Made by a program: the position numbers and the translations under genes | Assembly (NCBI GenBank): GCA_002375205.1 | Contig: DFLL01000017.1 | Span: forward strand, 474 to 59,015 | Source: Bacillales bacterium UBA3620 | Lineage (GTDB): Bacteria > Bacillota_I > Bacilli_A > RF39 > UBA660 | Length of the DNA stretch: 58,542 bases | Reading direction: 5' to 3' | The notes under the pieces: model-generated | Told to the model about the DNA's origin: nothing | Seen by the model: only the letters and a program-made list of their open reading frames with translations | Databases searched by the model: none | Shown: piece by piece, positions 1-58,542 of the stretch | How positions within the stretch are numbered: position 1 is the stretch's first letter | How the letters are laid out: each line of letters begins with the position of its first letter

Positions 1-43
1 TAAATACTTCTTTTTCTCTTTTAGTTAATATACTACTATTCAT
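1..43 (-). CDS. 5' end of a LuxR/GerE-type HTH regulator gene running off the left edge (partial)
   Basis: Minus-strand ATG at 43..41 follows a GTGAGG Shine-Dalgarno-like motif. The translated start MNSSILTKREKEVF resembles the LTxREREVF helix of GerE/LuxR HTH proteins. Only 14 codons are visible. Confidence 0.35.
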   Translation of the reverse strand, partial: MNSSILTKREKEVF

Positions 44-129
44 AAATACCTCACTTCCCTATAGGGCGAATTATGTTTTCATAATATTCTATTCCAAGTT
101 TAACATTTAGTGAAGTATTTTTTCCTATA

Positions 130-609
130 TTAATTATATTTAACAGAAATATACATTTTATTATCAAATTCACTCTGTACTAATCTCATAATATTATTTG
201 CATTACTCGTACTAGCATCATCAGAATCAAGTACTACTCTAACATTATCACCATCAATCTTAACAAAGTTCTCACAATTACAAGAATCCTTAATTTTATT
301 TTCCAACGTTTCTTCTTTAGAAGAACTTCTATTTAAAGACTTAAGCTGTTCAAAAAGAGCATTCTTTTCATCAGAAGAAATATCTTTACTAGTAAGTTTA
401 TTCTTGATATCATTAATTTCTTTAACAACAAGAGCATCATCCTCCAACTTCATACTAGAAATAACACTGACATCTTTAATATTAATATTTTCGCTATCCA
501 CAACCGTATCAGTATTAAAAACATCACTAGGCATTGTTACATAATAGATGGATAATACTAGTACCAAACTAAATAGAGTTAAAAACCATAAATTCTTTTT
601 ATTAATCAT
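130..609 (-). CDS. spoIIIAH: stage III sporulation protein AH-like, N-terminally membrane-anchored
   Basis: The N-terminus MINKKNLWFLTLFSLVLVLSIYYVTMPS parallels B. subtilis SpoIIIAH (MLKKQTVWLLTMLSLVVVLSVYYIMSP, from memory). The C-terminal segment (ETLENKIK...IDGDNVRVVL...NNIMRLV) aligns with the YscJ/FliF-like end of SpoIIIAH. Confidence 0.75.
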   Translation of the reverse strand: MINKKNLWFLTLFSLVLVLSIYYVTMPSDVFNTDTVVDSENINIKDVSVISSMKLEDDALVVKEINDIKNKLTSKDISSDEKNALFEQLKSLNRSSSKEETLENKIKDSCNCENFVKIDGDNVRVVLDSDDASTSNANNIMRLVQSEFDNKMYISVKYN

Positions 610-668
610 TATATATTCCTCTTTTCTAATTAATTATATTAAAGAAAAGAAAAAACAGAACAATATTC

Positions 669-2849
669 TTATATTTTTATCGGATCAAAATCTAATTCCA
701 CATTAATCTTATTATTTTTCTTAAACATCTCATCAATAAATTTAAGACAATTAATTAAATTATTATCTAAGCGATACTTTATAATTATTTGATAATGAAA
801 AATATTATCAATCTTAAATACACTTGCCATAGAAGGACCCAATATTATTGTTTCATTGCTTAAATTACTCTTTAAATAAGAACCAATTTTATTAGATTCC
901 TTAAAACCTAAATCATAATCTCTTGAAGATATTCCCACCACTACCATATAGTAATAAGGAGAATATTTAAGAAGTTTTCGCATTTTCATTTCTTCTTTAT
1001 AAAAAGATAAATAATCATGATTCTTAGAAAGAACAATACTATAATGTTCTGGATTATAAGTCTGAATAATAACTTCTCCTTTAGACTCACTTCTGCCAGC
1101 TCTTCCAGATACTTGACATAATAATTGAAAAGTATTTTCGCTTGCTCTAAAATCAGGAGTACTCAAAGTAGAATCTGCCGATACCACTCCCACTAAAGTA
1201 ACATCCGGAAAATCTAATCCCTTAGCAATCATCTGTGTACCAATTAATATATCATAATCGTGATTACCAAAAGCATCAATAATTCTCTCATGCTCCCCCT
1301 TTTTACTTGTAGTATCAATATCCATTCTAATTATCCTAGCATTATATAATTTATGTAGTTCTTCTTCTAACTTTTCAGTACCAAGACCATAATCTTTAAT
1401 ATTAGTACTACCACAATTACTACAACTATTCATAAGAGGCTTAGAAGTACCACAGTAATGACACTTTAAATTATTACTAGTTTTATGATAAGTATAAGAT
1501 ATATCACACTTAGGGCACTTCTCCGTGTATCCACAATCCTTACAAGTAATAATATTAGAGTATCCCCTTCTATTTAATAATAGTATTATTTGTTCTCCTT
1601 TATCTAACTTTTCCTTAATCTTATCTTTTAATATACTAGATAAGATAAAGTTCCCTTTCTTAACTTCATCTTTCATGTCAACAATTTGAACACTAGGTAA
1701 AGTACTACTACCAGGTCTTTTATTTAAAGTAAGAAGATTATATACCTTATTACCTGCTCTCGCAAAAGACTCTAAACTAGGCGTAGCACTACCAAGTACA
1801 ACTGGACACTTATGATAATTACTTCTCCATAGAGCAATTGTCTTTGCATTATATCTTGGATGACTTTCTTGCTTATATGATGAAGTGTGCTCTTCGTCAA
1901 TAATAATAACTCCAATATTCTTAAAAGGTACAAAGATAGCACTCCGAGTACCAATTACAATCTTTGATTTACCTTCGGTAATCTTTCGATATTCATCATA
2001 CCTTTCACTATCCGATAATCTCGAATGAAGTACTGATATAACATCTCCAAATCTCGATATAAATTTACCTACTATCTGAGGAGTCAAACTAATTTCAGGT
2101 ACTAGCATAATAGCTTCTTTACCATTTTTTATAGTCTCTTCTATTACACTCATATATACTTCTGTTTTACCACTACCAGTTACTCCATATAATAAAAATG
2201 TTTCACTCTTACCAAAAGAAGATATTATTTTATTCTTAACATTTTCTTGTTCACTAGTTAAAGTAACCCTCTTATAATTAGATAATCCTGTATAATTATA
2301 TCTTTTTTCTTCAATATTAATTATTTCTCCCAATCCATGTTTAATAATTGTATTAATAGTACTAGACATCTTACTAATTAATACGTCTCCTTCTTTTAGT
2401 TTACAAAGTAAATTAATCTGCCCTTCATATTTACAATTCTTAATATAATTATCAATCTCTTCAATACTCTTATTTCTTCTTAAATACCTATTATATTTAA
2501 TCTTAATCTCCGTACCAGCTTTAGCTTTTAAAGCTTTAGGAAGCATTACCTGATATGCACTAACTTTAGAACATAATAAACTATCACTCATATATTTACC
2601 AAGTTCTATCATTTCTTTATTAAGAACAGGTTCTTTATCAATAACCGAAGTTATATCTTTAATCTTATCTTTATCATAATTAGTATTATTCTTAATATTA
2701 ATAACAAATCCCTCTAAATTCATCTTACCAAAAGGAATACCAACTCTTATACCTATTTTAATATTACCTTCTAATTCTTTAGGTACTCTATACTCAAAAA
2801 CATTATCAACTGCTTTAGCACCAATCTCACAAAGTACATCTATATACAT
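669..2849 (-). CDS. priA: primosomal protein N' (replication restart helicase PriA)
   Basis: 726 aa. It has Walker A GVTGSGKTEVY, a DEEH box, paired CxxC zinc-binding motifs (CKDCGY..CPKCD, CHYCG..CSNCG) and a C-terminal helicase motif (GRAGR). Confidence 0.95.
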   Translation of the reverse strand: MYIDVLCEIGAKAVDNVFEYRVPKELEGNIKIGIRVGIPFGKMNLEGFVINIKNNTNYDKDKIKDITSVIDKEPVLNKEMIELGKYMSDSLLCSKVSAYQVMLPKALKAKAGTEIKIKYNRYLRRNKSIEEIDNYIKNCKYEGQINLLCKLKEGDVLISKMSSTINTIIKHGLGEIINIEEKRYNYTGLSNYKRVTLTSEQENVKNKIISSFGKSETFLLYGVTGSGKTEVYMSVIEETIKNGKEAIMLVPEISLTPQIVGKFISRFGDVISVLHSRLSDSERYDEYRKITEGKSKIVIGTRSAIFVPFKNIGVIIIDEEHTSSYKQESHPRYNAKTIALWRSNYHKCPVVLGSATPSLESFARAGNKVYNLLTLNKRPGSSTLPSVQIVDMKDEVKKGNFILSSILKDKIKEKLDKGEQIILLLNRRGYSNIITCKDCGYTEKCPKCDISYTYHKTSNNLKCHYCGTSKPLMNSCSNCGSTNIKDYGLGTEKLEEELHKLYNARIIRMDIDTTSKKGEHERIIDAFGNHDYDILIGTQMIAKGLDFPDVTLVGVVSADSTLSTPDFRASENTFQLLCQVSGRAGRSESKGEVIIQTYNPEHYSIVLSKNHDYLSFYKEEMKMRKLLKYSPYYYMVVVGISSRDYDLGFKESNKIGSYLKSNLSNETIILGPSMASVFKIDNIFHYQIIIKYRLDNNLINCLKFIDEMFKKNNKINVELDFDPIKI

Positions 2850-2861
2850 ACAATCGCCCCT

Positions 2862-3338
2862 TTATACTAAAATATTTTTTTCTTCTTCCATTATCTCTTT
2901 AATTCTATCAATATCTGTAAAGAATAAATCTAAGCCATTTTCTTTTAGTGATAACATATATTTAAAATTATCAACTATTTCTTTTTCAACAGAAGTAGAA
3001 ACTCTTATCTGTTTACCTTCAATCGTATGGATATTTTTTATATATTTTTTTAATGTAGGAAATGCATTCTGAATTAAAATAACTTCTTCAAGCCCTGAAA
3101 TATTTCTTATTAATATGGTTCTGCAATTACCATATTTATTTATTTTATGTTTAATTATTTTTTTATATTTATCTATTTTAGAACTAAGTGGTATAAACCA
3201 TAAAATATCTCTATCATTAATAGCTAAATAAGAAGGTCTTGACTTACCATTATCATGATTAATCATAATACTTTTCTCATTTATTTTTTCAAAAAATTCA
3301 TCTTTAATATGATATAAGTAACCAGTTTTAACTTCCAT
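2862..3338 (-). CDS. type III toxin-antitoxin system toxin, ToxN/AbiQ/CptN-like endoribonuclease
   Basis: About 158-165 aa. The pattern YLYHIKDEFFEKI...SRPSYLAIND..LWFIPLSSKIDKYKK fits the ToxN/AbiQ N-terminal signature (FY.I...Y...L......RPY.GI......YF.PLSSPK.KH). It sits directly downstream of tandem RNA-type repeats plus a terminator. Start chosen at M8 (ATG 3338, GGTGA 6 nt upstream). The ORF-track start at 3359 is the alternative. Confidence 0.7.
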   Translation of the reverse strand: MEVKTGYLYHIKDEFFEKINEKSIMINHDNGKSRPSYLAINDRDILWFIPLSSKIDKYKKIIKHKINKYGNCRTILIRNISGLEEVILIQNAFPTLKKYIKNIHTIEGKQIRVSTSVEKEIVDNFKYMLSLKENGLDLFFTDIDRIKEIMEEEKNILV

Positions 3339-3368
3339 TTCCTTATCACCAATCCTCATTTAATATTT

Positions 3369-3397
3369 ATTATATATAATTGAAAGAATAAAGTCAA
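3369..3397 (-). promoter_or_regulatory. sigma-A-type promoter immediately upstream of the toxin ORF (TTGACT-17 nt-TATAAT)
   Basis: On the minus strand, TTGACT (plus 3392-3397) is followed by a 17-nt spacer and TATAAT (plus 3369-3374). It lies between the terminator hairpin and the toxin start. Confidence 0.45.
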
Positions 3398-3440
3398 GAA
3401 ATATTTTACCATTTATAAACAAATGTTTGCTATGTTTTTG

Positions 3441-3474
3441 TAAAAAGAAAAAGTTCTTATAAAATAAGAACTTT
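3441..3474 (-). terminator. rho-independent terminator between repeat RNA and toxin gene
   Basis: 11-bp perfect stem (aaagttcttat / ataagaacttt, plus 3450-3460 and 3464-3474). On the minus strand it is followed by TTCTTTTT. Confidence 0.6.
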
Positions 3475-3480
3475 AAGGCA

Positions 3481-3582
3481 TTTACAACCAGGATCATTTA
3501 TTGCTCGCACCACCTGGAAGCGATTAACATTTCTCGACCGGGATCATTTATTGCTCGCACCACCCGAAAGCGATTAACATTT
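3481..3582 (-). ncRNA. two tandem 50-nt direct repeats, candidate type III antitoxin RNA (ToxI/CptI-like)
   Basis: 3481-3530 and 3531-3580 are 44/50 identical, with a shared core ggatcatttattgctcgcaccacc.g.aagcgattaacat. The region is locally far more GC-rich than the surrounding spacer. Each unit can form a CCAGG/CCUGG stem, and the second copy carries an A-U to G-C compensatory change. The position matches toxI relative to toxN. Confidence 0.6.
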
Positions 3583-3610
3583 AATGCCTTGTCTTAATAA
3601 AGACACCTAT

Positions 3611-3639
3611 AATATACACCATAATTTATTAAAAGTCAA
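3611..3639 (-). promoter_or_regulatory. sigma-A-type promoter for the repeat RNA (TTGACT-17 nt-TATATT)
   Basis: On the minus strand, TTGACT (plus 3634-3639) is followed by a 17-nt spacer and TATATT (plus 3611-3616). The predicted start is about 20 nt before the first repeat. Confidence 0.5.
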
Positions 3640-3641
3640 TA

Positions 3642-4019
3642 CTATATCCATTTACTGACTACTATATTTCTAACTCTTTCATCCTCAAAATTATCATCAT
3701 ATTTAATAATCTTTCTGATTAATTTATTTGTCTTTTTATAACTATTTAAATCTATATCATGAATATTAATAATACTCTTTAATCCCTTCCTATAATTATA
3801 ATCACTTACATACTTATACATACAACTATCAATTAACTTAATCTTATCTTCATCTTTATAACTAAAAACATAATCTTTATAAAAGTCAATTAATTCAAAA
3901 GATATAATATCATCATCTTCATAATTAATAATATCATCATAATACCTACAAAAACTAAGTACCTTCCTTACATTATCCATATCAATAGTATGTATCATAA
4001 TTATCTCCTTTATATTCAA
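3642..4019 (-). CDS. hypothetical protein (125 aa, acidic, no recognised motif)
   Basis: Long open frame in AT-rich DNA, co-oriented with its neighbours. No family recognised. Confidence 0.55.
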   Translation of the reverse strand: MNIKEIIMIHTIDMDNVRKVLSFCRYYDDIINYEDDDIISFELIDFYKDYVFSYKDEDKIKLIDSCMYKYVSDYNYRKGLKSIINIHDIDLNSYKKTNKLIRKIIKYDDNFEDERVRNIVVSKWI

Positions 4020-4036
4020 TTAAATTATAAATAAAA

Positions 4037-4057
4037 GAAAAAAGCCTGTAAAGGCTT
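4037..4057 (-). terminator. rho-independent terminator after the 575-aa gene
   Basis: The minus strand reads aaagcctttacaggcttttttc, a stem agcct/aggct followed by a T-run. Confidence 0.5.
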
Positions 4058-4066
4058 TCGACAAAA

Positions 4067-5794
4067 CTAGATATTTTTAACTCTAACTTTATATTCATTA
4101 ATATTTATTTCACTATCTAATTCTATTTCTAATTTAGATAATCTACTATAAGTATTTATAAGTAACCCAAATATCTCTTCATTACTTAAATTATAATCAA
4201 TATCAAGATTTAATATCTTATTCATTTCTTCTAAATAATATGAATAATAATTTCTATCTATATTAACTTTATTATTAATACTTTCGATAATACTATAAAT
4301 ACTATTTAAATATATACTAACAACTTTATTCTTACTTTCACTATATATACCATTAATATTATCATTAATACCAGTTACTATTTCACTAATTAAATCTTTT
4401 CTATTAACATAATGACTAAGTTTTATTAATGTATTATGTATTTCTTTTCTTAAATTTAACTCAAATTCATCTATAGTATTATATTTCAAACTCTTAATAC
4501 TACATTCACTAAATATATGAATAGAATCTAAAAACCCAAGTATATCAGCACTATTAGAATCTAAAATATTTATCAATTCTTTCTTTATTTCTTCTCTTTC
4601 TTTATCATCAATAAAAGGAAGAATAACTTCACTGATTAATTTAAAATCTTTATATAAATCACTATCCATTTCAGTAGTAGAAGTTCCTTCCAGTAAATGT
4701 CTTAAAGAATTAATAATATTAACCATATCTAAATATTTTTGATTATCTTCATAATTCTTTTTTAATTTATCTAAGATAATATCTAACTTAATAATTAAAT
4801 TGTTATATAATACTTCTCTATTAGATACTTCTAAGTTAATAATTTTATTTCTTATAGAAGTATTAATTAATTCTAATTTATTATTATAATCACTTACTAT
4901 ATCATTAACTATCTTATTAACATCTTCTTTACCATGATAATATGATAAATAATAATTAATATCTTCAAGTATCTTATCTACTTCACCAGTTTTACTTTCT
5001 AATAATTTAACTTCTTCTTTAGGCTTATCCACTACTCTTTTATTATCTACTTCTTGTTGTATTTCTTTTGCTAATATTTTTAAATAATCTTTTATTTTAT
5101 CAAATGGAATACCACCATATAATATTTTTTCTGATACAAGAAGTTTCTTTTTTCTATCATAAATCCATTTAATAGGTTCTACTTTTATCCAAACATAATC
5201 TCCTTTGTTATAATTTCCTTTAGGGCATAAAAAATCTTCCTTAACTAATGCTCTAACGTATCTCTCTTTATTATAGATATATTCTTCATCACCATTATAA
5301 GAGTTACCTGTTTTTATAAGTTTGGTCGAGTCTTTTATCTTATACAAACTATTTAATACGTCATCAATAGAATTAGAACAAAATTCTTGAGGGTAATAAC
5401 CATATAATAGGTAATAATTATAATCAGTAACCTGCTTATCAATAGGAAGTTCTAAGTCTTCAATGTCTCTAATAGAAAATACAGGTCTTATACCCAAAGA
5501 ACTACTATCTATATCTGACGGACTCAAAATATTGCCGCAATTATCGACAGAATTAAAAAAATATATATTATTACCTAATGAGTAAGTATAAGAAATAGGA
5601 TCATCAATGATATAACATTTATTATATTTAGTATTTATACAAGTATACGCCGTAGTATCAGCAGAACATCTACCTATTTTTTTAAATATACTTAATTTAT
5701 GTCTTCCCTCTATTTCCTTTTTTGTTAAAAATCTAAGATTAATAACTCTTTCTCTTTCTTCTTGTGGAGGCAATAAATAATTAGAATTAACCAT
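4067..5794 (-). CDS. hypothetical 575-aa protein with an N-terminal DUF6273-like module and a long helical C-terminal region
   Basis: The N-terminal third contains ...SSLGIRPVFSI... and ...YVWIKVEPIKWIYDRKKKLLVSEKILYGGIPFD. These resemble the GVRPA and W-x-VL repeats of DUF6273-type domains. No signal peptide. The C-terminal 340 aa or so are Asn/Ile/Lys-rich and helical. Confidence 0.55.
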   Translation of the reverse strand: MVNSNYLLPPQEERERVINLRFLTKKEIEGRHKLSIFKKIGRCSADTTAYTCINTKYNKCYIIDDPISYTYSLGNNIYFFNSVDNCGNILSPSDIDSSSLGIRPVFSIRDIEDLELPIDKQVTDYNYYLLYGYYPQEFCSNSIDDVLNSLYKIKDSTKLIKTGNSYNGDEEYIYNKERYVRALVKEDFLCPKGNYNKGDYVWIKVEPIKWIYDRKKKLLVSEKILYGGIPFDKIKDYLKILAKEIQQEVDNKRVVDKPKEEVKLLESKTGEVDKILEDINYYLSYYHGKEDVNKIVNDIVSDYNNKLELINTSIRNKIINLEVSNREVLYNNLIIKLDIILDKLKKNYEDNQKYLDMVNIINSLRHLLEGTSTTEMDSDLYKDFKLISEVILPFIDDKEREEIKKELINILDSNSADILGFLDSIHIFSECSIKSLKYNTIDEFELNLRKEIHNTLIKLSHYVNRKDLISEIVTGINDNINGIYSESKNKVVSIYLNSIYSIIESINNKVNIDRNYYSYYLEEMNKILNLDIDYNLSNEEIFGLLINTYSRLSKLEIELDSEININEYKVRVKNI

Positions 5795-5860
5795 AATAAT
5801 CCCCTTTCATAAATTGATAGTTATTATATAATAAAATTATATTATTTGCAAGGTGATTAT

Positions 5861-6325
5861 TTAAGAATTAATTCTTCTATCTTTAGTATTTTCATTAGTC
5901 TGAAGCGATAATTTAAGAACATCGTCATAACTCACTAAATTATTATTATTCTCGATAATATAATCTTTCATTTTCTTAAATATTCTAATTAATGCCTTAC
6001 TCTGTATAGTAGCCTTTTCACCTTTTAATACAGTCATTAACATATATATACCTTGCTCGGTAAAAGCGTAAGGAAGTTTTCTTCTTCCACCCCAACTTGA
6101 TGTGGATTTTTTGAACATCAAGTTTTTAAATTCTTCTTCAGTTAACTGAAACATAAAATCACTATCAAATTTATTCATATTATTTTTTACTTGCTTGTTA
6201 AAATCTCTAGTCGCATATCCATATATTTCAGCAAGGTCGCTATCTATCATAACCTCTTTACCACGTATAATATATATTTTATTCCTAATACTTTTCTCAT
6301 CTATTAATGCTATATCATTTTTCAT
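5861..6325 (-). CDS. ORF6N domain-containing protein (KilA-N-related DNA-binding)
   Basis: IRNKIYIIRGKEVMIDSDLAEIYGYATRDFNKQVKNNMNKF..DFMFQLTEEEF..L......SSWGGRRKLPYAFTEQGIYMLMTVL is the typical ORF6N signature. Confidence 0.85.
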   Translation of the reverse strand: MKNDIALIDEKSIRNKIYIIRGKEVMIDSDLAEIYGYATRDFNKQVKNNMNKFDSDFMFQLTEEEFKNLMFKKSTSSWGGRRKLPYAFTEQGIYMLMTVLKGEKATIQSKALIRIFKKMKDYIIENNNNLVSYDDVLKLSLQTNENTKDRRINS

Positions 6326-6490
6326 ATTCTACTCCTTTCATATTTTATTTTTTTAAAAAGATTTTTGCGGTGAATTTTTTGCACCTCAAACATATCCTCT
6401 TTTTATTGTTGTAATCTCTATACTATCATAAATAGAAAATATTTCAAGGAGTTATGTAAAAAACATAAAAAAAATAACAACTAGATAAAT

Positions 6491-7270
6491 CTAATTATTA
6501 TTTAATAAATCTTCAAGTTCATCTTTTGTATAAATAAAATCCTTAATAGTATTAAAGTAGTGTTCTTGCTCTTTTTTGCAAAACTCTAATAAATCATTAT
6601 AATTACTATTTACTTGGGCACTATTTAATGCTTTATAGTATTCACCTTTTAATTCATCTTCAATTATAAATGGAAATATGTTATTTTTTATACATTCTTT
6701 AAACATAATAATACGACCAGTTCTACCATTACCATCTTGAAAAGGATGGATTTTTTCATATTTAGCATGAAATTCTACAATATCAAATAAATTATGGTTT
6801 TCTTTTAAATTATATTCATCAAGTAATTCTTTCATCTTATCTTCAACTTCTAAAGGAGAAGCTACTTTTATATTTGACACAGTATTGGCTCTTTTTTTAT
6901 AATCACCAATTGCGTAGCCATTTGCTTTATCTTCAAAAACACCAGATTTTAAATCATAATGATAACTTTTTATTAATTCTTCAGATAATTCTTCATTATA
7001 TGTTTTTAACATATTATTAAACATAATAAAATGCCCATTAGCTTCTTCTACATCTTTTGATCTTACTGCCATTCCATCATTAATAATTGTTCCTGTTTCA
7101 AAAAGTGATGCAGTCTGATATTCTGTTAGGGTACTACCTTCTATTCTATTTGAATTATATGTTAATTTTCTTTGCGTATATCCATAAACACCACTTCGAT
7201 CATTTTTATCATATTCTATTTTAAGTCTATTAATTAAATCACCAATGATTTTTTTATTATCATAATTCAT
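6491..7270 (-). CDS. Fic family protein (class II, N-terminal inhibitory helix)
   Basis: Fic active-site motif HPFQDGNGRTGR. N-terminal SNRIEG matches the (S/T)xxxE(G/N) auto-inhibition motif. Strong RBS (AGGAGGG). Confidence 0.9.
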   Translation of the reverse strand: MNYDNKKIIGDLINRLKIEYDKNDRSGVYGYTQRKLTYNSNRIEGSTLTEYQTASLFETGTIINDGMAVRSKDVEEANGHFIMFNNMLKTYNEELSEELIKSYHYDLKSGVFEDKANGYAIGDYKKRANTVSNIKVASPLEVEDKMKELLDEYNLKENHNLFDIVEFHAKYEKIHPFQDGNGRTGRIIMFKECIKNNIFPFIIEDELKGEYYKALNSAQVNSNYNDLLEFCKKEQEHYFNTIKDFIYTKDELEDLLNNN

Positions 7271-7475
7271 AAAATATCCCTCCTATTGGTTTTCTATATA
7301 AATTATAACATTTTTATCTTCTAGTATCAATATTTACATATATCTAAAAAATATTTTCTAAAAATATATTCATTATAATATACATCTTAAATAGAAATTA
7401 CATCTAATAATAAAATATATATACCTATGTTTCTTTTCGAAGAAAAGAAGTGAAAATAAAAAAATAAGTTTACAT

Positions 7476-7685
7476 TTACATAAACTTATTCATTTGTTTC
7501 ATCATTTGATTAACTTGTTTCTGTGAAGGAGTTCTTCCCATCTGACTCATCATTGTCTTTATCATTTGCTCGTTAATAGGAGGATTCTTCTTAAGTTCTT
7601 TCTTCATTAACTTTCTAGCAATAAAGAAACCAAGAACTAATCCTACGATTAAACCAAGTACTACATATAATATATCCCAAAGCAT
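7476..7685 (-). CDS. yneF: UPF0154/YneF family small membrane protein
   Basis: 69 aa. An N-terminal TM segment is followed by [31 protein letters not shown], characteristic of the YneF family. Confidence 0.85.
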
Positions 7686-7708
7686 ATTCTTATTTCCTCC
7701 TTGTAATA

Positions 7709-8146
7709 TTATTTTACTATGGAATACTCTTTTTGTAAAGAATTTAATTTCGATAACCAGAAATAATCCTTATTCTCAAAATCACATACAAATAAATTAG
7801 TATTATAACTTTTAATATCATCAAAAAAGATACTATAATTACTATCAGTTTCTATCTTAATATTATAATTATTAATTCTAAGAGTAGTCTTCTCATCAGT
7901 ATTAAGTATATGAATATTATCTCTTCTTTTATATCCATATTTTAATTTGTACTCATAATAAATATATTCATTAAGCATTATTTTATTAAAAGGAAGTGCT
8001 ACTTCTTCCATTACTCTAAAAGTTTTAATATTATCATAATCCCTAGAATAATATATTTCTTCAAATATCTTATACATCTTAAAAGGATTATTCTTATACA
8101 TATACTTAAAATATTTATTAACATTAAAAATGTAGTATGTTCTCAT
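7709..8146 (-). CDS. hypothetical protein (145 aa)
   Basis: Open frame only. No motif recognised. Confidence 0.5.
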
Positions 8147-8229
8147 ATTATTTAGTCACCTAAATAACAATACCATACTACATCTAAAAAAATTGTCGAA
8201 ATAATAAAGTATACTTATATTTATATTTA

Positions 8230-9741
8230 TTAATCAGTAAGCTGTCTTATAAGCCTTTTACCACTACTACTTAATCCATCATCTAAAGCAGTCAAATAAT
8301 CTATACGAACATCTTCAGGTAAATAATTTAAAAATGTCTTAAGAGCATAACCTAAAGCCTCTTCCGCTATTAATTTATCAGCATTAGCTCTAGCTATTTG
8401 CTTCTTAGCTTCTATAACTAACATTAGACTATTAATATCATCTCTATAACTAGGTTTCTTTTCTTTCTTTACATACTTAGGAACTCTAATTAAAGAAATA
8501 ATTCCTGACACCTCTTTATACAAATTATACATTTCTCTAACATATTCTTGATTATAGTGTTCTCTATATTCCACTCTATATACTTCTAATCCCTCATTAC
8601 AATTGTCTATTATTTCTTTAACAGTTAAATCATTACCAAACAGTTTTTTCCCCGTTCCAGACTCGTTCGTATTTTTTATAAAACTAATAAAATCAACAAG
8701 TGATGAATATCTTGAAGTAAAATCAACTTGAATTTCATTATCTGTTCTTCCTGTCATCATTTTATATCCATCTTTAACAGAAGCATAATATACATCTATA
8801 TCTCTTTTTTTAACCTTCATAATCTCATGATTTTCATCAATAGGTTCCCATACAACATCAAACTCTTCGTCTTTATCTTCTTCACCCAAATTAATAGGAT
8901 AATCCGAAGAGTAACTACTATAAACTTTGTCTAATTCTTCTAAGTCTTTCTTAAGATTACTTATACTTGTATTAAGGCCCACAAGTTCTTTTTCTTTACT
9001 ATTTTTTATTTCTTGTATCTCCGCATCTAATACATCAGTTCTTCTTTTCTTTAAAGCCTTTATCTCGACATCTAATTGAGAAGTAAGAACGATTCTATTA
9101 TCATCAATTTGTTGCCTTAATGATTCATTTTCATTAAGCAAACTATTTCTAGTACTTTCTAATTGTTTTATAGAATGAAGTAAAGCATTATTTTTAGAAT
9201 TAAGTTCACTATTACTTCTTGATAACTGATTATTATCTCTTCTTAAGCCTTCATTAATTTCTCTTTTATCACAAACTTCTCTTGATAAATAATCTAATTC
9301 TTGCTCATATACCTCTTTTTTTATTGCTGTTAATGATCTTTTAGCTTTATCAGATATCTTTGTACCTTGAATAGCCTCTATTATCATATCCCCACTAAGT
9401 AAAAAATCAATATAACTAAAAATATCTTCTATCTTACTAATATTTTTATAATCACTTTGTAATAAACTTTCAAATTTATTAAATAGACCAAGTAAATTAA
9501 TAAACCCCTTTTTCTCCATATAATCTAATATCGTACTAAAACCAAGATTAGATATTTCTTGTCTAAGTTGATAATTATTAATAATTTCACTAATAAATTT
9601 CTTTTCTTCACTAGTTAGTTTAATAACTAATTCTCTAGTTAGTTCATCTTTACTAATAATATCAAAAACATTCATAAGTTCTTCGTTACCTCTTAATAAT
9701 GTAAGAACACCAGCTTCTTTATCACTTATATTTTTAAGCAT
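8230..9741 (-). CDS. hypothetical coiled-coil protein (about 503 aa)
   Basis: Start moved to ATG 9741 (M20 of the track ORF). A TTGACA-17-TATTAT promoter (plus 9793-9798 and 9770-9775) lies inside the longer ORF, and a G-rich RBS precedes 9741. The central region is Asn/Leu/Glu-rich coiled coil. Confidence 0.6.
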   Translation of the reverse strand: MLKNISDKEAGVLTLLRGNEELMNVFDIISKDELTRELVIKLTSEEKKFISEIINNYQLRQEISNLGFSTILDYMEKKGFINLLGLFNKFESLLQSDYKNISKIEDIFSYIDFLLSGDMIIEAIQGTKISDKAKRSLTAIKKEVYEQELDYLSREVCDKREINEGLRRDNNQLSRSNSELNSKNNALLHSIKQLESTRNSLLNENESLRQQIDDNRIVLTSQLDVEIKALKKRRTDVLDAEIQEIKNSKEKELVGLNTSISNLKKDLEELDKVYSSYSSDYPINLGEEDKDEEFDVVWEPIDENHEIMKVKKRDIDVYYASVKDGYKMMTGRTDNEIQVDFTSRYSSLVDFISFIKNTNESGTGKKLFGNDLTVKEIIDNCNEGLEVYRVEYREHYNQEYVREMYNLYKEVSGIISLIRVPKYVKKEKKPSYRDDINSLMLVIEAKKQIARANADKLIAEEALGYALKTFLNYLPEDVRIDYLTALDDGLSSSGKRLIRQLTD

Positions 9742-9769
9742 AATCTTTCCCCCCTCTTGACAGTGAAAT

Positions 9770-9798
9770 ATAATAACATATGTTTGCCTATTTGTCAA
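9770..9798 (-). promoter_or_regulatory. consensus-like sigma-A promoter for the 503-aa gene
   Basis: The minus strand reads TTGACA aataggcaaacatatgt TATTAT (17-nt spacer). Confidence 0.55.
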
Positions 9799-9815
9799 GA
9801 AAAAGAAGATACTTC

Positions 9816-10709
9816 TTATTTACTAAACCTAATATTAGGGTTTCTAAGTACCTTCTTTTGATATCCAAGTCTATCTATACCTTCATGGTTTAATTGACTA
9901 TCTTCTTCATTAATAAATCTCATATAATCATATGGACTATAATTAGTCGTAAAACTAAAGTCTAAAGTCTCATCATAATAAGTAGCATTACGATAAGATA
10001 AGGCAAATCCATCAAAATAATTTTTTATATTCTCATCAGTCATTTCAATATAACCATTTTTAAGTAATTCTAAAGCCGTATTCATTCTTGAATCATTTAA
10101 AGTCATAAATTTACCGGGAGTAGTATTAAATAGAGAAAAGACTCCTATTCTCTCTAAAGAAGACCTATCTTTTAAAAAGAATTGTCTATAAGTTAAATCT
10201 ATAATATATTTCTTATCATTAATAGTAACTATATTAAATGCATGATATCCACTTCCAAAATGTAATAAATCATGTTCTTTCGTAAATCCTGGATAGATAA
10301 TAACTCTTCTAACATTTAAACCTAATTCACTAAAAGACCTAAATACAAGATTGCTACTATAAGTACACTTATCAATAAGGGGATCTTCAATATCACTACC
10401 TAATAGTTTACTTCTTACATTATAAATAACATTCTTTAATTTATCATCAGAATCAAAACCATTACTAAATATAGGACTAGATTCCATAATAAAATCTATA
10501 GGGATATCTTCTTCTGCTTTCTTTAAATATCTAGTTATATAGTTAAAGTCATTACTAAGATTACCATCAATAAAATAATCATTTTGAATACTTCTAACAT
10601 ATCTATATAATTCTTCTAAATTACTAAATTGGTTCTTCATTTTACCAAATTTAACATCAATGTATCTTCTTATAACATCTGTCTTATGTTTTTCAAAATT
10701 ATTTTTCAT
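9816..10709 (-). CDS. putative transglutaminase-core-like cysteine peptidase
   Basis: The residue order DKCTYSS..FRSFSELGLNVRRVIIYPG...GYHAFNIVTINDKKYIIDLT matches the Cys / GxxxR / His / Asp arrangement of the transglutaminase core. No search was done. Confidence 0.45.
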   Translation of the reverse strand: MKNNFEKHKTDVIRRYIDVKFGKMKNQFSNLEELYRYVRSIQNDYFIDGNLSNDFNYITRYLKKAEEDIPIDFIMESSPIFSNGFDSDDKLKNVIYNVRSKLLGSDIEDPLIDKCTYSSNLVFRSFSELGLNVRRVIIYPGFTKEHDLLHFGSGYHAFNIVTINDKKYIIDLTYRQFFLKDRSSLERIGVFSLFNTTPGKFMTLNDSRMNTALELLKNGYIEMTDENIKNYFDGFALSYRNATYYDETLDFSFTTNYSPYDYMRFINEEDSQLNHEGIDRLGYQKKVLRNPNIRFSK

Positions 10710-10813
10710 TTACTTTACAACCTTCTATTTCATTATAAAAAACACTATATTAAAAGTCAATAAACTTTACATTTACCTTTACATCAATTATAATTATAAA
10801 GAAGGAGATAATT

Positions 10814-11653
10814 ATGAAATTAATTGTAAATAAAGAAGATACTCTATATAATTATTTAAGAAACAACTTAGAAGGTAAATCAAAAAATAATATTAAATCA
10901 CTACTTAAAAGAGAACTCATTAGTATTAATGATAAAGTAATAACTAAATATGACTATAACCTTCTTATAGGAGACACTATTACTATAAGTAATGGCTATA
11001 ATTATAATGAAGAAACGCTAAAAATAATCTATGAAGATGATAATATCATCGTAGTAGATAAACCTACTAAAATATTAACCATAAGTAATAAGAATGAAAA
11101 AGAAAAAACTTTATATCGAAAAGTATCTGACTATTTAAAAAAAGAAAAGAAAAAAGTATTTGTAATTCATAGATTAGACTTTGATACATCAGGAGTCATT
11201 ATGTTTGCTAAGAATCAAAAAATCCAAAAACTTTATCAAGATAATTGGAACAATTTAGCTAAAAAAAGAGAATATATTGCCATCGTCGAAGGCGTAACTC
11301 CTCCTAAAGGGCATATCGAGTCATACTTAAAAGAATCTAAAACATTAGAAGTATATTCTTCTAAAAATAAAGATGGCTTATTTTCAATAACTGATTATGA
11401 AACAATAAAACATAACAAAAAATACTCTATGGTAAAAGTACTAATATCTACTGGTCGAAGAAACCAAATAAGATGTCATATGTCTGATATCAATCATCCC
11501 ATACTAGGAGACACTCGCTATAAAAGTAAAGCAAATCCCTTAGGTAGACTAGCCCTTCATGCTCACATTCTAGAAATTGAAGATCCACTTACTCATAAAC
11601 TATTTACTTTTACTAGTATAATACCTGAAGAATTTAATAATATAATAAAATAA
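10814..11653 (+). CDS. rluD: RluA-family 23S rRNA pseudouridine synthase with N-terminal S4 domain
   Basis: Catalytic motif HRLDFDTSGVIMFAK, an S4-like N-terminus and a C-terminal GRRNQIRCH motif. Confidence 0.9.
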   Translation: MKLIVNKEDTLYNYLRNNLEGKSKNNIKSLLKRELISINDKVITKYDYNLLIGDTITISNGYNYNEETLKIIYEDDNIIVVDKPTKILTISNKNEKEKTLYRKVSDYLKKEKKKVFVIHRLDFDTSGVIMFAKNQKIQKLYQDNWNNLAKKREYIAIVEGVTPPKGHIESYLKESKTLEVYSSKNKDGLFSITDYETIKHNKKYSMVKVLISTGRRNQIRCHMSDINHPILGDTRYKSKANPLGRLALHAHILEIEDPLTHKLFTFTSIIPEEFNNIIK

Positions 11654-11670
11654 GATATCAATTAGATACC

Positions 11671-11931
11671 TTATTTTTTATTTATTGTTTTCATCATATC
11701 TTTAACTACAAGCATTGCTTCATTAAAAACATTCTTATCTTCAATTTCTTCTAAATAATCATAACCATCTTTATCTTTATTAATATAAGCAATATTAAGA
11801 GAATCATCATCTCTATCAAAAGCACTAATCGTAAATACAGCAATTTCTCTATCACTATTATCAAGTTTAAATATTGATAAAATATTACCTAACTTAAACT
11901 CATTCTTTTCATTAACAATATCAAATTCCAT
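11671..11931 (-). CDS. DUF1292-like small acidic protein
   Basis: 86 aa. The pattern (..F.L..IL..F.LDNSDREIAVF......DDD.L.IAYI..D.DGYDYLEEIEDKNVFNEA) is typical of DUF1292. Confidence 0.5.
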   Translation of the reverse strand: MEFDIVNEKNEFKLGNILSIFKLDNSDREIAVFTISAFDRDDDSLNIAYINKDKDGYDYLEEIEDKNVFNEAMLVVKDMMKTINKK

Positions 11932-11939
11932 ATAACCAC

Positions 11940-12296
11940 CTAATAAAGAATACTCTTAGCAATAAGGAACATAATCAAAACTAATCCTATAATTCCAAAA
12001 GCAATAATAATAGAAATTAAAGTAAAACCAGCATTAGCTTTCATATCTTCTAATCTTTTTACTCTAGCAAGTTCTATTTTTCTTTCTCGAATAATATCAA
12101 GAACATTACTAACAACTCTTTCAAAATCTACCCTATCAGAAACAGTTTTAAGTCTTTCCCTAAGAAGGGAAAATACTTCTAGTAAGTTTTTATTTATATC
12201 TTTAGAAATACTAGCAATATTAGTCTTCTCTTCTTTAACTCTCTGTATATGATTAGGTCTAACTTTAGTCTCTCTATTTATAATAGTATAGTTCAT
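11940..12296 (-). CDS. hypothetical C-terminally membrane-anchored protein
   Basis: 118 aa with a single C-terminal TM segment (FTLISIIIAFGIIGLVLIMFLIA). Confidence 0.5.
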   Translation of the reverse strand: MNYTIINRETKVRPNHIQRVKEEKTNIASISKDINKNLLEVFSLLRERLKTVSDRVDFERVVSNVLDIIRERKIELARVKRLEDMKANAGFTLISIIIAFGIIGLVLIMFLIAKSILY

Positions 12297-12305
12297 TTAA
12301 ATCGC

Positions 12306-14639
12306 CTACTTCCATTTAAAGTTTCTTATTTCTTCCGTATCAATACCATATTCTTTAATATATTCTTCATGATATTTTAATTTATCTTTCATAAGTTTAA
12401 TTATCTTTTTACCTTCTTCTTTTTCTGCTATATCCAAATGTTTAATAATATCAATAACAATATGATATCTATCTATTTCATTTTTAACTCGCATATCAAA
12501 TGGTGTTGTAATCGTACCCTCTTCCATATATCCATGAACTGATATATTTTTATTAAATCTTTCATAAGTAAATTCATGAATAAGTGTTGGATAACCATGA
12601 TAATTAAATATAATTGGTTTATCTTTTGTAAATAATTTATTATATTCTGTATCAGTTAATCCATGAGGATGTCTTGTACTAGGCTGTAGTTTCATTAAAT
12701 CAACAATATTAATAAATCTAACTCTAATACTAGGAAGATACTCTCTAAGAAGTTGTACCGCTGCCATATTCTCGAGTGTTGGTGCTTCACCAATAGATAC
12801 AAGAATAACGTCTACTCTCTTTTCATCATTTGAAGCAAACTCCCACTTACTAATACCTTTAGCACAGTGCTCTTTAGCTTCTTCAATTGTAAGCCACTGT
12901 GGTCTCATATGTTTTGAAGCTACAATTACATTAATATAATTCTTTGTCTTAATAACATGATCAAAACATGATAGAAGACAGTTACTATCTGGTGGTAGAT
13001 ATACTCTTACAATGTCTGCTTTTTTATTAGCTAAATGATCAATAAAGCCAGGATCTTGATGTGTATATCCATTATGATCTTGTTGCCATACATTCGAAGT
13101 AAGTACATAATTTAAAGAAGCGATTGGTTTTCTCCAAGCTATTTCATTACACATCTTAAGCCATTTAGCATGCTGACTAGCCATTGAATCAACGATTCGA
13201 ATAAAAGCTTCATAACTAGCAAAAAAACCATGTCTACCCGTTAATAAGTATCCCTCAAGCCATCCTTCACAAGTATGCTCGCTTAAGTATGCATCCATAA
13301 TTCTACCATCACAAGACAAATATTCATCAGTACTCTTTTTATTTAAATACCAACTCCTATTATCTATATCAAAGACATGATTAAGTCTATTACTCATTGT
13401 CTCATCGGGACCAAATACTCTAAAATTATCAGGATTATTCTTAATAATATCTCTAATAAATTCTCCTAGTACTCTCATATCTTCTTTCTCTATCATACCT
13501 TTTTCTTTAACATCAACAGCATATTTATCAATACTAGGTACTTTAAGTTCTTTAAGAAGAATACCACCATTAGCATTCGGATTATCTCCCATAGTACTAT
13601 AAGGAACTAACTTTTTAATGTATTCTTTTATCTTACCATTATCATCAAATAATTCTTCTGGTCTATAACTCTTAAGCCATCTTTCTAATAATTTTAAATC
13701 ATCTTCCGTATTCAAACTAAATGGTACCTGATGACTTCTAAAAGTACCTTCAATTTTCTTATTATCATATTCCTTTGGACCCGTCCATCCTTTCGGAGTT
13801 CTAAGTATAATCATCGGATAAAAGAATCTTTTAACTTCACCTTTAACTCTAGCATCATACCATATCTTTTTAATATCACTAACTACTTTATCTAAAGTAC
13901 TAGCCATCTTCCTATGCATATCATAAGTGTCAGTTCCCTCTAAATAATATACTTTATAACCAAGTCCGTAGAATAAAGAACATAATTCTTCTTTACTAAT
14001 TCTCGATAAAACTGTTGGATTACTAATCTTATAACCATTTAAATGAAGTATTGGGAGAACGATTCCATCTCTTTTAGGATTAATAAATTTATTCGAATTT
14101 AAACTTGTAAGTAGAGGCCCTGTCTCTGCTTCTCCATCTCCTATTACAGTAGCAGCGATTAAAGTAGGATTATCCAGTACTGCTCCATAAGCATGAGAAA
14201 TACTATATCCAAGTTCTCCACCTTCATTAATACTACCAGGAGTCTCTGGAGCGGCATGCGAAGGAATTCCCCCCGGAAAAGAAAACTGTTTAAATAGTTT
14301 TTTAAGCCCATCTATATCTTCTGTTACATCAGGATAATACTTTGTATAAGTACCTTCAATATAAGTATTAGCTACTACACTGTTACCACCATGACCAGGT
14401 CCAGATATATAAATCATATTAAGATCATTATTCTTAATAATTCTATTTAAATGAGTATATATAAAATTCTGACCAGGAACCGTACCCCAGTGGCCCACTA
14501 TTTTCTTCTTAACATGTTCCCATTTTAAATGTTCTCTTAAAAGAGGATTATCAAGTAAATATAATTGTCCCACAGATAAATAATTAGCTAGTCTAAAATA
14601 AGCATCTAATTCCTTAATCTCTTTATTACTAATTCTCAT
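12306..14639 (-). CDS. xfp: xylulose-5-phosphate/fructose-6-phosphate phosphoketolase
   Basis: 777 aa. It carries signatures HWGTVPGQNF, GPGHGG and EGGELGYS and the expected overall length. Confidence 0.95.
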   Translation of the reverse strand: MRISNKEIKELDAYFRLANYLSVGQLYLLDNPLLREHLKWEHVKKKIVGHWGTVPGQNFIYTHLNRIIKNNDLNMIYISGPGHGGNSVVANTYIEGTYTKYYPDVTEDIDGLKKLFKQFSFPGGIPSHAAPETPGSINEGGELGYSISHAYGAVLDNPTLIAATVIGDGEAETGPLLTSLNSNKFINPKRDGIVLPILHLNGYKISNPTVLSRISKEELCSLFYGLGYKVYYLEGTDTYDMHRKMASTLDKVVSDIKKIWYDARVKGEVKRFFYPMIILRTPKGWTGPKEYDNKKIEGTFRSHQVPFSLNTEDDLKLLERWLKSYRPEELFDDNGKIKEYIKKLVPYSTMGDNPNANGGILLKELKVPSIDKYAVDVKEKGMIEKEDMRVLGEFIRDIIKNNPDNFRVFGPDETMSNRLNHVFDIDNRSWYLNKKSTDEYLSCDGRIMDAYLSEHTCEGWLEGYLLTGRHGFFASYEAFIRIVDSMASQHAKWLKMCNEIAWRKPIASLNYVLTSNVWQQDHNGYTHQDPGFIDHLANKKADIVRVYLPPDSNCLLSCFDHVIKTKNYINVIVASKHMRPQWLTIEEAKEHCAKGISKWEFASNDEKRVDVILVSIGEAPTLENMAAVQLLREYLPSIRVRFINIVDLMKLQPSTRHPHGLTDTEYNKLFTKDKPIIFNYHGYPTLIHEFTYERFNKNISVHGYMEEGTITTPFDMRVKNEIDRYHIVIDIIKHLDIAEKEEGKKIIKLMKDKLKYHEEYIKEYGIDTEEIRNFKWK

Positions 14640-14748
14640 TTATATCCCTCTATCCTTATCATTATAAGTATAACATAATTATTTTAAAAATAATAGTTTT
14701 TTTAATTCTTTTATGCTATAATATTTCATGTAGAAAGAAGGAGTTCAA

Positions 14749-15990
14749 ATGAAAATAATAAAATTAACAGAAACTCAATATAAAAACTATTCCAAATTAC
14801 ATAGTGCTAGAAATTATATGCAATCCGTCGAATTTGCTAATTTAGAAAAAGAATATCAAAGAAATTATTTAGGTTTTTTTAATGAAAGCGATAATACCCT
14901 AATGGCCGCTACCCTACTTTTAGAAAAAAAGATTGGTCCATTAAAAATAGGATATGTACCTGGTAATTTTCTTGTTGATTACGATAACGAAATGCTATTC
15001 AAAGACTTTATAAATACACTCAAAAACTATCTTAAAGAGCAAAAATATGTTTATTTAACTTCTGATAACGATATAACATTTAAAATATTTAATAAGTCCG
15101 GAGAAGTATTATATTTTGATACAAATATACTAAGAGTATTAGATGAATTATCTTTTATCAAACGAAAGAAAACATCTAAGTATAAAGTAGTTTTAGAAAC
15201 AGAAAAAACCCCAAATGAAACATTTAATTTATTTAATTCAAATACTAAAAGGAATATAAACTCAACTCTTAAAAGAGCAATAGCAATCTATAAAGATGAT
15301 AGTAATAACCCAGATCTTCTTCTTAATCTCACAAATAATTTTCAAGCTGATAAAATAAAAAATATCTTAAATAATTTTAAAGGTGATAACAAAGCTGAAA
15401 TATATTTTGCTAAAATAGATCCAGAAAAATATATCAATAATTATAGGTTTTTATTAAAAGAAGAAGAAGAAAATAATGATAAATTAAATCAAATTATGCA
15501 AGATATTACTATTGTAAAAACAAATGAATTCATTAATAAAAAAATGAATTCTGATAGATTAATAACAAGATATAATAATGAAATAATAAGAGCTACTAAT
15601 CTATATACTAAGTATCCAAAAGGCATAGTCGCAGGAGCTATCCTTATCATTAAAAATAATAGAGAAATATATTTCCTAGATGAAGGAAGAAATAAAGACT
15701 TTGATGACTTCTATTCATCACATCTACTTAAATGGGAAATAATAAAAAAATATTTAAATGAAGGTTATAAAATATTTAATCTAGGTCCAATTAAATCTAT
15801 GGATAAAACAGATAATAAATATAATTTCAAATTAGGTTTTGGTGGTAAAGTATATGAAACTATTGGTACTTATGACTTAGTAATAAATAAATGGTTATAC
15901 CCTATTGTCAAAGTATTATATCTAATTACTACTAAACTAAAAAATATACATATACCAAAACTAAATATTAAAAAGAGTAAGAAAAAATAA
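14749..15990 (+). CDS. FemAB-family peptidoglycan interpeptide-bridge aminoacyltransferase
   Basis: 413 aa. It has a FemX-like N-terminus (YMQSVEFANLEKE), a central coiled-coil insertion and C-terminal LKWEIIKKYLNEGYKIFNLGP / KLGFGG motifs. Confidence 0.7.
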   Translation: MKIIKLTETQYKNYSKLHSARNYMQSVEFANLEKEYQRNYLGFFNESDNTLMAATLLLEKKIGPLKIGYVPGNFLVDYDNEMLFKDFINTLKNYLKEQKYVYLTSDNDITFKIFNKSGEVLYFDTNILRVLDELSFIKRKKTSKYKVVLETEKTPNETFNLFNSNTKRNINSTLKRAIAIYKDDSNNPDLLLNLTNNFQADKIKNILNNFKGDNKAEIYFAKIDPEKYINNYRFLLKEEEENNDKLNQIMQDITIVKTNEFINKKMNSDRLITRYNNEIIRATNLYTKYPKGIVAGAILIIKNNREIYFLDEGRNKDFDDFYSSHLLKWEIIKKYLNEGYKIFNLGPIKSMDKTDNKYNFKLGFGGKVYETIGTYDLVINKWLYPIVKVLYLITTKLKNIHIPKLNIKKSKKK

Positions 15991-16006
15991 TTAGCATGTT
16001 TACTAA

Positions 16007-16567
16007 TTATTTTTTTATTCTTCTTTTTACTAATTCATATGTTTCTTCTTTAGTAGTAAATATATTATTATCCCTATCATAATACTTATTTAGCATAATA
16101 TTAGTAATACTATCAAGATATGCCTTTAAATACCTATCATTATCTATTCTTTTAAGAAAATCTAATACTTCACTGTAACTATAATAATCTAATCTAGTAT
16201 CAAAAGAAACTCTATTATATATAAATGAATTACTCATCATATGATGAAGATCAGAGTCTTCTTTTGATATAAAAGCATCTATTCTTTTAATATTATTTTC
16301 TTTATATATTCTCCATATATCAAAATTTATATTAGTAATAAATTCATTATATTTTTTATTAAATAAATAATTATTTATTCTAATAATAATTCTTTGGTAT
16401 TCTTCTGGTACATTAAATCTATTAAATACTTCAGAAGAGACTATATTCTCTTTCCAATATGCCTCTACCCAGTTATCATTAAAACCAGATTCTTTTTCTT
16501 TTACATATAATGCTTGTATAACACTATCAGCAGGTACTAATAAATATTTTGCTTTTTCTTCTTTCAT
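16007..16567 (-). CDS. hypothetical protein co-transcribed with the RhuM-family gene
   Basis: Start placed at ATG 16567 (MKEEKAKY), 10 nt after AGGAGG. That is 19 nt downstream of the RhuM stop. No family recognised. Confidence 0.5.
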   Translation of the reverse strand: MKEEKAKYLLVPADSVIQALYVKEKESGFNDNWVEAYWKENIVSSEVFNRFNVPEEYQRIIIRINNYLFNKKYNEFITNINFDIWRIYKENNIKRIDAFISKEDSDLHHMMSNSFIYNRVSFDTRLDYYSYSEVLDFLKRIDNDRYLKAYLDSITNIMLNKYYDRDNNIFTTKEETYELVKRRIKK

Positions 16568-16586
16568 TATAACCATTCCTCCTATT

Positions 16587-17489
16587 TTAATTACTTGATT
16601 CTTGATTTTTTGTAAATTCAATTAACTCATCAAAGTCAGATAAATAATTTTGATCTTGTTTTATTCTATATTTTTCATATTCTGATAGCGCTAAAGAATC
16701 TGCAATTTCTCTTTTAATTTTTCCATTATCTTGTAAAATGTTGTACTCATTTAATTTTAGAAATAATTCTAATTTTTCTTTCCATTCTTTCATTGAAATT
16801 ATATGGCCTAATTTAACTTGTCTTTCTGCATAATCTAAGTACATCGATACTAAATTATTTAATTCAGTTATTTCTTCTTTATCTAGGTAATTTTTAGCTA
16901 CAACTACATCGCTTTCTAATATTTTACCTTTAGGAGCATTTTTCCAAGTTTGTAACCCCATATTATCTTTATTAGAATCTACTCTATTATAAATAATTTC
17001 AGGAGCGGTCATTCCTGTTATAGCAAAGTGGAGCTTATTCTGAACATTTTTATAAAATTCAATAGTTGTTTCACTATTCTTATCATAATCATAACTACAT
17101 TCTTTATATATGTCGGTAATTTTTTGATAGAATCTTCTTTCGCTTGCTCTAATTTCTTTTATTTTTAATAATAATTCATCAAAATAATCTTTGCCAAATT
17201 TAGGGCCATTCTTAAGTAATTCTGTATTTACGACAAAACCTTTTTTTATATATTCTTTAAGGGTATTAGTAGCCCATTTTCTAAATTGTGTAGCTTCAAA
17301 ACTGTTAACTCTATAGCCAACCGCTATTATAGCATCTAAGCTATAAAAACTAGTATTGTACTTTTTTCCATCGTTAGCAGTTATTCGAATTTTTCGAATA
17401 ACTGAATCCTCTTCAAGTTCGCCACTATCAAATATCTCTTTCAAATGATAGTTTATAGTATTAACCTTAACCGAAAATAATTCAGCCAT
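16587..17489 (-). CDS. RhuM-family protein, N-terminally truncated relative to the family
   Basis: MAELF...NYHLKEIFDSGELEEDSVIRK...DGKKYNT.FYSLDAIIAVGYRVNS..ATQFRKWAT..LKEYIKKGF is the RhuM signature. The upstream in-frame segment is interrupted (see findings). Confidence 0.8.
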   Translation of the reverse strand: MAELFSVKVNTINYHLKEIFDSGELEEDSVIRKIRITANDGKKYNTSFYSLDAIIAVGYRVNSFEATQFRKWATNTLKEYIKKGFVVNTELLKNGPKFGKDYFDELLLKIKEIRASERRFYQKITDIYKECSYDYDKNSETTIEFYKNVQNKLHFAITGMTAPEIIYNRVDSNKDNMGLQTWKNAPKGKILESDVVVAKNYLDKEEITELNNLVSMYLDYAERQVKLGHIISMKEWKEKLELFLKLNEYNILQDNGKIKREIADSLALSEYEKYRIKQDQNYLSDFDELIEFTKNQESSN

Positions 17490-17627
17490 AGTTTTTTGTG
17501 TTAATCAAAAATCTTCACTATCATATAATACTTCTACTATTTTATTACCATTTTCATTTTGATATAAAACAATATTATTTAAATTAGCAACTTTATTCTT
17601 ACCTTAACTCCCTCTCTTTTTTCTTAA

Positions 17628-20567
17628 TTACTTATTATTTATATCTTCTAATTTAACTGATACAATCTTACTAACACCAGACTCCTGCATTGTAATACCA
17701 TATAAAATATTTGCATACTCCATTGTTTTCTTTTTATGAGTAATAATAATAAACTGGGTATCTTTATATTTTTCTAAGTATTTACCAAATGCTTCAACAT
17801 TAGCATCATCTAAAGCTGCCTCTACCTCATCAAATAAACAAAATGGTACTGGTCTAATATTTAATATAGCAAATAATAAACTAATTGCTGTAAAAGTTTT
17901 TTCTCCACCCGATAAAAGACTAATACTTTGAAGTTTTTTACCAGGAGGTTCTGCTTTTATTTCAATACCAGTCTCTAATATATTACTAGGGTCTGTTAGA
18001 ATTAGTTCTGCTCTTCCGCCTCTAAATAATTCTCGATATACTTTTTTAAATTCTTCTCTTACCTTTTCAAAAGTAGTAAGAAGTTTTTCCTTCATAATAC
18101 CATCCATCTCATTAATAATATCATATAAAGTATTCTCAGCATTAATTAAATCTTCCTTCTGATTAGTTAGAAAATCAAATCTTGCCTTAGCTTTGTCATA
18201 TTCTTCTGGTGCATCAAGATTAACATTACCAATATATTCAATTTCCTTCTTAAGTCTTACCACTTCATCTCTAGCGGTACTCATTTCCATATCTAAAGAA
18301 TAATTATCTTTAGCAAAATCATAAGTCATATTATAATTTTCATTAAGATTATTAAGTAAATTATCAAGAGATACATCCGCTCTATTAATTTTAATATTTA
18401 AATTACTTAATTCTTTTTCTTTCTTATTAATATAACTATTACTACTTCTAGAAATCTCTTCTAATTCATTAATATTATTATTAATATTATCTTCTTCTAC
18501 TTTAAGTATCGATATTTCTTTATTAATATTAGATATATCTTCTCTTACTTTAGATAATTTAGATAAAGATTCATCTTCTAGAGACTCGTTATTCGTAATA
18601 CTATCTAAATCTTTTAATTCATTTTCTTTTTCTATCTTATTCTTAATATTATTATTAATTGTTTCATCTATTGAATAAATCTTTGTCTCAATATTGGTCT
18701 TTTCATTTTGATTACTATATAATTCACTATTTTTAATATTAATATCTTTATCAATACTATTCATATCATTAAGTAAATTCTTATTCTTTTCTTCTAATAA
18801 TTTTTTCTTCTTTTGTATCTCTTCTAATTCATACTTTAATGATAAAACATTTTGTGATTTAGTAATAGATCCACCAGTAAGAGAGCCTCCAACATTTACT
18901 ACTTGTCCATCTAATGTTACTATCTTATATCTTTTGTTTATCTTATCACTAATAATATTTGCATTATCAATATTATCACAAATAATCACATTACCAAGTA
19001 CATTAGATATAATATTTGTATATATACTATCATAAGTAGTAAGAGAACTTGCTATGCCAATATAACCTTCCATATTATTTAAAATACTAAGTACATCATC
19101 AGTAATATATTTACCAGTAATTTTATCAATTGGATAAAAAGTAGCTCTACCTAAATTATTATTCTTTAAATAATAAATAAGTTCTTTAGCAGTACTAGAA
19201 GTATCTACGACTAAGTATGAAGATGCTCCCCCTAGAGCTATGTTAATCGCTGTATTATATCCACTTTCAGTATCAATAAGAGAGCCAATAACATTATGTA
19301 CTCCATTAAATTTAGGATTATCCAAAATACTTTTAATCTGTTTAGGAATTGTACTATTATTAGATATAGCATTATCTAAATATTCTTCCCTGTATTTAAA
19401 ACTATCTATCTCTCTATTATTTTTAATAATCTGATTATTAAGATTATTCTTCTTAGTACTAAGTTCATTTACTTTATCAGTAATACTCTTAATACTAGAA
19501 GTTATTACTTCTAATTTTTTATTATATACTTCTTTCTCATTATTTAAATTATTAATAACGGTATCAATATTAATAATATCTTCTTTTAAAGAAATAATAT
19601 TATTACTAATCTTACCAATTTCATCTTTATATTTATTTCTTTCTTCATATAACTTAATATCTGAAGTAATTTCTTGTTCTTTCTTAGATAATTCTAATAA
19701 TAATTCTTGTTTACTATTAATATCGTCTCTTACTTTCTTTACTTTATCTTTATATTTAAGTATATCGACATCATAAGAACTATTATTAGAAGACAGTTCT
19801 GCTAGTTCATCTTCAAGAGTTTTAGCTTTATTCTTATCTTCTTGGTAGATAAAATTTAAATCCGTAATCATTTTAACAAGTAAAGCAATTTCAATATTAG
19901 ATAATTTAGTTTTAATCTCTGCATACTTCTTAGCTTTATTAGAAGCTTCTTCAAGAGGAATAATATTATTATTAAGTTCATTAATAATATCACTTACTCT
20001 ATTTAAATTTTGATTAGTTTTTTCTAATTTTCTTAAAGCTTCTTCTTTTCTTCTTTTATATTTAAGTACCCCAGCAGCTTCTTCAAATATTACTCTTCTG
20101 TCTTCTGGTTTATTAGATAGTATTTCATCTATTTTACCTTGGCTTATAATATTAAAGCTTTCTTTAGCAGTACCAGAGTCTGCTAGTAACTCGGTAATAT
20201 CTTTTAATCTTACTCTTTCATTATTTATATAATATTCATTTTCACCACTACGATAAGCAACTCTCTTTATAGATACTTCACTAAAATCTATAGGAAGTGT
20301 TTTATCCTCATTATCAAATACCAAAGTAACAGAAGCCGAATTTAAAGCTTTTCTACTTTCACTACCAGAGAATATTACATCACTAGAGGAGTCTCCCCTC
20401 AAAGACTTCATCGATTGTTCTCCTAATACCCACCTAACAGCATCTACGATATTAGATTTACCGGATCCATTAGGTCCTACTACACCATTAATATTTTTAC
20501 CAAAACTAATTGTTACTTTATCTGCAAAAGATTTAAATCCATATGTTCTTATTTCTTTTAAGTACAT
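17628..20567 (-). CDS. smc: chromosome segregation ATPase SMC
   Basis: N-terminal Walker A GPNGSGKSN, a central hinge (GYNTAINIALGGASSY), and a C-terminal signature LSGGEKT plus Walker B LFDEVEAALD. Confidence 0.95.
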   Translation of the reverse strand: MYLKEIRTYGFKSFADKVTISFGKNINGVVGPNGSGKSNIVDAVRWVLGEQSMKSLRGDSSSDVIFSGSESRKALNSASVTLVFDNEDKTLPIDFSEVSIKRVAYRSGENEYYINNERVRLKDITELLADSGTAKESFNIISQGKIDEILSNKPEDRRVIFEEAAGVLKYKRRKEEALRKLEKTNQNLNRVSDIINELNNNIIPLEEASNKAKKYAEIKTKLSNIEIALLVKMITDLNFIYQEDKNKAKTLEDELAELSSNNSSYDVDILKYKDKVKKVRDDINSKQELLLELSKKEQEITSDIKLYEERNKYKDEIGKISNNIISLKEDIINIDTVINNLNNEKEVYNKKLEVITSSIKSITDKVNELSTKKNNLNNQIIKNNREIDSFKYREEYLDNAISNNSTIPKQIKSILDNPKFNGVHNVIGSLIDTESGYNTAINIALGGASSYLVVDTSSTAKELIYYLKNNNLGRATFYPIDKITGKYITDDVLSILNNMEGYIGIASSLTTYDSIYTNIISNVLGNVIICDNIDNANIISDKINKRYKIVTLDGQVVNVGGSLTGGSITKSQNVLSLKYELEEIQKKKKLLEEKNKNLLNDMNSIDKDINIKNSELYSNQNEKTNIETKIYSIDETINNNIKNKIEKENELKDLDSITNNESLEDESLSKLSKVREDISNINKEISILKVEEDNINNNINELEEISRSSNSYINKKEKELSNLNIKINRADVSLDNLLNNLNENYNMTYDFAKDNYSLDMEMSTARDEVVRLKKEIEYIGNVNLDAPEEYDKAKARFDFLTNQKEDLINAENTLYDIINEMDGIMKEKLLTTFEKVREEFKKVYRELFRGGRAELILTDPSNILETGIEIKAEPPGKKLQSISLLSGGEKTFTAISLLFAILNIRPVPFCLFDEVEAALDDANVEAFGKYLEKYKDTQFIIITHKKKTMEYANILYGITMQESGVSKIVSVKLEDINNK

Positions 20568-20780
20568 TTTTTCACATCCTACTACCTAATTTTACTATAT
20601 TTTTTAAGGAATATCAAGGTATTAAACATCATAAAAACTAGTAAATTATCTTTTAAATAAATCAATAGCTAACAATATATTCATGAAACAATAAATACTC
20701 CAATCTAATTAATAATATTTATTTCAAATAATATTCACAAATACTTTTTTCTAACATTATTCTATTTGATTCCCTCATAT

Positions 20781-20813
20781 AAACCCTTAAAAGAGAAGCA
20801 AATTTTGCTTCTC
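20781..20813 (-). terminator. rho-independent terminator ending the mraZ-pbp transcription unit
   Basis: Stem gagaagc(aaa)/(ttt)gcttctc at plus 20793-20813. On the minus strand it is followed by TTTTAAGGGTTT. Confidence 0.5.
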
Positions 20814-20851
20814 CATAATATATACTTAATAATTTAGAATAATTCAATAAC

Positions 20852-20953
20852 ATTACTTAATAATAGCATTGCCCAAATATACTCCTAGTACAGCACATAT
20901 TAGCATTATTAATATTGTATATATCAACTTTGATCTTTCATTTGTTTCTTCAT
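20852..20953 (-). CDS. possible 33-aa hydrophobic micropeptide (MKKQNERSKLIYTILIMLICAVLGVYLGNAIIK)
   Basis: ATG at 20953 lies 9 nt after GAGGTGG. It has a single predicted TM segment and a TAA stop at 20852-20854. It is too short for the ORF track. Confidence 0.3.
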
Positions 20954-20967
20954 TCATGATTACCACC

Positions 20968-23136
20968 TCAATACTTTGATTTAAATTTTACTTCTAATGA
21001 AGTATCAACAATACTACCAGGTTCAATATTCTGTTCGTAAACATAGCCATTACCAAAAGTAGTATATTCTATATCCATTAATTTTAGTATATTGTTAGCT
21101 TCTTTATAAGATAAACCAATTAAGTTAGGCATAATATTATCAAGCCGATTAGTTTTAAGAATTACTAAATCATCTTCATAAATAGTAGTACTACTTTTAG
21201 GATATTGATCTATTATCCTATCACCATCACCAAGTACCATAACTCTAATATTTTTAGATTCTAATAAATTCTTTATATCAATAACATTTTTATTATAATA
21301 TGCTTCTATTAATACTTCTTCTTTATCCTTAACTTTTTCCGTAATATTTAAATATTTAGTAATATTTTGTTCCACTTCTCTTATCATCGGAGCTATATAA
21401 TTATATCCATCTTTTGGTCTTCTGACAGCGGCATATAAAATAATTTCAGGGTCATTTCCGGGAAACATTCCCGAAAATGAATAAATATAATCAGAATTAC
21501 CCATCATATATTTTCCCTTTTTATAATCAAATATTTGGGCAGTACCAGTCTTACCAATCAAATCATAACCATCCATATAATACGCATAACCAGTAGCAAT
21601 ACTGCTATCTCCATTAATAACACTTCTCATTAATTCTTTAATTTTATTAATAGTATCTGAACTTGCAACAGTTCCCAAAGAAGTTTTTTTACCAGTAAAT
21701 ATTTCTTCTTTAGTATCACTATCTACTATTTTATCTATAACATATGGTTTTAACATTTCACCATTATTAGCAATCGAAGTAAGAGCCTTAATATGTTGTA
21801 TAGGAGTAGTATTAATACCTTGTCCATATCCAGCAGTAGCAGTTTCTACTTGATATTTAAAATCAATATCACCCTTTTCTTCTCTTTCTAGGGTAAATCC
21901 TGTACTGCTACCAAAACCATATTTTTCGTAGCAGGCTTTTAATTCATTTCTGTTAATGGTAGTTTCAACTAAATTAGCTACCGCTATATTAGAAGACAAA
22001 GCAAAACCTTTATCATAACTAATCCTTCCCCATCCTTTTTTATTCCAATCGCTAATAGTAACAGTACTATCATCAATCTCTGAAGTATAAGTTTTACTAC
22101 CAGATTCATAAGTATCATCACCACGATATCTACCAGAATCAATAGCACACATATAACTAAATATCTTCATTGTCGAACCCGGTTCATAAGAATACCCCAC
22201 TAAAGGGTCAATATATGAAGTCATATTCCTAATATTTGGATCAAAAGAAGGAGTACTAGAGTATCCAAGTATAGCACCAGTCTTAGCGTCAGCTACTATT
22301 AAGAGTACCCACTCTGCATCAGATTCTTCTTGAGCCTTTTTAACAGCATTCTCCGCAAATAATTCAATATTAGAATCAATAGTTAAATATATATCACTGC
22401 CATTTTTCGCAGGTTCTACATATTCTCGACCATTAGCAATCTTATAACCATACTTGTCTTTTTCATATGTAACATAACCTAGTTTACCTGATAACATATC
22501 ATCATAATACTCTTCTATACCAAGTTCCCCAATTATTCTATTAATACCATCTATATCCTTATTAATAGTATAACCAAGTATATATGAAGCAAAATCTCCG
22601 TTAGGATAATATCTCTTAATATCCTTAATAAAATCTATCCCTTGGATATTAAGGCTTTCTATTTCTTCTTTCGTTATTTCCGTAATGCCCTTACCAATAT
22701 TACCAAATTCAACTTGATATTTATTATTATCTTTACCATTTTGTAATATTTTCTTAATCTCGTCGGCATCTGCATTTAACATTTTTGCCAATTTAATACT
22801 TGTACCATCAATATCCTCAACATAATTTTTATTACCTTTAGCATCAACTCTTTTTTCCGATAGATAAGCAAGAAGTGTATAGCTAGATACATCAACTGCT
22901 AAAGTCTCCCCATCTTTATCATAAATAGTACCCCTCGTAGGTATCAAAACCTCTTCCTCAGTATTCCTATTTTTAATAAATAAACTTATTTTTGAATCTC
23001 CTACTTTATAATCTACTAAGCAAAGATAACAAAGTCTTACCATTAAAACAACAAATAAAAAAAAGGTAACAAAAATAACAATATTACTCACATGAAATCT
23101 ATCATTATTTTTATTAACCTTCTTCATATTAATCAC
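20968..23136 (-). CDS. class B penicillin-binding protein (PBP2B/SpoVD/FtsI type) with two C-terminal PASTA domains
   Basis: SxxK (STMK), SSN and KTGT motifs, an N-terminal TM anchor, and a position right after ftsL. Confidence 0.9.
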   Translation of the reverse strand: MINMKKVNKNNDRFHVSNIVIFVTFFLFVVLMVRLCYLCLVDYKVGDSKISLFIKNRNTEEEVLIPTRGTIYDKDGETLAVDVSSYTLLAYLSEKRVDAKGNKNYVEDIDGTSIKLAKMLNADADEIKKILQNGKDNNKYQVEFGNIGKGITEITKEEIESLNIQGIDFIKDIKRYYPNGDFASYILGYTINKDIDGINRIIGELGIEEYYDDMLSGKLGYVTYEKDKYGYKIANGREYVEPAKNGSDIYLTIDSNIELFAENAVKKAQEESDAEWVLLIVADAKTGAILGYSSTPSFDPNIRNMTSYIDPLVGYSYEPGSTMKIFSYMCAIDSGRYRGDDTYESGSKTYTSEIDDSTVTISDWNKKGWGRISYDKGFALSSNIAVANLVETTINRNELKACYEKYGFGSSTGFTLEREEKGDIDFKYQVETATAGYGQGINTTPIQHIKALTSIANNGEMLKPYVIDKIVDSDTKEEIFTGKKTSLGTVASSDTINKIKELMRSVINGDSSIATGYAYYMDGYDLIGKTGTAQIFDYKKGKYMMGNSDYIYSFSGMFPGNDPEIILYAAVRRPKDGYNYIAPMIREVEQNITKYLNITEKVKDKEEVLIEAYYNKNVIDIKNLLESKNIRVMVLGDGDRIIDQYPKSSTTIYEDDLVILKTNRLDNIMPNLIGLSYKEANNILKLMDIEYTTFGNGYVYEQNIEPGSIVDTSLEVKFKSKY

Positions 23137-23137
23137 C

Positions 23138-23425
23138 TTATTCTACTGTCAATATATTTTCATTATTATATGATAAGCCCAAATTTCTACTTACAATCTG
23201 AATATTCTCTAAAGAAGCCATTTCATTTATTTTCATTGCTAAACTCTCATTAGTATTTTCTTGCACTTCAACCTTTTCATTCATCCTTTGAAGTTCAATA
23301 TTCATCTTAGACACTGTTGCACTAGTAAAGACAATTCCCACTAGTAAAAGTATCATCATAAAAATACTACTCTTACATATAAATCTTTCTAATTTCGTAA
23401 GTCCCTTCTTTTTCTTTTTTTTCAT
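23138..23425 (-). CDS. ftsL: cell division protein FtsL-like
   Basis: 95 aa. It has a basic N-terminus, one TM segment and a coiled coil. It sits in the canonical slot between rsmH and pbp. Confidence 0.7.
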   Translation of the reverse strand: MKKKKKKGLTKLERFICKSSIFMMILLLVGIVFTSATVSKMNIELQRMNEKVEVQENTNESLAMKINEMASLENIQIVSRNLGLSYNNENILTVE

Positions 23426-23429
23426 ATTA

Positions 23430-24350
23430 TCATTCCTTTATTCTTTCAATAACTCTAAGTCTCGAAGACCTAGCTCTATTATTCTCTTCTAGTTCTTCTC
23501 TACTAGGAGTAATATTAGCTATAAGTTTATATTTAGGTTCTAATCCTTCTGGTATAAATGGTAATTTAGATAAATTACCATCTACCTTTGAGTACTTATT
23601 AAATATATCTTTAACTATTCTATCTTCTAACGAATGGAAAGTAATAACTGATATTCTTCCACCTACTTTAAGCATTGAAATAGCATCTTCTAATGCTATC
23701 TTAAGAACCTCAAGTTCATTATTAACTTCAATTCTAATAGCTTGAAAAGACTTTCTTGCTGGATGAGAATCCTTCATTGCCTTAAATGGCATACTCTTCT
23801 TTATTACTTCTACTAATTCTAAAGTAGTTCTAATAGGTTTAATACTTCTTTCTTTAATAATATTTTTAGCAATACTAGTAGCATATTTTTCTTCGCCATA
23901 ATCTCTAAGTACTCTAACAAGTTCCTCATAAGAATACTCATTAACAACATTATAAGCCGAAAAATCTTTACTAGTATCCATTCTCATATCAAGAGGAGCA
24001 TCATTATGATAACTAAATCCTCTTTCTGCAATATCAAGTTGCGGAGAACTAACACCTAAGTCAAAGACAATACCATCTATCTCACTAATATTTCTTTTAT
24101 TTAATTCTTCTTTTAAATTAGCAAAATTAGACTTAATTATTTCATAATTATCACTAATCTCGCTTAGTTTCTTTTCACTATAATCAATTGCCATATCATC
24201 TTGATCAAAGGCGAAAAGAAAGCCCCTTTTTATTCTTTTCAAAATTAAACCACTATGTCCCCCAAAGCCAAGTGTAGCATCAACATATATACCATCTATT
24301 TTAATATTTAGATTATCAATTGCTTCATTTAAAAGTACTGTCTTATGCAT
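23430..24350 (-). CDS. rsmH: 16S rRNA (cytosine1402-N4)-methyltransferase RsmH
   Basis: HKTVLLNEAI..L......YVDATLGFGGHS, FDLGVSSPQLD and SFHSLEDR-like (TFHSLEDR) motifs. Start set to ATG 24350 (GAAGGA 10 nt upstream), overlapping the mraZ stop by 8 nt. The track start is a TTG at 24368. Confidence 0.93.
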   Translation of the reverse strand: MHKTVLLNEAIDNLNIKIDGIYVDATLGFGGHSGLILKRIKRGFLFAFDQDDMAIDYSEKKLSEISDNYEIIKSNFANLKEELNKRNISEIDGIVFDLGVSSPQLDIAERGFSYHNDAPLDMRMDTSKDFSAYNVVNEYSYEELVRVLRDYGEEKYATSIAKNIIKERSIKPIRTTLELVEVIKKSMPFKAMKDSHPARKSFQAIRIEVNNELEVLKIALEDAISMLKVGGRISVITFHSLEDRIVKDIFNKYSKVDGNLSKLPFIPEGLEPKYKLIANITPSREELEENNRARSSRLRVIERIKE

Positions 24351-24783
24351 CAATATCAAATCCTTCAAACAAGTTTTCTGCTACCCCTTCAATAGCAGAA
24401 GTATTTTCTTCGATTAGTGCATCAAATTTATCACTTGCCCACACTTCTAGGCGATCATTAACCCCAATAATCGTACATTCTTTTTGAATATTAGCATAGT
24501 TAATAAGATTTGATGGTATATTAATTCTACCTTGCTTATCAAATTCACATACAGTAGCGCTAGATAAAAAGAATCTATTAAAAGTTCGTGCATCTTTTTT
24601 AGTAAATGGAAGTGTTTGTAATTTAGTGACAATCTTTTCCCATTGACCCTTAGAATAAATAAATAAGCATCCATCTAGTCCACGAGTAACAATAAACTCT
24701 TTACCAATTTCATCTCTAAACTTAGAAGGTATAATTAATCTTCCCTTTTCATCAATATTATGATGATATTCTCCAATTAACAT
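24343..24783 (-). CDS. mraZ: transcriptional regulator MraZ
   Basis: MLIGEYHHNIDEKGRLIIPSKFR with a duplicated SpoVT/AbrB-like module. Start set to ATG 24783. The track uses GTG 24795. Confidence 0.93.
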   Translation of the reverse strand: MLIGEYHHNIDEKGRLIIPSKFRDEIGKEFIVTRGLDGCLFIYSKGQWEKIVTKLQTLPFTKKDARTFNRFFLSSATVCEFDKQGRINIPSNLINYANIQKECTIIGVNDRLEVWASDKFDALIEENTSAIEGVAENLFEGFDIDA

Positions 24784-24789
24784 ATTATC

Positions 24790-24815
24790 CCCCACTTTCT
24801 CCCATTTAGTGCCAC
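24790..24815 (-). promoter_or_regulatory. three direct (A/G)(G/T)TGG(G/C) boxes at exact 10-nt spacing, candidate MraZ operator
   Basis: The minus strand reads aGAGTGGCac tAAATGGGAg aAAGTGGGGg, lying between a TATAAT (plus 24822-24827) and the mraZ start. TGG recurs at 10-nt intervals (plus cca at 24792, 24802 and 24812). Confidence 0.5.
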
Positions 24816-24888
24816 TCTATGATTATATTCTACTATAAAAGTTTTACTTTGTAAATATCTTTTCTCTAATTTGACAAATTAAGTGTAA

Positions 24889-24920
24889 AGAAAAAAGAAG
24901 ATTTATTTATTCATCTTCTT
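24889..24920 (-). terminator. rho-independent terminator downstream of the Cys-rich gene and its extension
   Basis: Stem aagaagat/atcttctt (plus 24895-24902 and 24913-24920). On the minus strand it is followed by a T6 run. Confidence 0.55.
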
Positions 24921-25145
24921 CATATCTTATATAATATACTAATTTCTAGTTCTAAGCCTACGCTTTATTTCTTCTCTTTGTTCATTATTTAATACACCAT
25001 CTAAAGCATTTTCAATTTCTTTTAAATCAAAGTTTCGTTTTTTGAGAGTGCTAGAATCTTCTTGATCTTTTTCCCAATAAAAACTACGCTCTGGTTTAAT
25101 TGGTACTCTTCTAGGAGCATGTGAATCAACTCTATCAAGTACGTC

Positions 25146-25316
25146 CTACAAATCCGGGCGATAACATGATTCCTCAAGACTTGGATTTTTCTTCATAGAA
25201 CAGGCTACAACACCAGGCATATCATCAAAATTACAAAAATATGAAAAACCCAATGGGCAATTATCTCCTGTGTCCAGTGGCATACTAATTTGTTGTTCAT
25301 CTAGATTTTTATACAT
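25146..25316 (-). CDS. small Cys-rich protein (56 aa to the first stop), with an in-frame TAG followed by an open extension
   Basis: ATG 25316 lies 6 nt after GAGAGGAGGAAA. The peptide MYKNLDEQQISMPLDTGDNCPLGFSYFCNFDDMPGVVACSMKKNPSLEESCYRPDL has 4 Cys. See the finding on the TAG at 25146-25148. Confidence 0.5.
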   Translation of the reverse strand: MYKNLDEQQISMPLDTGDNCPLGFSYFCNFDDMPGVVACSMKKNPSLEESCYRPDL

Positions 25317-25442
25317 TATATATTTCCTCCTCTCATCATTTAGTTTATTATACCATTTATTATAATAATGCACAAGGTTATAATTATATTTTCCAGAATA
25401 AACTCATGAGTTTTTGAACTTATGTGTTATCATTTATTATAC

Positions 25443-26681
25443 TTATTCTTCTTTCCTCTTTATTTTTTTCTTACTTTTCTTAATAATATTATCAAATAAC
25501 ACAGTAATAAAATGATATTTACCATAATTAGGATGATGTTTAATAGCAGCTATTACTCTTTCATCTTCAGTTAATTCATAATATGTTTCAATTAGTATAG
25601 ATTTAATAGTGTTATCATAGTCAGTGCCAAAATTATTTGCCATCTCATTATCAGTATACATAAATATTTCATCTATCAAATAAAATATTTCTTTTTCAAT
25701 AAAAGAATAATCTTCATTATAATTAATATAATTTTTTCTATTATTCATAAATAAATAACCATTAAAATTATTATCATCTTGATATAACATATCTAGTGCA
25801 TACATAAGTCTATATTTAACATATATTAAATCATCATCTGTACAATCATATTCTTTTTTATTAGTTCTATTATTAATAACATCTATCACTTTATTATAAA
25901 ATAATTCTTTAGTCTTTCCCTCATCAGTATTATATTTGCTTTCTTTATAAAAAGATTCCGATAAAACAAATTCTTTATCATCATCAACAAAAAATAATGT
26001 TCTAAGAAAAGGATCTTCTTTCATAACTAATTTTAATTCTTCATTTTCTATCTTCAATGCAAGAGTATCAGTACCAAGTAAGTCTTTTCTTTCTATTGAA
26101 TATCTATATAAATTATTATAATCCTGTAAAGATAAATTATTTTTCATTTGACTAAATAAAAACTTTCTCTTAATAATATTCTTCTTTAAATTATTTAAAA
26201 CACTATTTGTTAATTTATCTTTATATCTTTCAATTTCAGCTAAATTAGCATAATCCTTAATAATATTCTTTTCTAATTCTGCAGCCTTTTCATATAATTT
26301 TATTTCAACTTCAATACCTATCATTTTATATACTCGTACATTAAAATCATAGAACTTATCGATAACTTTTATTAAATTTTCATCGTGTTCACAAGATGCA
26401 TTTTCCAGTAGACTATCAATAGTTCCTATCTTAGCATATGATGACAAAGTAATCACACCATCTTCATTAAACAAAAATTCAGCATATTTATCAAAAATAA
26501 TCTCTAACTCATAATCCAAATCAAAATTCTCAATTAAAGAATCCTTTACCTCTTCAGATAGTGGTGCTTCCTCTAGAAATTCACCAATTGCTTTAGCTAA
26601 TTGTACTTTTGTTATAACTGTTTCCTTATTATGTTCCTTTAATAATTTCATTATTGTAAATAAAGTATAATTTACTGGCAT
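25443..26681 (-). CDS. hypothetical protein (412 aa)
   Basis: Long open frame. No motif recognised. Confidence 0.55.
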   Translation of the reverse strand: MPVNYTLFTIMKLLKEHNKETVITKVQLAKAIGEFLEEAPLSEEVKDSLIENFDLDYELEIIFDKYAEFLFNEDGVITLSSYAKIGTIDSLLENASCEHDENLIKVIDKFYDFNVRVYKMIGIEVEIKLYEKAAELEKNIIKDYANLAEIERYKDKLTNSVLNNLKKNIIKRKFLFSQMKNNLSLQDYNNLYRYSIERKDLLGTDTLALKIENEELKLVMKEDPFLRTLFFVDDDKEFVLSESFYKESKYNTDEGKTKELFYNKVIDVINNRTNKKEYDCTDDDLIYVKYRLMYALDMLYQDDNNFNGYLFMNNRKNYINYNEDYSFIEKEIFYLIDEIFMYTDNEMANNFGTDYDNTIKSILIETYYELTEDERVIAAIKHHPNYGKYHFITVLFDNIIKKSKKKIKRKEE

Positions 26682-26752
26682 AATCCGTCTCCTCTAATGA
26701 TATATATAATATCACAATTAAAATTCAATATCAAGAAAAAAAACATATATTT

Positions 26753-28789
26753 CTATATGTCTTTCTCATAATCACAATTAGTACATTTAATCTTATCTTT
26801 TTTCTTTGTAAGAACACCATTGCAGTTAGGGCAAGATTCCCCTATTGGCTCATCCCAAGTAGCAAAATCACATTTAGGATAGTTAGAGCAACCATAAAAG
26901 ATTTTACCTCTCTTTGTTTTTCTTTCAATAATTTTACCGTCACATTTAGGACAAGGCATAATTTCTTTTACTTCTTTTTTCTCCGTAGGTTTAATATACT
27001 TACATTCCGGATAATTAGAGCAAGCAACAAACTTACCATATTTACTTTGTTTTACTACTAATGGATTACCACAATTAGGGCATGTTTCTCCTGTCTCTTC
27101 AGGAGCTTTCTTTTCCATTTCACTAAAAGCTACTTTTACTTTAGGTTCAAAATCCTTATAAAATAGTTCAAGAAGTTTATTCCACTCTAAATTACCCTCT
27201 GCTATCTTATCAAGATCATCTTCCATCTTCTTCGTATATTCAACATTAATAATATCTTTAAAGAATTCCTGTAATTTATCAGTAGTTTCAATTCCTATTT
27301 CTGTAGGTACAAATTTCTTCTCTACTAGTTTTACATAAGCTCTCTCTATTATTGTTTCGATTGTTTTAGCATATGTAGAAGGTCTACCTATTCCTAATTC
27401 TTCCATTTCTTTAATTAGTTTACTTTCTGTATATCTACTAGGAGGTTTAGTTGTATGCATTGTATAATCAATATTATTAGATACTATTATATTACTCTTA
27501 TAATTAGAAAAATCAGGAAGTATTTTATCTTCAGAATCTTCATACATATTATATACTTTTAAATAACCATCAAATATAAGTACCTGACCAGTAGTCTTAA
27601 ACTGATAATTATTATTATCTAGTATTACAGTCGTAGCTTCCACTTTAGCATCTTTCATTAATGACGCTAAAGCTCTATAATAAATAATTCGATATAATTT
27701 ATATTCATCACTCGTTAAATACTCTTTAATTTTTTCCGGTTCTCTATTAATAGATGTTGGTCTAATAGCTTCATGAGCATCTTGAACATTTTCTGTTTTA
27801 TTACTTGTTTTAACATAGCCAACATACTCACTACCATAGTTTTCTTTAATATAACCATATGTGCTCTTAATAAACTCATCAGAAAGTCTTACTGAGTCAG
27901 TTCTCATATATGATATAAGACCCACAGTTTCTGTGCCGATATTAATACCTTCATATAACTTTTGTGCAATACTCATTGTCTTCTTCGAACTAAAGCCTAA
28001 CTTACTAGAAGCCTCTTGCTGAAGAGTACTTGTTGTAAAAGGAAATTTGCTCTTCTTAGCTTTCTCTTTTTTATCAACACTTTCTATTTTAAAAGCATTA
28101 GAAAGTTTACTAAGAATATCTTTAGCTTCATTTTCTTTTTTAATTTCAATTTTTTTATGATTATAAGTATCTAGCTTAGCATCAAAGTCACTAAAATGAG
28201 CATCTATTTCATAATATTCTTCTGGTATAAAAGCCTCTATTTCTCTTTCTCTATCGACAATTAATTTTAGAGCAACACTTTGCACTCTACCCGCAGACTT
28301 ACCACCTGTTTTTGATTGCATAAGTTTGCTTAATCTAAAGCCAATAATTCGATCCAATATTCTTCTTGTTTCCTGTGACTTAACTAAATTATCATCAATC
28401 ATTCTTGCTTTATCAAAAGAATTAAGAACAGCTCCTTTTGTTATTTCATTAAATACTATTCTTTTATAATTATTATCATTTAAACCTAAAGTATCATATA
28501 AATGCCAACTAATAGCTTCTCCCTCCCTATCAGGGTCGGTAGCTAAATATACAAAACTAGCATTTTTAACATCGCTTTTTAATTCTTTAACTAATTTATT
28601 TTTACCTTTAATAATTTTATAATCAGGTTTAAACCCATTATCTATATCTACTCCAAACCCATATTTACCAGAAGTAGATAAATCTCTTATATGTCCAACC
28701 GAAGAAACTACTTTGTAGTCACTTCCTAAATATTTTTCTATTGTCTTACTTTTATGTGGTGACTCCACGATAACTAGTTTTTTATTCAT
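26753..28789 (-). CDS. topA: DNA topoisomerase I
   Basis: TOPRIM start MNKKLVIVESPHK, the DPDREGEAI motif, active-site region SYMRTDS, and three C-terminal CxxC...CxxC zinc ribbons. Start set at ATG 28789 (RBS AAAGGAAGGA). Confidence 0.95.
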   Translation of the reverse strand: MNKKLVIVESPHKSKTIEKYLGSDYKVVSSVGHIRDLSTSGKYGFGVDIDNGFKPDYKIIKGKNKLVKELKSDVKNASFVYLATDPDREGEAISWHLYDTLGLNDNNYKRIVFNEITKGAVLNSFDKARMIDDNLVKSQETRRILDRIIGFRLSKLMQSKTGGKSAGRVQSVALKLIVDREREIEAFIPEEYYEIDAHFSDFDAKLDTYNHKKIEIKKENEAKDILSKLSNAFKIESVDKKEKAKKSKFPFTTSTLQQEASSKLGFSSKKTMSIAQKLYEGINIGTETVGLISYMRTDSVRLSDEFIKSTYGYIKENYGSEYVGYVKTSNKTENVQDAHEAIRPTSINREPEKIKEYLTSDEYKLYRIIYYRALASLMKDAKVEATTVILDNNNYQFKTTGQVLIFDGYLKVYNMYEDSEDKILPDFSNYKSNIIVSNNIDYTMHTTKPPSRYTESKLIKEMEELGIGRPSTYAKTIETIIERAYVKLVEKKFVPTEIGIETTDKLQEFFKDIINVEYTKKMEDDLDKIAEGNLEWNKLLELFYKDFEPKVKVAFSEMEKKAPEETGETCPNCGNPLVVKQSKYGKFVACSNYPECKYIKPTEKKEVKEIMPCPKCDGKIIERKTKRGKIFYGCSNYPKCDFATWDEPIGESCPNCNGVLTKKKDKIKCTNCDYEKDI

Positions 28790-28949
28790 AGAATCCTTCC
28801 TTTCTCTCTGTAACATTATATACTATATTTATTCTAAAATGCAAGTCTTTTTTTAGGAAATTAAAAATAGCCCTCATAAAGAGAGCTAAATATATATTAA
28901 ACATAAGCATTAACTTATGACATTATATATTATGCAAACAATCAATAAA

Positions 28950-28985
28950 TGTTCCAAAAAAAGAAAGACTATCCAAGTCTTTCCT
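28950..28985 (-). terminator. rho-independent terminator overlapping the yqeY stop
   Basis: The minus strand reads gaaagacttggatagtctttc followed by TTTTTTT. Confidence 0.5.
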
Positions 28986-29412
28986 TTATTAATTTACTAA
29001 CTAAAGACATATCCGCTCTTCCTTTTACTAAAGGAGTAACGCTTTTCATAATAAGTCCCATATCTTTCTGACTAGTAGGTTTTACTTCGTCAAAGACTTT
29101 ATCTAATATCTTATTTAATTCTTCATCTGATAAAGCTTCAGGCATATAAGAAGATAATATTTCCACTTCCTTCTTATTCTGTTCTACTAAGTCTTCTCTA
29201 CCAGCTTTTTCAAATTGCTCGATAGCCTCTTTACGCATTTTTATTTGCTTAGATAAAACATTAATTACATCATCATCAGTAAGCTCTTCTCTAGGACTTT
29301 TTTTAGCAAGTTGCATAGCACCTTTTACCATTCTAATTACTCCTAGTTTAAAAGTATCTTTATTTTTCATTGCATCTTTTAAATCATTATTAATCTTTTC
29401 TGATAATGTCAT
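28969..29412 (-). CDS. yqeY: GatB/YqeY domain-containing protein
   Basis: 147 aa. L.EKI..DLK.AMK.KD......IRM....................DD.V..VL.K.IK.R.E....F..AGR.DL is the YqeY pattern. The rpsU-yqeY synteny matches Bacilli. Confidence 0.9.
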   Translation of the reverse strand: MTLSEKINNDLKDAMKNKDTFKLGVIRMVKGAMQLAKKSPREELTDDDVINVLSKQIKMRKEAIEQFEKAGREDLVEQNKKEVEILSSYMPEALSDEELNKILDKVFDEVKPTSQKDMGLIMKSVTPLVKGRADMSLVSKLIKERLG

Positions 29413-29424
29413 AAACTCACCCTC

Positions 29425-29637
29425 TTAGTAATTATTCTTTCTAGCATTTCTTCTAGAATTAATAGTATTTTTTTTCTTTTCTTCTTTTTCTCTTTTTGAT
29501 TTACTTTTATATCCTTCAGCTCTTTCTTTAGCTTTAGAGAGATTACCGTTACGTGCTACTTGATTTTTAAATTTTCTTAAAGCAAATTCAACATCATTAT
29601 TTCTAACACTAACGGTTACTTTAGTTCCTGCAGACAT
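29425..29637 (-). CDS. rpsU: 30S ribosomal protein S21
   Basis: Start set at ATG 29637 (AAGGAGG 6 nt upstream). The VRNNDVEFALRKFKNQVARNGNLSKAKERAEGYKSKSKREK pattern is typical of S21. Confidence 0.85.
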   Translation of the reverse strand: MSAGTKVTVSVRNNDVEFALRKFKNQVARNGNLSKAKERAEGYKSKSKREKEEKKKNTINSRRNARKNNY

Positions 29638-29698
29638 TCTATCCCTCCTTCCGCTTTTTCCATCATAAATTATATCATTATTTGACATATTTTACAAT

Positions 29699-29762
29699 AA
29701 GTTTTTACTTATTTTATCCCATTATTAACAAAGTTTTTACTTATTTTATCAAATTATTAAAC
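29699..29762 (-). repeat. tandem duplication of a 32-nt unit upstream of rpsU
   Basis: 29699-29730 and 29731-29762 are 28/32 identical, with a perfect 20-nt core aagtttttacttattttatc. Confidence 0.8.
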
Positions 29763-29990
29763 AAAAAAGATATTTTTGTAATATTTTTTTAATAAGAAAG
29801 AGAAAATAATTAATTTCTCCCATATAATCAAAGTCCTCATAATGTGATTGTCAAAAAGTAAGTCGAATTTAGCAAACAAAAAAAGAATTGCAAATAGCAA
29901 TCTTTAAAACACAATATCTAATTTTTATATTTTAAATTATCAAGTATTTTTTCACTATATTTATTTTCTTTTTCTAACTCTTTTAAACTC

Positions 29991-30767
29991 TTATCTGGTG
30001 TTGGTAAAATCTTCTGGCATAGTACCGCCTAATCTTTTAATACTATTTCTTACTTCTTTACCAACTTCATAATGAACAGAATTTGCAGTATATTCATTAT
30101 CCACATTATCTCTTTTTAATTTAGCATCTGTTTGAGCTATTCTAAATATATTATCCGCAAGTTCTTCACTCCCCATATTATCTAATATATCTTCTCTATA
30201 TCTTAATTTCTTTCTTTTGAAAATATCATCTGCTGTTTCACCATTATAAAGTCCTTTGTATCCAGTATTATGAAATCTAGCCAAATCTTTTACTCCACTT
30301 TTTACTGCCGTTTGATTCAAATTATAATTACCTTTTCTTGCTTGATTTCTTCTATATAATCTTTTTTCATTTTCAGTTAGATTATTATATTCTAATTCAG
30401 ATAGTTCCTGCTTTCTTGTTTGGATGGCAAAATAAGTTTGACCTAAAGCTATTATTTCTTTTTGAGGATTTCCATTCATTACAATTAAATAGCATGCATA
30501 TCTAGATAGTTTATAATCTATAATTTTTCTTGTTGTTTTAGATCCTATATCAACCATTTTGCGGTACAACGCAAAATGGTCATCAATATTATATTTGCTT
30601 TCTTTACATGCTGATATAGCTCTTACAATTAAATCATTTATACTTCTCCACTGATTGTATCCTAAAATACTTTGTAATTCTCTTGCTAACCAATACTCAT
30701 TACCTAATTCATCTATATGTTTTATATCTTCAAATATTTTTTCTGTGTATTCTTTTATTTCATTCAT
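29991..30767 (-). CDS. dinD: DNA damage-inducible protein D (DinD family)
   Basis: FEDIKHIDELGNEYWLARELQSILGY.QWRS....I.RAI.ACK.S......HF....KMV.IGS...R.I.DYKLSRYACYLI.MNG.P.K..IA.GQTYFAIQTRKQE is the DinD signature. Confidence 0.85.
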   Translation of the reverse strand: MNEIKEYTEKIFEDIKHIDELGNEYWLARELQSILGYNQWRSINDLIVRAISACKESKYNIDDHFALYRKMVDIGSKTTRKIIDYKLSRYACYLIVMNGNPQKEIIALGQTYFAIQTRKQELSELEYNNLTENEKRLYRRNQARKGNYNLNQTAVKSGVKDLARFHNTGYKGLYNGETADDIFKRKKLRYREDILDNMGSEELADNIFRIAQTDAKLKRDNVDNEYTANSVHYEVGKEVRNSIKRLGGTMPEDFTNTR

Positions 30768-30783
30768 TTTATCATCTTCCTTT

Positions 30784-31255
30784 CTACGGACTACAAGTCT
30801 CTATTTTTAATTTACTATTTTTAATTTTAAACATAATACTCCCATCTTGATCTGTTCTATATATTTTACTGTTTTTTAAATTATCTAATACTTCTTTATT
30901 TGGATGACCATATCTATTATTTTTACCTACTGATATCATTGAATATTTTTGATCTATTTCAAAGTTGAACTCTTCACTACTACTTGTCTTACTTCTACGA
31001 TGTTCTTCTTTTAAAACATCAATATCTGGTAAATTATACTCATTAATAATTTTCTGTAATACTTGATGCATCTACCATAAACAAAAATTTATATCAATCA
31101 AGTTCGATATAAATAACATTACTACTATCATTTTCATGATCATATTCTTTAGTTTGTAGGAAGTATAATTTGTTCTTATCAATATTTAATTCTTTAATAC
31201 TTCAGTAATATTTAATATTCATTTTATCTAACACTTTGATTAATTCTTTCTCAAA
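30784..31255 (-). pseudogene. comEC: decayed 3' remnant of comEC/rec2 (metallo-beta-lactamase domain only)
   Basis: The 95-aa ORF ends ...DVLKEEHRRSKTSSS..F....Q.YSMISVGKNNRYGHPNKEVLDNLK.SKIYRTDQDGSI, matching the ComEC C-terminus (LKV.HHGSKTSSS ... SVG.NNRYGHP ... YRTDQ.G). Upstream, a different frame reads ...HENDSSNVIYIELD*YKFLFMVDA, matching ComEC NNNSLVL....FLFTGDA. That frame carries two in-frame TGA codons (31202-31204 and 31094-31096) and a frameshift. The membrane (competence) domain is absent. Confidence 0.7.
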
Positions 31256-31349
31256 TCATTATAAGGGTCAAAATTAAAATCTTTATATTAAAATTATTAA
31301 CTAAATTAATTGTTTTAACCATATAGTAATAATTCACATGATATAACAA

Positions 31350-31383
31350 TCAAAAAATTAATAAGAGGGTTATCCCTCTTATT
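31350..31383 (-). terminator. rho-independent terminator after the second leader peptide gene
   Basis: 10-bp perfect stem aataagaggg/ccctcttatt with loop ttat. On the minus strand it is followed by TTAATTTTTTG. Confidence 0.65.
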
Positions 31384-31384
31384 A

Positions 31385-31552
31385 TTATAAACTACAATTT
31401 TTACCTTCAATAATTCTTCTTATTGAACTGCCTAGAGCATCTCCTAAATTATAAATAGTTTCAACAACTTTATAAATAGCTCCCATCATCGCAGCACTAA
31501 TACTAGTTCCACCACTAACATTTTTCATTTCTTCTATTTTTAACTTTCTCAT
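31385..31552 (-). CDS. double-glycine-leader peptide B (55 aa), class II bacteriocin-like precursor
   Basis: Hand translation gives MRKLKIEEMKNVSGG / TSISAAMMGAIYKVVETIYNLGDALGSSIRRIIEGKNCSL. RBS is AAAAGGAG. The leader fits L(-12) E(-8) M(-7) V(-4) GG. Not in the ORF track (under 60 aa). Confidence 0.7.
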   Translation of the reverse strand: MRKLKIEEMKNVSGGTSISAAMMGAIYKVVETIYNLGDALGSSIRRIIEGKNCSL

Positions 31553-31566
31553 ATAAATCTCCTTTT

Positions 31567-31710
31567 TTAATTTCTACACGCCTCTGGATTTGAATATCCA
31601 TGAAATATACCTATTAAGAAAGTGATAACAACTCCAATAATACTTGAAACTACTACCGGAGAAGCACCTCCTTCTATTTTTTTCATTTGTTCTTTATTTA
31701 ATTTTTTCAT
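31567..31710 (-). CDS. double-glycine-leader peptide A (47 aa), class II bacteriocin-like precursor
   Basis: Hand translation gives MKKLNKEQMKKIEGG / ASPVVVSSIIGVVITFLIGIFHGYSNPEACRN. RBS is GGAGGTAAAA. The mature part is hydrophobic and contains GIFHG (GxxxG). Confidence 0.7.
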   Translation of the reverse strand: MKKLNKEQMKKIEGGASPVVVSSIIGVVITFLIGIFHGYSNPEACRN

Positions 31711-31712
31711 TT

Positions 31713-32144
31713 TTACCTCCTCATAATATAATCAATTACTCTTTTATTCTCTTTTAAAAAGTGAAGATCTAAACTTAAATTATTAATATTATATTTCAAA
31801 GGAATATCTATCTCAATATTTATTATCTGATATGTTGTACTATTATCAGTAAAAAAATTTTCATCTACCGATATAATCTTGTAATTAAATTCTCTCTTAT
31901 CAATCATCACAACATCATTAGAGGTTAAATAACTAATTTTATCTAAAGGAATATATAATCTTATATAATATTTCTCATCATCAAATTGAACTATACCTTT
32001 TACTTTATAATATAACTTATAATGAAATAGAGTCATAAACATAATTAAGGAAAGTGCTATCACTATTATTATCATTATATACATATATATTAAAGGCTCA
32101 ACCCTTCTACTAAATATAATTCCGCTACCTATATAATATTTCAT
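31713..32144 (-). CDS. small single-TM accessory protein, possibly a minimal HlyD/LcnD-like export partner
   Basis: 143 aa with one TM segment and then a beta-rich segment. Its start overlaps the ABC transporter stop (ATGA). Its stop sits in the RBS of peptide A. Assignment is by position only. Confidence 0.4.
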   Translation of the reverse strand: MKYYIGSGIIFSRRVEPLIYMYIMIIIVIALSLIMFMTLFHYKLYYKVKGIVQFDDEKYYIRLYIPLDKISYLTSNDVVMIDKREFNYKIISVDENFFTDNSTTYQIINIEIDIPLKYNINNLSLDLHFLKENKRVIDYIMRR

Positions 32145-34219
32145 ATATCCCCCCTTACATAATTTTTAGCTGCATTTTTATCAATTACAATCATTCTATT
32201 ATATAAATCCATATTATCTTTCCGATGAGAAATAATAATAAAAGTCTTATCCTTATATTCATTAAAAATATTTTGAATAATCTTCCTTTCCAAATTAACA
32301 TCAATTTCATTTAAACCTTCATCAATCATAATAATATTACCATTTTTAAGTAGACCTCTAGCTAAGACTATTCTCTGCCTTTGACCTCCTGATAAATTTA
32401 CTCCATTCTCTTCAAGCCTATAATCATATCCTAATAAGTTATCCCTTACAATATCATCTACATAAGTAATTTTGCATACCTTTAAAAATTCTTCCTCACT
32501 TATATTCCTATCTAACATAATATTATTTCTAATCGTTCCCGTAAAAATAGATTCACATTGTGAAATATAAGTAATATTTTTTCTTATATCACTAAGACTA
32601 TAATCATTTATATCATAATTATTTATAAATATCATATCTCGTTCAACATCAAAATACTTATATATAAGTTTTAATATAGTACTTTTGCCTACACCAGAGT
32701 CTCCCATTATAAGTACTCTATCTCTTTCATTAATATAAAAACTTATATTATCGAGTAAATTATTTTTATTATTATAAGAGTATAATAAATTTTTAATAAT
32801 TATATTTCCTTTAACTTCTAACTTATTACCATCAAATATCTCCTCCTTAACATTTAATAAATTATTAGCTCTTATAATGGAATTCTTTACATAGTGATAT
32901 TCATTCAAAATATCTACTATATTTTTTATTGGATAGATCAAATAACTAGATAAAAACGTTATAGTTAAATAATTACCCATTGTTAAAGAATTATTAAAAA
33001 TTAACCTTATACTAAAATAACTAACCATTAATAAGCCAATATCTGTTATTAAGTCTTTAAATAATTGTATTAGATTAATAACCTCATTTTTCTTATATAC
33101 AGTATTTAATAATGATGAATATAATTTAGAAAAATTTAAAATAGTAGTATCCTCAATATTAAGATTTTTTATCGTCTCATAAGAACTAACAGCTTCAATA
33201 ATGGCACTATTAGTTAAAGCACTACATTCCTGTTCCTTAATAGTACTTATCTTTATTGGATAATTAAATAACAAAAGTATCAATAAATATATAAATATAA
33301 TTAAACAAATAATAAACAAAATCTTTTTATTAATAAATGAAAAAAATATAAAGGAAATAATAAAGATAATCGTATCTAAGAAAATACCCACTATTACCTT
33401 AGAAATAAATGATTTCAAAGAGAACAAATCTGTTAATCTAGATAAAACTTCACCAGTAGTCTTATTCTTATAATAGTAATAAGGAAGTAAAATTGTTTTC
33501 GTAAAAGTACTAAGAATTATACTAATATCTAATTTCTGATTTAAAAATAGAAGAAGATAATTTCTTACATAACTAGTTACTATCTTAACAATATACAAAA
33601 TAGAGAACAATAATGTTATAATAGCAATATTACTAGTAGTACTATCTATTACGTAATCAAAAATTACCTGAGAATAAAAAGAAGTACTTGCTGAAAAAAT
33701 AGTAAAAATAAACGATAATATAAATATAAAAATAATAATATTCTTATTTTTCAATAACACATATATAATTATTTTATTTAATATTTTTTCACCAGTTAAA
33801 ACTGGAAGATTTCGATCCTTCTCAAATAGCATAATATTACCTGTAAAAGAGTTAACAAAATCAAATAATTCCATAACTACCTTTCCTTTAGAAGGATCCA
33901 TAATAATAATTTTAGTATCTTCTATTTTATATACTACAACAAAATGCATATAATTATTATTATTTATCTGAGCAATAAAAGGAGTACCAATATCCTCTAA
34001 CTTACTATCATTATCAACTTTATAAGCAAATGATTTTAAGCCAATACTTTCCGCTGCTAAACTTAGATTATAAAAATTAGTACCCTCTCTATCTGTCTTT
34101 GTCAAAACTATCAATCTATCTAATAATATATCACCTCCATAAAAACGAATAATTGATAGAAGGGCCGCCGCTCCACAATCTTTTTCTCCTTCTTGTAACA
34201 CAATTAGTCTTTTGCGCAT
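32141..34219 (-). CDS. peptidase C39 domain-containing bacteriocin-processing ABC transporter (PCAT; ComA/LagD/SunT type)
   Basis: The N-terminal C39 domain has Cys (EKDCGAAAL), His (YMHFVVVY) and Asp (IMDPSKG). It is followed by six-TM and NBD regions with GDSGVGKST, LSGGQRQR and IMIDEG. Confidence 0.9.
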   Translation of the reverse strand: MRKRLIVLQEGEKDCGAAALLSIIRFYGGDILLDRLIVLTKTDREGTNFYNLSLAAESIGLKSFAYKVDNDSKLEDIGTPFIAQINNNNYMHFVVVYKIEDTKIIIMDPSKGKVVMELFDFVNSFTGNIMLFEKDRNLPVLTGEKILNKIIIYVLLKNKNIIIFIFILSFIFTIFSASTSFYSQVIFDYVIDSTTSNIAIITLLFSILYIVKIVTSYVRNYLLLFLNQKLDISIILSTFTKTILLPYYYYKNKTTGEVLSRLTDLFSLKSFISKVIVGIFLDTIIFIISFIFFSFINKKILFIICLIIFIYLLILLLFNYPIKISTIKEQECSALTNSAIIEAVSSYETIKNLNIEDTTILNFSKLYSSLLNTVYKKNEVINLIQLFKDLITDIGLLMVSYFSIRLIFNNSLTMGNYLTITFLSSYLIYPIKNIVDILNEYHYVKNSIIRANNLLNVKEEIFDGNKLEVKGNIIIKNLLYSYNNKNNLLDNISFYINERDRVLIMGDSGVGKSTILKLIYKYFDVERDMIFINNYDINDYSLSDIRKNITYISQCESIFTGTIRNNIMLDRNISEEEFLKVCKITYVDDIVRDNLLGYDYRLEENGVNLSGGQRQRIVLARGLLKNGNIIMIDEGLNEIDVNLERKIIQNIFNEYKDKTFIIISHRKDNMDLYNRMIVIDKNAAKNYVRGDI

Positions 34220-34340
34220 TCTACCTCCTCATAATATGTATTAAACATTGAAGGTCAAATTTTAAACTGTTTTTCTAAATTTCTTAAAAAAATCATCATT
34301 TTAAAACATTTATATGTCAAATATATGTAAACAAAAAAAC

Positions 34341-35423
34341 TTAATCTATTTTTTTTAGATTAAGTTTTACTTTTTTCTTGCTATTTAAATATTCTAATTT
34401 AAAATCATTATCTGCATCAATACTATTTATATTATATATAAGTAAATACTCTTTATACTCATTAATATCTAAATATCCTCCTTTATAACCAATGCCAATA
34501 TCAGTAAAATAATTATAATACTTCATACTAGGAAAATATTCATCATTCTTGCTATTTAATACAAATTCATCTAAATCCAAACTATATTTATTCGTCTTTC
34601 CAATTATACTAACTTTTATTATAACATAACTATTATCTTTACTTATCCTATTTCTTTCGGATATATAGGAACAATTTACTTTTAAATTAAAATCCTTGGT
34701 ATTAAGTATTTCACCTTCACTTAAATCTCTATTTATTATATACCTATTAACAGGAAAAACAAATACTAAAATAATAGTTGCAATAACTAAAAATATATTA
34801 ATGATCAAAGAATTATCTTTATAATAATATGAAAATTCCCTAATTAATTTCCTACCATTCCTCTTAAAAGCGTTAGAATTAAGAACGTTATAAACTTCTA
34901 CTTCCGCACTATCCTCTTCATTCAAATTAAGCTCTTTTAAATCACTAGTAAAATTAAACTTCTTAATATCAAAGCCAAGGCCTCTTATTAACATTGGAAT
35001 AGACATAATTATTAAAATACCGTAATTAATTGTCGATATATCTCTATATAATCTAAGTTCTCTTCCCGAAACACTAGTAGACTCAAGTCCCCTAATATTA
35101 AAATATGAAATTATAAAAAGAATAGAAGAAAAAACACATAATATGATTATCCCTATATAAAATAATCTAGGTTTAGATTTATATTTCATTAAAAAATAGA
35201 TAATGGTAGAAAGAATCATTACTAAAATAAAACTAATATATATATAATAACTATTATAATTCGAAGAAATTACTTCAATTTTACCACTATAAGTAATATA
35301 ATCCCTAAAAAAATCAAATATTTTTTTAGCCATCACAGTAGAATATTCAAGCATTACAAACATTATTAAATGAATCAATCTAAAATGTCTAATTAAAAAA
35401 GCATATGGCCTTCTGAAAATCAT
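34341..35423 (-). CDS. polytopic membrane protein with a C-terminal extracytoplasmic beta-rich domain (DUF4352-like?)
   Basis: 360 aa with 4-5 TM segments. The C-terminal 130 aa or so follow the last TM. Strong RBS (TAGGAGGAA). Confidence 0.5.
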   Translation of the reverse strand: MIFRRPYAFLIRHFRLIHLIMFVMLEYSTVMAKKIFDFFRDYITYSGKIEVISSNYNSYYIYISFILVMILSTIIYFLMKYKSKPRLFYIGIIILCVFSSILFIISYFNIRGLESTSVSGRELRLYRDISTINYGILIIMSIPMLIRGLGFDIKKFNFTSDLKELNLNEEDSAEVEVYNVLNSNAFKRNGRKLIREFSYYYKDNSLIINIFLVIATIILVFVFPVNRYIINRDLSEGEILNTKDFNLKVNCSYISERNRISKDNSYVIIKVSIIGKTNKYSLDLDEFVLNSKNDEYFPSMKYYNYFTDIGIGYKGGYLDINEYKEYLLIYNINSIDADNDFKLEYLNSKKKVKLNLKKID

Positions 35424-35492
35424 AATTATTCCTCCTACATTCCATAATAATTATAATATAAAAAATAAAAAGAAACAATATAATTGCTTCCT

Positions 35493-36488
35493 TTATTTTT
35501 TTAAATAATCTAATACCTCATCAAAAGTATCAACTTTAATAATATCCATATTGTAGTGATACTTATTTTTGGTAGCTATAGCCTCTTCATAATTAGAAGA
35601 TGGAACAAAGACAATATCCATCTTATCACTTGCAGCTCCCATTATCTTGTATTTAATACCGTCTATCTCTCCCACACTGCCATCAAAAGAAATAGTACCT
35701 GTACCAGATATCTTTCTTCCCTTTATAATATCTTCATTTACCAAAGCATTATAAATAGTAAGTGTAAGCATCAAACCTCCCGAGGAACCAGACTCACTAT
35801 CTCTAAATTTAATTTCAAGCTTAGGTTCTATTTCATAATCATAATCAGTAATTATTACAACACCAACTATTTTAGTATTATTTTCTAAATAAATTTTACT
35901 TTTTATTTCCTTTTCTTTTCCATCTCTAAGTATCTTAAAAGTAATTATATCATTTTCCTTTTTATTATTAATTATCTTTTTAATTGCCGAAACATCCTCT
36001 ACTAAAGTATTATCCACCTCTAATATAATGTCTCCTACCTTAAGGCCATTATTCTGTGTTGTAGCTATAATAACATTCCTTTTATTATTAATTTTAATAA
36101 ATTTATTAGCTTTAGTATAAGCAACCATAAGAGCAACATCTAAAGAATTATCTCTCATAATTTTATTTCTATCTTCAACTTCCTTAATACTTTCATTAGA
36201 TATCTTCCTATCATTATTTTTAATTATATCATACCCCATTATCATCGAATATAAATATAATCCAGGAGTAGCCTTATACTCACTAACATAAAGCATATTA
36301 ATAGAGCCATTAGTCTCTTCATAGCCAGATAGATTAACTCTATCAGTAATATTTATTGTACCACCCGGAGCCATAACATAATATGGAAGTTTTAAATAAA
36401 AAAATAAACATAATAATATAATAAATAATAAAAACTTATAATTATACTTTAATATTTTCTTTAAATCCATATTATCATTCCATTCCAT
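35493..36488 (-). CDS. ylbL: YlbL/SepM-family membrane-anchored PDZ plus Lon-like (S16) serine protease
   Basis: TM anchor, PDZ segment (GLKVGDIILEVDN), a Lon protease C-terminal-like motif (ESGSSGGLMLTL) and ISGTGTI..DG.VGEIDGI.YKI. Confidence 0.85.
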   Translation of the reverse strand: MEWNDNMDLKKILKYNYKFLLFIILLCLFFYLKLPYYVMAPGGTINITDRVNLSGYEETNGSINMLYVSEYKATPGLYLYSMIMGYDIIKNNDRKISNESIKEVEDRNKIMRDNSLDVALMVAYTKANKFIKINNKRNVIIATTQNNGLKVGDIILEVDNTLVEDVSAIKKIINNKKENDIITFKILRDGKEKEIKSKIYLENNTKIVGVVIITDYDYEIEPKLEIKFRDSESGSSGGLMLTLTIYNALVNEDIIKGRKISGTGTISFDGSVGEIDGIKYKIMGAASDKMDIVFVPSSNYEEAIATKNKYHYNMDIIKVDTFDEVLDYLKK

Positions 36489-36522
36489 TTCTTTTCTAAT
36501 CTATTATAGCATATAATTAAAT

Positions 36523-37443
36523 ATGAAAAAATATTCTAATCAAATTATTTCAATATTAACGTTCATAATTTTAATATTAGTATTACTAAATAAGGAATTA
36601 GTATCTACTTCAATTCTATCATCACTTTATATTTGGTATAATACTTTAGTACCATCAATGTTTCCTATGATAGTATTATCAGATATTCTAATAACATATA
36701 ACTCTACCAATATTATTCCAAAATTAATTACTAATAGCATATCAAAACTATTTAATATAAGTAAAAATGCAACTACTATATTTTTTTTCTCACTAATATC
36801 AGGTTTCCCCACTAATGCCGTAATTATAAAAAAAGCCGTAGACACCAATAAAATATCAACAAATGAAGGAGAACATCTCTTACTATTTTGCAATTTTGCT
36901 AACCCATTATTCATACTTCAAACAATCGGAAAATTCTATTTAAAAAATAGTACTTACGCAGTAATAATACTAATTAGTAATATATTAAGTAATATCATTA
37001 TTGGAACAATATTTAGAAAGAAAAATAATCCAAATACTAATTATATAAATTATCCAGATAAAAATCAAAGTCTAGGTATTATCTTAAAAGATGCTATTTC
37101 TAAAGCAATAAATTCCCTTTTTCTCGTTGCAGGTACCATAACCATGTTCATAATACTTACAACATTATTATCCCATATCCTTAATTTAAATAATATCCTA
37201 AAATTAACAATACAAAGTATATTAGAATTGACCATGGGTTTATCTTATCTTTCAAATCTCACTCTAGATGATACCATAAAAGTAGTCATATCTACAGCCA
37301 TTTTATCCTTTAGTGGGCTATCTATACATCTTCAAGTCTATTCAATATTAGAAAACATTAAATATAAAAATTATTTAAAAGGCCGTATACTATCAACAGT
37401 ATTATCAAGCATAATAGCCTTCATAATAATAAAAACAATTTAA
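36523..37443 (+). CDS. ylbJ: sporulation integral membrane protein YlbJ (nucleoside-recognition/Gate domain)
   Basis: The N-terminal pattern SSLYIWYNTLVPSMFPMIVLSDIL matches YlbJ. It is polytopic and divergent from ylbL, as in Bacillus. Confidence 0.7.
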   Translation: MKKYSNQIISILTFIILILVLLNKELVSTSILSSLYIWYNTLVPSMFPMIVLSDILITYNSTNIIPKLITNSISKLFNISKNATTIFFFSLISGFPTNAVIIKKAVDTNKISTNEGEHLLLFCNFANPLFILQTIGKFYLKNSTYAVIILISNILSNIIIGTIFRKKNNPNTNYINYPDKNQSLGIILKDAISKAINSLFLVAGTITMFIILTTLLSHILNLNNILKLTIQSILELTMGLSYLSNLTLDDTIKVVISTAILSFSGLSIHLQVYSILENIKYKNYLKGRILSTVLSSIIAFIIIKTI

Positions 37444-37444
37444 A

Positions 37445-37465
37445 AAGTGAGCATTTAACTCACTT
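37445..37465. terminator. hairpin between convergent ylbJ and yihY-like genes
   Basis: aagtgag catttaa ctcactt (7-bp stem). Confidence 0.4.
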
Positions 37466-37558
37466 AAACCAAAAAGGTTTCAAAATATAAGGAGACAATA
37501 GTATTACCATTATATGTAGTCCGTGATTAAAACATATGTAATACTATCATAAATATTA

Positions 37559-38359
37559 TTATCTATTTTTATCTGCATTATACTTTCTAGTATTAATAAC
37601 AATACCAAGTATTAAAATATAGCTTAAGAAATATATCCAAATTAATAAAACCATTACACTAGATAATCCTCCGTATAAAACATCAAATTTTGTAAAATAA
37701 GTAAGATAATAACTAAATATAGCAGTAAATATAATCCAAAGTATTGTCGTAGTAAAAGCTCCTACCACAACATCTCTTACCTTCAATTTTACAGATGGAG
37801 ACATAATATATATTAATATAACATTAACAAATATAACCCAAAAAGTAATTGGCCATTTAAATACATGATACATATTAATAATATTATTAGCCACAATGTT
37901 ATATCTACTCAAAAAATCTAACAATTTACCACCAAGCACAGGAATAAGTATAAGTACTAAAAGAGAAAAGACAAGCAATAACAAAATTATAACAGATTTC
38001 AATCTATCTCTAGTAACACTTCTTTTATCAACACCATACAAACTATTAGAAGCTTCTACAACAGCATACATTCCTCTTGAAGAAACATATAAAGTAAATA
38101 TATTAAGTAATCCTATAGATAAAGTGTAATTCTTACTAGAAACAATATCAATAATAACATTACTAATATAGTTAGGAATAGTATCATCTATTAAATTAAT
38201 AATTGAATCAATTGATATTGAGAAAAAGCTTGCAATTAATAAAATAATTGTAAATATCGGAATAATTGCTAAAACAAAATTATATGATAAGTATGAAGGT
38301 AAAATTCTAAGTTCAGTTAAACTTAGAATTTTTAGCACTTCTTTTATACCCTTTTTCAA
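37559..38359 (-). CDS. YihY/BrkB-family (ribonuclease BN-like) integral membrane protein
   Basis: 266 aa with 6 TM segments. N-terminal ...ELRILPSYLSYNFVLAIIPIF is typical of YihY. Its start is contiguous with the GGDEF gene stop. Confidence 0.65.
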   Translation of the reverse strand: MKKGIKEVLKILSLTELRILPSYLSYNFVLAIIPIFTIILLIASFFSISIDSIINLIDDTIPNYISNVIIDIVSSKNYTLSIGLLNIFTLYVSSRGMYAVVEASNSLYGVDKRSVTRDRLKSVIILLLLVFSLLVLILIPVLGGKLLDFLSRYNIVANNIINMYHVFKWPITFWVIFVNVILIYIMSPSVKLKVRDVVVGAFTTTILWIIFTAIFSYYLTYFTKFDVLYGGLSSVMVLLIWIYFLSYILILGIVINTRKYNADKNR

Positions 38360-40396
38360 CTATTTTTTTCCTTGCATAATTTCTTTTTTATTTCTCATAT
38401 CAATAGTAGCCTCATTAATTGCATCATCAACTGTTTTAACATCATCAACTATCATACTATATCCTACTGATGCTCCAAAACCATATGGTAAATTTTTAAG
38501 TTCCTTATATATTTTTCTAGAATAATTAATAATATCTTGTTCATCATATCCAACCATATAGATAAGGAACTCATTACCATCAGTTCTAACAATATCCGTA
38601 TTAGCTTCCTGATTAACAATAAGTATGCTCGCAGCCTTCTTAATAACAGTATCCCCTTCTTCATGTCCATGATTATCATTTATATATTTAATATTATTAA
38701 GATCGACTATTACAAATCCCTGAGGATATATTGTATTATCATCCCATTCTTTCATTTTTAAATTCAAATAGTTCCTATTTTTTAAAGAAGTCATAGAATC
38801 AATATACTTTAATTTATCATTATTAGTAATAATAGCCTCTTTCTTTTTCCATTTTTTCAATATAATATATATACCTATCAATAATAGTATTGACAAAAGT
38901 GTTATAATAAATGCAAAAACAGTACGAGAACTATAATTATTTAAATTATAATTATAATTAAATTTAACACTATTATAATTAATCGTCTCAACATAGAAAG
39001 AAAACATCTCAGAAAAAATAGTATTCTTATTAACATCTCTTATATAGAAAGCATATTCATAAGGAAGATCTCCACGATATAATTCATTAAAATCACTAAA
39101 TTTTTTTATTTTATAATATTCATAAGTATCTTTATCAATTAAAACAATAGAATTATTAGATATCTTTCTTAATAAATCATCCGTATTATTAAAAGCCTTA
39201 AAGGATACACCCATACTTGTTGCCATATCATTTAAATACGAATCCTTAATAGTAAATACTTCCTTACCAATTAAACTCTTCATAGACATAACATTAAAAA
39301 TATCCTTAGATAATACCACGTACTCTTCTCTAAATAAAGATCTCGTTTTAATAACATCAATATTAAGTCCACTAGTATTAAAATTACCAAAAACCAAATC
39401 TAATTCACCGCTAGAAAAATCTTTTTTCATTTTATCAATATCGTCATAATAAATAATATTAAAATCAACAGCATAATTATCAGCGAAAGAATTCAAGTAA
39501 TTAGATAAAGTACCAACAATATTCTTATTTTGTTCGCCTTCATATGGCATATATGTCATATAGCCAACATTATATGGAGAACTATTATATCCCATTCTCT
39601 CAGCTTCACTAATTTTTTTATCTAAGAAATATTCATTTAAAAAACTATCCTTATAAAATATACTTTGATAATCTTTTTCAAAGCCATGATAATACTTCTT
39701 CATAATATTACGAAAAGTATTATTACCAATAGTCAAAACATATCTCTTATAAACATCTGATATGTGCATCAAAATATGCAAATCATTTCTAATAATTACA
39801 TCAACATACATATTATAAGGAATAATAGCATACTTAACTTCATCATTAGTAAGAGCTAACTCAATATCACTTATACTCTCTTTAGATAAATAGCTAATCA
39901 TATTATTATCAATTAAATAATTAGAAACAACTCCAATATCCGAAGATAATACTGCCACCTCAATATTTCCCATATCTTTAATTGAATCAATAGAAACATT
40001 ATCTTTACCAATTAAAACATAATAATCATTATAAATAACAATATCATTGTCTGTTAAGTCAACAACATTATTAACGATTCTAAAAGCATTATCTTTTAAA
40101 GAAACATTATTATTACTAGCAAAATAAGATACCTTATTAAAGCTAATACCATATTTTTCAGTAAAATTATCTAAAATATCAAAAATAACACCATTACCAT
40201 TTTTACCGTATATCGGGATATCATTAAAAACACTAACATCTATTACATTCTTTTTATTATCATTTATCCACTTTTTCTCTAATATTGAAAAAGAAGAATC
40301 ATCTTTACTATAATTTAAAATAAATATACCTAATAAAACAATAAAAACAATACCCGTCAAAGTTAAAATAAGAACCTTATTATTTCTCTTTTTCAT
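38360..40396 (-). CDS. membrane sensor with two periplasmic solute-binding-like domains and a degenerate GGDEF domain
   Basis: The C-terminal domain has DSMTSLKNRNYL, VDLNNIKYINDNHGHEEGD and RTDGNEF in place of RxGGDEF (residues 606-610, nt 38567-38581). There are two TM segments (residues about 8-28 and about 495-515). Confidence 0.8.
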   Translation of the reverse strand: MKKRNNKVLILTLTGIVFIVLLGIFILNYSKDDSSFSILEKKWINDNKKNVIDVSVFNDIPIYGKNGNGVIFDILDNFTEKYGISFNKVSYFASNNNVSLKDNAFRIVNNVVDLTDNDIVIYNDYYVLIGKDNVSIDSIKDMGNIEVAVLSSDIGVVSNYLIDNNMISYLSKESISDIELALTNDEVKYAIIPYNMYVDVIIRNDLHILMHISDVYKRYVLTIGNNTFRNIMKKYYHGFEKDYQSIFYKDSFLNEYFLDKKISEAERMGYNSSPYNVGYMTYMPYEGEQNKNIVGTLSNYLNSFADNYAVDFNIIYYDDIDKMKKDFSSGELDLVFGNFNTSGLNIDVIKTRSLFREEYVVLSKDIFNVMSMKSLIGKEVFTIKDSYLNDMATSMGVSFKAFNNTDDLLRKISNNSIVLIDKDTYEYYKIKKFSDFNELYRGDLPYEYAFYIRDVNKNTIFSEMFSFYVETINYNSVKFNYNYNLNNYSSRTVFAFIITLLSILLLIGIYIILKKWKKKEAIITNNDKLKYIDSMTSLKNRNYLNLKMKEWDDNTIYPQGFVIVDLNNIKYINDNHGHEEGDTVIKKAASILIVNQEANTDIVRTDGNEFLIYMVGYDEQDIINYSRKIYKELKNLPYGFGASVGYSMIVDDVKTVDDAINEATIDMRNKKEIMQGKK

Positions 40397-40399
40397 CTT

Positions 40400-40870
40400 C
40401 TACTCCTTATCTTTAATCCATGTAATAGAATCAAAATTATTATGCTTATTACCAGTAATAACAGTAATACCTTCCTCATTATTCCATTTTAAGAAATAAG
40501 AAAAATCATAATATTTAAGTTCTTCTTCACTATAATTATCTAAAGTATTACTAGCAATTTCTTTGGCTTTATCAAGAGTAGTTTCCTCTTTTAATACAAT
40601 TGTAGTATAAACAATCTTTCCTTGCAATCTAATATTAACATCCTCTACAGCTTCAGTAGACAAAACCTCTTCCTTAACTCCATCATATACTTCCTTATCT
40701 ATTTTTACATCTTCAATACCGCTTAGTCTATTACCATATTTATTCGAACTCTTACTAGTTAACATTCCAATAAATATAACCAAAAGAATAGCTGCTAATA
40801 CAAAACAAAGTAATATTACAACACAAAACCCTTTATTATTTCTCATCCAATTTTTAATTTTTTCTAACAT
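40400..40870 (-). CDS. hypothetical N-terminally anchored protein (YlaJ/YhcN-like fold possible)
   Basis: 156 aa with one TM segment. It ends 3 nt before the GGDEF gene start. Confidence 0.45.
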   Translation of the reverse strand: MLEKIKNWMRNNKGFCVVILLCFVLAAILLVIFIGMLTSKSSNKYGNRLSGIEDVKIDKEVYDGVKEEVLSTEAVEDVNIRLQGKIVYTTIVLKEETTLDKAKEIASNTLDNYSEEELKYYDFSYFLKWNNEEGITVITGNKHNNFDSITWIKDKE

Positions 40871-40942
40871 AGTATTCCTCCTTATTAATCTAGTAATATT
40901 ATACTATAACAAAAAATATTTATCAAGAACTATCATAAAAAT

Positions 40943-40963
40943 AAAAGCACCTAAATAGTGCTT
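40943..40963 (-). terminator. terminator hairpin overlapping the sigE stop
   Basis: The minus strand reads aagcactatttaggtgctt followed by TTATTTTTAT. Confidence 0.5.
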
Positions 40964-41642
40964 ATAACTTTATAATACTAGACAATCTTTTAATAACTTT
41001 CTTCTCTATCCTTGAAATATAAGATTGAGATATTCCAAGCAAACTAGCAACTTCTTTTTGTGTCATCTCTTTTTTACCATTAAGACCATATCTAAGTTCA
41101 ATAATTTCCTTATCCCTTTTACCAAGTTTATTAACCTCTCTATACATTAAATATCTATCATTTTCATCTTCAAGGGGCTTAGTAACAATATCCCCATCAG
41201 TACCTAAAACATCCTCTAAATGAAGTTCATTTCCCTCCGAATCAAAACTAAGACTATCTTCAAAAGAAACCTCTGTTCTCTTCTTTTTTGTCTTTCTAAG
41301 ATACATTAGTATCTCATTATCAATACATCTAGAAGCATAAGTAGCAAGCTTAATATTCTTATCATTCTGATAAGTGTTAACTCCCTTAATTAAACCAATT
41401 GTTCCAATAGATACTAAATCTTCTAGATCAATCTTCGTATTTTCATACTTCTTAGCCAAAAAAACTACAAGTCTTAAATTATGTTCAATTAATTTATCTC
41501 TAGCCTTAGTGTCTCCTTTTAAAAATAAACTAACATATTTCTCCTCTTCTTCTTTTGACAATGGTTCGGGAAGAATATCCGTACTGCCAACATAAAACAA
41601 GTAATTAAGTCTTCTAATTAAACTTCTAAGTAATTTAAACAT
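40962..41642 (-). CDS. sigE: sporulation sigma factor SigE (pro-sigma-E)
   Basis: Near-colinear with B. subtilis SigE: LPEPLSKEEE, NLRLVVFLAKKYENT, EDLVSIGTIGLIKGVNTY, IKLATYASRCIDNEILMYLR, GISQSYISRIEKK. It lies immediately downstream of spoIIGA. Confidence 0.92.
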   Translation of the reverse strand: MFKLLRSLIRRLNYLFYVGSTDILPEPLSKEEEEKYVSLFLKGDTKARDKLIEHNLRLVVFLAKKYENTKIDLEDLVSIGTIGLIKGVNTYQNDKNIKLATYASRCIDNEILMYLRKTKKKRTEVSFEDSLSFDSEGNELHLEDVLGTDGDIVTKPLEDENDRYLMYREVNKLGKRDKEIIELRYGLNGKKEMTQKEVASLLGISQSYISRIEKKVIKRLSSIIKL

Positions 41643-41643
41643 A

Positions 41644-42378
41644 TTATTCCCCTTTCATAACATCTTTATGCAATATAACATCTACTCCATCAATAAACCT
41701 AATATTATCAGAAAACGCTACTAGCACATTCCTAACAACATTATTATCAACTACTATATATTTAGGTTTAACACACTTAAGTAACCCATCACCGGAAACA
41801 GTATTATAAGGAACTAATAAGAATCTATCATCCCTTTCATATTTCTTATTAACAATAATAATAGGCCTATGCTTATATATATCATATAAATTATTTCCCG
41901 TATCCAAAAAACCCATTAGAGAAATATTATCTTTATCAAAGTATATGTCTACTTGATAATAATTATTATAATTATTTTTAAGTTTACTCATTTCTTTGCA
42001 ATATAAGATAGTAACTTCTCCCCCTATAACAATAATAACCAAATAATAAATAATACTATTATCAATCTTAATATTAAATAAATACAGTAGACCTCCAAGT
42101 ATTACACTAACGATATACATATAAAAAATATTCTTAATCGTATATTTAATATTTTTATATCCAAAGCATACTATACACATAACAATAATACTAAATATCT
42201 CAATAGCAATTTTATCAATATTAAAAAGTAAAAGTAATGAAGAAATACCTCCTATTAAACTCGATAAAATAATTCTAATAGTATTTGTTCTCCGCTTAAG
42301 GATATAACTAACTCCCATTATAATAATACCATCAATAACCATATTAAAAAGAAAAAATAAATCTATATACATTTTCAT
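41644..42378 (-). CDS. spoIIGA: sigma-E processing peptidase SpoIIGA
   Basis: Five N-terminal TM segments (MKMYIDLFFLFNMVIDG...) and the aspartic protease motif GFLDTGNNLYD. In the spoIIGA-sigE arrangement. Confidence 0.9.
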   Translation of the reverse strand: MKMYIDLFFLFNMVIDGIIIMGVSYILKRRTNTIRIILSSLIGGISSLLLLFNIDKIAIEIFSIIVMCIVCFGYKNIKYTIKNIFYMYIVSVILGGLLYLFNIKIDNSIIYYLVIIVIGGEVTILYCKEMSKLKNNYNNYYQVDIYFDKDNISLMGFLDTGNNLYDIYKHRPIIIVNKKYERDDRFLLVPYNTVSGDGLLKCVKPKYIVVDNNVVRNVLVAFSDNIRFIDGVDVILHKDVMKGE

Positions 42379-42384
42379 AGATTT

Positions 42385-42418
42385 ATTATAATAAAAATAA
42401 GATAAATCAAATGTCGAT
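42385..42418 (-). promoter_or_regulatory. spoIIG-style promoter: TCGACA (0A-box-like ATCGACA), 21-nt spacer, TATAAT
   Basis: The minus strand reads aTCGACA tttgatttatcttatttttat TATAAT aaatct ATG. The -10 element ends 6 nt before the spoIIGA ATG. No SD is present. Confidence 0.4.
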
Positions 42419-42423
42419 TTATC

Positions 42424-42636
42424 TTATTCAAAAAAACTATTTTCATCACCTTGGCAATATCCACTACCAACTTTTTCTCCTTCAATATACTCCTTACCAG
42501 ATACATTACATCCCATCTTCGTAATAGCATCCTGAAGGTATCCACCAAATATTTTAACAAGTCCAATAACAAGTACCGTTATTAACGATATAATAAGCAC
42601 ATATTCGACAAGTGTCTGACCTTTTCTATTCAACAT
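42424..42636 (-). CDS. Flp-family (type IVb) prepilin-like protein
   Basis: Start at ATG 42636 (GGAGGG 7 nt upstream). MLNRKG/QTLVEYVLIISLITVLVIGLV fits the Flp G/xxxxEY processing motif plus hydrophobic helix. The C-terminal part has 2 Cys. Confidence 0.6.
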   Translation of the reverse strand: MLNRKGQTLVEYVLIISLITVLVIGLVKIFGGYLQDAITKMGCNVSGKEYIEGEKVGSGYCQGDENSFFE

Positions 42637-42664
42637 AATAAAGCCCTCCATATCCTATATCTAA

Positions 42665-42693
42665 ATTGTACTATATTTTTTTAACAATTGCAA
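42665..42693 (-). promoter_or_regulatory. sigma-A-type promoter for the Flp-like gene (TTGCAA-17-TACAAT)
   Basis: On the minus strand, TTGCAA (plus 42688-42693) is followed by a 17-nt spacer and TACAAT (plus 42665-42670). Confidence 0.45.
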
Positions 42694-42774
42694 TAGTTAA
42701 TTGTTTATTTTTCATTTTCAAATAAGCCTATACTCACCTTAACAATATTCTTGTTTATCATTTATAATTTTTTT

Positions 42775-44451
42775 CTATTCAATTACAAACGGATTAGACT
42801 CACTACCATTTCCAGAGGAAATGGATACGCCTGATTTAAGGAAGACTGCAGGACGGACCGCACCGTCATTGCTAGCAATGCCATCGTTCAAACTGCCGCC
42901 ACCGTTAAGCACATAGAAGACATCGCTAGCATACTCCAAATCAGCGCTCGAAGACATTGTCCAATAAACTCTTCCAATAGATAACCAATTTGAACTTGTA
43001 CAACTTGAGTAGTTATTTAATGTCTGATTACACTGTGATAAATCAGCACTATATCCATAGTCACTTGCACTTATTAATCCTACTTTTCCATTCCAAGTAT
43101 TTGTTCTTTCGACTGTATCATTACATTCACTAGTTCCTTGAGTACATATCTTACCCATGTTTCCTCTTTCAGCATTGTAATGTGCATCAGCATATGAAAA
43201 TTGATCATATGCTCCTGTATACCATGTTGCTGTGTCAATTAAACTTCTTTCATTTGCTGTTAGTCCTGTATTAGCAAAACTTACATTTACTGTTGTTGTA
43301 TTAAGTTGTCCAATATATACTGTTCCTGATGATTTTTTATTCCAATATAAACTGTTATTTACACTTTCACTTTCAAATCCTGGATTTAATAATCTCATTA
43401 AATCAGATCCTTCGTAGTTTCCAGATTCACCCCACTGATTTATACCCCATCCATTATTTACAGTACTTGCGGATGTATCCCATGATAAATTAGTTGTACC
43501 TATTGGATCATTACTTATTAGTTTAATTCTTCCATCAAATACTCCCACTATTCTCCACAGTTTTTTATCTCCTGCTTGTCTTACAATATCGGGAGTGCCT
43601 GATCTTGCATCACCTGGAAATGTTATGTCAGATGTATATGTATCTCCTAGCCATACATAGTTAGATGGATTTGCTCCATAATAACGAAGATTTCCTGTAT
43701 TTGATGCACTACTGCTAGAACCAAATTGATCTCTCATTAGTCCTACATCTGATGCAAGAGAATATGTAATATTATTTACAGTAGCATTACTTTTAGTTGC
43801 ATTATTATATAAATTAGTAATATAATCTGCAGCATATACTGGTGGTGTATTATCTTCCCTAGATACCACTTCTGCTCTTATTTCTCCTATGTAAGATGCT
43901 CCCACATAGTTTTGATCTGTAGTTATTGGTCCATTTATCCATAGATATACTCGATATTTTATTCCTCCCGTAGTAGATGATACAAAGATATTATCTTGTA
44001 ATAACATATCTCCAGTAGATGTAATAGGTCCATCTTTAATAAATGTTTCTGTACTATTTTCTACTTTTACTAATGTATAATATAATCCTCCAGTTAATAA
44101 TATATCATCTGTGCTTACATTAGTAGTTAAGTATAATTTACCTAGTCCTGATACATTAGTACATCTAGGATCTAATGATAATCCTACTTCAGCATACAGT
44201 GGATTTTCTACTACTTGATTTAAATTATCTCTATTATAATTAGTCATAAACTTTATTTTAGCGGGATTTTGTTCTGTACCTAAATCTTTTCTATAATATA
44301 CTACATCAAAGCATTCTGTTGAACCTGCAATTATAATATTATTGCTCCTCCAAGTAAGCCATGCATAAGTAGCTCCTGCTACTAAAGCAATAAAACCAAA
44401 TATACCAAGTAATGATCCTATTACTTTTGATTTTTTTATACTTTCTTTCAT
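42775..44451 (-). CDS. secreted 558-aa protein with a SipW-cognate-type (TasA/camelysin-like) signal peptide and a C-terminal DUF6273-like end
   Basis: The N-terminus KVIGSLLGIFGFIALVAGATYAWLTW resembles the GGTxAxF(T/S) SipW-type signal region. The C-terminus reads ...NDGAVRPAVFLKSG...NPFVIE. G+C is visibly higher than in neighbouring genes. Confidence 0.6.
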   Translation of the reverse strand: MKESIKKSKVIGSLLGIFGFIALVAGATYAWLTWRSNNIIIAGSTECFDVVYYRKDLGTEQNPAKIKFMTNYNRDNLNQVVENPLYAEVGLSLDPRCTNVSGLGKLYLTTNVSTDDILLTGGLYYTLVKVENSTETFIKDGPITSTGDMLLQDNIFVSSTTGGIKYRVYLWINGPITTDQNYVGASYIGEIRAEVVSREDNTPPVYAADYITNLYNNATKSNATVNNITYSLASDVGLMRDQFGSSSSASNTGNLRYYGANPSNYVWLGDTYTSDITFPGDARSGTPDIVRQAGDKKLWRIVGVFDGRIKLISNDPIGTTNLSWDTSASTVNNGWGINQWGESGNYEGSDLMRLLNPGFESESVNNSLYWNKKSSGTVYIGQLNTTTVNVSFANTGLTANERSLIDTATWYTGAYDQFSYADAHYNAERGNMGKICTQGTSECNDTVERTNTWNGKVGLISASDYGYSADLSQCNQTLNNYSSCTSSNWLSIGRVYWTMSSSADLEYASDVFYVLNGGGSLNDGIASNDGAVRPAVFLKSGVSISSGNGSESNPFVIE

Positions 44452-44535
44452 ATTCCTATTACCTACTTTCTATATAAATGATATCATAAAAAGTATATAA
44501 AAACAAGTGCATAAACAGTGAAATTAAAAAAAGAA

Positions 44536-46671
44536 TTACTTCTTTAGTAATTCTTTTCTAGATAAATTAAGTTTACCTTTTTTATCATAGCCAGTAGCAA
44601 TAGCTATTACTTCATCTCCCACTTTAAATAAATCACTAGGTTTTTCTACTCTTACGGTATCAAGTTGTGATACATGAATTAACCCCTCACAACCAGGCCA
44701 CAATTCTACAAATACGCCAAAGTCTTGAATATCTACTACTTTACATGTATAAATCTTACCTATTTCTACTTCTCTAGCAATATTCTTGATTCTTTCGGCT
44801 GTTGCATCAATAATACTTCTATCAGTATGATAAATAATTACTCTACCATCATCCTCAATATCAACCTTAACAGCATTAATATCTGTTACTGTATTAACAT
44901 TACTACATTCTAAGATAATCTTCGTAATCATTTCACCACCACGGCCAATAACATCTTTAATCTTATCTGGATTAATCATAAATGTTTCCGTCTTAGGAGC
45001 ATACTTAGATACATCATCTCTTGGTTTATCTATTTGTTTTTCGATGACATCTAATATTTCAAATCTTGCTTTCTTAGCCTGAGCTAAAGCTTCTTTTAAA
45101 ATATCTTTATTAATCCCATCAATCTTAATATCCATTTGAAGTGCAGTTATACCATCACGAGTTCCTGCTACTTTAAAATCCATATCTCCTAAATGATCTT
45201 CCATACCTTGAATATCCGTAAGTACTGTATAATCTTTACCACTAGTAATAAGTCCCATAGCAATACCTGCTACCGGTTTTCTAATAGGTACTCCAGCAGC
45301 CATTAAAGCCATTGTACCAGCACATATTGTTGCCTGACTTGATGACCCATTACTTTCTAATATTTCACTTACTACTCTTATCGTATAAGGAAATTCTTCT
45401 TCACTAGGAATAACATAAGATAAAGCTCTTTCACCAAGTGAACCATGCCCTATTTCTCTTCTTCCAGGAGCCCCGTATCTACCAGTCTCACCTACAGAAA
45501 ACGCAGGAAAATTATAATGAAGCATAAATCTTTTTGTATCTTCAATACCAAGACCATCTAATATTTGATGTTCTCCAAGTGCTCCAAGTGTTACTGTAGC
45601 AAGTGACTGTGTTTGACCTCTTGTAAATAATGCACTACCATGTGTTCTAGGAAGAAGATCAATATCCGTAGATAGTGGTCTAATTTCATCCATCTTTCTG
45701 CCATCCGCTCTTGTCTTTTCTTTAACAACTATATTTCTAAATAATTCATATTCTACATTGTGAAATATAAGTGCTACTTTAGTAAGTAACTCTTTTAATT
45801 CTTCAGGTTTCATATTATCTTCAAATTCACTCTTATATTTTTCTACTACTTCTTCTTGTAATCCATCAATAGCGGCATATTTCTCTAATTTATCTTTAAT
45901 TCTAAGAGCACTATCAAGTCTTTCTCTAATATAAGAATCTACTTCATTCCTTAACTCATCAGAAATTTCAAGTTTCTCATATTCCATCTTTCCTTCGCCA
46001 ATCTCACTAATAATATCTTCTTGAAAAGCCACTAACTTTTTAACAGCCTCATGGCCAAATAATAAAGCCTCTAACATATCATCTTCTGAAGCCTCCATAG
46101 CCCCAGCTTCAACCATATTAATGGCATCACGAGTTCCTGCAACCGTCAAATCAATGTCTGATTTTTCAGCTTCCTCAACCGTAGGATTAATAATAAACTT
46201 ACCATCTACTCTGCCAACTTTAACTGCAGCCACTGGGCCATTAAATGGAATTTTACTAATACATGTACTAAGAGAAGATCCAAACATAGCAGTAAGTTCA
46301 GGTGAATTATCTTGATCTACTGATAAAACAGTATTGACAATTTGTACCTCATTTTTAAAATCATCTGGGAATAATGGCCTAAGTGGTCTATCAATCATTC
46401 TAGCAGCAAGAGTAGCAGCATCTGTAGGTTTTCCTTCTCTTTTAATGAATCCTCCAGGTATTTTACCAACGGAATATAACTTTTCCTGATATAAAACCAT
46501 AAGTGGAAAGAAATCAGATAATAGATTAGCAGTCTTACTAACAACAGCGGTACTAAGTACTACCGTATCACCATATCTTACAAGTACAGCACCATCTGCT
46601 TGTTTAGCAAGTTCCCCATTTTCTACAACAATCTTTCTTCCATAAAAATCTAGTTCAAATACTTTTTTCAT
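44536..46671 (-). CDS. pnp: polyribonucleotide nucleotidyltransferase (PNPase)
   Basis: Two RNase PH domains, KH and S1 domains (GKIYTCKVVDIQDFGVFVEL). Start at ATG 46671 after GGAGGT. The track start at 46683 is the alternative. Confidence 0.95.
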   Translation of the reverse strand: MKKVFELDFYGRKIVVENGELAKQADGAVLVRYGDTVVLSTAVVSKTANLLSDFFPLMVLYQEKLYSVGKIPGGFIKREGKPTDAATLAARMIDRPLRPLFPDDFKNEVQIVNTVLSVDQDNSPELTAMFGSSLSTCISKIPFNGPVAAVKVGRVDGKFIINPTVEEAEKSDIDLTVAGTRDAINMVEAGAMEASEDDMLEALLFGHEAVKKLVAFQEDIISEIGEGKMEYEKLEISDELRNEVDSYIRERLDSALRIKDKLEKYAAIDGLQEEVVEKYKSEFEDNMKPEELKELLTKVALIFHNVEYELFRNIVVKEKTRADGRKMDEIRPLSTDIDLLPRTHGSALFTRGQTQSLATVTLGALGEHQILDGLGIEDTKRFMLHYNFPAFSVGETGRYGAPGRREIGHGSLGERALSYVIPSEEEFPYTIRVVSEILESNGSSSQATICAGTMALMAAGVPIRKPVAGIAMGLITSGKDYTVLTDIQGMEDHLGDMDFKVAGTRDGITALQMDIKIDGINKDILKEALAQAKKARFEILDVIEKQIDKPRDDVSKYAPKTETFMINPDKIKDVIGRGGEMITKIILECSNVNTVTDINAVKVDIEDDGRVIIYHTDRSIIDATAERIKNIAREVEIGKIYTCKVVDIQDFGVFVELWPGCEGLIHVSQLDTVRVEKPSDLFKVGDEVIAIATGYDKKGKLNLSRKELLKK

Positions 46672-46716
46672 TTCTACCTCCATCTTTCCTATAATAAGTA
46701 CTTTTTCCTAATTTAA

Positions 46717-46738
46717 AGGCACTCAAAAAAGAGTGCCT
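46717..46738 (-). promoter_or_regulatory. rpsO-pnp intergenic stem-loop (terminator/attenuator type)
   Basis: 8-bp stem aggcactc/gagtgcct with a 6-nt loop. On the minus strand it is followed by TTAAATT. The position corresponds to the well-known rpsO terminator/pnp leader hairpin. Confidence 0.5.
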
Positions 46739-46750
46739 ACTTTTCTATAT

Positions 46751-47020
46751 TTATTTTCTTAAGCCAAGTTTTTCAACAATAGCTCTATATCTTTTAACAT
46801 CATTCTTTAAAAGATAATTTAATAAACTTCTTCTTTTACCAACTTTAATAAGTAATCCTCTCTTAGAGTGCTTATCTTGTTTATTGTTCTTTAAATGTTC
46901 TGTAAGAGCATTAATTTCACTAGTTAAGATAGCAATCTGTACTTCAGCAGAACCAGTATCTTTTTCATTTCTAGCAAATTCTTTAATAATCTTACTTTTA
47001 ACATCTTTTCTTAAAGCCAT
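46751..47020 (-). CDS. rpsO: 30S ribosomal protein S15
   Basis: 89 aa. ...[36 protein letters not shown] is the S15 signature. Confidence 0.95.
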
Positions 47021-47134
47021 AATTTTTCCTCCTTATCTTATTTTCACCTTATACCTAGTTACAGACGAGGAATCTAATAACAAAGTTCAAGGAACATATT
47101 AATAATACACTATAATTAACATTTTGTAAAGTGT

Positions 47135-47746
47135 TTATCTTTGTTTTTTTCTTTTTTTTTCTTTGCTTTTTCCTTCAAGTTCTAGACTAAAGTTATTAAA
47201 ATTACCAACAAAAATATCGAAAGTTCTATTTTCATTAGAAGTTTCACTTAAAATATTAATATAATCATTTAATAAATCATTAATAGTATCAACATATCTT
47301 TCTTTTTCCTTACCATCAACCATTTGGTCTATAACATCAATATATTTTTTAAATGAATTCAAATAATTATCATTACTCTTTTTCTTTAAAGCATCAGCAA
47401 TATTAAAATTACATATAATAATCTTTAATTCAATAGAAGATATTTTATCTTTACCATTACCACATACTATTCTTAGCGGAAAACTACTGCCAATTACATT
47501 TTTTCCTTGAACAATTTCTAAATTATTATCCTTTTTTGAAACTTCACTTAGAAAATAATATTTATCATTATTAAAAACATTTTTCCCTTCATGGCAATCA
47601 TCCAATGATACACTAGAATCTTTTCTAAAAGCTATATATGGATTTTGTTTTTTATTCCAAATAGCACCTTTACCTGGTCCTAAATAATTAATAATGCCCA
47701 AACAGCCAATATTTATTTCATCAACACAAAAAAAATTTTCGTTCAT
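47135..47746 (-). CDS. hypothetical protein (203 aa, basic C-terminal tail)
   Basis: Strong RBS (TAGGAGGTAAATAAA-ATG) overlapping the stop of the upstream membrane protein gene. No family recognised. Confidence 0.5.
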   Translation of the reverse strand: MNENFFCVDEINIGCLGIINYLGPGKGAIWNKKQNPYIAFRKDSSVSLDDCHEGKNVFNNDKYYFLSEVSKKDNNLEIVQGKNVIGSSFPLRIVCGNGKDKISSIELKIIICNFNIADALKKKSNDNYLNSFKKYIDVIDQMVDGKEKERYVDTINDLLNDYINILSETSNENRTFDIFVGNFNNFSLELEGKSKEKKRKKQR

Positions 47747-47758
47747 TTTATTTACCTC

Positions 47759-48994
47759 CTAATAATTTAATATTTTATTTATATAATCAATAAACATATT
47801 ATTACATAAATATAGATTAAAAATATATGTTGTAATAATTATAATAATAAATATATTACCCTCTCTTAATCTTATACCATATTTAATTTTTTTTCCTATT
47901 AATATTAAAATAAATAGTTCCATTAATAAAAACAATATTACTTGACTTCTAAGAACAGTAAAACCAAATTTATTAACATACAAAAACATTCTATAATATG
48001 AATTAAATATAAGTATTATTGAAAATAAGCAAAGAAGTAATACCAATATTTTAACTAATTTATTATCTTTAATTAAAGTAGTATAATAACATAAATATCC
48101 TATAATAATCATATTAATAACTGTAACACCAAGTAACTGAAAGAAACCTTCTCTAGCATACTTTGCATAAGTATACAATTCTGGTAGATGAAAAAAATTA
48201 ACAGTTAGCTTAGATATTTCAGATACTAAGAATAACATAAATACTAGATTAACCATTATAAGTATAGTATTTACTATATAACTATTAATATTTTTCTTTT
48301 TTCCAATATTACTTTCATTAAATCTATTTTTTAAAATATTAATAAAGATAGAAAATAACAATATAAATGATATTACAATAACAATAAAGTTACCAATTAC
48401 ATTATTAATATTAAATAAATTAGAAATAAAGTCAAATATTACATCCGTAAATAAATTAAAATAAGCATCGCCCGATGTAAGTAAAGATAATATAATACCT
48501 ACTATTGGTAAACCTATAATAAATCCTATAACTATATATATTAAATTATTTTTTTTCTTTGTCTTTTCTTTCTTTATAAGTTTCAAATAACTTAAGTTAG
48601 AAAAAAGGTTTCCCGGAAAAATCTTAAAATAATTCTTAATAAAATTTCTATCAACAACAAATCTTTCATTAGTTATTCCAGCAAAAAATATTGAAAGTAA
48701 AACTGGAAGCACTATAACATTTAATACCATATTACTATTATCAATATCAATTATTAAGTAACTAAAAAGTATTAATATAATAGGCACTAAAAACAAATAA
48801 TATTTTTTTCTCTTATCAATATCAAATTTTCTAATCAAAAATATAAAACTAATAATAAGTAAACTACATGGTATAATAAAATATTTAATATACAAATCCA
48901 TTTTAATATTATGAATAATCATCATTAGAAATGATATAGCAAGAAATAATATACTAATAAATTTAAAATTCTTTTTTATAAAAATATTTTCCAT
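47759..48994 (-). CDS. polytopic membrane protein (DUF4153/DUF4173-like?)
   Basis: About 10 TM segments. Start moved to ATG 48994 (GGAG 6 nt upstream). The track start is a GTG at 49030. Confidence 0.5.
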   Translation of the reverse strand: MENIFIKKNFKFISILFLAISFLMMIIHNIKMDLYIKYFIIPCSLLIISFIFLIRKFDIDKRKKYYLFLVPIILILFSYLIIDIDNSNMVLNVIVLPVLLSIFFAGITNERFVVDRNFIKNYFKIFPGNLFSNLSYLKLIKKEKTKKKNNLIYIVIGFIIGLPIVGIILSLLTSGDAYFNLFTDVIFDFISNLFNINNVIGNFIVIVISFILLFSIFINILKNRFNESNIGKKKNINSYIVNTILIMVNLVFMLFLVSEISKLTVNFFHLPELYTYAKYAREGFFQLLGVTVINMIIIGYLCYYTTLIKDNKLVKILVLLLCLFSIILIFNSYYRMFLYVNKFGFTVLRSQVILFLLMELFILILIGKKIKYGIRLREGNIFIIIIITTYIFNLYLCNNMFIDYINKILNY

Positions 48995-49108
48995 AATAAC
49001 TCCAAATAAATATGATATATATACTATCACAAAAACATTTAATTATCAAGTTTAAATTTTTTCTAACAAATTCAGTACAATTTTATTACAATGCCAAAAA
49101 ATTTAAAA

Positions 49109-50095
49109 TTACTTTTCAATATTCAAATACTCGTAAGTTTTATCTGTAACAACTCTACCTCTTGCAGTTCTTTTTAAATATCCCTGCTGCAATAAAAATG
49201 GTTCATAAACATCTTCAATAGTAGATGCCTCTTCTCCAATTGAAGAAGCAAGTGCTTCTAAACCAACAGGTCCTCCATTAAATCTTTCGATAATAGCCAT
49301 AAGTAAATTATAATCTGTTTCATCTAAACCTGTTTTATCAACCTTTAACTTATCAAGTGAGCTAGAAAGAACATCTTCATTAATAATACCATCACCATAT
49401 ACCAAAGCAAAATCTCTTATCCTCTTAAAAAGTCTATTAGCAATTCTTGGCGTTCCTCTGCTTCTTCTAGCCAAGCATCTCGCAGCTTCATCCGTAATCG
49501 GAGTATCTAATACCCTAGATGTCCTCTTAATAATCTGATATAATTCTTCATCTGTATAGTAATTAAGTTTAGATATAATCCCAAATCTATCTCTTAAAGG
49601 ACTAGACAAATCACCCGCTCTAGTAGTTGCGCCAACTAAAGTAAAATGTGGTAAATTAATTTTAATATTTCTCGAAGAACCATCACTACCAACAATAATA
49701 TCTAAATAAAAATCCTCCATAGCGGGATACAATATTTCTTCAATATATCTAGGAATTCTATGAATTTCATCAATAAACAAAACATCTCCTTCTTCTAAAG
49801 TAGATAAAATTGCCGCCAAATCACCAGCTTTTTCAATAGAGGGCCCGCTAGCGGTCTTAATATTACTCCCAAGTTCATTTGCAATAATATAAGCAAGAGT
49901 CGTTTTGCCAAGACCCGGAGGACCATATAAAAGAATATGATCAAGTGTTTCTCCCCTCATTAATGCACTCTTAATAAAAACTCTTAAATTCTCTTTAATT
50001 TCACTTTGACCAACATATTCATCAAGCTTCTTTGGTCTAATATTTAATTCTCTATCTTCATCTGTTTCTATACTACTAACTATTCTCTCTTCCAT
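49109..50095 (-). CDS. ruvB: Holliday junction branch migration helicase RuvB
   Basis: [12 protein letters not shown], Walker [10 protein letters not shown], Walker B LFIDEIHR, a sensor motif and the [10 protein letters not shown] motif. Confidence 0.95.
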
Positions 50096-50657
50096 TAACC
50101 ATGACCTCCTTATATATCGAATTGTATAAATCCTTTGAACTATTATCTTCCTCTATTTTTAAAGAACTTATATCGGGTAAATCATCTTTTGAAGAAAGTC
50201 CAAAATAATCTAAAAATTCATCCGTCGTTCTATATAAAATCGGTTTTCCTGGCAAATCACTTTTACCACACTCTTTAATTAAACCCTTAGCAAGTAATCT
50301 CCTCATAACATAAGAAGAATCAACCCCTCTTAAAGAATCGACATTACCTCTCGTAATCGGTTCATTATAAGCAATAATCGCAAGAGTTTCTAAAGCCGAT
50401 TGTGATAAATTATTTGAACTAGGCTCTTCAAGTAATTTTTTATAATATTCTTTATGTTCTTCACAAGTAGTAAGTTTAATAGTATTACCCAAAAAGTTAA
50501 TTCTAAGGCCTCTATTATTATTGACATAATAATTTTTCAAATTAAGAACAGCCTCTTTAGCCTTTTCCTCATCTATTTCCAAAATATCCTCAATTTGTTT
50601 TAAAGTAAGACCCAAATCACCTTGAACATAAAGTAATCCTTCAATAATACCTTCCAT
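50076..50657 (-). CDS. scpB: segregation and condensation protein B
   Basis: [41 protein letters not shown] and P.LY.TT..FL..FGL motifs. Confidence 0.9.
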
Positions 50658-51370
50658 TACACATCCCTCAATTCTATCAAAATTTTATCAAAATTTCTAT
50701 CTTGCTTAACAATAATATCTCTTTCTTTAACCATCTCAAGTATCGATAAGAAAGTAACAACAATATAAGGCTTATTAAATTCCTCAAAAAGTTCATCTAA
50801 ATAAACTCTTTTCTTTTGAAATAAAATATTCTTAATACCAATTTTTCTCTCCCTAACAGAATATTCTTTCTTAGTAATCGTCGTTTCTAATGGTTTATCA
50901 AGTTCTTGCCTTACTAAAAAAGATTTAAAAGCCGCAATCAAATCGTCAATACTAGATTCACCTACAATCTTACTTGATATATAATCACTAACTTTTTCAG
51001 GATTTTTAACATAAATATTTTTTCTCTCTTTTTCTAACTCTTTAAGAGAAAAAGTAACTTCTTTATATCTTTGATATTCCAATAATTTATCAATCAAACT
51101 CTCCCTAGTAATTTCCTCTTCTAAATCATCATTTTTAGTATTATCACTTGGTAATAAACTTTTACTCTTCAAATACATCAGTTCAGCAGCCATAACTAAA
51201 TAATCCGATGAAACATTGATATTAAGACTCTCTTCTTTTCTAATATACTCTAAGTACTTATCTGTTATCTCGACAATATTAATATCAAAAATATCAGTAT
51301 TTCCTTCTTTTACTAAATGTAAAAGTAAATCTAAAGGTCCTTCAAAATTACTAAGCCTAACAAAATTCAT
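50657..51370 (-). CDS. scpA: segregation and condensation protein A (kleisin)
   Basis: L.NFEGPLDLLLHLVK....DI.DI.I.EITD.YL.YI and a C-terminal winged-helix segment (VVTFLSILEMVK). Confidence 0.9.
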   Translation of the reverse strand: MNFVRLSNFEGPLDLLLHLVKEGNTDIFDINIVEITDKYLEYIRKEESLNINVSSDYLVMAAELMYLKSKSLLPSDNTKNDDLEEEITRESLIDKLLEYQRYKEVTFSLKELEKERKNIYVKNPEKVSDYISSKIVGESSIDDLIAAFKSFLVRQELDKPLETTITKKEYSVRERKIGIKNILFQKKRVYLDELFEEFNKPYIVVTFLSILEMVKERDIIVKQDRNFDKILIELRDV

Positions 51371-51531
51371 AAAAGCCCACCATCCTAATTAATTGTACTA
51401 AATTTTAGTGTAAAAGTCTATATTTTTAAATATATTACTACATAATTAGCTAGTAAAATCATTATAAACATAATACTTATGATTGTCAATCTTTTTGTTT
51501 AAAATAAAAACATATGTATGCTTTATATAAT

Positions 51532-51558
51532 AAAATGTAACCAAATAGGTTACATTTT
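51532..51558. promoter_or_regulatory. perfect 11-bp inverted repeat with 5-nt spacer in the scpA / 72-aa-gene divergent region
   Basis: aaaatgtaacc aaata ggttacatttt (51532-51542 and 51548-51558). Confidence 0.4.
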
Positions 51559-51601
51559 TCTAAATAAATTTATACTATACTAAAAAAGAGGAGAGGAAAA
51601 T

Positions 51602-51820
51602 ATGACAGACTTATCAAAAAAAGTATCCATGGTAGTAGAACACCTAATTAGATATGATAATAAAAAGAAATTATCATGGACAAATGTTTATAAAGAAGTA
51701 TTAAAAGAATTAAATCTTAAAGATGATGATCAAAATATTTTAGTCAAAACCGTAAAAGAATTAACAAATCTCGGCTATGACATAATTGGTGATCCTTTTA
51801 AATTAGAAAAATTTAGATAA
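51602..51820 (+). CDS. hypothetical small protein (72 aa)
   Basis: Strong RBS (AAGAGGAGAGG). It is the only plus-strand gene in this 15-kb stretch. Confidence 0.5.
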   Translation: MTDLSKKVSMVVEHLIRYDNKKKLSWTNVYKEVLKELNLKDDDQNILVKTVKELTNLGYDIIGDPFKLEKFR

Positions 51821-51846
51821 TTACACTTTAATAGTGTAATTTTTTT
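51821..51846. terminator. bidirectional terminator hairpin between convergent genes
   Basis: ttacact ttaat agtgtaa followed by TTTTTTT. Confidence 0.5.
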
Positions 51847-51883
51847 AATAGAAAAAGAAATATCATAATAGATATTTCTACTC

Positions 51884-52123
51884 TCATTCACTTTTAAATG
51901 CCAAAAGGATTTCTTTAAGTCTATCTTCACCAGTTACTTCAACAATTACTTTTTCCTTATCAGATTCTTCTATACTAACAAGCTTAAAGTCATTTTCAAT
52001 ATCCGTCTCCGTAGCATTTATTTTTGCAATATAATAATAATTAACATCATTATATAACGCTTTATCCAAAACTAAATATTTTTCACCATTACCCAAAGTA
52101 ATAACCTTATCAATATCTATCAT
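51884..52123 (-). CDS. small acidic protein, DUF1292-like
   Basis: 79 aa. ITLGNGEKYLVLDKALYNDVNYYYIAKI....D.....F.LV resembles the DUF1292 core. Confidence 0.35.
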   Translation of the reverse strand: MIDIDKVITLGNGEKYLVLDKALYNDVNYYYIAKINATETDIENDFKLVSIEESDKEKVIVEVTGEDRLKEILLAFKSE

Positions 52124-52139
52124 ATTATCACTTTCCCCT

Positions 52140-53768
52140 CTAATTATTTACTTCTGGAAATCCAAAATTATCATTACCATCATTTAAATTATCATTATGA
52201 ATTGGAATATTAATATTTGGAAAATCACTTGCTTCAAGCTTAGAATCAGAAACAGGAATCCAAAAAGAACTGCCTTCTTCATTTTTAGAACCATCATCTT
52301 TTTCTCTCATTTTGCTGCCATCAGAAGATTCTTTTTCAACTTCAGTATTACTATTTTCATCGTTATTAGTAATAATCTCATCACTCAAAGAATTAATAAC
52401 CTGTTCGTTTACAATATTAGTTTCATCAGTATGAGGTTTTTCTTGAACAACGTTTTGAATATCATTTACATCCGAAACAATATTATTATCAAGTTCCATA
52501 GCATTGCCAAGTTCTATATTTAATTTCTTTTTAACCTTATCTCTAACACTAGTTCCCTTTAATTTAGCAAGTCCAACATTTAAAGTCAAAGGGGAATCAT
52601 CAATAGAAATAATACTATAAGGATTATACTCTTTTACCGAAATACCATCAGTAACAGGAATATCTACAGATAATAAAGAATTACTTTCTAATTTATCTTC
52701 CTGTTCCTTAGTTTCATCAATTAAATTATATTCGCTAAGAATAGCCAGTATTTCCGGTTCCTTTATTACTTCCTCTAATTCTTCTAATCTCTCTTCCTTA
52801 AACTCTATCCTACTAGTAAGATTAGCTATATTATCTAATATTTCTTTCTCATTATTTAATATCTTACTTTGATTTAACATTACATCCTCAAAAGGAATTA
52901 ATATATCAGTATCTACATTAATCGTCTTTCTTTCTTCAAATAAACTAGTAATTTCATCTCTCTTAGCAAGAATATCCTTGAATTCATCCTCAAAATTAAT
53001 AACAAGTTTATATATCTTAAGAATAATCTCCCTATCTTTCCATAATGAATAACTCTTACTTGCCTCTTCAATATAAGAAGTATATTCATCATCCATACCA
53101 GTCGATAGAAGACTTTCAACACTTTCCTTAGTAATATCTAAAGTCTCTTTATTATCTTTAGCTTTCTTACTGACTTCCTCTAAAATATTAATTATATTTT
53201 CTTCTTCAATACTACCATAATATTCATCAGAACTTACACTAGTAACAAAGGAAGAATATAATTCATCTTCAAGTGCTTTATTCTTTTCAAAATAATCATC
53301 TTTCTTTTCTTCTTCTTCACTAAGCGTTTCTCTCAATTTTTCTATATTTTCTTTAATATTTTCAATTTCTTTAACTGTATCCAAATACTTAGAAATCAGA
53401 TTTAATCTTTCTTTCTTATTATTAAGTTCATTTTCTGATACAATAAGTTGAAGATTCTTAATATATTTACCAGTAGCAGCATGAAAATCTCCTGCTAGAG
53501 AGCTTCTCTTTTTTAATCTGTCTTCAAGTAAATCAATTAATTTCTCTAATCTTTCTCGTTCTTTATCTAAAGTTTTTTTAGGTGTAATAAGATTTTTTAA
53601 TTCTTTTTGAAACTCTTCATTATAATAAGAATCGATTTTTTTTGCATATTTTTCATAATTCTCAAGTACTTCTTCAGAAACATCTTCACCCTTAATACTG
53701 TCAAGTTTAATTCTCATCTCAAATATTTTACATAAATTTTCAAATGTTTTTATAGAGTTTCCTTCCAT
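52140..53768 (-). CDS. acidic coiled-coil protein, paralog 2 (542 aa)
   Basis: Long Glu/Lys/Asn-rich helical frame. It is similar in layout to the upstream gene (see finding). Confidence 0.6.
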   Translation of the reverse strand: MEGNSIKTFENLCKIFEMRIKLDSIKGEDVSEEVLENYEKYAKKIDSYYNEEFQKELKNLITPKKTLDKERERLEKLIDLLEDRLKKRSSLAGDFHAATGKYIKNLQLIVSENELNNKKERLNLISKYLDTVKEIENIKENIEKLRETLSEEEEKKDDYFEKNKALEDELYSSFVTSVSSDEYYGSIEEENIINILEEVSKKAKDNKETLDITKESVESLLSTGMDDEYTSYIEEASKSYSLWKDREIILKIYKLVINFEDEFKDILAKRDEITSLFEERKTINVDTDILIPFEDVMLNQSKILNNEKEILDNIANLTSRIEFKEERLEELEEVIKEPEILAILSEYNLIDETKEQEDKLESNSLLSVDIPVTDGISVKEYNPYSIISIDDSPLTLNVGLAKLKGTSVRDKVKKKLNIELGNAMELDNNIVSDVNDIQNVVQEKPHTDETNIVNEQVINSLSDEIITNNDENSNTEVEKESSDGSKMREKDDGSKNEEGSSFWIPVSDSKLEASDFPNINIPIHNDNLNDGNDNFGFPEVNN

Positions 53769-55387
53769 AGTATCCCACCTTCTTTTTTATTCGTTTTTGA
53801 AATATCAATTTTATCATCACTATCCAATAATTCAGGTTTCAAATTATTATTTTCAATAATTGGAATATCATCAAAATCACTCATATCAAACTTAATTTCT
53901 TCCTTGGCCTCTTCCTTTTTATCATCAATGTCTATATCATCAAAACTTATTGATAAATCAACCGGATCAGTATTCTCTACGAACAAATCCTTAGCTTTAT
54001 TATCATCTAATAAACGATTGTCATCTACAGCTTCTTCAGTCATTTCTTCTAAAATACTCTTCTCTTCAGGTAGCACTGCTAATTTATTATCTTCCTTTTT
54101 AGGAAATATATCATCTATTGTAATATTCTTTAAATCATTAACTTTACTTTTCTTATTAGAACTAATAACAGTATTATCTTGAAGTTCTTTAACTTTACTT
54201 AGCCTTTCATGTTGATCTTTCATTCTAGCTTCTTCAATAAGCTTTTGTCTTCTTCTTCTCGATGCCTCTAATTTTTGTTCCTCTATTAATCTTGCTTGTT
54301 TTTCTTGATATTCTTTCTTCTTAGCAATCTTTGCCTGCTCTTCTTTGATTCTGGCCTCATTCTTAACTAGTTCATCTAAAACAACCTTAAACTCTTTGGA
54401 ATTATTTTCTTCTTCTAAAGCAGACATTCTTTCTCTCTTAGCCAATCTTTCCTTCTTTAAAGTTTCATAAGTATCTAAATCCTGCTTTTGAAGTCTAATA
54501 GTATTTAACTCCCTTGAAAGTTCCTCATTTATTTCCATATATAAATCACTCTCAGGTATTTCTTTCAATATTTCATCAATGGTTTCCCTTTTCTTAAGTA
54601 AAGAATCATAATCCTCTGATTTTTCATCATATACCTTCATTAATTTCAAAGCATATAATTCCTCATTATACTTATTAAATTCTAAAGTTACTTCAGACAA
54701 AATATTATCACATTCCAATATCATAAAAGTATTATTTATATCTTTAGCACTTTTTAAATTTTCCCTAGCCATATCAAGAGCATATTTTAAAGTAGTATGT
54801 TTTTCTTCAATGTCACTTTCTTTAGAAGTAAGCCCATATAGATTAAATTTTTCAAAAGCCTTATTAACTAATTCTTGCATTTTGTTTTCTAAAATATCAT
54901 CTAATCTAGCATTTGCTTTAACATTACGAGAAGCCTCACTAATCTTAATATCGAGAGATTTCATCTCATTCATAATACTTTCTTGTTCTTCTCGATTCTT
55001 CTCATAGGTCTCGATAATATCTAATCTTCTTTTAAATATAGAGAGTTTATCTTCCCCAAGAAAAGTCATAAGTTCCACTAAAGAACCCGTAATCTTTTTA
55101 TGTTCAGCCTTTCTCTCATCTAAATATTTTCTTCTTTCTTCGATAATATTAATAAGTTTCCTTAGTCTAGACTTTTCTTCATTAAAAGACGCTGCTTCCT
55201 CATTAAGAGCATGCATATACTCTTCTTCATATTCTGTATTAGTATCAAGTAATATTTGTCTTTCAATTTTATCTAATTGATCACATATTCTCTCTCTCGT
55301 ATTTTCATCTTTAGCTAATTCTAAACTACTTAAAAACATATCATATTGCTTTAATCTTCTTACTACTTCTCTATTAGTATAGTTCAC
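53750..55387 (-). CDS. acidic coiled-coil protein, paralog 1 (545 aa)
   Basis: Long helical frame with an acidic C-terminal tail. It overlaps the next gene by 19 nt. Confidence 0.6.
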   Translation of the reverse strand: MNYTNREVVRRLKQYDMFLSSLELAKDENTRERICDQLDKIERQILLDTNTEYEEEYMHALNEEAASFNEEKSRLRKLINIIEERRKYLDERKAEHKKITGSLVELMTFLGEDKLSIFKRRLDIIETYEKNREEQESIMNEMKSLDIKISEASRNVKANARLDDILENKMQELVNKAFEKFNLYGLTSKESDIEEKHTTLKYALDMARENLKSAKDINNTFMILECDNILSEVTLEFNKYNEELYALKLMKVYDEKSEDYDSLLKKRETIDEILKEIPESDLYMEINEELSRELNTIRLQKQDLDTYETLKKERLAKRERMSALEEENNSKEFKVVLDELVKNEARIKEEQAKIAKKKEYQEKQARLIEEQKLEASRRRRQKLIEEARMKDQHERLSKVKELQDNTVISSNKKSKVNDLKNITIDDIFPKKEDNKLAVLPEEKSILEEMTEEAVDDNRLLDDNKAKDLFVENTDPVDLSISFDDIDIDDKKEEAKEEIKFDMSDFDDIPIIENNNLKPELLDSDDKIDISKTNKKEGGILWKETL

Positions 55388-55489
55388 GCTAAACCACCTC
55401 TAGTATAATTATAATTTTTTTAGCACCTTTTGTCAATTATAAACAATATTTTTATAAAAAAAAATCTATACATCAAAGTTTAGATTTTT

Positions 55490-56221
55490 TTATATAACTC
55501 TTCTCACATCAATTATTGGCATTATATATAAATCTGTTACTACAATTCCAACATTAGAATTTAAAGCATGTACAAGTTGACCATTGCCAATATACAAAGA
55601 TGAATGACATATACTTCCATTATAACCAGATAATACTATATCTCCTGGTTTAATATTAGCTAAACCAACGCTTACACCATTATACACTTGGGAGGCAGCA
55701 GCTCTTTCAAGATGTATACCAAAATTAGCAAATACTAACTTAGTAAAACCTGAACAATCTGTTCCACTTGTCAATGAGTTACCACCATATACATAAGGAC
55801 CTCCGACAAATTGAAGAGCATAATTAACAATCTGTGTTGCTAATTCCTCATTATATTCAGGAATATAACTATATTGTGGTATATATCTTGTTTCTTCTAC
55901 TACTTCTTCTACATAAGTTTCAGTTTCTTCATCTTCTGGCTCTTCCTCTACTACTGAAATTTCCTCTTCCTCAATGATTTCATCTTTTCTTTCTTCTTCT
56001 AATTCCTTTTCCGTTTTTTCTTGCTTGTTTTCCTCTGAAATCGGTAGTGATAACAATTCCATTGTAAACTCATTCTTGTCATTTATTTCTCTCATTGTTA
56101 ATAGTTCACTACTTAATACTATTTCTTTTTCAAATCCTCTAATATTACTATCATAAAATGCATAACACAAAACTCCTAGTAAAAGAGTTAACGCTGCAAT
56201 TTCTAATTTATGTTTTTTCAC
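55490..56221 (-). CDS. NlpC/P60 (C40) family cell-wall hydrolase with N-terminal anchor and acidic linker
   Basis: Catalytic region YVYGG.....GTDCSGFTKLVF...GI.L.R.A..Q followed by ...GDIV......HSSLYIG.G..VHA. Confidence 0.85.
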   Translation of the reverse strand: MKKHKLEIAALTLLLGVLCYAFYDSNIRGFEKEIVLSSELLTMREINDKNEFTMELLSLPISEENKQEKTEKELEEERKDEIIEEEEISVVEEEPEDEETETYVEEVVEETRYIPQYSYIPEYNEELATQIVNYALQFVGGPYVYGGNSLTSGTDCSGFTKLVFANFGIHLERAAASQVYNGVSVGLANIKPGDIVLSGYNGSICHSSLYIGNGQLVHALNSNVGIVVTDLYIMPIIDVRRVI

Positions 56222-56329
56222 TTCTACACCTCTTTTTAGCGGACGTCATCTATCGTATCACAAATGAAATATAATGTCAAACAGAAATTTATAAACCCTT
56301 TATTTATAAAGGATAAAGAAAAAGAAGAA

Positions 56330-58330
56330 TTACTCTTCTCCATTATAAATGATTAAATTATGTTGAGCTCTTGTACAAGCTACATAGAATAAATATTTTT
56401 CATTATCCTTATACTTATTATTCTCATCATTATAGACAATTACCGAATCAAATTCTAATCCCTTAGCTATATAAGAAGGTACCACGACTAAGTCTCTTTT
56501 AATATGACTATATCCATCTATTAGCATAATATCCGTATCTTCTTTTAGTAAGTTATATATCTTTTCTGCTTCTTCATCATCTTTTGTAATAATAGCAATA
56601 CTTTTAGAACTACTCTTTAAATTAGTAATATCATTAATAAAGTCTATTTTATTACATCCTTTTCTAAATAAAATATCACTAGCTTTATTATTTCTAATCG
56701 CTGTACTATGACTAAGACCTAATATCTTATTTGTATATTCAATTATCTTATAAGTAGAACGATAAGTCTTAGTAAGCGTAATATATTTAGAACTATCAAA
56801 GATACTTGTAAGTTCTTCTAAAGAATTATATTTATAATAAGGATTAATCGTCTGATTAGTATCTCCTAATATCGTGTAGTTAGAAGTCTTAAATGTTCTC
56901 TTAATAATTAAATATTGTAGTTTATTATAGTCTTGCGCTTCATCTATTACTACTTCTTTAATAATATGATTAGTATTAAATCCCACTAATAAACTTTTTA
57001 AATATAAGAATAAACATGCATCTTCATAATATAAATAATTATCTTTAATACTATCATTATATTTAGAATATTTACTACTAAAGAAGTTATTAAAAATACT
57101 CTTTAAATCTAATTTTATATTTAAATTATCTTTAAGTACTTTTTCAATACTCTTATAATTCTTCATATTACCATTATAATTATTCTCTGTAATCTTCTTA
57201 GCTATTTCTGTTACTCTTTCAAATAAAGGATACCTATCATATTTATGAGTAAGCATATTATTAAGTTCATCAGTAGATACTTCAATAAAATTATCAAATT
57301 CTAAATTCTTAGTAAATCTAATATTACTTATAATATCTTTAACATAATTATCTAAATCACTAATTATTTCATCAGATTGTTTATATTTAATTAAATCAAA
57401 ACTAGATATATTCTTCTTATAATACCTTGATATAAAGTCTGTAAAATTTTCTATTTCTTTATATTCATTAATATTTTGACAAAGTAAATCATAAAAAGTC
57501 ATACTATAAGTATTATCTTCTCCTAGTTCCGGAAGAACATTAGATATATACTCGGAGAATACTTTATTAGGAGTAAAGACAACTACATTATTAGAATTAA
57601 GATTAGGTATTCGATATAATAGAAAAGCTATTCTATGAAGAGCAACACTAGTTTTACCAGAACCCGCTATTCCTTCAACAATTAAATTTTTATCTTCGGT
57701 ATTTCTTATTACTTTATTTTGTTCTTCTTGTATCGTATTAACAATATTCTTCATTTTATCTGATGATTCTTCTGCAAGTACTTCTTGAAGTAGACTATCA
57801 CTAATATTTAAATCATTGTCAAAGATATTTTTAAGCTGTCCATTTTCTATAATATATTGTCTCTTTCTTGTTATTTCTCCCTCTATTCTTCCACCAGGAG
57901 CTTCATAACTAGCTAAACCAGTCTCATAATCATAGAACATACTACATATTGGGCTTCTCCAGTCATGTACATAATAATCAAGATTATCTTCAACATGAGT
58001 AATACCAATATAGATATCTGATTCCTCATCATCTTCTTTAAATCTTATCATACCAAAATAAGGTTTATTTTGGACTCTAAATAACTTTTGTAAATAATTA
58101 CCTTTTGACTGCATAATAGATACTTGTAAGTCCGATTCGGCCATCATTGTACGCATTTCACTAGGATCCATTTCGGTATGTGAATCCCAAATAAATTTCT
58201 TAAACTCAAGTACTTTTTCATCATCATCATAAAGCTCTTGTCCTAAAGATGAAATCTTCTTTCTAATAAGACTAACTGTCTTATTAAGATAATTTCTTTC
58301 TCTTTCAAATTCTTCTCTTTCAATTTTCAT
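56330..58330 (-). CDS. helD: HelD-type UvrD-like helicase (RNA polymerase recycling factor / helicase IV family)
   Basis: The N-terminal HelD-specific region (RFKED....IYIG.......YVHDWRSPI...FYD) is followed by Walker A GIAGSGKTSVALHRIAFLLY, IDEAQD and C-terminal AKGLEFD..I and YVACTRA motifs. Confidence 0.85.
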   Translation of the reverse strand: MKIEREEFERERNYLNKTVSLIRKKISSLGQELYDDDEKVLEFKKFIWDSHTEMDPSEMRTMMAESDLQVSIMQSKGNYLQKLFRVQNKPYFGMIRFKEDDEESDIYIGITHVEDNLDYYVHDWRSPICSMFYDYETGLASYEAPGGRIEGEITRKRQYIIENGQLKNIFDNDLNISDSLLQEVLAEESSDKMKNIVNTIQEEQNKVIRNTEDKNLIVEGIAGSGKTSVALHRIAFLLYRIPNLNSNNVVVFTPNKVFSEYISNVLPELGEDNTYSMTFYDLLCQNINEYKEIENFTDFISRYYKKNISSFDLIKYKQSDEIISDLDNYVKDIISNIRFTKNLEFDNFIEVSTDELNNMLTHKYDRYPLFERVTEIAKKITENNYNGNMKNYKSIEKVLKDNLNIKLDLKSIFNNFFSSKYSKYNDSIKDNYLYYEDACLFLYLKSLLVGFNTNHIIKEVVIDEAQDYNKLQYLIIKRTFKTSNYTILGDTNQTINPYYKYNSLEELTSIFDSSKYITLTKTYRSTYKIIEYTNKILGLSHSTAIRNNKASDILFRKGCNKIDFINDITNLKSSSKSIAIITKDDEEAEKIYNLLKEDTDIMLIDGYSHIKRDLVVVPSYIAKGLEFDSVIVYNDENNKYKDNEKYLFYVACTRAQHNLIIYNGEE

Positions 58331-58423
58331 CTAAATCATACCTCCTTACACGATGAAAAAACTACAATTAATGTAGCTTCATCTTAGATGATTCAAATTA
58401 AACTAATCGCAAATGTCTTCTTA

Positions 58424-58452
58424 ATTGTAGTATATTATTAATTCTTTGTCAA
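58424..58452 (-). promoter_or_regulatory. sigma-A-type promoter for helD (TTGACA-17-TACAAT)
   Basis: On the minus strand, TTGACA (plus 58447-58452) is followed by a 17-nt spacer and TACAAT (plus 58424-58429). This leaves a leader of about 85 nt. Confidence 0.45.
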
Positions 58453-58542
58453 TTACTTTTTTTAAAATATTAATTCTAGCGCCATCAAAAACACGAACTA
58501 AGGCGGCAATATTTATGTTTAAGTTGTGTTAAACTTTATGAC

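Follow-up and report, generated by a model that had tools for sequence, protein, structure and literature searches.

A probable chromosomal CptIN toxin-antitoxin system with two non-identical 50-nt antitoxin units

What is encoded by a pair of 50-nt tandem repeats placed in front of a short open reading frame in a bacterial chromosome? The locus that raises this question lies on the minus strand of a 58,542-nt stretch of DNA from Bacillales bacterium UBA3620, hereafter the window. An earlier note had described it as a type III toxin-antitoxin locus, a protein toxin paired with a repeat-RNA antitoxin, and had suggested that its "unusual" 2 x 50-nt array may represent a new class of antitoxin RNA. 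The type III assignment is borne out by a canonical promoter-repeats-terminator-toxin layout. From sequence comparisons, we put at about 0.88 the probability that it is a CptIN-family type III toxin-antitoxin system, chromosomal and intact. The array itself turns out to be an ordinary CptI array of a large subfamily, in which the two units differ systematically from each other.

Results

Layout of the locus

In minus-strand order, the locus opens with a promoter and a leader hairpin; two tandem units of 50 nt follow, and after them the pentamer AAAUG, a hairpin terminator and the toxin ORF. The features are as follows (helices S1 and S2 and loop L2 are described below):

3611 to 3639, minus strand: antitoxin-toxin promoter, with -35 TTGACT at 3639-3634, a 17-nt spacer and -10 TATATT at 3616-3611 (consensus scan, 10/12)
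3590 to 3605, minus strand: 5' leader hairpin UGUCUU-UAUU-AAGACA at the transcript start (in the MFE fold of the array transcript)
3533 to 3582, minus strand: CptI antitoxin unit 1, 50 nt (TRF; covariance-model match of 74.9 bits; S1/S2 covariation)
3573-3570 with 3558-3555, minus strand: unit 1 S1, UCGC/GCGA (covariation)
3567-3563 with 3542-3538, minus strand: unit 1 S2, UCGGG/CCCGG (covariation)
3554-3543, minus strand: unit 1 A-rich L2
3483 to 3532, minus strand: CptI antitoxin unit 2, 50 nt (TRF; covariance-model match of 75.3 bits; S1/S2 covariation)
3523-3520 with 3508-3505, minus strand: unit 2 S1 (covariation)
3517-3513 with 3492-3488, minus strand: unit 2 S2, CCAGG/CCUGG (covariation)
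3504-3493, minus strand: unit 2 L2
3479 to 3483, minus strand: vestigial start of a third unit, AAAUG, the putative 3' processing site of unit 2 (conservation and analogy with CptI_Er, the CptI RNA of E. rectale)
3442 to 3474, minus strand: intrinsic terminator, an 11-bp stem AAAGUUCUUAU/AUAAGAACUUU with loop UUU, then UUCUUUUU (read and folded)
3369 to 3397, minus strand: second promoter-like site TTGACT-17-TATAAT in the terminator-toxin gap, of uncertain status (scan, 11/12)
2862 to 3338, minus strand: predicted cptN toxin gene, which encodes 158 aa when read from the ATG at 3338, with the stop at 2864-2862 included (NCBIfam and PDB matches)

The toxin is a CptN homologue

The longest ORF downstream of the repeats, 3359-2862, encodes 165 aa, and 158 aa result if translation starts at 3338, in agreement with the 158-165 aa given earlier. 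Relatives start at the equivalent of this second ATG; because most related clusters begin MKVQTGYLYHIK, the true toxin start is probably the ATG at 3338.

Which toxin does this frame encode? Its only significant NCBIfam match was NF047359 (type III toxin-antitoxin system CptIN family toxin, equivalog), which scored 151 bits (cut-off 90; E 2e-44) over profile positions 1-150 of 150. The profile search that had been suggested as a check of the ORF thus returned a type III toxin family, CptIN. Residues 13-153 also matched the CptN of PDB entry 4RMO_A (E 3e-19), and the two proteins have the motifs RP.Y, W.IPLSS.IDKYKKI and LIQ.FP in common. Pfam gave nothing at E<=1 except a chance match to DUF5640, and in particular no ToxN/AbiQ PF13958, while PADLOC gave no model at E<=1. 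Of the ToxN/AbiQ/CptN signature that had been read in the N-terminal half, the CptN part therefore stands (NF047359, 4RMO) and the ToxN/AbiQ part falls. Judged by homology, the toxin is CptN.

The window toxin retains all invariant columns of 24 family members. An AlphaFold2 model built on this shallow and uniform 24-sequence alignment (about 70% identity) was unusable, with a mean pLDDT of 51. Some of the residues with which the E. rectale protein (CptN_Er) contacts the scissile adenine are missing here: an invariant His stands opposite Tyr104, Asp81 and Ser85 are without clear counterpart, and SSR has become SSK. Because these residues are replaced, the details of RNA recognition may differ from those of CptN_Er, and such replacement is as expected if toxin and RNA co-evolve.

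The locus belongs to a very large gut-Bacilli subfamily

At E<=1e-5, 2289 protein clusters were related to the toxin, most of them 155-160 aa long, about 70% identical and with the start quoted above; none of the clusters that were looked up carries a name, and truncated toxins of 58-75 aa occur among them. A scan of one genome per species yielded 269 relatives, from which 80 loci were kept, almost all in gut MAGs labelled Bacilli, Tenericutes or Clostridia. The 73 loci with sufficient upstream DNA were searched with a profile of the window's unit, and two tandem 50-nt units (rarely 49 or 51) were found upstream of the toxin in every one. By these matches, the locus belongs to a very large gut-Bacilli CptIN subfamily.

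These loci also bear on the flanks of the array. A TTGACT-17-TATATT promoter had been proposed and is present at 3639-3611. Our promoter call is made because its position is conserved across loci, not for its match score as such: in about 69 of the 73 loci, a TTGAC[AT]-17-TATA[TC]T stops 25-34 nt short of unit 1 on its upstream side. The small 5' hairpin (gtctt/aagac) described earlier has one extra pair and spans 3605-3590. A hairpin of other sequence occupies the same place in 48 of 57 distinct leaders, and the leaders of related loci have a mean MFE of -4.9 kcal/mol, compared with -1.3 for shuffles. An 8-nt complementarity (3590-3583 with 3482-3475), which had been thought to bracket the array, does exist in the window; it is not conserved and is confined to the window's lineage. 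As a family feature it was rejected, the best flank stem averaging 4.3 nt against 3.9 nt in shuffles.

On the other side of the array, the predicted 11-bp-stem terminator with its T-run indeed lies between the repeats and the toxin, at 3474-3442. Its hairpin is AT-rich (3474-3450) and is followed by TTCTTTTT; a simple terminator scan missed it solely because the stem has fewer than three G-C pairs. A hairpin with a T-tail was found at the equivalent place in 54 of 64 distinct downstream flanks. A 45-aa ORF at 3360-3497, which overlaps unit 2 and the terminator, was set aside as a chance ORF.

The repeat unit is a pseudoknot supported by covariation

The window's two units lie head-to-tail at 3582-3533 and 3532-3483 and are identical at 44 of 50 positions, as had been claimed (TRF: period 50, 93% match, score 171); the array amounts to 2.1 copies of 50 nt. 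Their core pattern occurs twice in the window, compared with 0.01 occurrences expected by chance, and a covariance model of the 50-nt unit matched these two units only, each at 75 bits (E ~5e-17). Rfam gave no match at E<=10 on either strand of region 2500-4500. The units differ at unit positions 16, 18, 43, 47, 49 and 50. Three of these six differences do fall inside the CCAGG/CCUGG versus UCGGG/CCCGG helix; the copy numbering of the earlier note was reversed, the UCGGG/CCCGG copy being the 5' one.

What fold do the units adopt? We aligned 88 distinct 50-nt units of related loci, without gaps, and found two crossing helices, S1 (10-13/25-28) and S2 (16-20/41-45). The S1 pair 10:28 is U-A in 59 units, C-G in 29 and unpaired in none, the remaining three S1 pairs being invariant, and S2 shows double (compensatory) changes at all five pairs, so that six of the nine helix pairs carry double changes. 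Overall, 98% of cells are paired, compared with 27-53% after the 3' partner strand is slid by 1-3 columns. RNAalifold, which is blind to pseudoknots, recovers S2 unaided. Extensions of S1 to 8:30 and 9:29 (pairing in only 48% and 6% of cells) and of S2 to 15:46 (only 10%) were rejected. In L2, A32, A34 and A35 show no variation, and U33, A36 and U37 almost none. In the window, both helices are perfect in both units.

Because S1 and S2 cross and both are supported by covariation, the unit is a pseudoknot of the H type, and its L2 is long and A-rich. Its parts, by unit position, are:

1-9: 5' tail, AAAUGUUAA
10-13: S1 5' strand, UCGC
14-15: L1, 2 nt
16-20: S2 5' strand, 5 nt
21-24: S2-S1' linker, UGGU, 4 nt
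25-28: S1 3' strand, GCGA
29-40: L2, 12 nt, A-rich GCAAUAAAUGAU
41-45: S2 3' strand, 5 nt
46-50: 3' tail, about 5-6 nt

The 5-bp helix that had been held to be under selection is S2. It is real and indeed selected: the repeats are present at related loci, and all five of its pairs covary. The 20-nt loop drawn within that helix does not survive: it holds the S1 3' strand, and its A-rich part corresponds to the CptI L2 A-minor strand.

The two units are position-specific

The two units differ systematically across the subfamily. Of 54 distinct arrays, 53 have a different S2 in their two units and 22 a different S1, and complementarity is retained within each unit despite these differences. Identity between the units averages 40.6/50 (range 70-96%); unit 1 ends in G and unit 2 in A (position 50); and 102 of 108 units have as their nearest neighbour the same-position unit of another locus. 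Thus, the units are systematically non-identical and position-specific, a mildly new trait. A 2025 survey describes the toxIN and cptIN repeats known to date as nearly identical (PMC12283969), so this subfamily extends non-identical repeats to cptIN, whose arrays can comprise two diverged, position-specific units.

Cleavage probably occurs at the unit junctions

Where is the precursor cut? In 67 of the 73 related loci, unit 2 is followed by AAATG, and no more of a third unit is kept. The pentamer stands at all three unit boundaries, its positions 1 and 3-5 invariant; position 2 does not vary in unit 2, and in unit 1 it is C at 13 of the 73 loci. Processing of CptI_Er takes place at the unit junction, on the 3' side of A45 (PMC4627078), and in the covariance-model alignment its cut GA|AAG falls between unit positions 2 and 3. 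Because AAAUG is conserved at all boundaries, the vestigial third included, we infer junction cleavage. By analogy with CptI_Er, the cut is thus more likely to lie in the junction AAAUG than in the loop. Junction cleavage would yield two whole pseudoknots, of 50 and 49 nt. The AAAU of the loop, previously proposed as the cut site, is an unlikely one: a cut there in L2 would yield one whole unit only and destroy the A-rich strand.

The array falls within the range of CptI RNAs

Could the locus represent a new type III family or antitoxin RNA class after all, its RNA no more than a hairpin whose 20-nt loop is cut in AAAU? Several observations suit such a proposal: the searches of Pfam, PADLOC and Rfam gave no match, the loop does contain AAAU, the toxin has low identity to CptN_Er and differs in its adenine-binding residues, and the unit is 2 nt longer than in the 33 cptIN loci surveyed in 2012, where repeats span 40-48 nt (mean 44.8) in 1.9-3.4 copies (mean 2.4; PMC3401426). 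We consider it very unlikely. The toxin exceeds the NCBIfam CptIN cut-off by 61 bits, the supposed loop includes the 3' half of a helix that crosses S2 and covaries, and the layout is that of CptI_Er part for part. A cut in the loop would free one complete unit from a 2.1-copy array and would leave the third AAAUG unexplained. As for length, distant CptN relatives used for comparison, which are on plasmids, have units with the same layout, and the lengths beside that of the E. rectale type are:

E. rectale-type locus: 45 nt
Megamonas plasmid: 47 nt
Planococcus plasmid: 49 nt
C. perfringens plasmid: alternating 47 and 50 nt

The window's unit therefore lies within the 45-50 nt of other CptN loci. 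The covariance model of the 50-nt unit also aligns distant CptI arrays, its best non-self matches being to Megamonas (16.8 and 10.8 bits), Planococcus (12.4) and the E. rectale-type locus (11.5); these four matches are full length, in register and on CptI arrays, and individually weak (E 0.04-1.3). Because relatives' units span 45-50 nt, about two copies are normal and the CptI layout is matched, the array does not represent a new class of RNA: its unit stands at the top of a continuous range of lengths, and its copy number is the usual one. The array is accordingly not unusual in the sense first proposed.

A promoter-like site and a variable genomic setting

A second promoter-like site lies at 3397-3369, downstream of the terminator. 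It departs from the single-promoter rule of type III systems, for which reviews describe one promoter (PMC5086642). It was found in 16 of 73 loci, the window's included; these are 16 of the 21 loci with a terminator-toxin gap of more than 90 nt, as against none of the 52 with a gap of 90 nt or less, and the sequence that flanks it varies between lineages. At a threshold of at least 9/12, the promoter scan returned 14 sites where 13.3 were expected, chance matches being common in a genome of 26% G+C, and the site could be one of them. A promoter-like site just upstream of the toxin in some loci is thus a mildly new point of uncertain standing.

The host is a spore-forming Firmicute, and the chromosomal markers SpoIIIAH, SirA and PriA are present. 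The cassette sits within a short variable stretch between sirA and priA, which also holds two further ORFs, an ORF6N/Rha-like gene and a Fic gene; the latter two match the PADLOC defence candidates PDC-S05 and PDC-S04. The window's neighbours are common to one other locus only (toxin 97% identical), and therefore the cassette moves as a unit. A tblastn search of the toxin against phage records gave no match. One PHROG without assigned function matches the toxin. To our knowledge, no CptIN system has so far been shown to protect against phage. The locus adjoins two candidate phage-defence genes, and loci from such islands are reasonable candidates for a test of phage protection.

That the repeats act in cis on cptN-priA as a leader (attenuator or riboregulator), or that the locus is a decayed and inactive remnant, would suit the 12 nt that separate the toxin stop from the priA start with no terminator between, the promoter-like site in front of the toxin and the 58-75-aa truncated toxins of related clusters, and is nonetheless extremely unlikely, since priA lies downstream of the toxin in only 1 of 80 related loci while repeats always accompany the toxin, the window toxin is full length with all family-invariant residues kept, S1 and S2 are perfect in both units, and the repeats of the solved relative act in trans as processed units (PMC4627078).

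Discussion

A proposed mechanism and its implications

How might this CptIN system work? In the mechanism that we infer, which extends to A-minor docking, the exact cut site, stoichiometry, toxicity and neutralisation, and biological role, the promoter at 3639-3611 would drive a short RNA made of the 5' hairpin leader, two CptI units and the terminator. Occasional read-through of the terminator would express the CptN endoribonuclease, and the promoter-like site at 3397-3369 may add to toxin expression in the window's lineage. Each unit would fold into its H-type pseudoknot, with L2 predicted to occupy the S1 minor groove, as it does in E. rectale CptI. By the same analogy, CptN would cut the precursor inside AAAUG at the three unit boundaries, and the two released units would stay toxin-bound and close an inactive ring, which is 2:2 in the solved relative. 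If transcription fell or the RNA were degraded, as upon phage infection or loss of the locus, free CptN would cleave cellular or phage RNA at A-rich sites and growth would stop.

A bolder proposal is that the subfamily uses an obligately heterotypic antitoxin and that, in some lineages including the window's, the toxin also has its own promoter. We hold it tentatively and think it rather doubtful. If the heterotypic units were real in this sense, they could make for an asymmetric 2:2 complex, or their difference could be kept against mispairing between units; a separate toxin promoter past the terminator would alter the control of the antitoxin:toxin ratio.

The locus itself is unremarkable within a known family, and the models that NCBI now uses would already give its toxin a name. 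The gain is modest: a clean CptI alignment for one subfamily with thousands of members, in a family whose RNAs a 2012 report called unalignable (PMC3401426), and covariation that supports the same pseudoknot as the single crystal structure.

Comparison with known type III systems

With ToxIN of P. atrosepticum and B. thuringiensis, the locus would share the operon logic, in which a repeat RNA is processed by and then inhibits the toxin, as well as a pseudoknotted antitoxin and A-rich cut sites. It differs in its toxin, which has no match to the ToxN profile PF13958; ToxI itself has units of 34-36 nt in 2.9-5.5 copies, which form triplex pseudoknots and 3:3 triangular complexes (PMC4627078, PMC5086642). 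The tenpIN systems described in 2025 (PMC12283969) likewise have about two longer (39-57 nt), non-identical repeats with a conserved A-stretch in the second half of the unit, and differ in toxin family, the window's only significant NCBIfam match being CptIN.

The closest comparison is CptIN of E. rectale (PDB 4RMO; PMC4627078), from which the window's toxin and RNA differ in several respects. The toxins are only about 35% identical. The window's unit measures 50 nt instead of 45, with longer tails, an S2-S1' linker of 4 nt instead of 2-3, an L2 of 12 nt instead of 9-10 and an S1 of 4 bp instead of 5. The E. rectale copies are 100% identical, whereas those of the subfamily are 70-96% identical, and the window's lineage has a promoter-like site between terminator and toxin.

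The likenesses run through the whole locus. Both toxins are homologous (E 3e-19), both loci are chromosomal and in a gut Firmicute, and both consist of a promoter, about two tandem repeats, a terminator and the toxin. E. rectale CptI is a 45-nt H-type pseudoknot in which L1 is G13 and the A-rich L2 runs from A27 to G35, with an A-minor twist and a kink at U30, in a complex that forms a 2:2 ring (PMC4627078). The CptI_Er unit AAGUUUACCACUGACCGAUAUGUGGUAUAUAAAUGGUCGGGUUGA, which we recovered from gut metagenome contigs, fits the published G13, U30, G35, G44 and A45. Set against it, the 50-nt unit has the same element order (tail-S1-L1-S2-S1'-A-rich L2-S2'-tail), two short stems, a short L1 and single-stranded tails, the same AUAAAUG in L2 with its U flanked by A's, and an A-rich junction, GA|AAG in E. 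rectale and G|AAAUG here. Finally, A32/U33 of the 50-nt unit align with A29/U30 of CptI_Er, whose mutation abolishes antitoxicity in E. rectale (PMC4627078).

Transcription of the toxin gene and its neighbours

What could drive the toxin gene? In the window, a promoter-like site lies downstream of the antitoxin RNA, and cptN is closely followed by an essential gene:

3369-3397, minus strand: near-consensus promoter-like site (TTGACT-17-TATAAT), downstream of the antitoxin terminator and upstream of cptN
2849-2864, minus strand: cptN stop to priA start, 12 nt, with cptN upstream of priA
669-2849, minus strand: priA, essential, directly 3' of cptN

When we compared the 73 loci carrying CptN relatives with enough upstream DNA, a promoter-like site was found in the terminator-toxin gap of 16, among them L003, L004 and the L026-L064 group. 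Gaps exceeding 90 nt occurred in 21 loci, 5 of which lacked the site, and none of the shorter gaps (90 nt or less) contained one. The sequence of these sites varies from lineage to lineage. If the site at 3369-3397 is active, toxin expression would be independent of terminator read-through.

Because only 12 nt separate the cptN stop from the priA start in the window, and this interval holds an AGGGG ribosome-binding site but no terminator, priA may be co-transcribed with cptN. Outside the window, this arrangement was common only to L001, whose toxin is 97% identical.

On its other side, the CptIN locus faces candidate defence genes:

5861-7270, minus strand: ORF6N/Rha-like gene and Fic-domain gene, PADLOC matches, 2.5 kb upstream of the CptIN locus
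7709-8146: sirA, bordering the stretch opposite priA

The ORF6N/Rha-like gene matches PDC-S05 (E 5e-58) and the Fic-domain gene PDC-S04 (E 1e-91), and two unknown ORFs, of 125 and 575 aa, separate the pair from the CptIN locus. Taken together, these genes give the sirA-priA interval the look of a small island, either variable or devoted to defence.

Variation among antitoxin units and arrays

At the start of unit 1, the 5' repeat, ACAUG replaces the boundary motif AAAUG in 13/73 loci (L025, L026, L028, L032, L037, L046, L053-L055, L058, L059, L068 and L076). Since ACAUG never starts unit 2 in the 73 loci, cleavage may be dispensable at the 5' boundary of this unit, or C at +2 may be tolerated there.

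Extra or divergent arrays were also found. L062 (2500-2700, locus coordinates) and L032 (2590-2700) carry a second CptI-like array of 4 and 2 units, respectively, ~140 nt upstream of the regular one, with its own terminator and no toxin gene. Its units are variants with a longer S1 helix (CUCGC/GCGAG) and the linker GGCUA; the array could represent an orphan antitoxin or what remains of a second locus. In the antitoxin array that precedes the gene for a distant CptN relative on C. perfringens plasmid pCP346-91 (L163, 937-1137), quite different 47-nt and 50-nt units alternate twice with a period of 97, an extreme case of non-identical repeats.

Comparison with known CptIN systems

The linker between pseudoknot helix S2 and the 3' strand of S1 (S1') is nearly invariant:

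3562-3559 (unit 1) and 3512-3509 (unit 2), minus strand: UGGU, unit positions 21-24

U21 and G22 are invariant, and G23 and U24 exceed 90%. UGGU has no pairing partner in the pseudoknot model and may make tertiary or protein contacts; the linker of the E. rectale antitoxin CptI_Er is shorter (2-3 nt).

The window toxin matches phrog_33519, a PHROG of unknown function (E 2.5e-19). Plasmids of Megamonas, Planococcus, C. perfringens and Virgibacillus (records H1-H5) encode distant relatives of CptN with 28-33% identity, each of them annotated as a hypothetical protein. A 2012 survey found cptIN on chromosomes only (PMC3401426). Many members of the P0093 toxin cluster (90% identity) have only 58-75 aa. 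They come either from truncated toxin genes or from genes cut off at a contig end, and are reminiscent of the short cptN genes described in 2012.

What the first reader, a model, noticed from the sequence alone, without database searches (positions are those of the whole stretch)
31385..34219. Compact double-glycine peptide export locus: PCAT transporter, 143-aa accessory protein and two unannotated leader peptides
Downstream of a C39-peptidase ABC transporter with an intact Cys/His/Asp triad lies a translationally coupled 143-aa single-TM protein. After that I could hand-translate two small ORFs that the ORF track misses:
- MKKLNKEQMKKIEGG-ASPVVVSSIIGVVITFLIGIFHGYSNPEACRN
- MRKLKIEEMKNVSGG-TSISAAMMGAIYKVVETIYNLGDALGSSIRRIIEGKNCSL

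Both have strong RBSs, canonical GG leaders (hydrophobic residues at -4, -7 and -12) and a shared terminator.

The arrangement looks like a two-peptide (class IIb-like) bacteriocin or a peptide pheromone pair, with three unusual points:
- The accessory protein is about a third the size of LcnD/ComB-type partners.
- No small multi-TM immunity gene follows the peptides.
- No histidine kinase or response regulator is nearby.
Basis: partly seen in the sequence, partly recalled or inferred. Interest (0 to 1): 0.7.

Follow-up and report, generated by a model that had tools for sequence, protein, structure and literature searches.

The report
Conserved two-peptide export cassette, mini accessory
This is a real four-gene operon, found in many uncultured low-GC gut Bacilli, in which a leader-cleaving ABC exporter and a previously undescribed ~140-residue partner protein sit next to two small secreted peptides that look like a two-peptide bacteriocin, but with no immunity gene.

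Summary
On the minus strand, 34219 to 31359, lies one operon: a 692-aa C39-peptidase ABC exporter (PCAT), a 143-aa single-TM protein whose start overlaps the PCAT stop (ATGA), two double-glycine-leader peptides (47 and 55 aa), then a strong terminator.

The same four-gene layout recurs in all 19 distinct homologous loci examined, even where the 143-aa protein is only 22-25% identical. It often lies directly upstream of rpsU-yqeY.

- **Peptides.** Both are conserved and under purifying selection (dN/dS about 0.08). Each has a GxxxG motif and exactly one invariant Cys near the C-terminus. Alpha passes NCBIfam's class IIb lactobin A/cerein 7B model. Beta belongs to an unnamed family of at least 269 clusters.
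- **143-aa protein.** It defines an unannotated family (307 representative clusters, no Pfam). The confident AlphaFold model is a TM helix plus a six-stranded beta-barrel. The barrel weakly resembles that of membrane-fusion (adaptor) proteins, with no hairpin or lipoyl domain.
- **Missing parts.** No immunity gene, kinase or regulator belongs to the cassette.

Best reading: a class IIb-like two-peptide export system with a minimal adaptor. Whether the peptides are antimicrobial is untested. I rate it a new variant of a known kind, of moderate interest.

The parts
34220..34340 (-). Intergenic leader/promoter region upstream of the PCAT. It holds candidate -35/-10 pairs (TTGACA-17-GATGAT and TTGACC-16-TATTAT) and the RBS GAGGAGG 4 nt before the ATG.
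   Evidence: Promoter-like matches are not above chance in this AT-rich DNA (56 found vs 44.7 +/- 6.0 expected), so the promoter assignment is tentative.
32141..34219 (-). Peptidase-containing ABC transporter (PCAT), 692 aa: an N-terminal C39 peptidase with intact Gln/Cys/His/Asp, six-TM ABC membrane domain and a nucleotide-binding domain.
   Evidence: Pfam C39, ABC_membrane and ABC_tran. Best NCBIfam hit TIGR01193 at 387 bits, below its 523.85 cut-off; second NF045998 (mycoplasma Mbov_0121 family) at 308 bits, below 500. Full-length alignment to PCAT1 4RY2 (E 5.8e-96) and ComA 8HF4 (E 5.7e-83) with catalytic and ATPase motifs conserved.
31713..32144 (-). 143-aa accessory protein, translationally coupled to the PCAT (ATGA overlap): a short N-terminal tail, one TM helix (about residues 17-39) and a roughly 100-residue six-stranded beta-barrel with a short helix. 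It has no Cys. Its last two Arg codons (AGG AGG) form the RBS of the alpha gene.
   Evidence: Family of 32 close clusters and 307 representative clusters at E<=1e-3, nearly all 135-155 aa. No Pfam family. Only weak hits to NCBIfam NF045999 MAG1140 family (E 0.057 here; 7/49 members, best 4e-4). AlphaFold2 pLDDT 89.7, pTM 0.70. Foldseek: no hit at E<=1e-3, but about 23 of the top 50 are membrane-fusion/adaptor proteins.
31567..31710 (-). Alpha precursor, 47 aa: a 15-aa GG leader plus a 32-aa very hydrophobic mature peptide, ASPVVVSSIIGVVITFLIGIFHGYSNPEACRN. Predicted 3360.9 Da, pI 6.8. Invariant motif G-x3-G-[YF]-x-[NR]-P-x2-C.
   Evidence: It starts 2 nt after the accessory stop codon.
31385..31552 (-). 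Beta precursor, 55 aa: a 15-aa GG leader plus a 40-aa mature peptide, TSISAAMMGAIYKVVETIYNLGDALGSSIRRIIEGKNCSL. Predicted 4246.9 Da, pI 7.8. Invariant G-x3-G-[ST]-x-I and one Cys two residues from the C-terminus in the window copy (0-3 residues across the family).
   Evidence: No curated family; at least 269 clusters at 90% identity in public data, unnamed apart from one listed as a hypothetical protein.
31359..31384 (-). Intrinsic terminator directly after the beta stop codon: an 11-bp stem, 4-nt loop, then ATTTTTTGAT.
   Evidence: 2 terminator-like sites vs 0.4 expected.: -18.2 kcal/mol, z = -4.43, 0/200 shuffles as stable.

Best explanation
This is a self-contained double-glycine peptide export operon of a spore-forming, roughly 25% GC, uncultured gut Bacilli lineage.

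**Proposed mechanism**
1. The four genes are transcribed together, from upstream of the PCAT to the terminator after beta (inferred).
2. The PCAT's C39 domain cuts the 15-residue leaders after Gly-Gly. The ABC core then exports the 32-aa alpha and 40-aa beta peptides (inferred from strong homology to PCAT1/ComA and intact catalytic motifs).
3. The 143-aa protein is made in fixed ratio with the PCAT through start/stop overlap. It sits beside the PCAT in the membrane through its single TM helix and presents a small six-stranded beta-barrel.
4. I read it as a minimal adaptor, equivalent to the TM anchor plus beta-barrel of LcnD/ComB/HlyD-type membrane-fusion proteins. It lacks the lipoyl and coiled-coil hairpin parts, which serve to reach an outer-membrane channel (inferred from weak fold resemblance and gene coupling).
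5. Outside the cell, the hydrophobic alpha helix and the beta peptide (predicted helical) pair through their GxxxG motifs. They may be locked by a disulfide between their single C-terminal cysteines, and they act on membranes as a class IIb-type two-peptide bacteriocin (inferred; activity untested).
6. Self-protection is not encoded in the cassette. It must come from elsewhere, from absence of the target receptor, or from the 143-aa protein itself.
For: **Architecture and motifs**
- Gene layout and signals.

**The cassette recurs**
- It is invariant in 19 distinct loci.
- It keeps the PCAT/accessory overlap (4-10 nt in most loci; up to 38 nt as my script called the start in L011, and adjacent without overlap in L014).
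- Peptide sizes stay at 45-49 and 53-56 aa.
- This holds even where the accessory is only 22-25% identical.

**Peptides behave like class IIb components**
- Alpha is above the cut-off for the class IIb family TIGR03949, and 13/13 homologues hit it.
- GxxxG and the single Cys are invariant in both peptides.
- Alpha and beta are unrelated outside the leader.
- Selection on the peptides is purifying, with dN/dS 0.07-0.08.

**Accessory protein**
- The model is confident: pLDDT 89.7, a TM helix plus six strands and a short helix.
- BesA (TMq about 0.5), MacA, Spr0693, MexA, AcrA, TMexC and ZneB make up about 23 of the top 50 Foldseek hits.

**Background**
- Gram-positive PCATs work alone or with one accessory protein (PMC7018657).
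- Small PCAT accessories exist, such as PedC (PMC4919988, PMC5465099).
Against: - **No immunity gene.** In at least nine loci rpsU follows directly; the beta-to-rpsU gaps I measured are 95-235 nt.
- **Weak charge.** The mature peptides have median net charge +1, and pI 6.8 and 7.8 in the window. Typical class II bacteriocins are strongly cationic.
- **Housekeeping-like behaviour.** Divergence tracks S21/YqeY and synteny persists down to 40-42% identity of those proteins. Classical bacteriocin loci are usually patchy and mobile.
- **Weak fold evidence.** No Foldseek hit reaches E<=1e-3. The top hit is a PilZ-type barrel and other small barrels also appear.
- **No sequence link** to HlyD/LcnD or any solved structure.
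- **Topology unresolved.** Membrane orientation of the 143-aa protein is ambiguous by flanking charges: K+R 2.56 on the N side vs 2.14 on the C side.
- **Mature peptides are unlike known ones.** They match no solved bacteriocin beyond the leader.
Confidence: 0.55

Rival explanations
1. The peptide pair is not a weapon. It is a lineage-conserved, self-directed secreted or membrane factor: a signal pair, a developmental or sporulation-related factor, or a small heterodimeric membrane complex. The PCAT is then simply its dedicated maturation and export route.
For: - The cassette keeps its place upstream of rpsU-yqeY across deep divergence and diverges in step with those genes.
- No immunity gene is present in any locus.
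- Mature peptides are more conserved than leaders between strains: beta is identical and alpha has 3 conservative changes, with dN/dS about 0.08.
- Net charge is weak.
- No relative was found on viral contigs.
- The hosts carry sporulation genes: spoIIGA and a sigma factor in the window, and spoVIF next to the cassette in L014/L016/L018.
- PCATs with non-antagonistic roles are known, for example competence and quorum-sensing pheromones (PMC7018657) and HetC in Nostoc differentiation (PMC10986499).
Against: - No sensor kinase, response regulator or Rgg/PlcR-type receptor lies in or next to the cassette (and the gene tables).
- A 32-aa peptide with a roughly 22-residue hydrophobic core is unlike known diffusible pheromones.
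- The GxxxG pair and the hit to the class IIb family model point to membrane-active bacteriocins.
- Whether every genome of the clade carries the cassette was not measured.
Confidence: 0.22
2. The 143-aa protein is not a transport adaptor. It is the immunity protein, or a peptide-specific chaperone or receptor, for the alpha/beta pair, and sits between transporter and peptides only for co-expression.
For: - It is the only cassette gene without an assigned role, and no other immunity candidate exists.
- Between conspecific strains, the divergent recombination block covers exactly the 3' half of this gene plus the alpha gene: 78-84% nt identity against 99-100% in the PCAT and flanks. The accessory ectodomain and alpha therefore travel together.
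- 16 of the 21 amino-acid differences lie in residues 84-141 (alignment).
Against: - The start/stop overlap is with the PCAT, not with the peptides.
- As far as I know, immunity proteins of two-peptide bacteriocins usually follow the structural genes and are multi-TM or CAAX-protease-like.
- The fold resembles an adaptor beta-barrel.
- The alleles differ mostly at synonymous sites and the alpha changes are conservative, so co-divergence may only reflect adjacency.
- Weak similarity to the mycoplasma MAG1140 family hints at a transporter-linked role. That family's NCBIfam model number (NF045999) directly follows the mycoplasma PCAT model (NF045998), but their adjacency in genomes was not checked.
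Confidence: 0.18
3. The two small ORFs are chance ORFs in AT-rich DNA and only the PCAT is real.
For: Nothing specific. AT-rich DNA yields many short ORFs.
Against: - The peptides are conserved in 19 loci, with invariant GG, GxxxG, Pro and Cys columns.
- dN/dS is 0.07-0.08 despite dS of 0.3-1.0.
- Both have strong RBSs.
- Beta has at least 269 homologous clusters.
Confidence: 0.01

Closest known systems
Class IIb (two-peptide) bacteriocin loci of lactic acid bacteria and Bacillus (lactococcin G, plantaricin EF/JK, lactacin F/lactobin A, cerein 7B), exported by PCATs such as LagD/PlnG
   Same: - Two adjacent genes encode 30-40-residue peptides with 15-residue double-glycine leaders.
- Both peptides carry GxxxG motifs, and the two are unrelated in sequence outside the leader.
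- A dedicated PCAT lies in the same operon.
- Alpha passes the TIGR03949 model.
   Different: - There is no immunity gene after the peptides.
- The peptides are only weakly cationic.
- Each has one invariant C-terminal Cys. I know of no characterised class IIb pair with an interchain disulfide, and a literature search found none.
- The locus behaves as chromosomal and vertically inherited, not strain-variable.
- Beta and the mature part of alpha match no curated or structurally solved bacteriocin.
LcnD / ComB / BlpB / PlnH / CvaA / HlyD-type accessory (membrane-fusion) proteins of PCAT and type I secretion systems
   Same: The gene lies immediately after and is coupled to the ABC exporter. The protein has an N-terminal tail plus a single TM anchor, and its predicted ectodomain fold resembles the adaptor beta-barrel.
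   Different: It is about 143 aa against roughly 450 aa. It has no coiled-coil hairpin and no lipoyl domain in the model. It has no Pfam HlyD hit and no sequence similarity to solved adaptors. The fold match is sub-significant.
PedC/PapC (pediocin PA-1) and the bactofencin accessory protein: small, membrane-anchored PCAT accessories
   Same: It is a small, N-terminally anchored protein (PedC is about 174 aa by my recollection) encoded next to a PCAT. The cargo peptides contain cysteines (PMC4919988, PMC5465099).
   Different: PedC is a putative thiol-disulfide oxidoreductase with a CxxC motif. The window protein has no cysteine, about half of the family have none, and the predicted fold is a beta-barrel, not thioredoxin-like.
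NCBIfam NF045998 (Mbov_0121 family PCAT) and NF045999 (MAG1140 family protein, 126-position model) of Mycoplasmopsis
   Same: A PCAT model paired with a small protein model of similar length. The window PCAT's second-best NCBIfam hit is NF045998. The accessory and 7/49 family members give weak end-to-end hits to NF045999.
   Different: All scores are far below the curated cut-offs (308 vs 500 bits; 13.6 vs 35 bits). I found no literature on function. Gene adjacency and GG-peptide cargo in mycoplasmas could not be checked here.
PCAT1 of Clostridium (Hungateiclostridium) thermocellum with its CtA substrate
   Same: It is the closest solved structure to the transporter (E 5.8e-96, full length). 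The catalytic Cys/His/Asp and ATPase motifs align.
   Different: As far as I know, PCAT1 works without an accessory protein and has a single, longer substrate. Here there is a coupled accessory and two short peptides.

Membership tests
Peptidase-containing ABC transporter (PCAT / AMS, bacteriocin-type ABC exporter) | N-terminal C39 peptidase domain followed by a six-TM ABC membrane domain and a nucleotide-binding domain in one polypeptide | tested here: met
   Pfam PF03412 1e-32, PF00664 1.2e-28, PF00005 5.9e-23. Full-length alignment to PCAT1 and ComA.
Peptidase-containing ABC transporter (PCAT / AMS, bacteriocin-type ABC exporter) | Catalytic Cys/His/Asp (plus oxyanion Gln) in the C39 domain, which distinguishes active PCATs from C39-like-domain exporters such as HlyB | tested here: met
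   Q9, C15 (DCGAA), H92 (HFVVVY) and D108 (MDPSKG) align with the corresponding PCAT1 residues. Assigning those PCAT1 residues as catalytic rests on my own knowledge.
Peptidase-containing ABC transporter (PCAT / AMS, bacteriocin-type ABC exporter) | Score above the curated cut-off of a named NCBIfam PCAT family | tested here: not met
   TIGR01193 at 387.3 bits against a 523.85 cut-off; NF045998 at 308.4 against 500. This is a divergent PCAT, not a member of those specific subfamilies.
Double-glycine leader peptides | A 14-20-residue leader ending Gly-Gly, with hydrophobic residues at -4, -7 and -12 and an acidic residue near -8/-9, encoded next to a PCAT | tested here: met
   Sequences. Leader models TIGR01847 and NF047798 give weak hits. 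GG is invariant in alignments A3 and A4. One further homologue not included in those alignments (L022) has AG.
Double-glycine leader peptides | Cleavage after GG by the cognate PCAT | not testable with these tools
   Needs mass spectrometry or an in vitro C39 assay.
Class IIb two-peptide bacteriocins | Two different peptides encoded by adjacent genes in one operon, each with a GG leader and GxxxG-type helix-helix motifs | tested here: met
   (invariant G34/G38 in alpha, G37/G41 in beta); only the leaders align.
Class IIb two-peptide bacteriocins | Score above the curated cut-off of a class IIb family model | tested here: met
   Alpha scores 26.9 bits against TIGR03949 (cut-off 21.5), and 13/13 homologues match. 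Much of the score comes from the leader. Beta passes no model: 5/12 hit TIGR03949 weakly, best E 0.0059.
Class IIb two-peptide bacteriocins | Dedicated immunity gene next to the structural genes | tested here: not met
   The terminator follows beta directly. In at least nine loci rpsU follows directly; the measured gaps are 95-235 nt. No conserved extra ORF on either side of the four genes.
Class IIb two-peptide bacteriocins | Cationic mature peptides | tested here: inconclusive
   Window pI is 6.8 (alpha) and 7.8 (beta). Family net charge ranges from -1 to +5, median +1.
Class IIb two-peptide bacteriocins | Antimicrobial activity that needs both peptides in about equal amounts | not testable with these tools
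   Needs synthetic or purified peptides.
HlyD/LcnD/ComB membrane-fusion (periplasmic adaptor) proteins | Single N-terminal TM anchor, gene adjacent to the exporter | tested here: met
   TM helix 17-39 in the model. 4-nt overlap with the PCAT gene.
HlyD/LcnD/ComB membrane-fusion (periplasmic adaptor) proteins | Lipoyl (barrel-sandwich) domain and alpha-helical hairpin | tested here: not met
   After the TM helix the model has only six strands and short helices of 7-8 residues. At 143 aa there is no room for these domains.
HlyD/LcnD/ComB membrane-fusion (periplasmic adaptor) proteins | Six-stranded beta-barrel domain with one short helix | tested here: inconclusive
   The topology fits. About 23 of the top 50 Foldseek PDB hits are adaptors (BesA TMq 0.47-0.51; MacA, Spr0693 rmsd 3.3-3.8 over about 81-87 columns). 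But E-values are 0.06-0.6, and PilZ, riboflavin-synthase and helicase barrels also appear.
HlyD/LcnD/ComB membrane-fusion (periplasmic adaptor) proteins | Sequence-profile membership (Pfam HlyD families) | tested here: not met
   No HlyD-type Pfam hit in any of 49 family members. The family profile finds no adaptor among PDB sequences.
PedC-type thioredoxin-like bacteriocin accessory proteins | Thioredoxin fold with a CxxC motif | tested here: not met
   No Cys in the window protein, and 49% of family members have none. The fold is a beta-barrel.
NCBIfam NF045999 MAG1140 family | HMM score above the curated cut-off (35 bits) | tested here: not met
   13.6 bits, E 0.057, though the match covers residues 20-141 against model positions 8-125 of 126. 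7/49 family members hit, best E 4e-4. A possible distant relative, not a member.

The most novel reading that the evidence does not exclude
The cassette is not a bacteriocin locus. It is an ancient, vertically inherited secretion module of a whole uncultured Bacilli lineage. In this reading it exports a covalently (Cys-Cys) linked alpha/beta heterodimeric membrane peptide with a self-directed role, such as signalling, development or envelope function. The 143-aa family would then be a new, minimal class of ABC-exporter adaptor (TM helix plus a lone beta-barrel), possibly shared with mycoplasmas as the MAG1140 family.
Probability: 0.2. Interest if true: 0.75.

Novelty: new variant of a known kind. 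Interest (0 to 1): 0.5.

Why it matters
- **A new PCAT partner.** PCAT systems of Gram-positive bacteria are thought to work either alone or with a large HlyD-like accessory, or with a thioredoxin-like PedC. A conserved family of about 140-residue proteins (307 representative clusters), always fused by gene overlap to a PCAT, would be a third, minimal type of partner. It would also be a tractable model for what the adaptor's membrane-proximal barrel actually does.
- **A new peptide family.** The alpha/beta pair is widespread in uncultured human- and animal-gut Bacilli, which have no cultured representatives to screen. The predicted sequences and masses make synthesis and activity tests immediately possible.
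- **An unusual evolutionary pattern.** The lack of an immunity gene, the single invariant Cys in each peptide and the housekeeping-like inheritance raise a question: are some 'class IIb-like' loci something other than weapons?

Tried and rejected
- **Pfam and NCBIfam on the accessory and 48 relatives.** No consistent family beyond weak MAG1140 hits.
- **Family profile against PDB sequences.** Nothing.
- **Peptide profiles against PDB sequences.** Only leader-level similarity to pre-carnobacteriocin B2 and CtA.
- **PedC-like oxidoreductase idea.** Rejected: no Cys and a different fold.
- **Internal promoter for the peptides.** A promoter-like TTGAGA-17-TATAAT inside the accessory gene (31816 to 31788) looked attractive, but it is absent from 16 other loci, so I treat it as chance.
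- **The upstream 360-aa multi-TM gene (34341-35423) as immunity or a cassette member.**
  - It is conserved upstream in L001 and L019 (63% and 52% identity).
  - It is absent in L002, L013, L014, L016 and L018.
  - In the conspecific L026/L028 a TnpB-like transposase fragment lies directly upstream of the PCAT in its place.
  - I therefore do not count it as part of the core.
- **Positive-inside rule for accessory topology.** Ambiguous.
- **Wider locus sampling.**
  - The narrower A1 scan added only four loci.
  - The viral-contig scan found none.
- **Literature.**
  - Nothing on MAG1140 or Mbov_0121 function.
  - Nothing on interchain disulfides in two-peptide bacteriocins.
  - Nothing on mini-adaptors.
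  - RtgB of pneumococcus turned out to be ComB/BlpB-like, so it is not a precedent.

Full report
**1. What is there**

On the minus strand of the window, four ORFs form a compact unit.

| Gene | Coordinates | Size |
|---|---|---|
| PCAT | 34219-32141 | 692 aa |
| Accessory protein | 32144-31713 | 143 aa |
| Alpha peptide | 31710-31567 | 47 aa |
| Beta peptide | 31552-31385 | 55 aa |

- The 143-aa start overlaps the PCAT stop (ATGA).
- Alpha starts 2 nt after the 143-aa stop. Its GAGGAGG ribosome-binding site is formed by the last two Arg codons of the 143-aa gene.
- Beta follows 14 nt later with a GGAG site.
- An 11-bp-stem terminator with a T-run sits directly after beta at 31384-31359. It folds at -18.2 kcal/mol, z = -4.4.
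- Promoter-like hexamers exist in the 120-nt gap upstream of the PCAT, but such matches are not above chance in this 25% GC DNA.

**2. The transporter**

- Pfam finds Peptidase_C39, ABC_membrane and ABC_tran.
- The protein aligns end to end with PCAT1 (4RY2, E 5.8e-96) and ComA (8HF4, E 5.7e-83).
- The DCGAA cysteine, HFVV histidine, DP-KG aspartate, upstream glutamine, Walker A and B, signature motif and H-loop are all conserved.
- It falls below the curated cut-offs of TIGR01193 and of the mycoplasma NF045998 family. It is therefore a divergent but apparently active PCAT.

**3. The peptides**

- Both have 15-residue double-glycine leaders with hydrophobic residues at -4, -7 and -12.
- Mature alpha (32 aa, 3360.9 Da, pI 6.8, GRAVY about 1) is essentially a hydrophobic helix followed by GYSNPEACRN.
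- Mature beta (40 aa, 4246.9 Da, pI 7.8) is less hydrophobic and carries scattered charged residues, which reads as an amphipathic helix.
- Alpha scores above the cut-off of TIGR03949 (class IIb, lactobin A/cerein 7B family), and all 13 alpha homologues hit that model.
- Beta passes no curated model. It has at least 269 homologous clusters in public data, almost all 55 aa and unnamed.
- Neither mature peptide resembles a structurally solved bacteriocin.
- The alpha and beta profiles align only over the leader, so these are two different peptides, as in class IIb systems.
- Invariant columns across deep divergence:
  - alpha: GG, G-x3-G, P, C;
  - beta: GG, G-x3-G, I, C.
- Every mature peptide examined (16 alpha, 16 beta) has exactly one cysteine, 0-3 residues from the C-terminus.

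This pattern suggests an interchain disulfide or another Cys-dependent step. No oxidoreductase is encoded in the cassette. I found no precedent for a disulfide-linked two-peptide bacteriocin in the literature held here.

**4. The 143-aa protein**

- It has no Pfam family.
- A profile search of 1.84 billion representatives finds 307 clusters at E<=1e-3, nearly all 135-155 aa.
- Its only link to curated knowledge is a weak, end-to-end similarity to NCBIfam NF045999, the 'MAG1140 family protein' of Mycoplasmopsis: E 0.057 here, and 7/49 family members with best E 4e-4. I found no functional literature on that family.
- With the 49-sequence alignment, AlphaFold2 gives a confident model (pLDDT 89.7, pTM 0.70). 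It has a TM helix at 17-39, then six strands and a short helix forming a small barrel, then a short C-terminal helix.
- Foldseek against the PDB gives no hit at E<=1e-3.
  - About 23 of the top 50 hits are membrane-fusion or periplasmic adaptor proteins: BesA (TMq about 0.5), MacA, Spr0693, MexA, AcrA, TMexC and ZneB.
  - These align over about 80-100 columns at 3.3-4.6 A.
  - PilZ, riboflavin-synthase and helicase barrels fill the rest.
- There is no lipoyl domain, no hairpin and no cysteine, so it is neither an LcnD/ComB/HlyD member nor PedC-like.
- Membrane orientation cannot be decided from flanking charges.

I read it as a minimal adaptor of the exporter. This is an inference.

**5. Conservation**

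- The same four-gene order was found in 19 distinct loci from gut and other metagenomes and MAGs.
  - The MAGs are labelled uncultured Bacilli, Bacillales, Tenericutes or Clostridium.
  - The layout is the same each time: a 659-709-aa PCAT, an overlapping 141-153-aa gene, a 45-49-aa alpha, then a 53-56-aa beta.
  - Sources.
- The pattern holds where the accessory is only 22-25% identical (L013, L014, L016; also L017, whose contig holds only the 3' part of the PCAT).
- The only defect seen is an in-frame TAG in beta of L006. L019 has the same accessory and alpha sequences and an intact beta.
- In at least nine loci rpsU-yqeY follows beta directly. In another lineage the cassette lies after spoVIF.
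- Identity of the cassette proteins falls in step with S21 and YqeY. For L013 the values are PCAT 33%, accessory 24%, alpha 37%, beta 38%, S21 40% and YqeY 42%.
- No relative occurs on viral contigs.

This looks like long vertical inheritance rather than a mobile bacteriocin island. I did not measure how complete its distribution is within the clade.

**6. Within-species mosaic**

- Conspecific contigs L026 and L028 are 99-100% identical to the window across the PCAT and the flanks.
- Identity drops to 93-96% at the PCAT's 3' end and through the first two-thirds of the accessory gene (32392-31993, recovering to about 97-99% at 31992-31893).
- It drops to 78-84% across the 3' third of the accessory gene and alpha, and to 92-93% in beta.
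- Nei-Gojobori estimates:

| Gene | dS | dN/dS |
|---|---|---|
| PCAT | 0.03 | 0.07-0.11 |
| Accessory | 0.27 | 0.27 |
| Alpha | 1.04 | 0.08 |
| Beta | 0.33 | 0.07 |

- Mature beta is identical between the strains. Mature alpha has three conservative changes. The leaders change more.
- A diverged allele of the accessory-alpha-beta segment has therefore been recombined in, while the mature peptides stay under purifying selection.
- This pattern differs from pherotype or bacteriocin diversification. It does show that the accessory's barrel and alpha are inherited as a unit.

**7. Context**

- No immunity-like ORF, histidine kinase, response regulator or Rgg/PlcR-type gene belongs to the cassette or lies among the scanned neighbours.
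- Neighbours in the window:
  - a 360-aa multi-TM protein (upstream in some relatives but not others, so not core);
  - a YlbL-like PDZ/Lon protease;
  - BrkB;
  - a GGDEF protein;
  - spoIIGA and a sigma factor.
- Between beta and rpsU this genome has a 95-aa ORF and a Bro-N protein that other species lack.

**8. Interpretation**

- **Secure:** this is a PCAT-dependent double-glycine peptide maturation and export operon, with a conserved partner protein and two conserved cargo peptides.
- **Most likely (about 0.55):** the cargo is a class IIb-type two-peptide, membrane-active bacteriocin, and the 143-aa protein is a minimal adaptor.
- **Rivals:**
  - a self-directed or signalling role for the pair (about 0.2);
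  - the 143-aa protein as immunity protein or peptide-specific chaperone (about 0.2, and not exclusive of the main reading).
Its functional label remains unproven.

**9. Novelty and score**

- The system type is known.
- The accessory family, the beta family, the invariant single-Cys pair, the absence of immunity and the housekeeping-like inheritance make it a new variant of a known kind.
- Interest is about 0.5. It is directly testable with synthetic peptides and a four-gene expression construct.

Noticed in passing
window 32400-31400, compared with L026/L028: There is a local mosaic between conspecific contigs. The PCAT and flanks are 99-100% nt identical, but the 3' third of the 143-aa gene plus alpha are only 78-84% identical and beta 92-93%. 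dS is 0.27-1.04 there against 0.03 in the PCAT, with low dN/dS. This suggests a recombined diverged allele of the accessory-alpha-beta segment.
   Followed up: partly
window 30794-30394 (5' part of the Bro-N gene at 29991-30767): A second sharply divergent block (63-88% nt identity) lies between otherwise near-identical conspecific contigs. It is inside the Bro-N domain gene that sits between the cassette and rpsU.
   Followed up: no
L026 1-130 and L028 2-268 (directly upstream of the PCAT): In conspecific strains the sequence upstream of the PCAT encodes a C-terminal fragment that reads like an IS200/IS605 TnpB zinc-ribbon end (CSVC...CNKC). The window has the 360-aa membrane protein gene there instead. 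The identification is by eye only.
   Followed up: no
L006 6604-6769: The beta gene carries an in-frame TAG right after the GG-A of the leader (…ISGGA*LTAS…). L019, with the same accessory and alpha sequences, has an intact beta. This is a pseudogene or an assembly error in that MAG.
   Followed up: partly
window 34217-34235 and 31708-31727 (minus strand): The same 14-nt string, ATTATGAGGAGGTA, precedes both the PCAT start and the alpha start. At alpha, the AGG AGG are the last two Arg codons of the accessory gene. This may explain the conserved C-terminal 'RR' in the close family.
   Followed up: no
window 30784-31071 (minus strand): A 95-aa ORF ends ...VGKNNRYGHPNKEVLDNLKNSKIYRTDQDGSIMFKI. 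By eye it resembles the C-terminal end of a ComEC/metallo-beta-lactamase-type protein, so it may be a gene remnant. Pfam gave no hit.
   Followed up: no
window 34341-35423 (minus strand): A 360-aa protein with several N-terminal TM segments and a C-terminal beta-rich part has no Pfam or NCBIfam hit. It is conserved directly upstream of the PCAT in L001 (63% identity) and L019 (52%) but is absent from other cassette loci. Function unknown.
   Followed up: partly
L024 5899-6486 and L025 5899-6504: About 1.1 kb downstream of beta, a 195-201-aa protein is made largely of Cys-rich repeats (…CKCSCDEECSCDEECNCNEKCSCDE…).
   Followed up: no
L022 4435-4578: The alpha leader ends Ala-Gly (…KKIEAG|ADP…) instead of Gly-Gly. 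It is a natural variant of the cleavage site.
   Followed up: no
window 40962-42378 (minus strand): spoIIGA (Peptidase_U4) and an adjacent sigma-70-family factor, the sigE arrangement, show that the host is or descends from an endospore former. Some related MAGs are nevertheless labelled Tenericutes.
   Followed up: no
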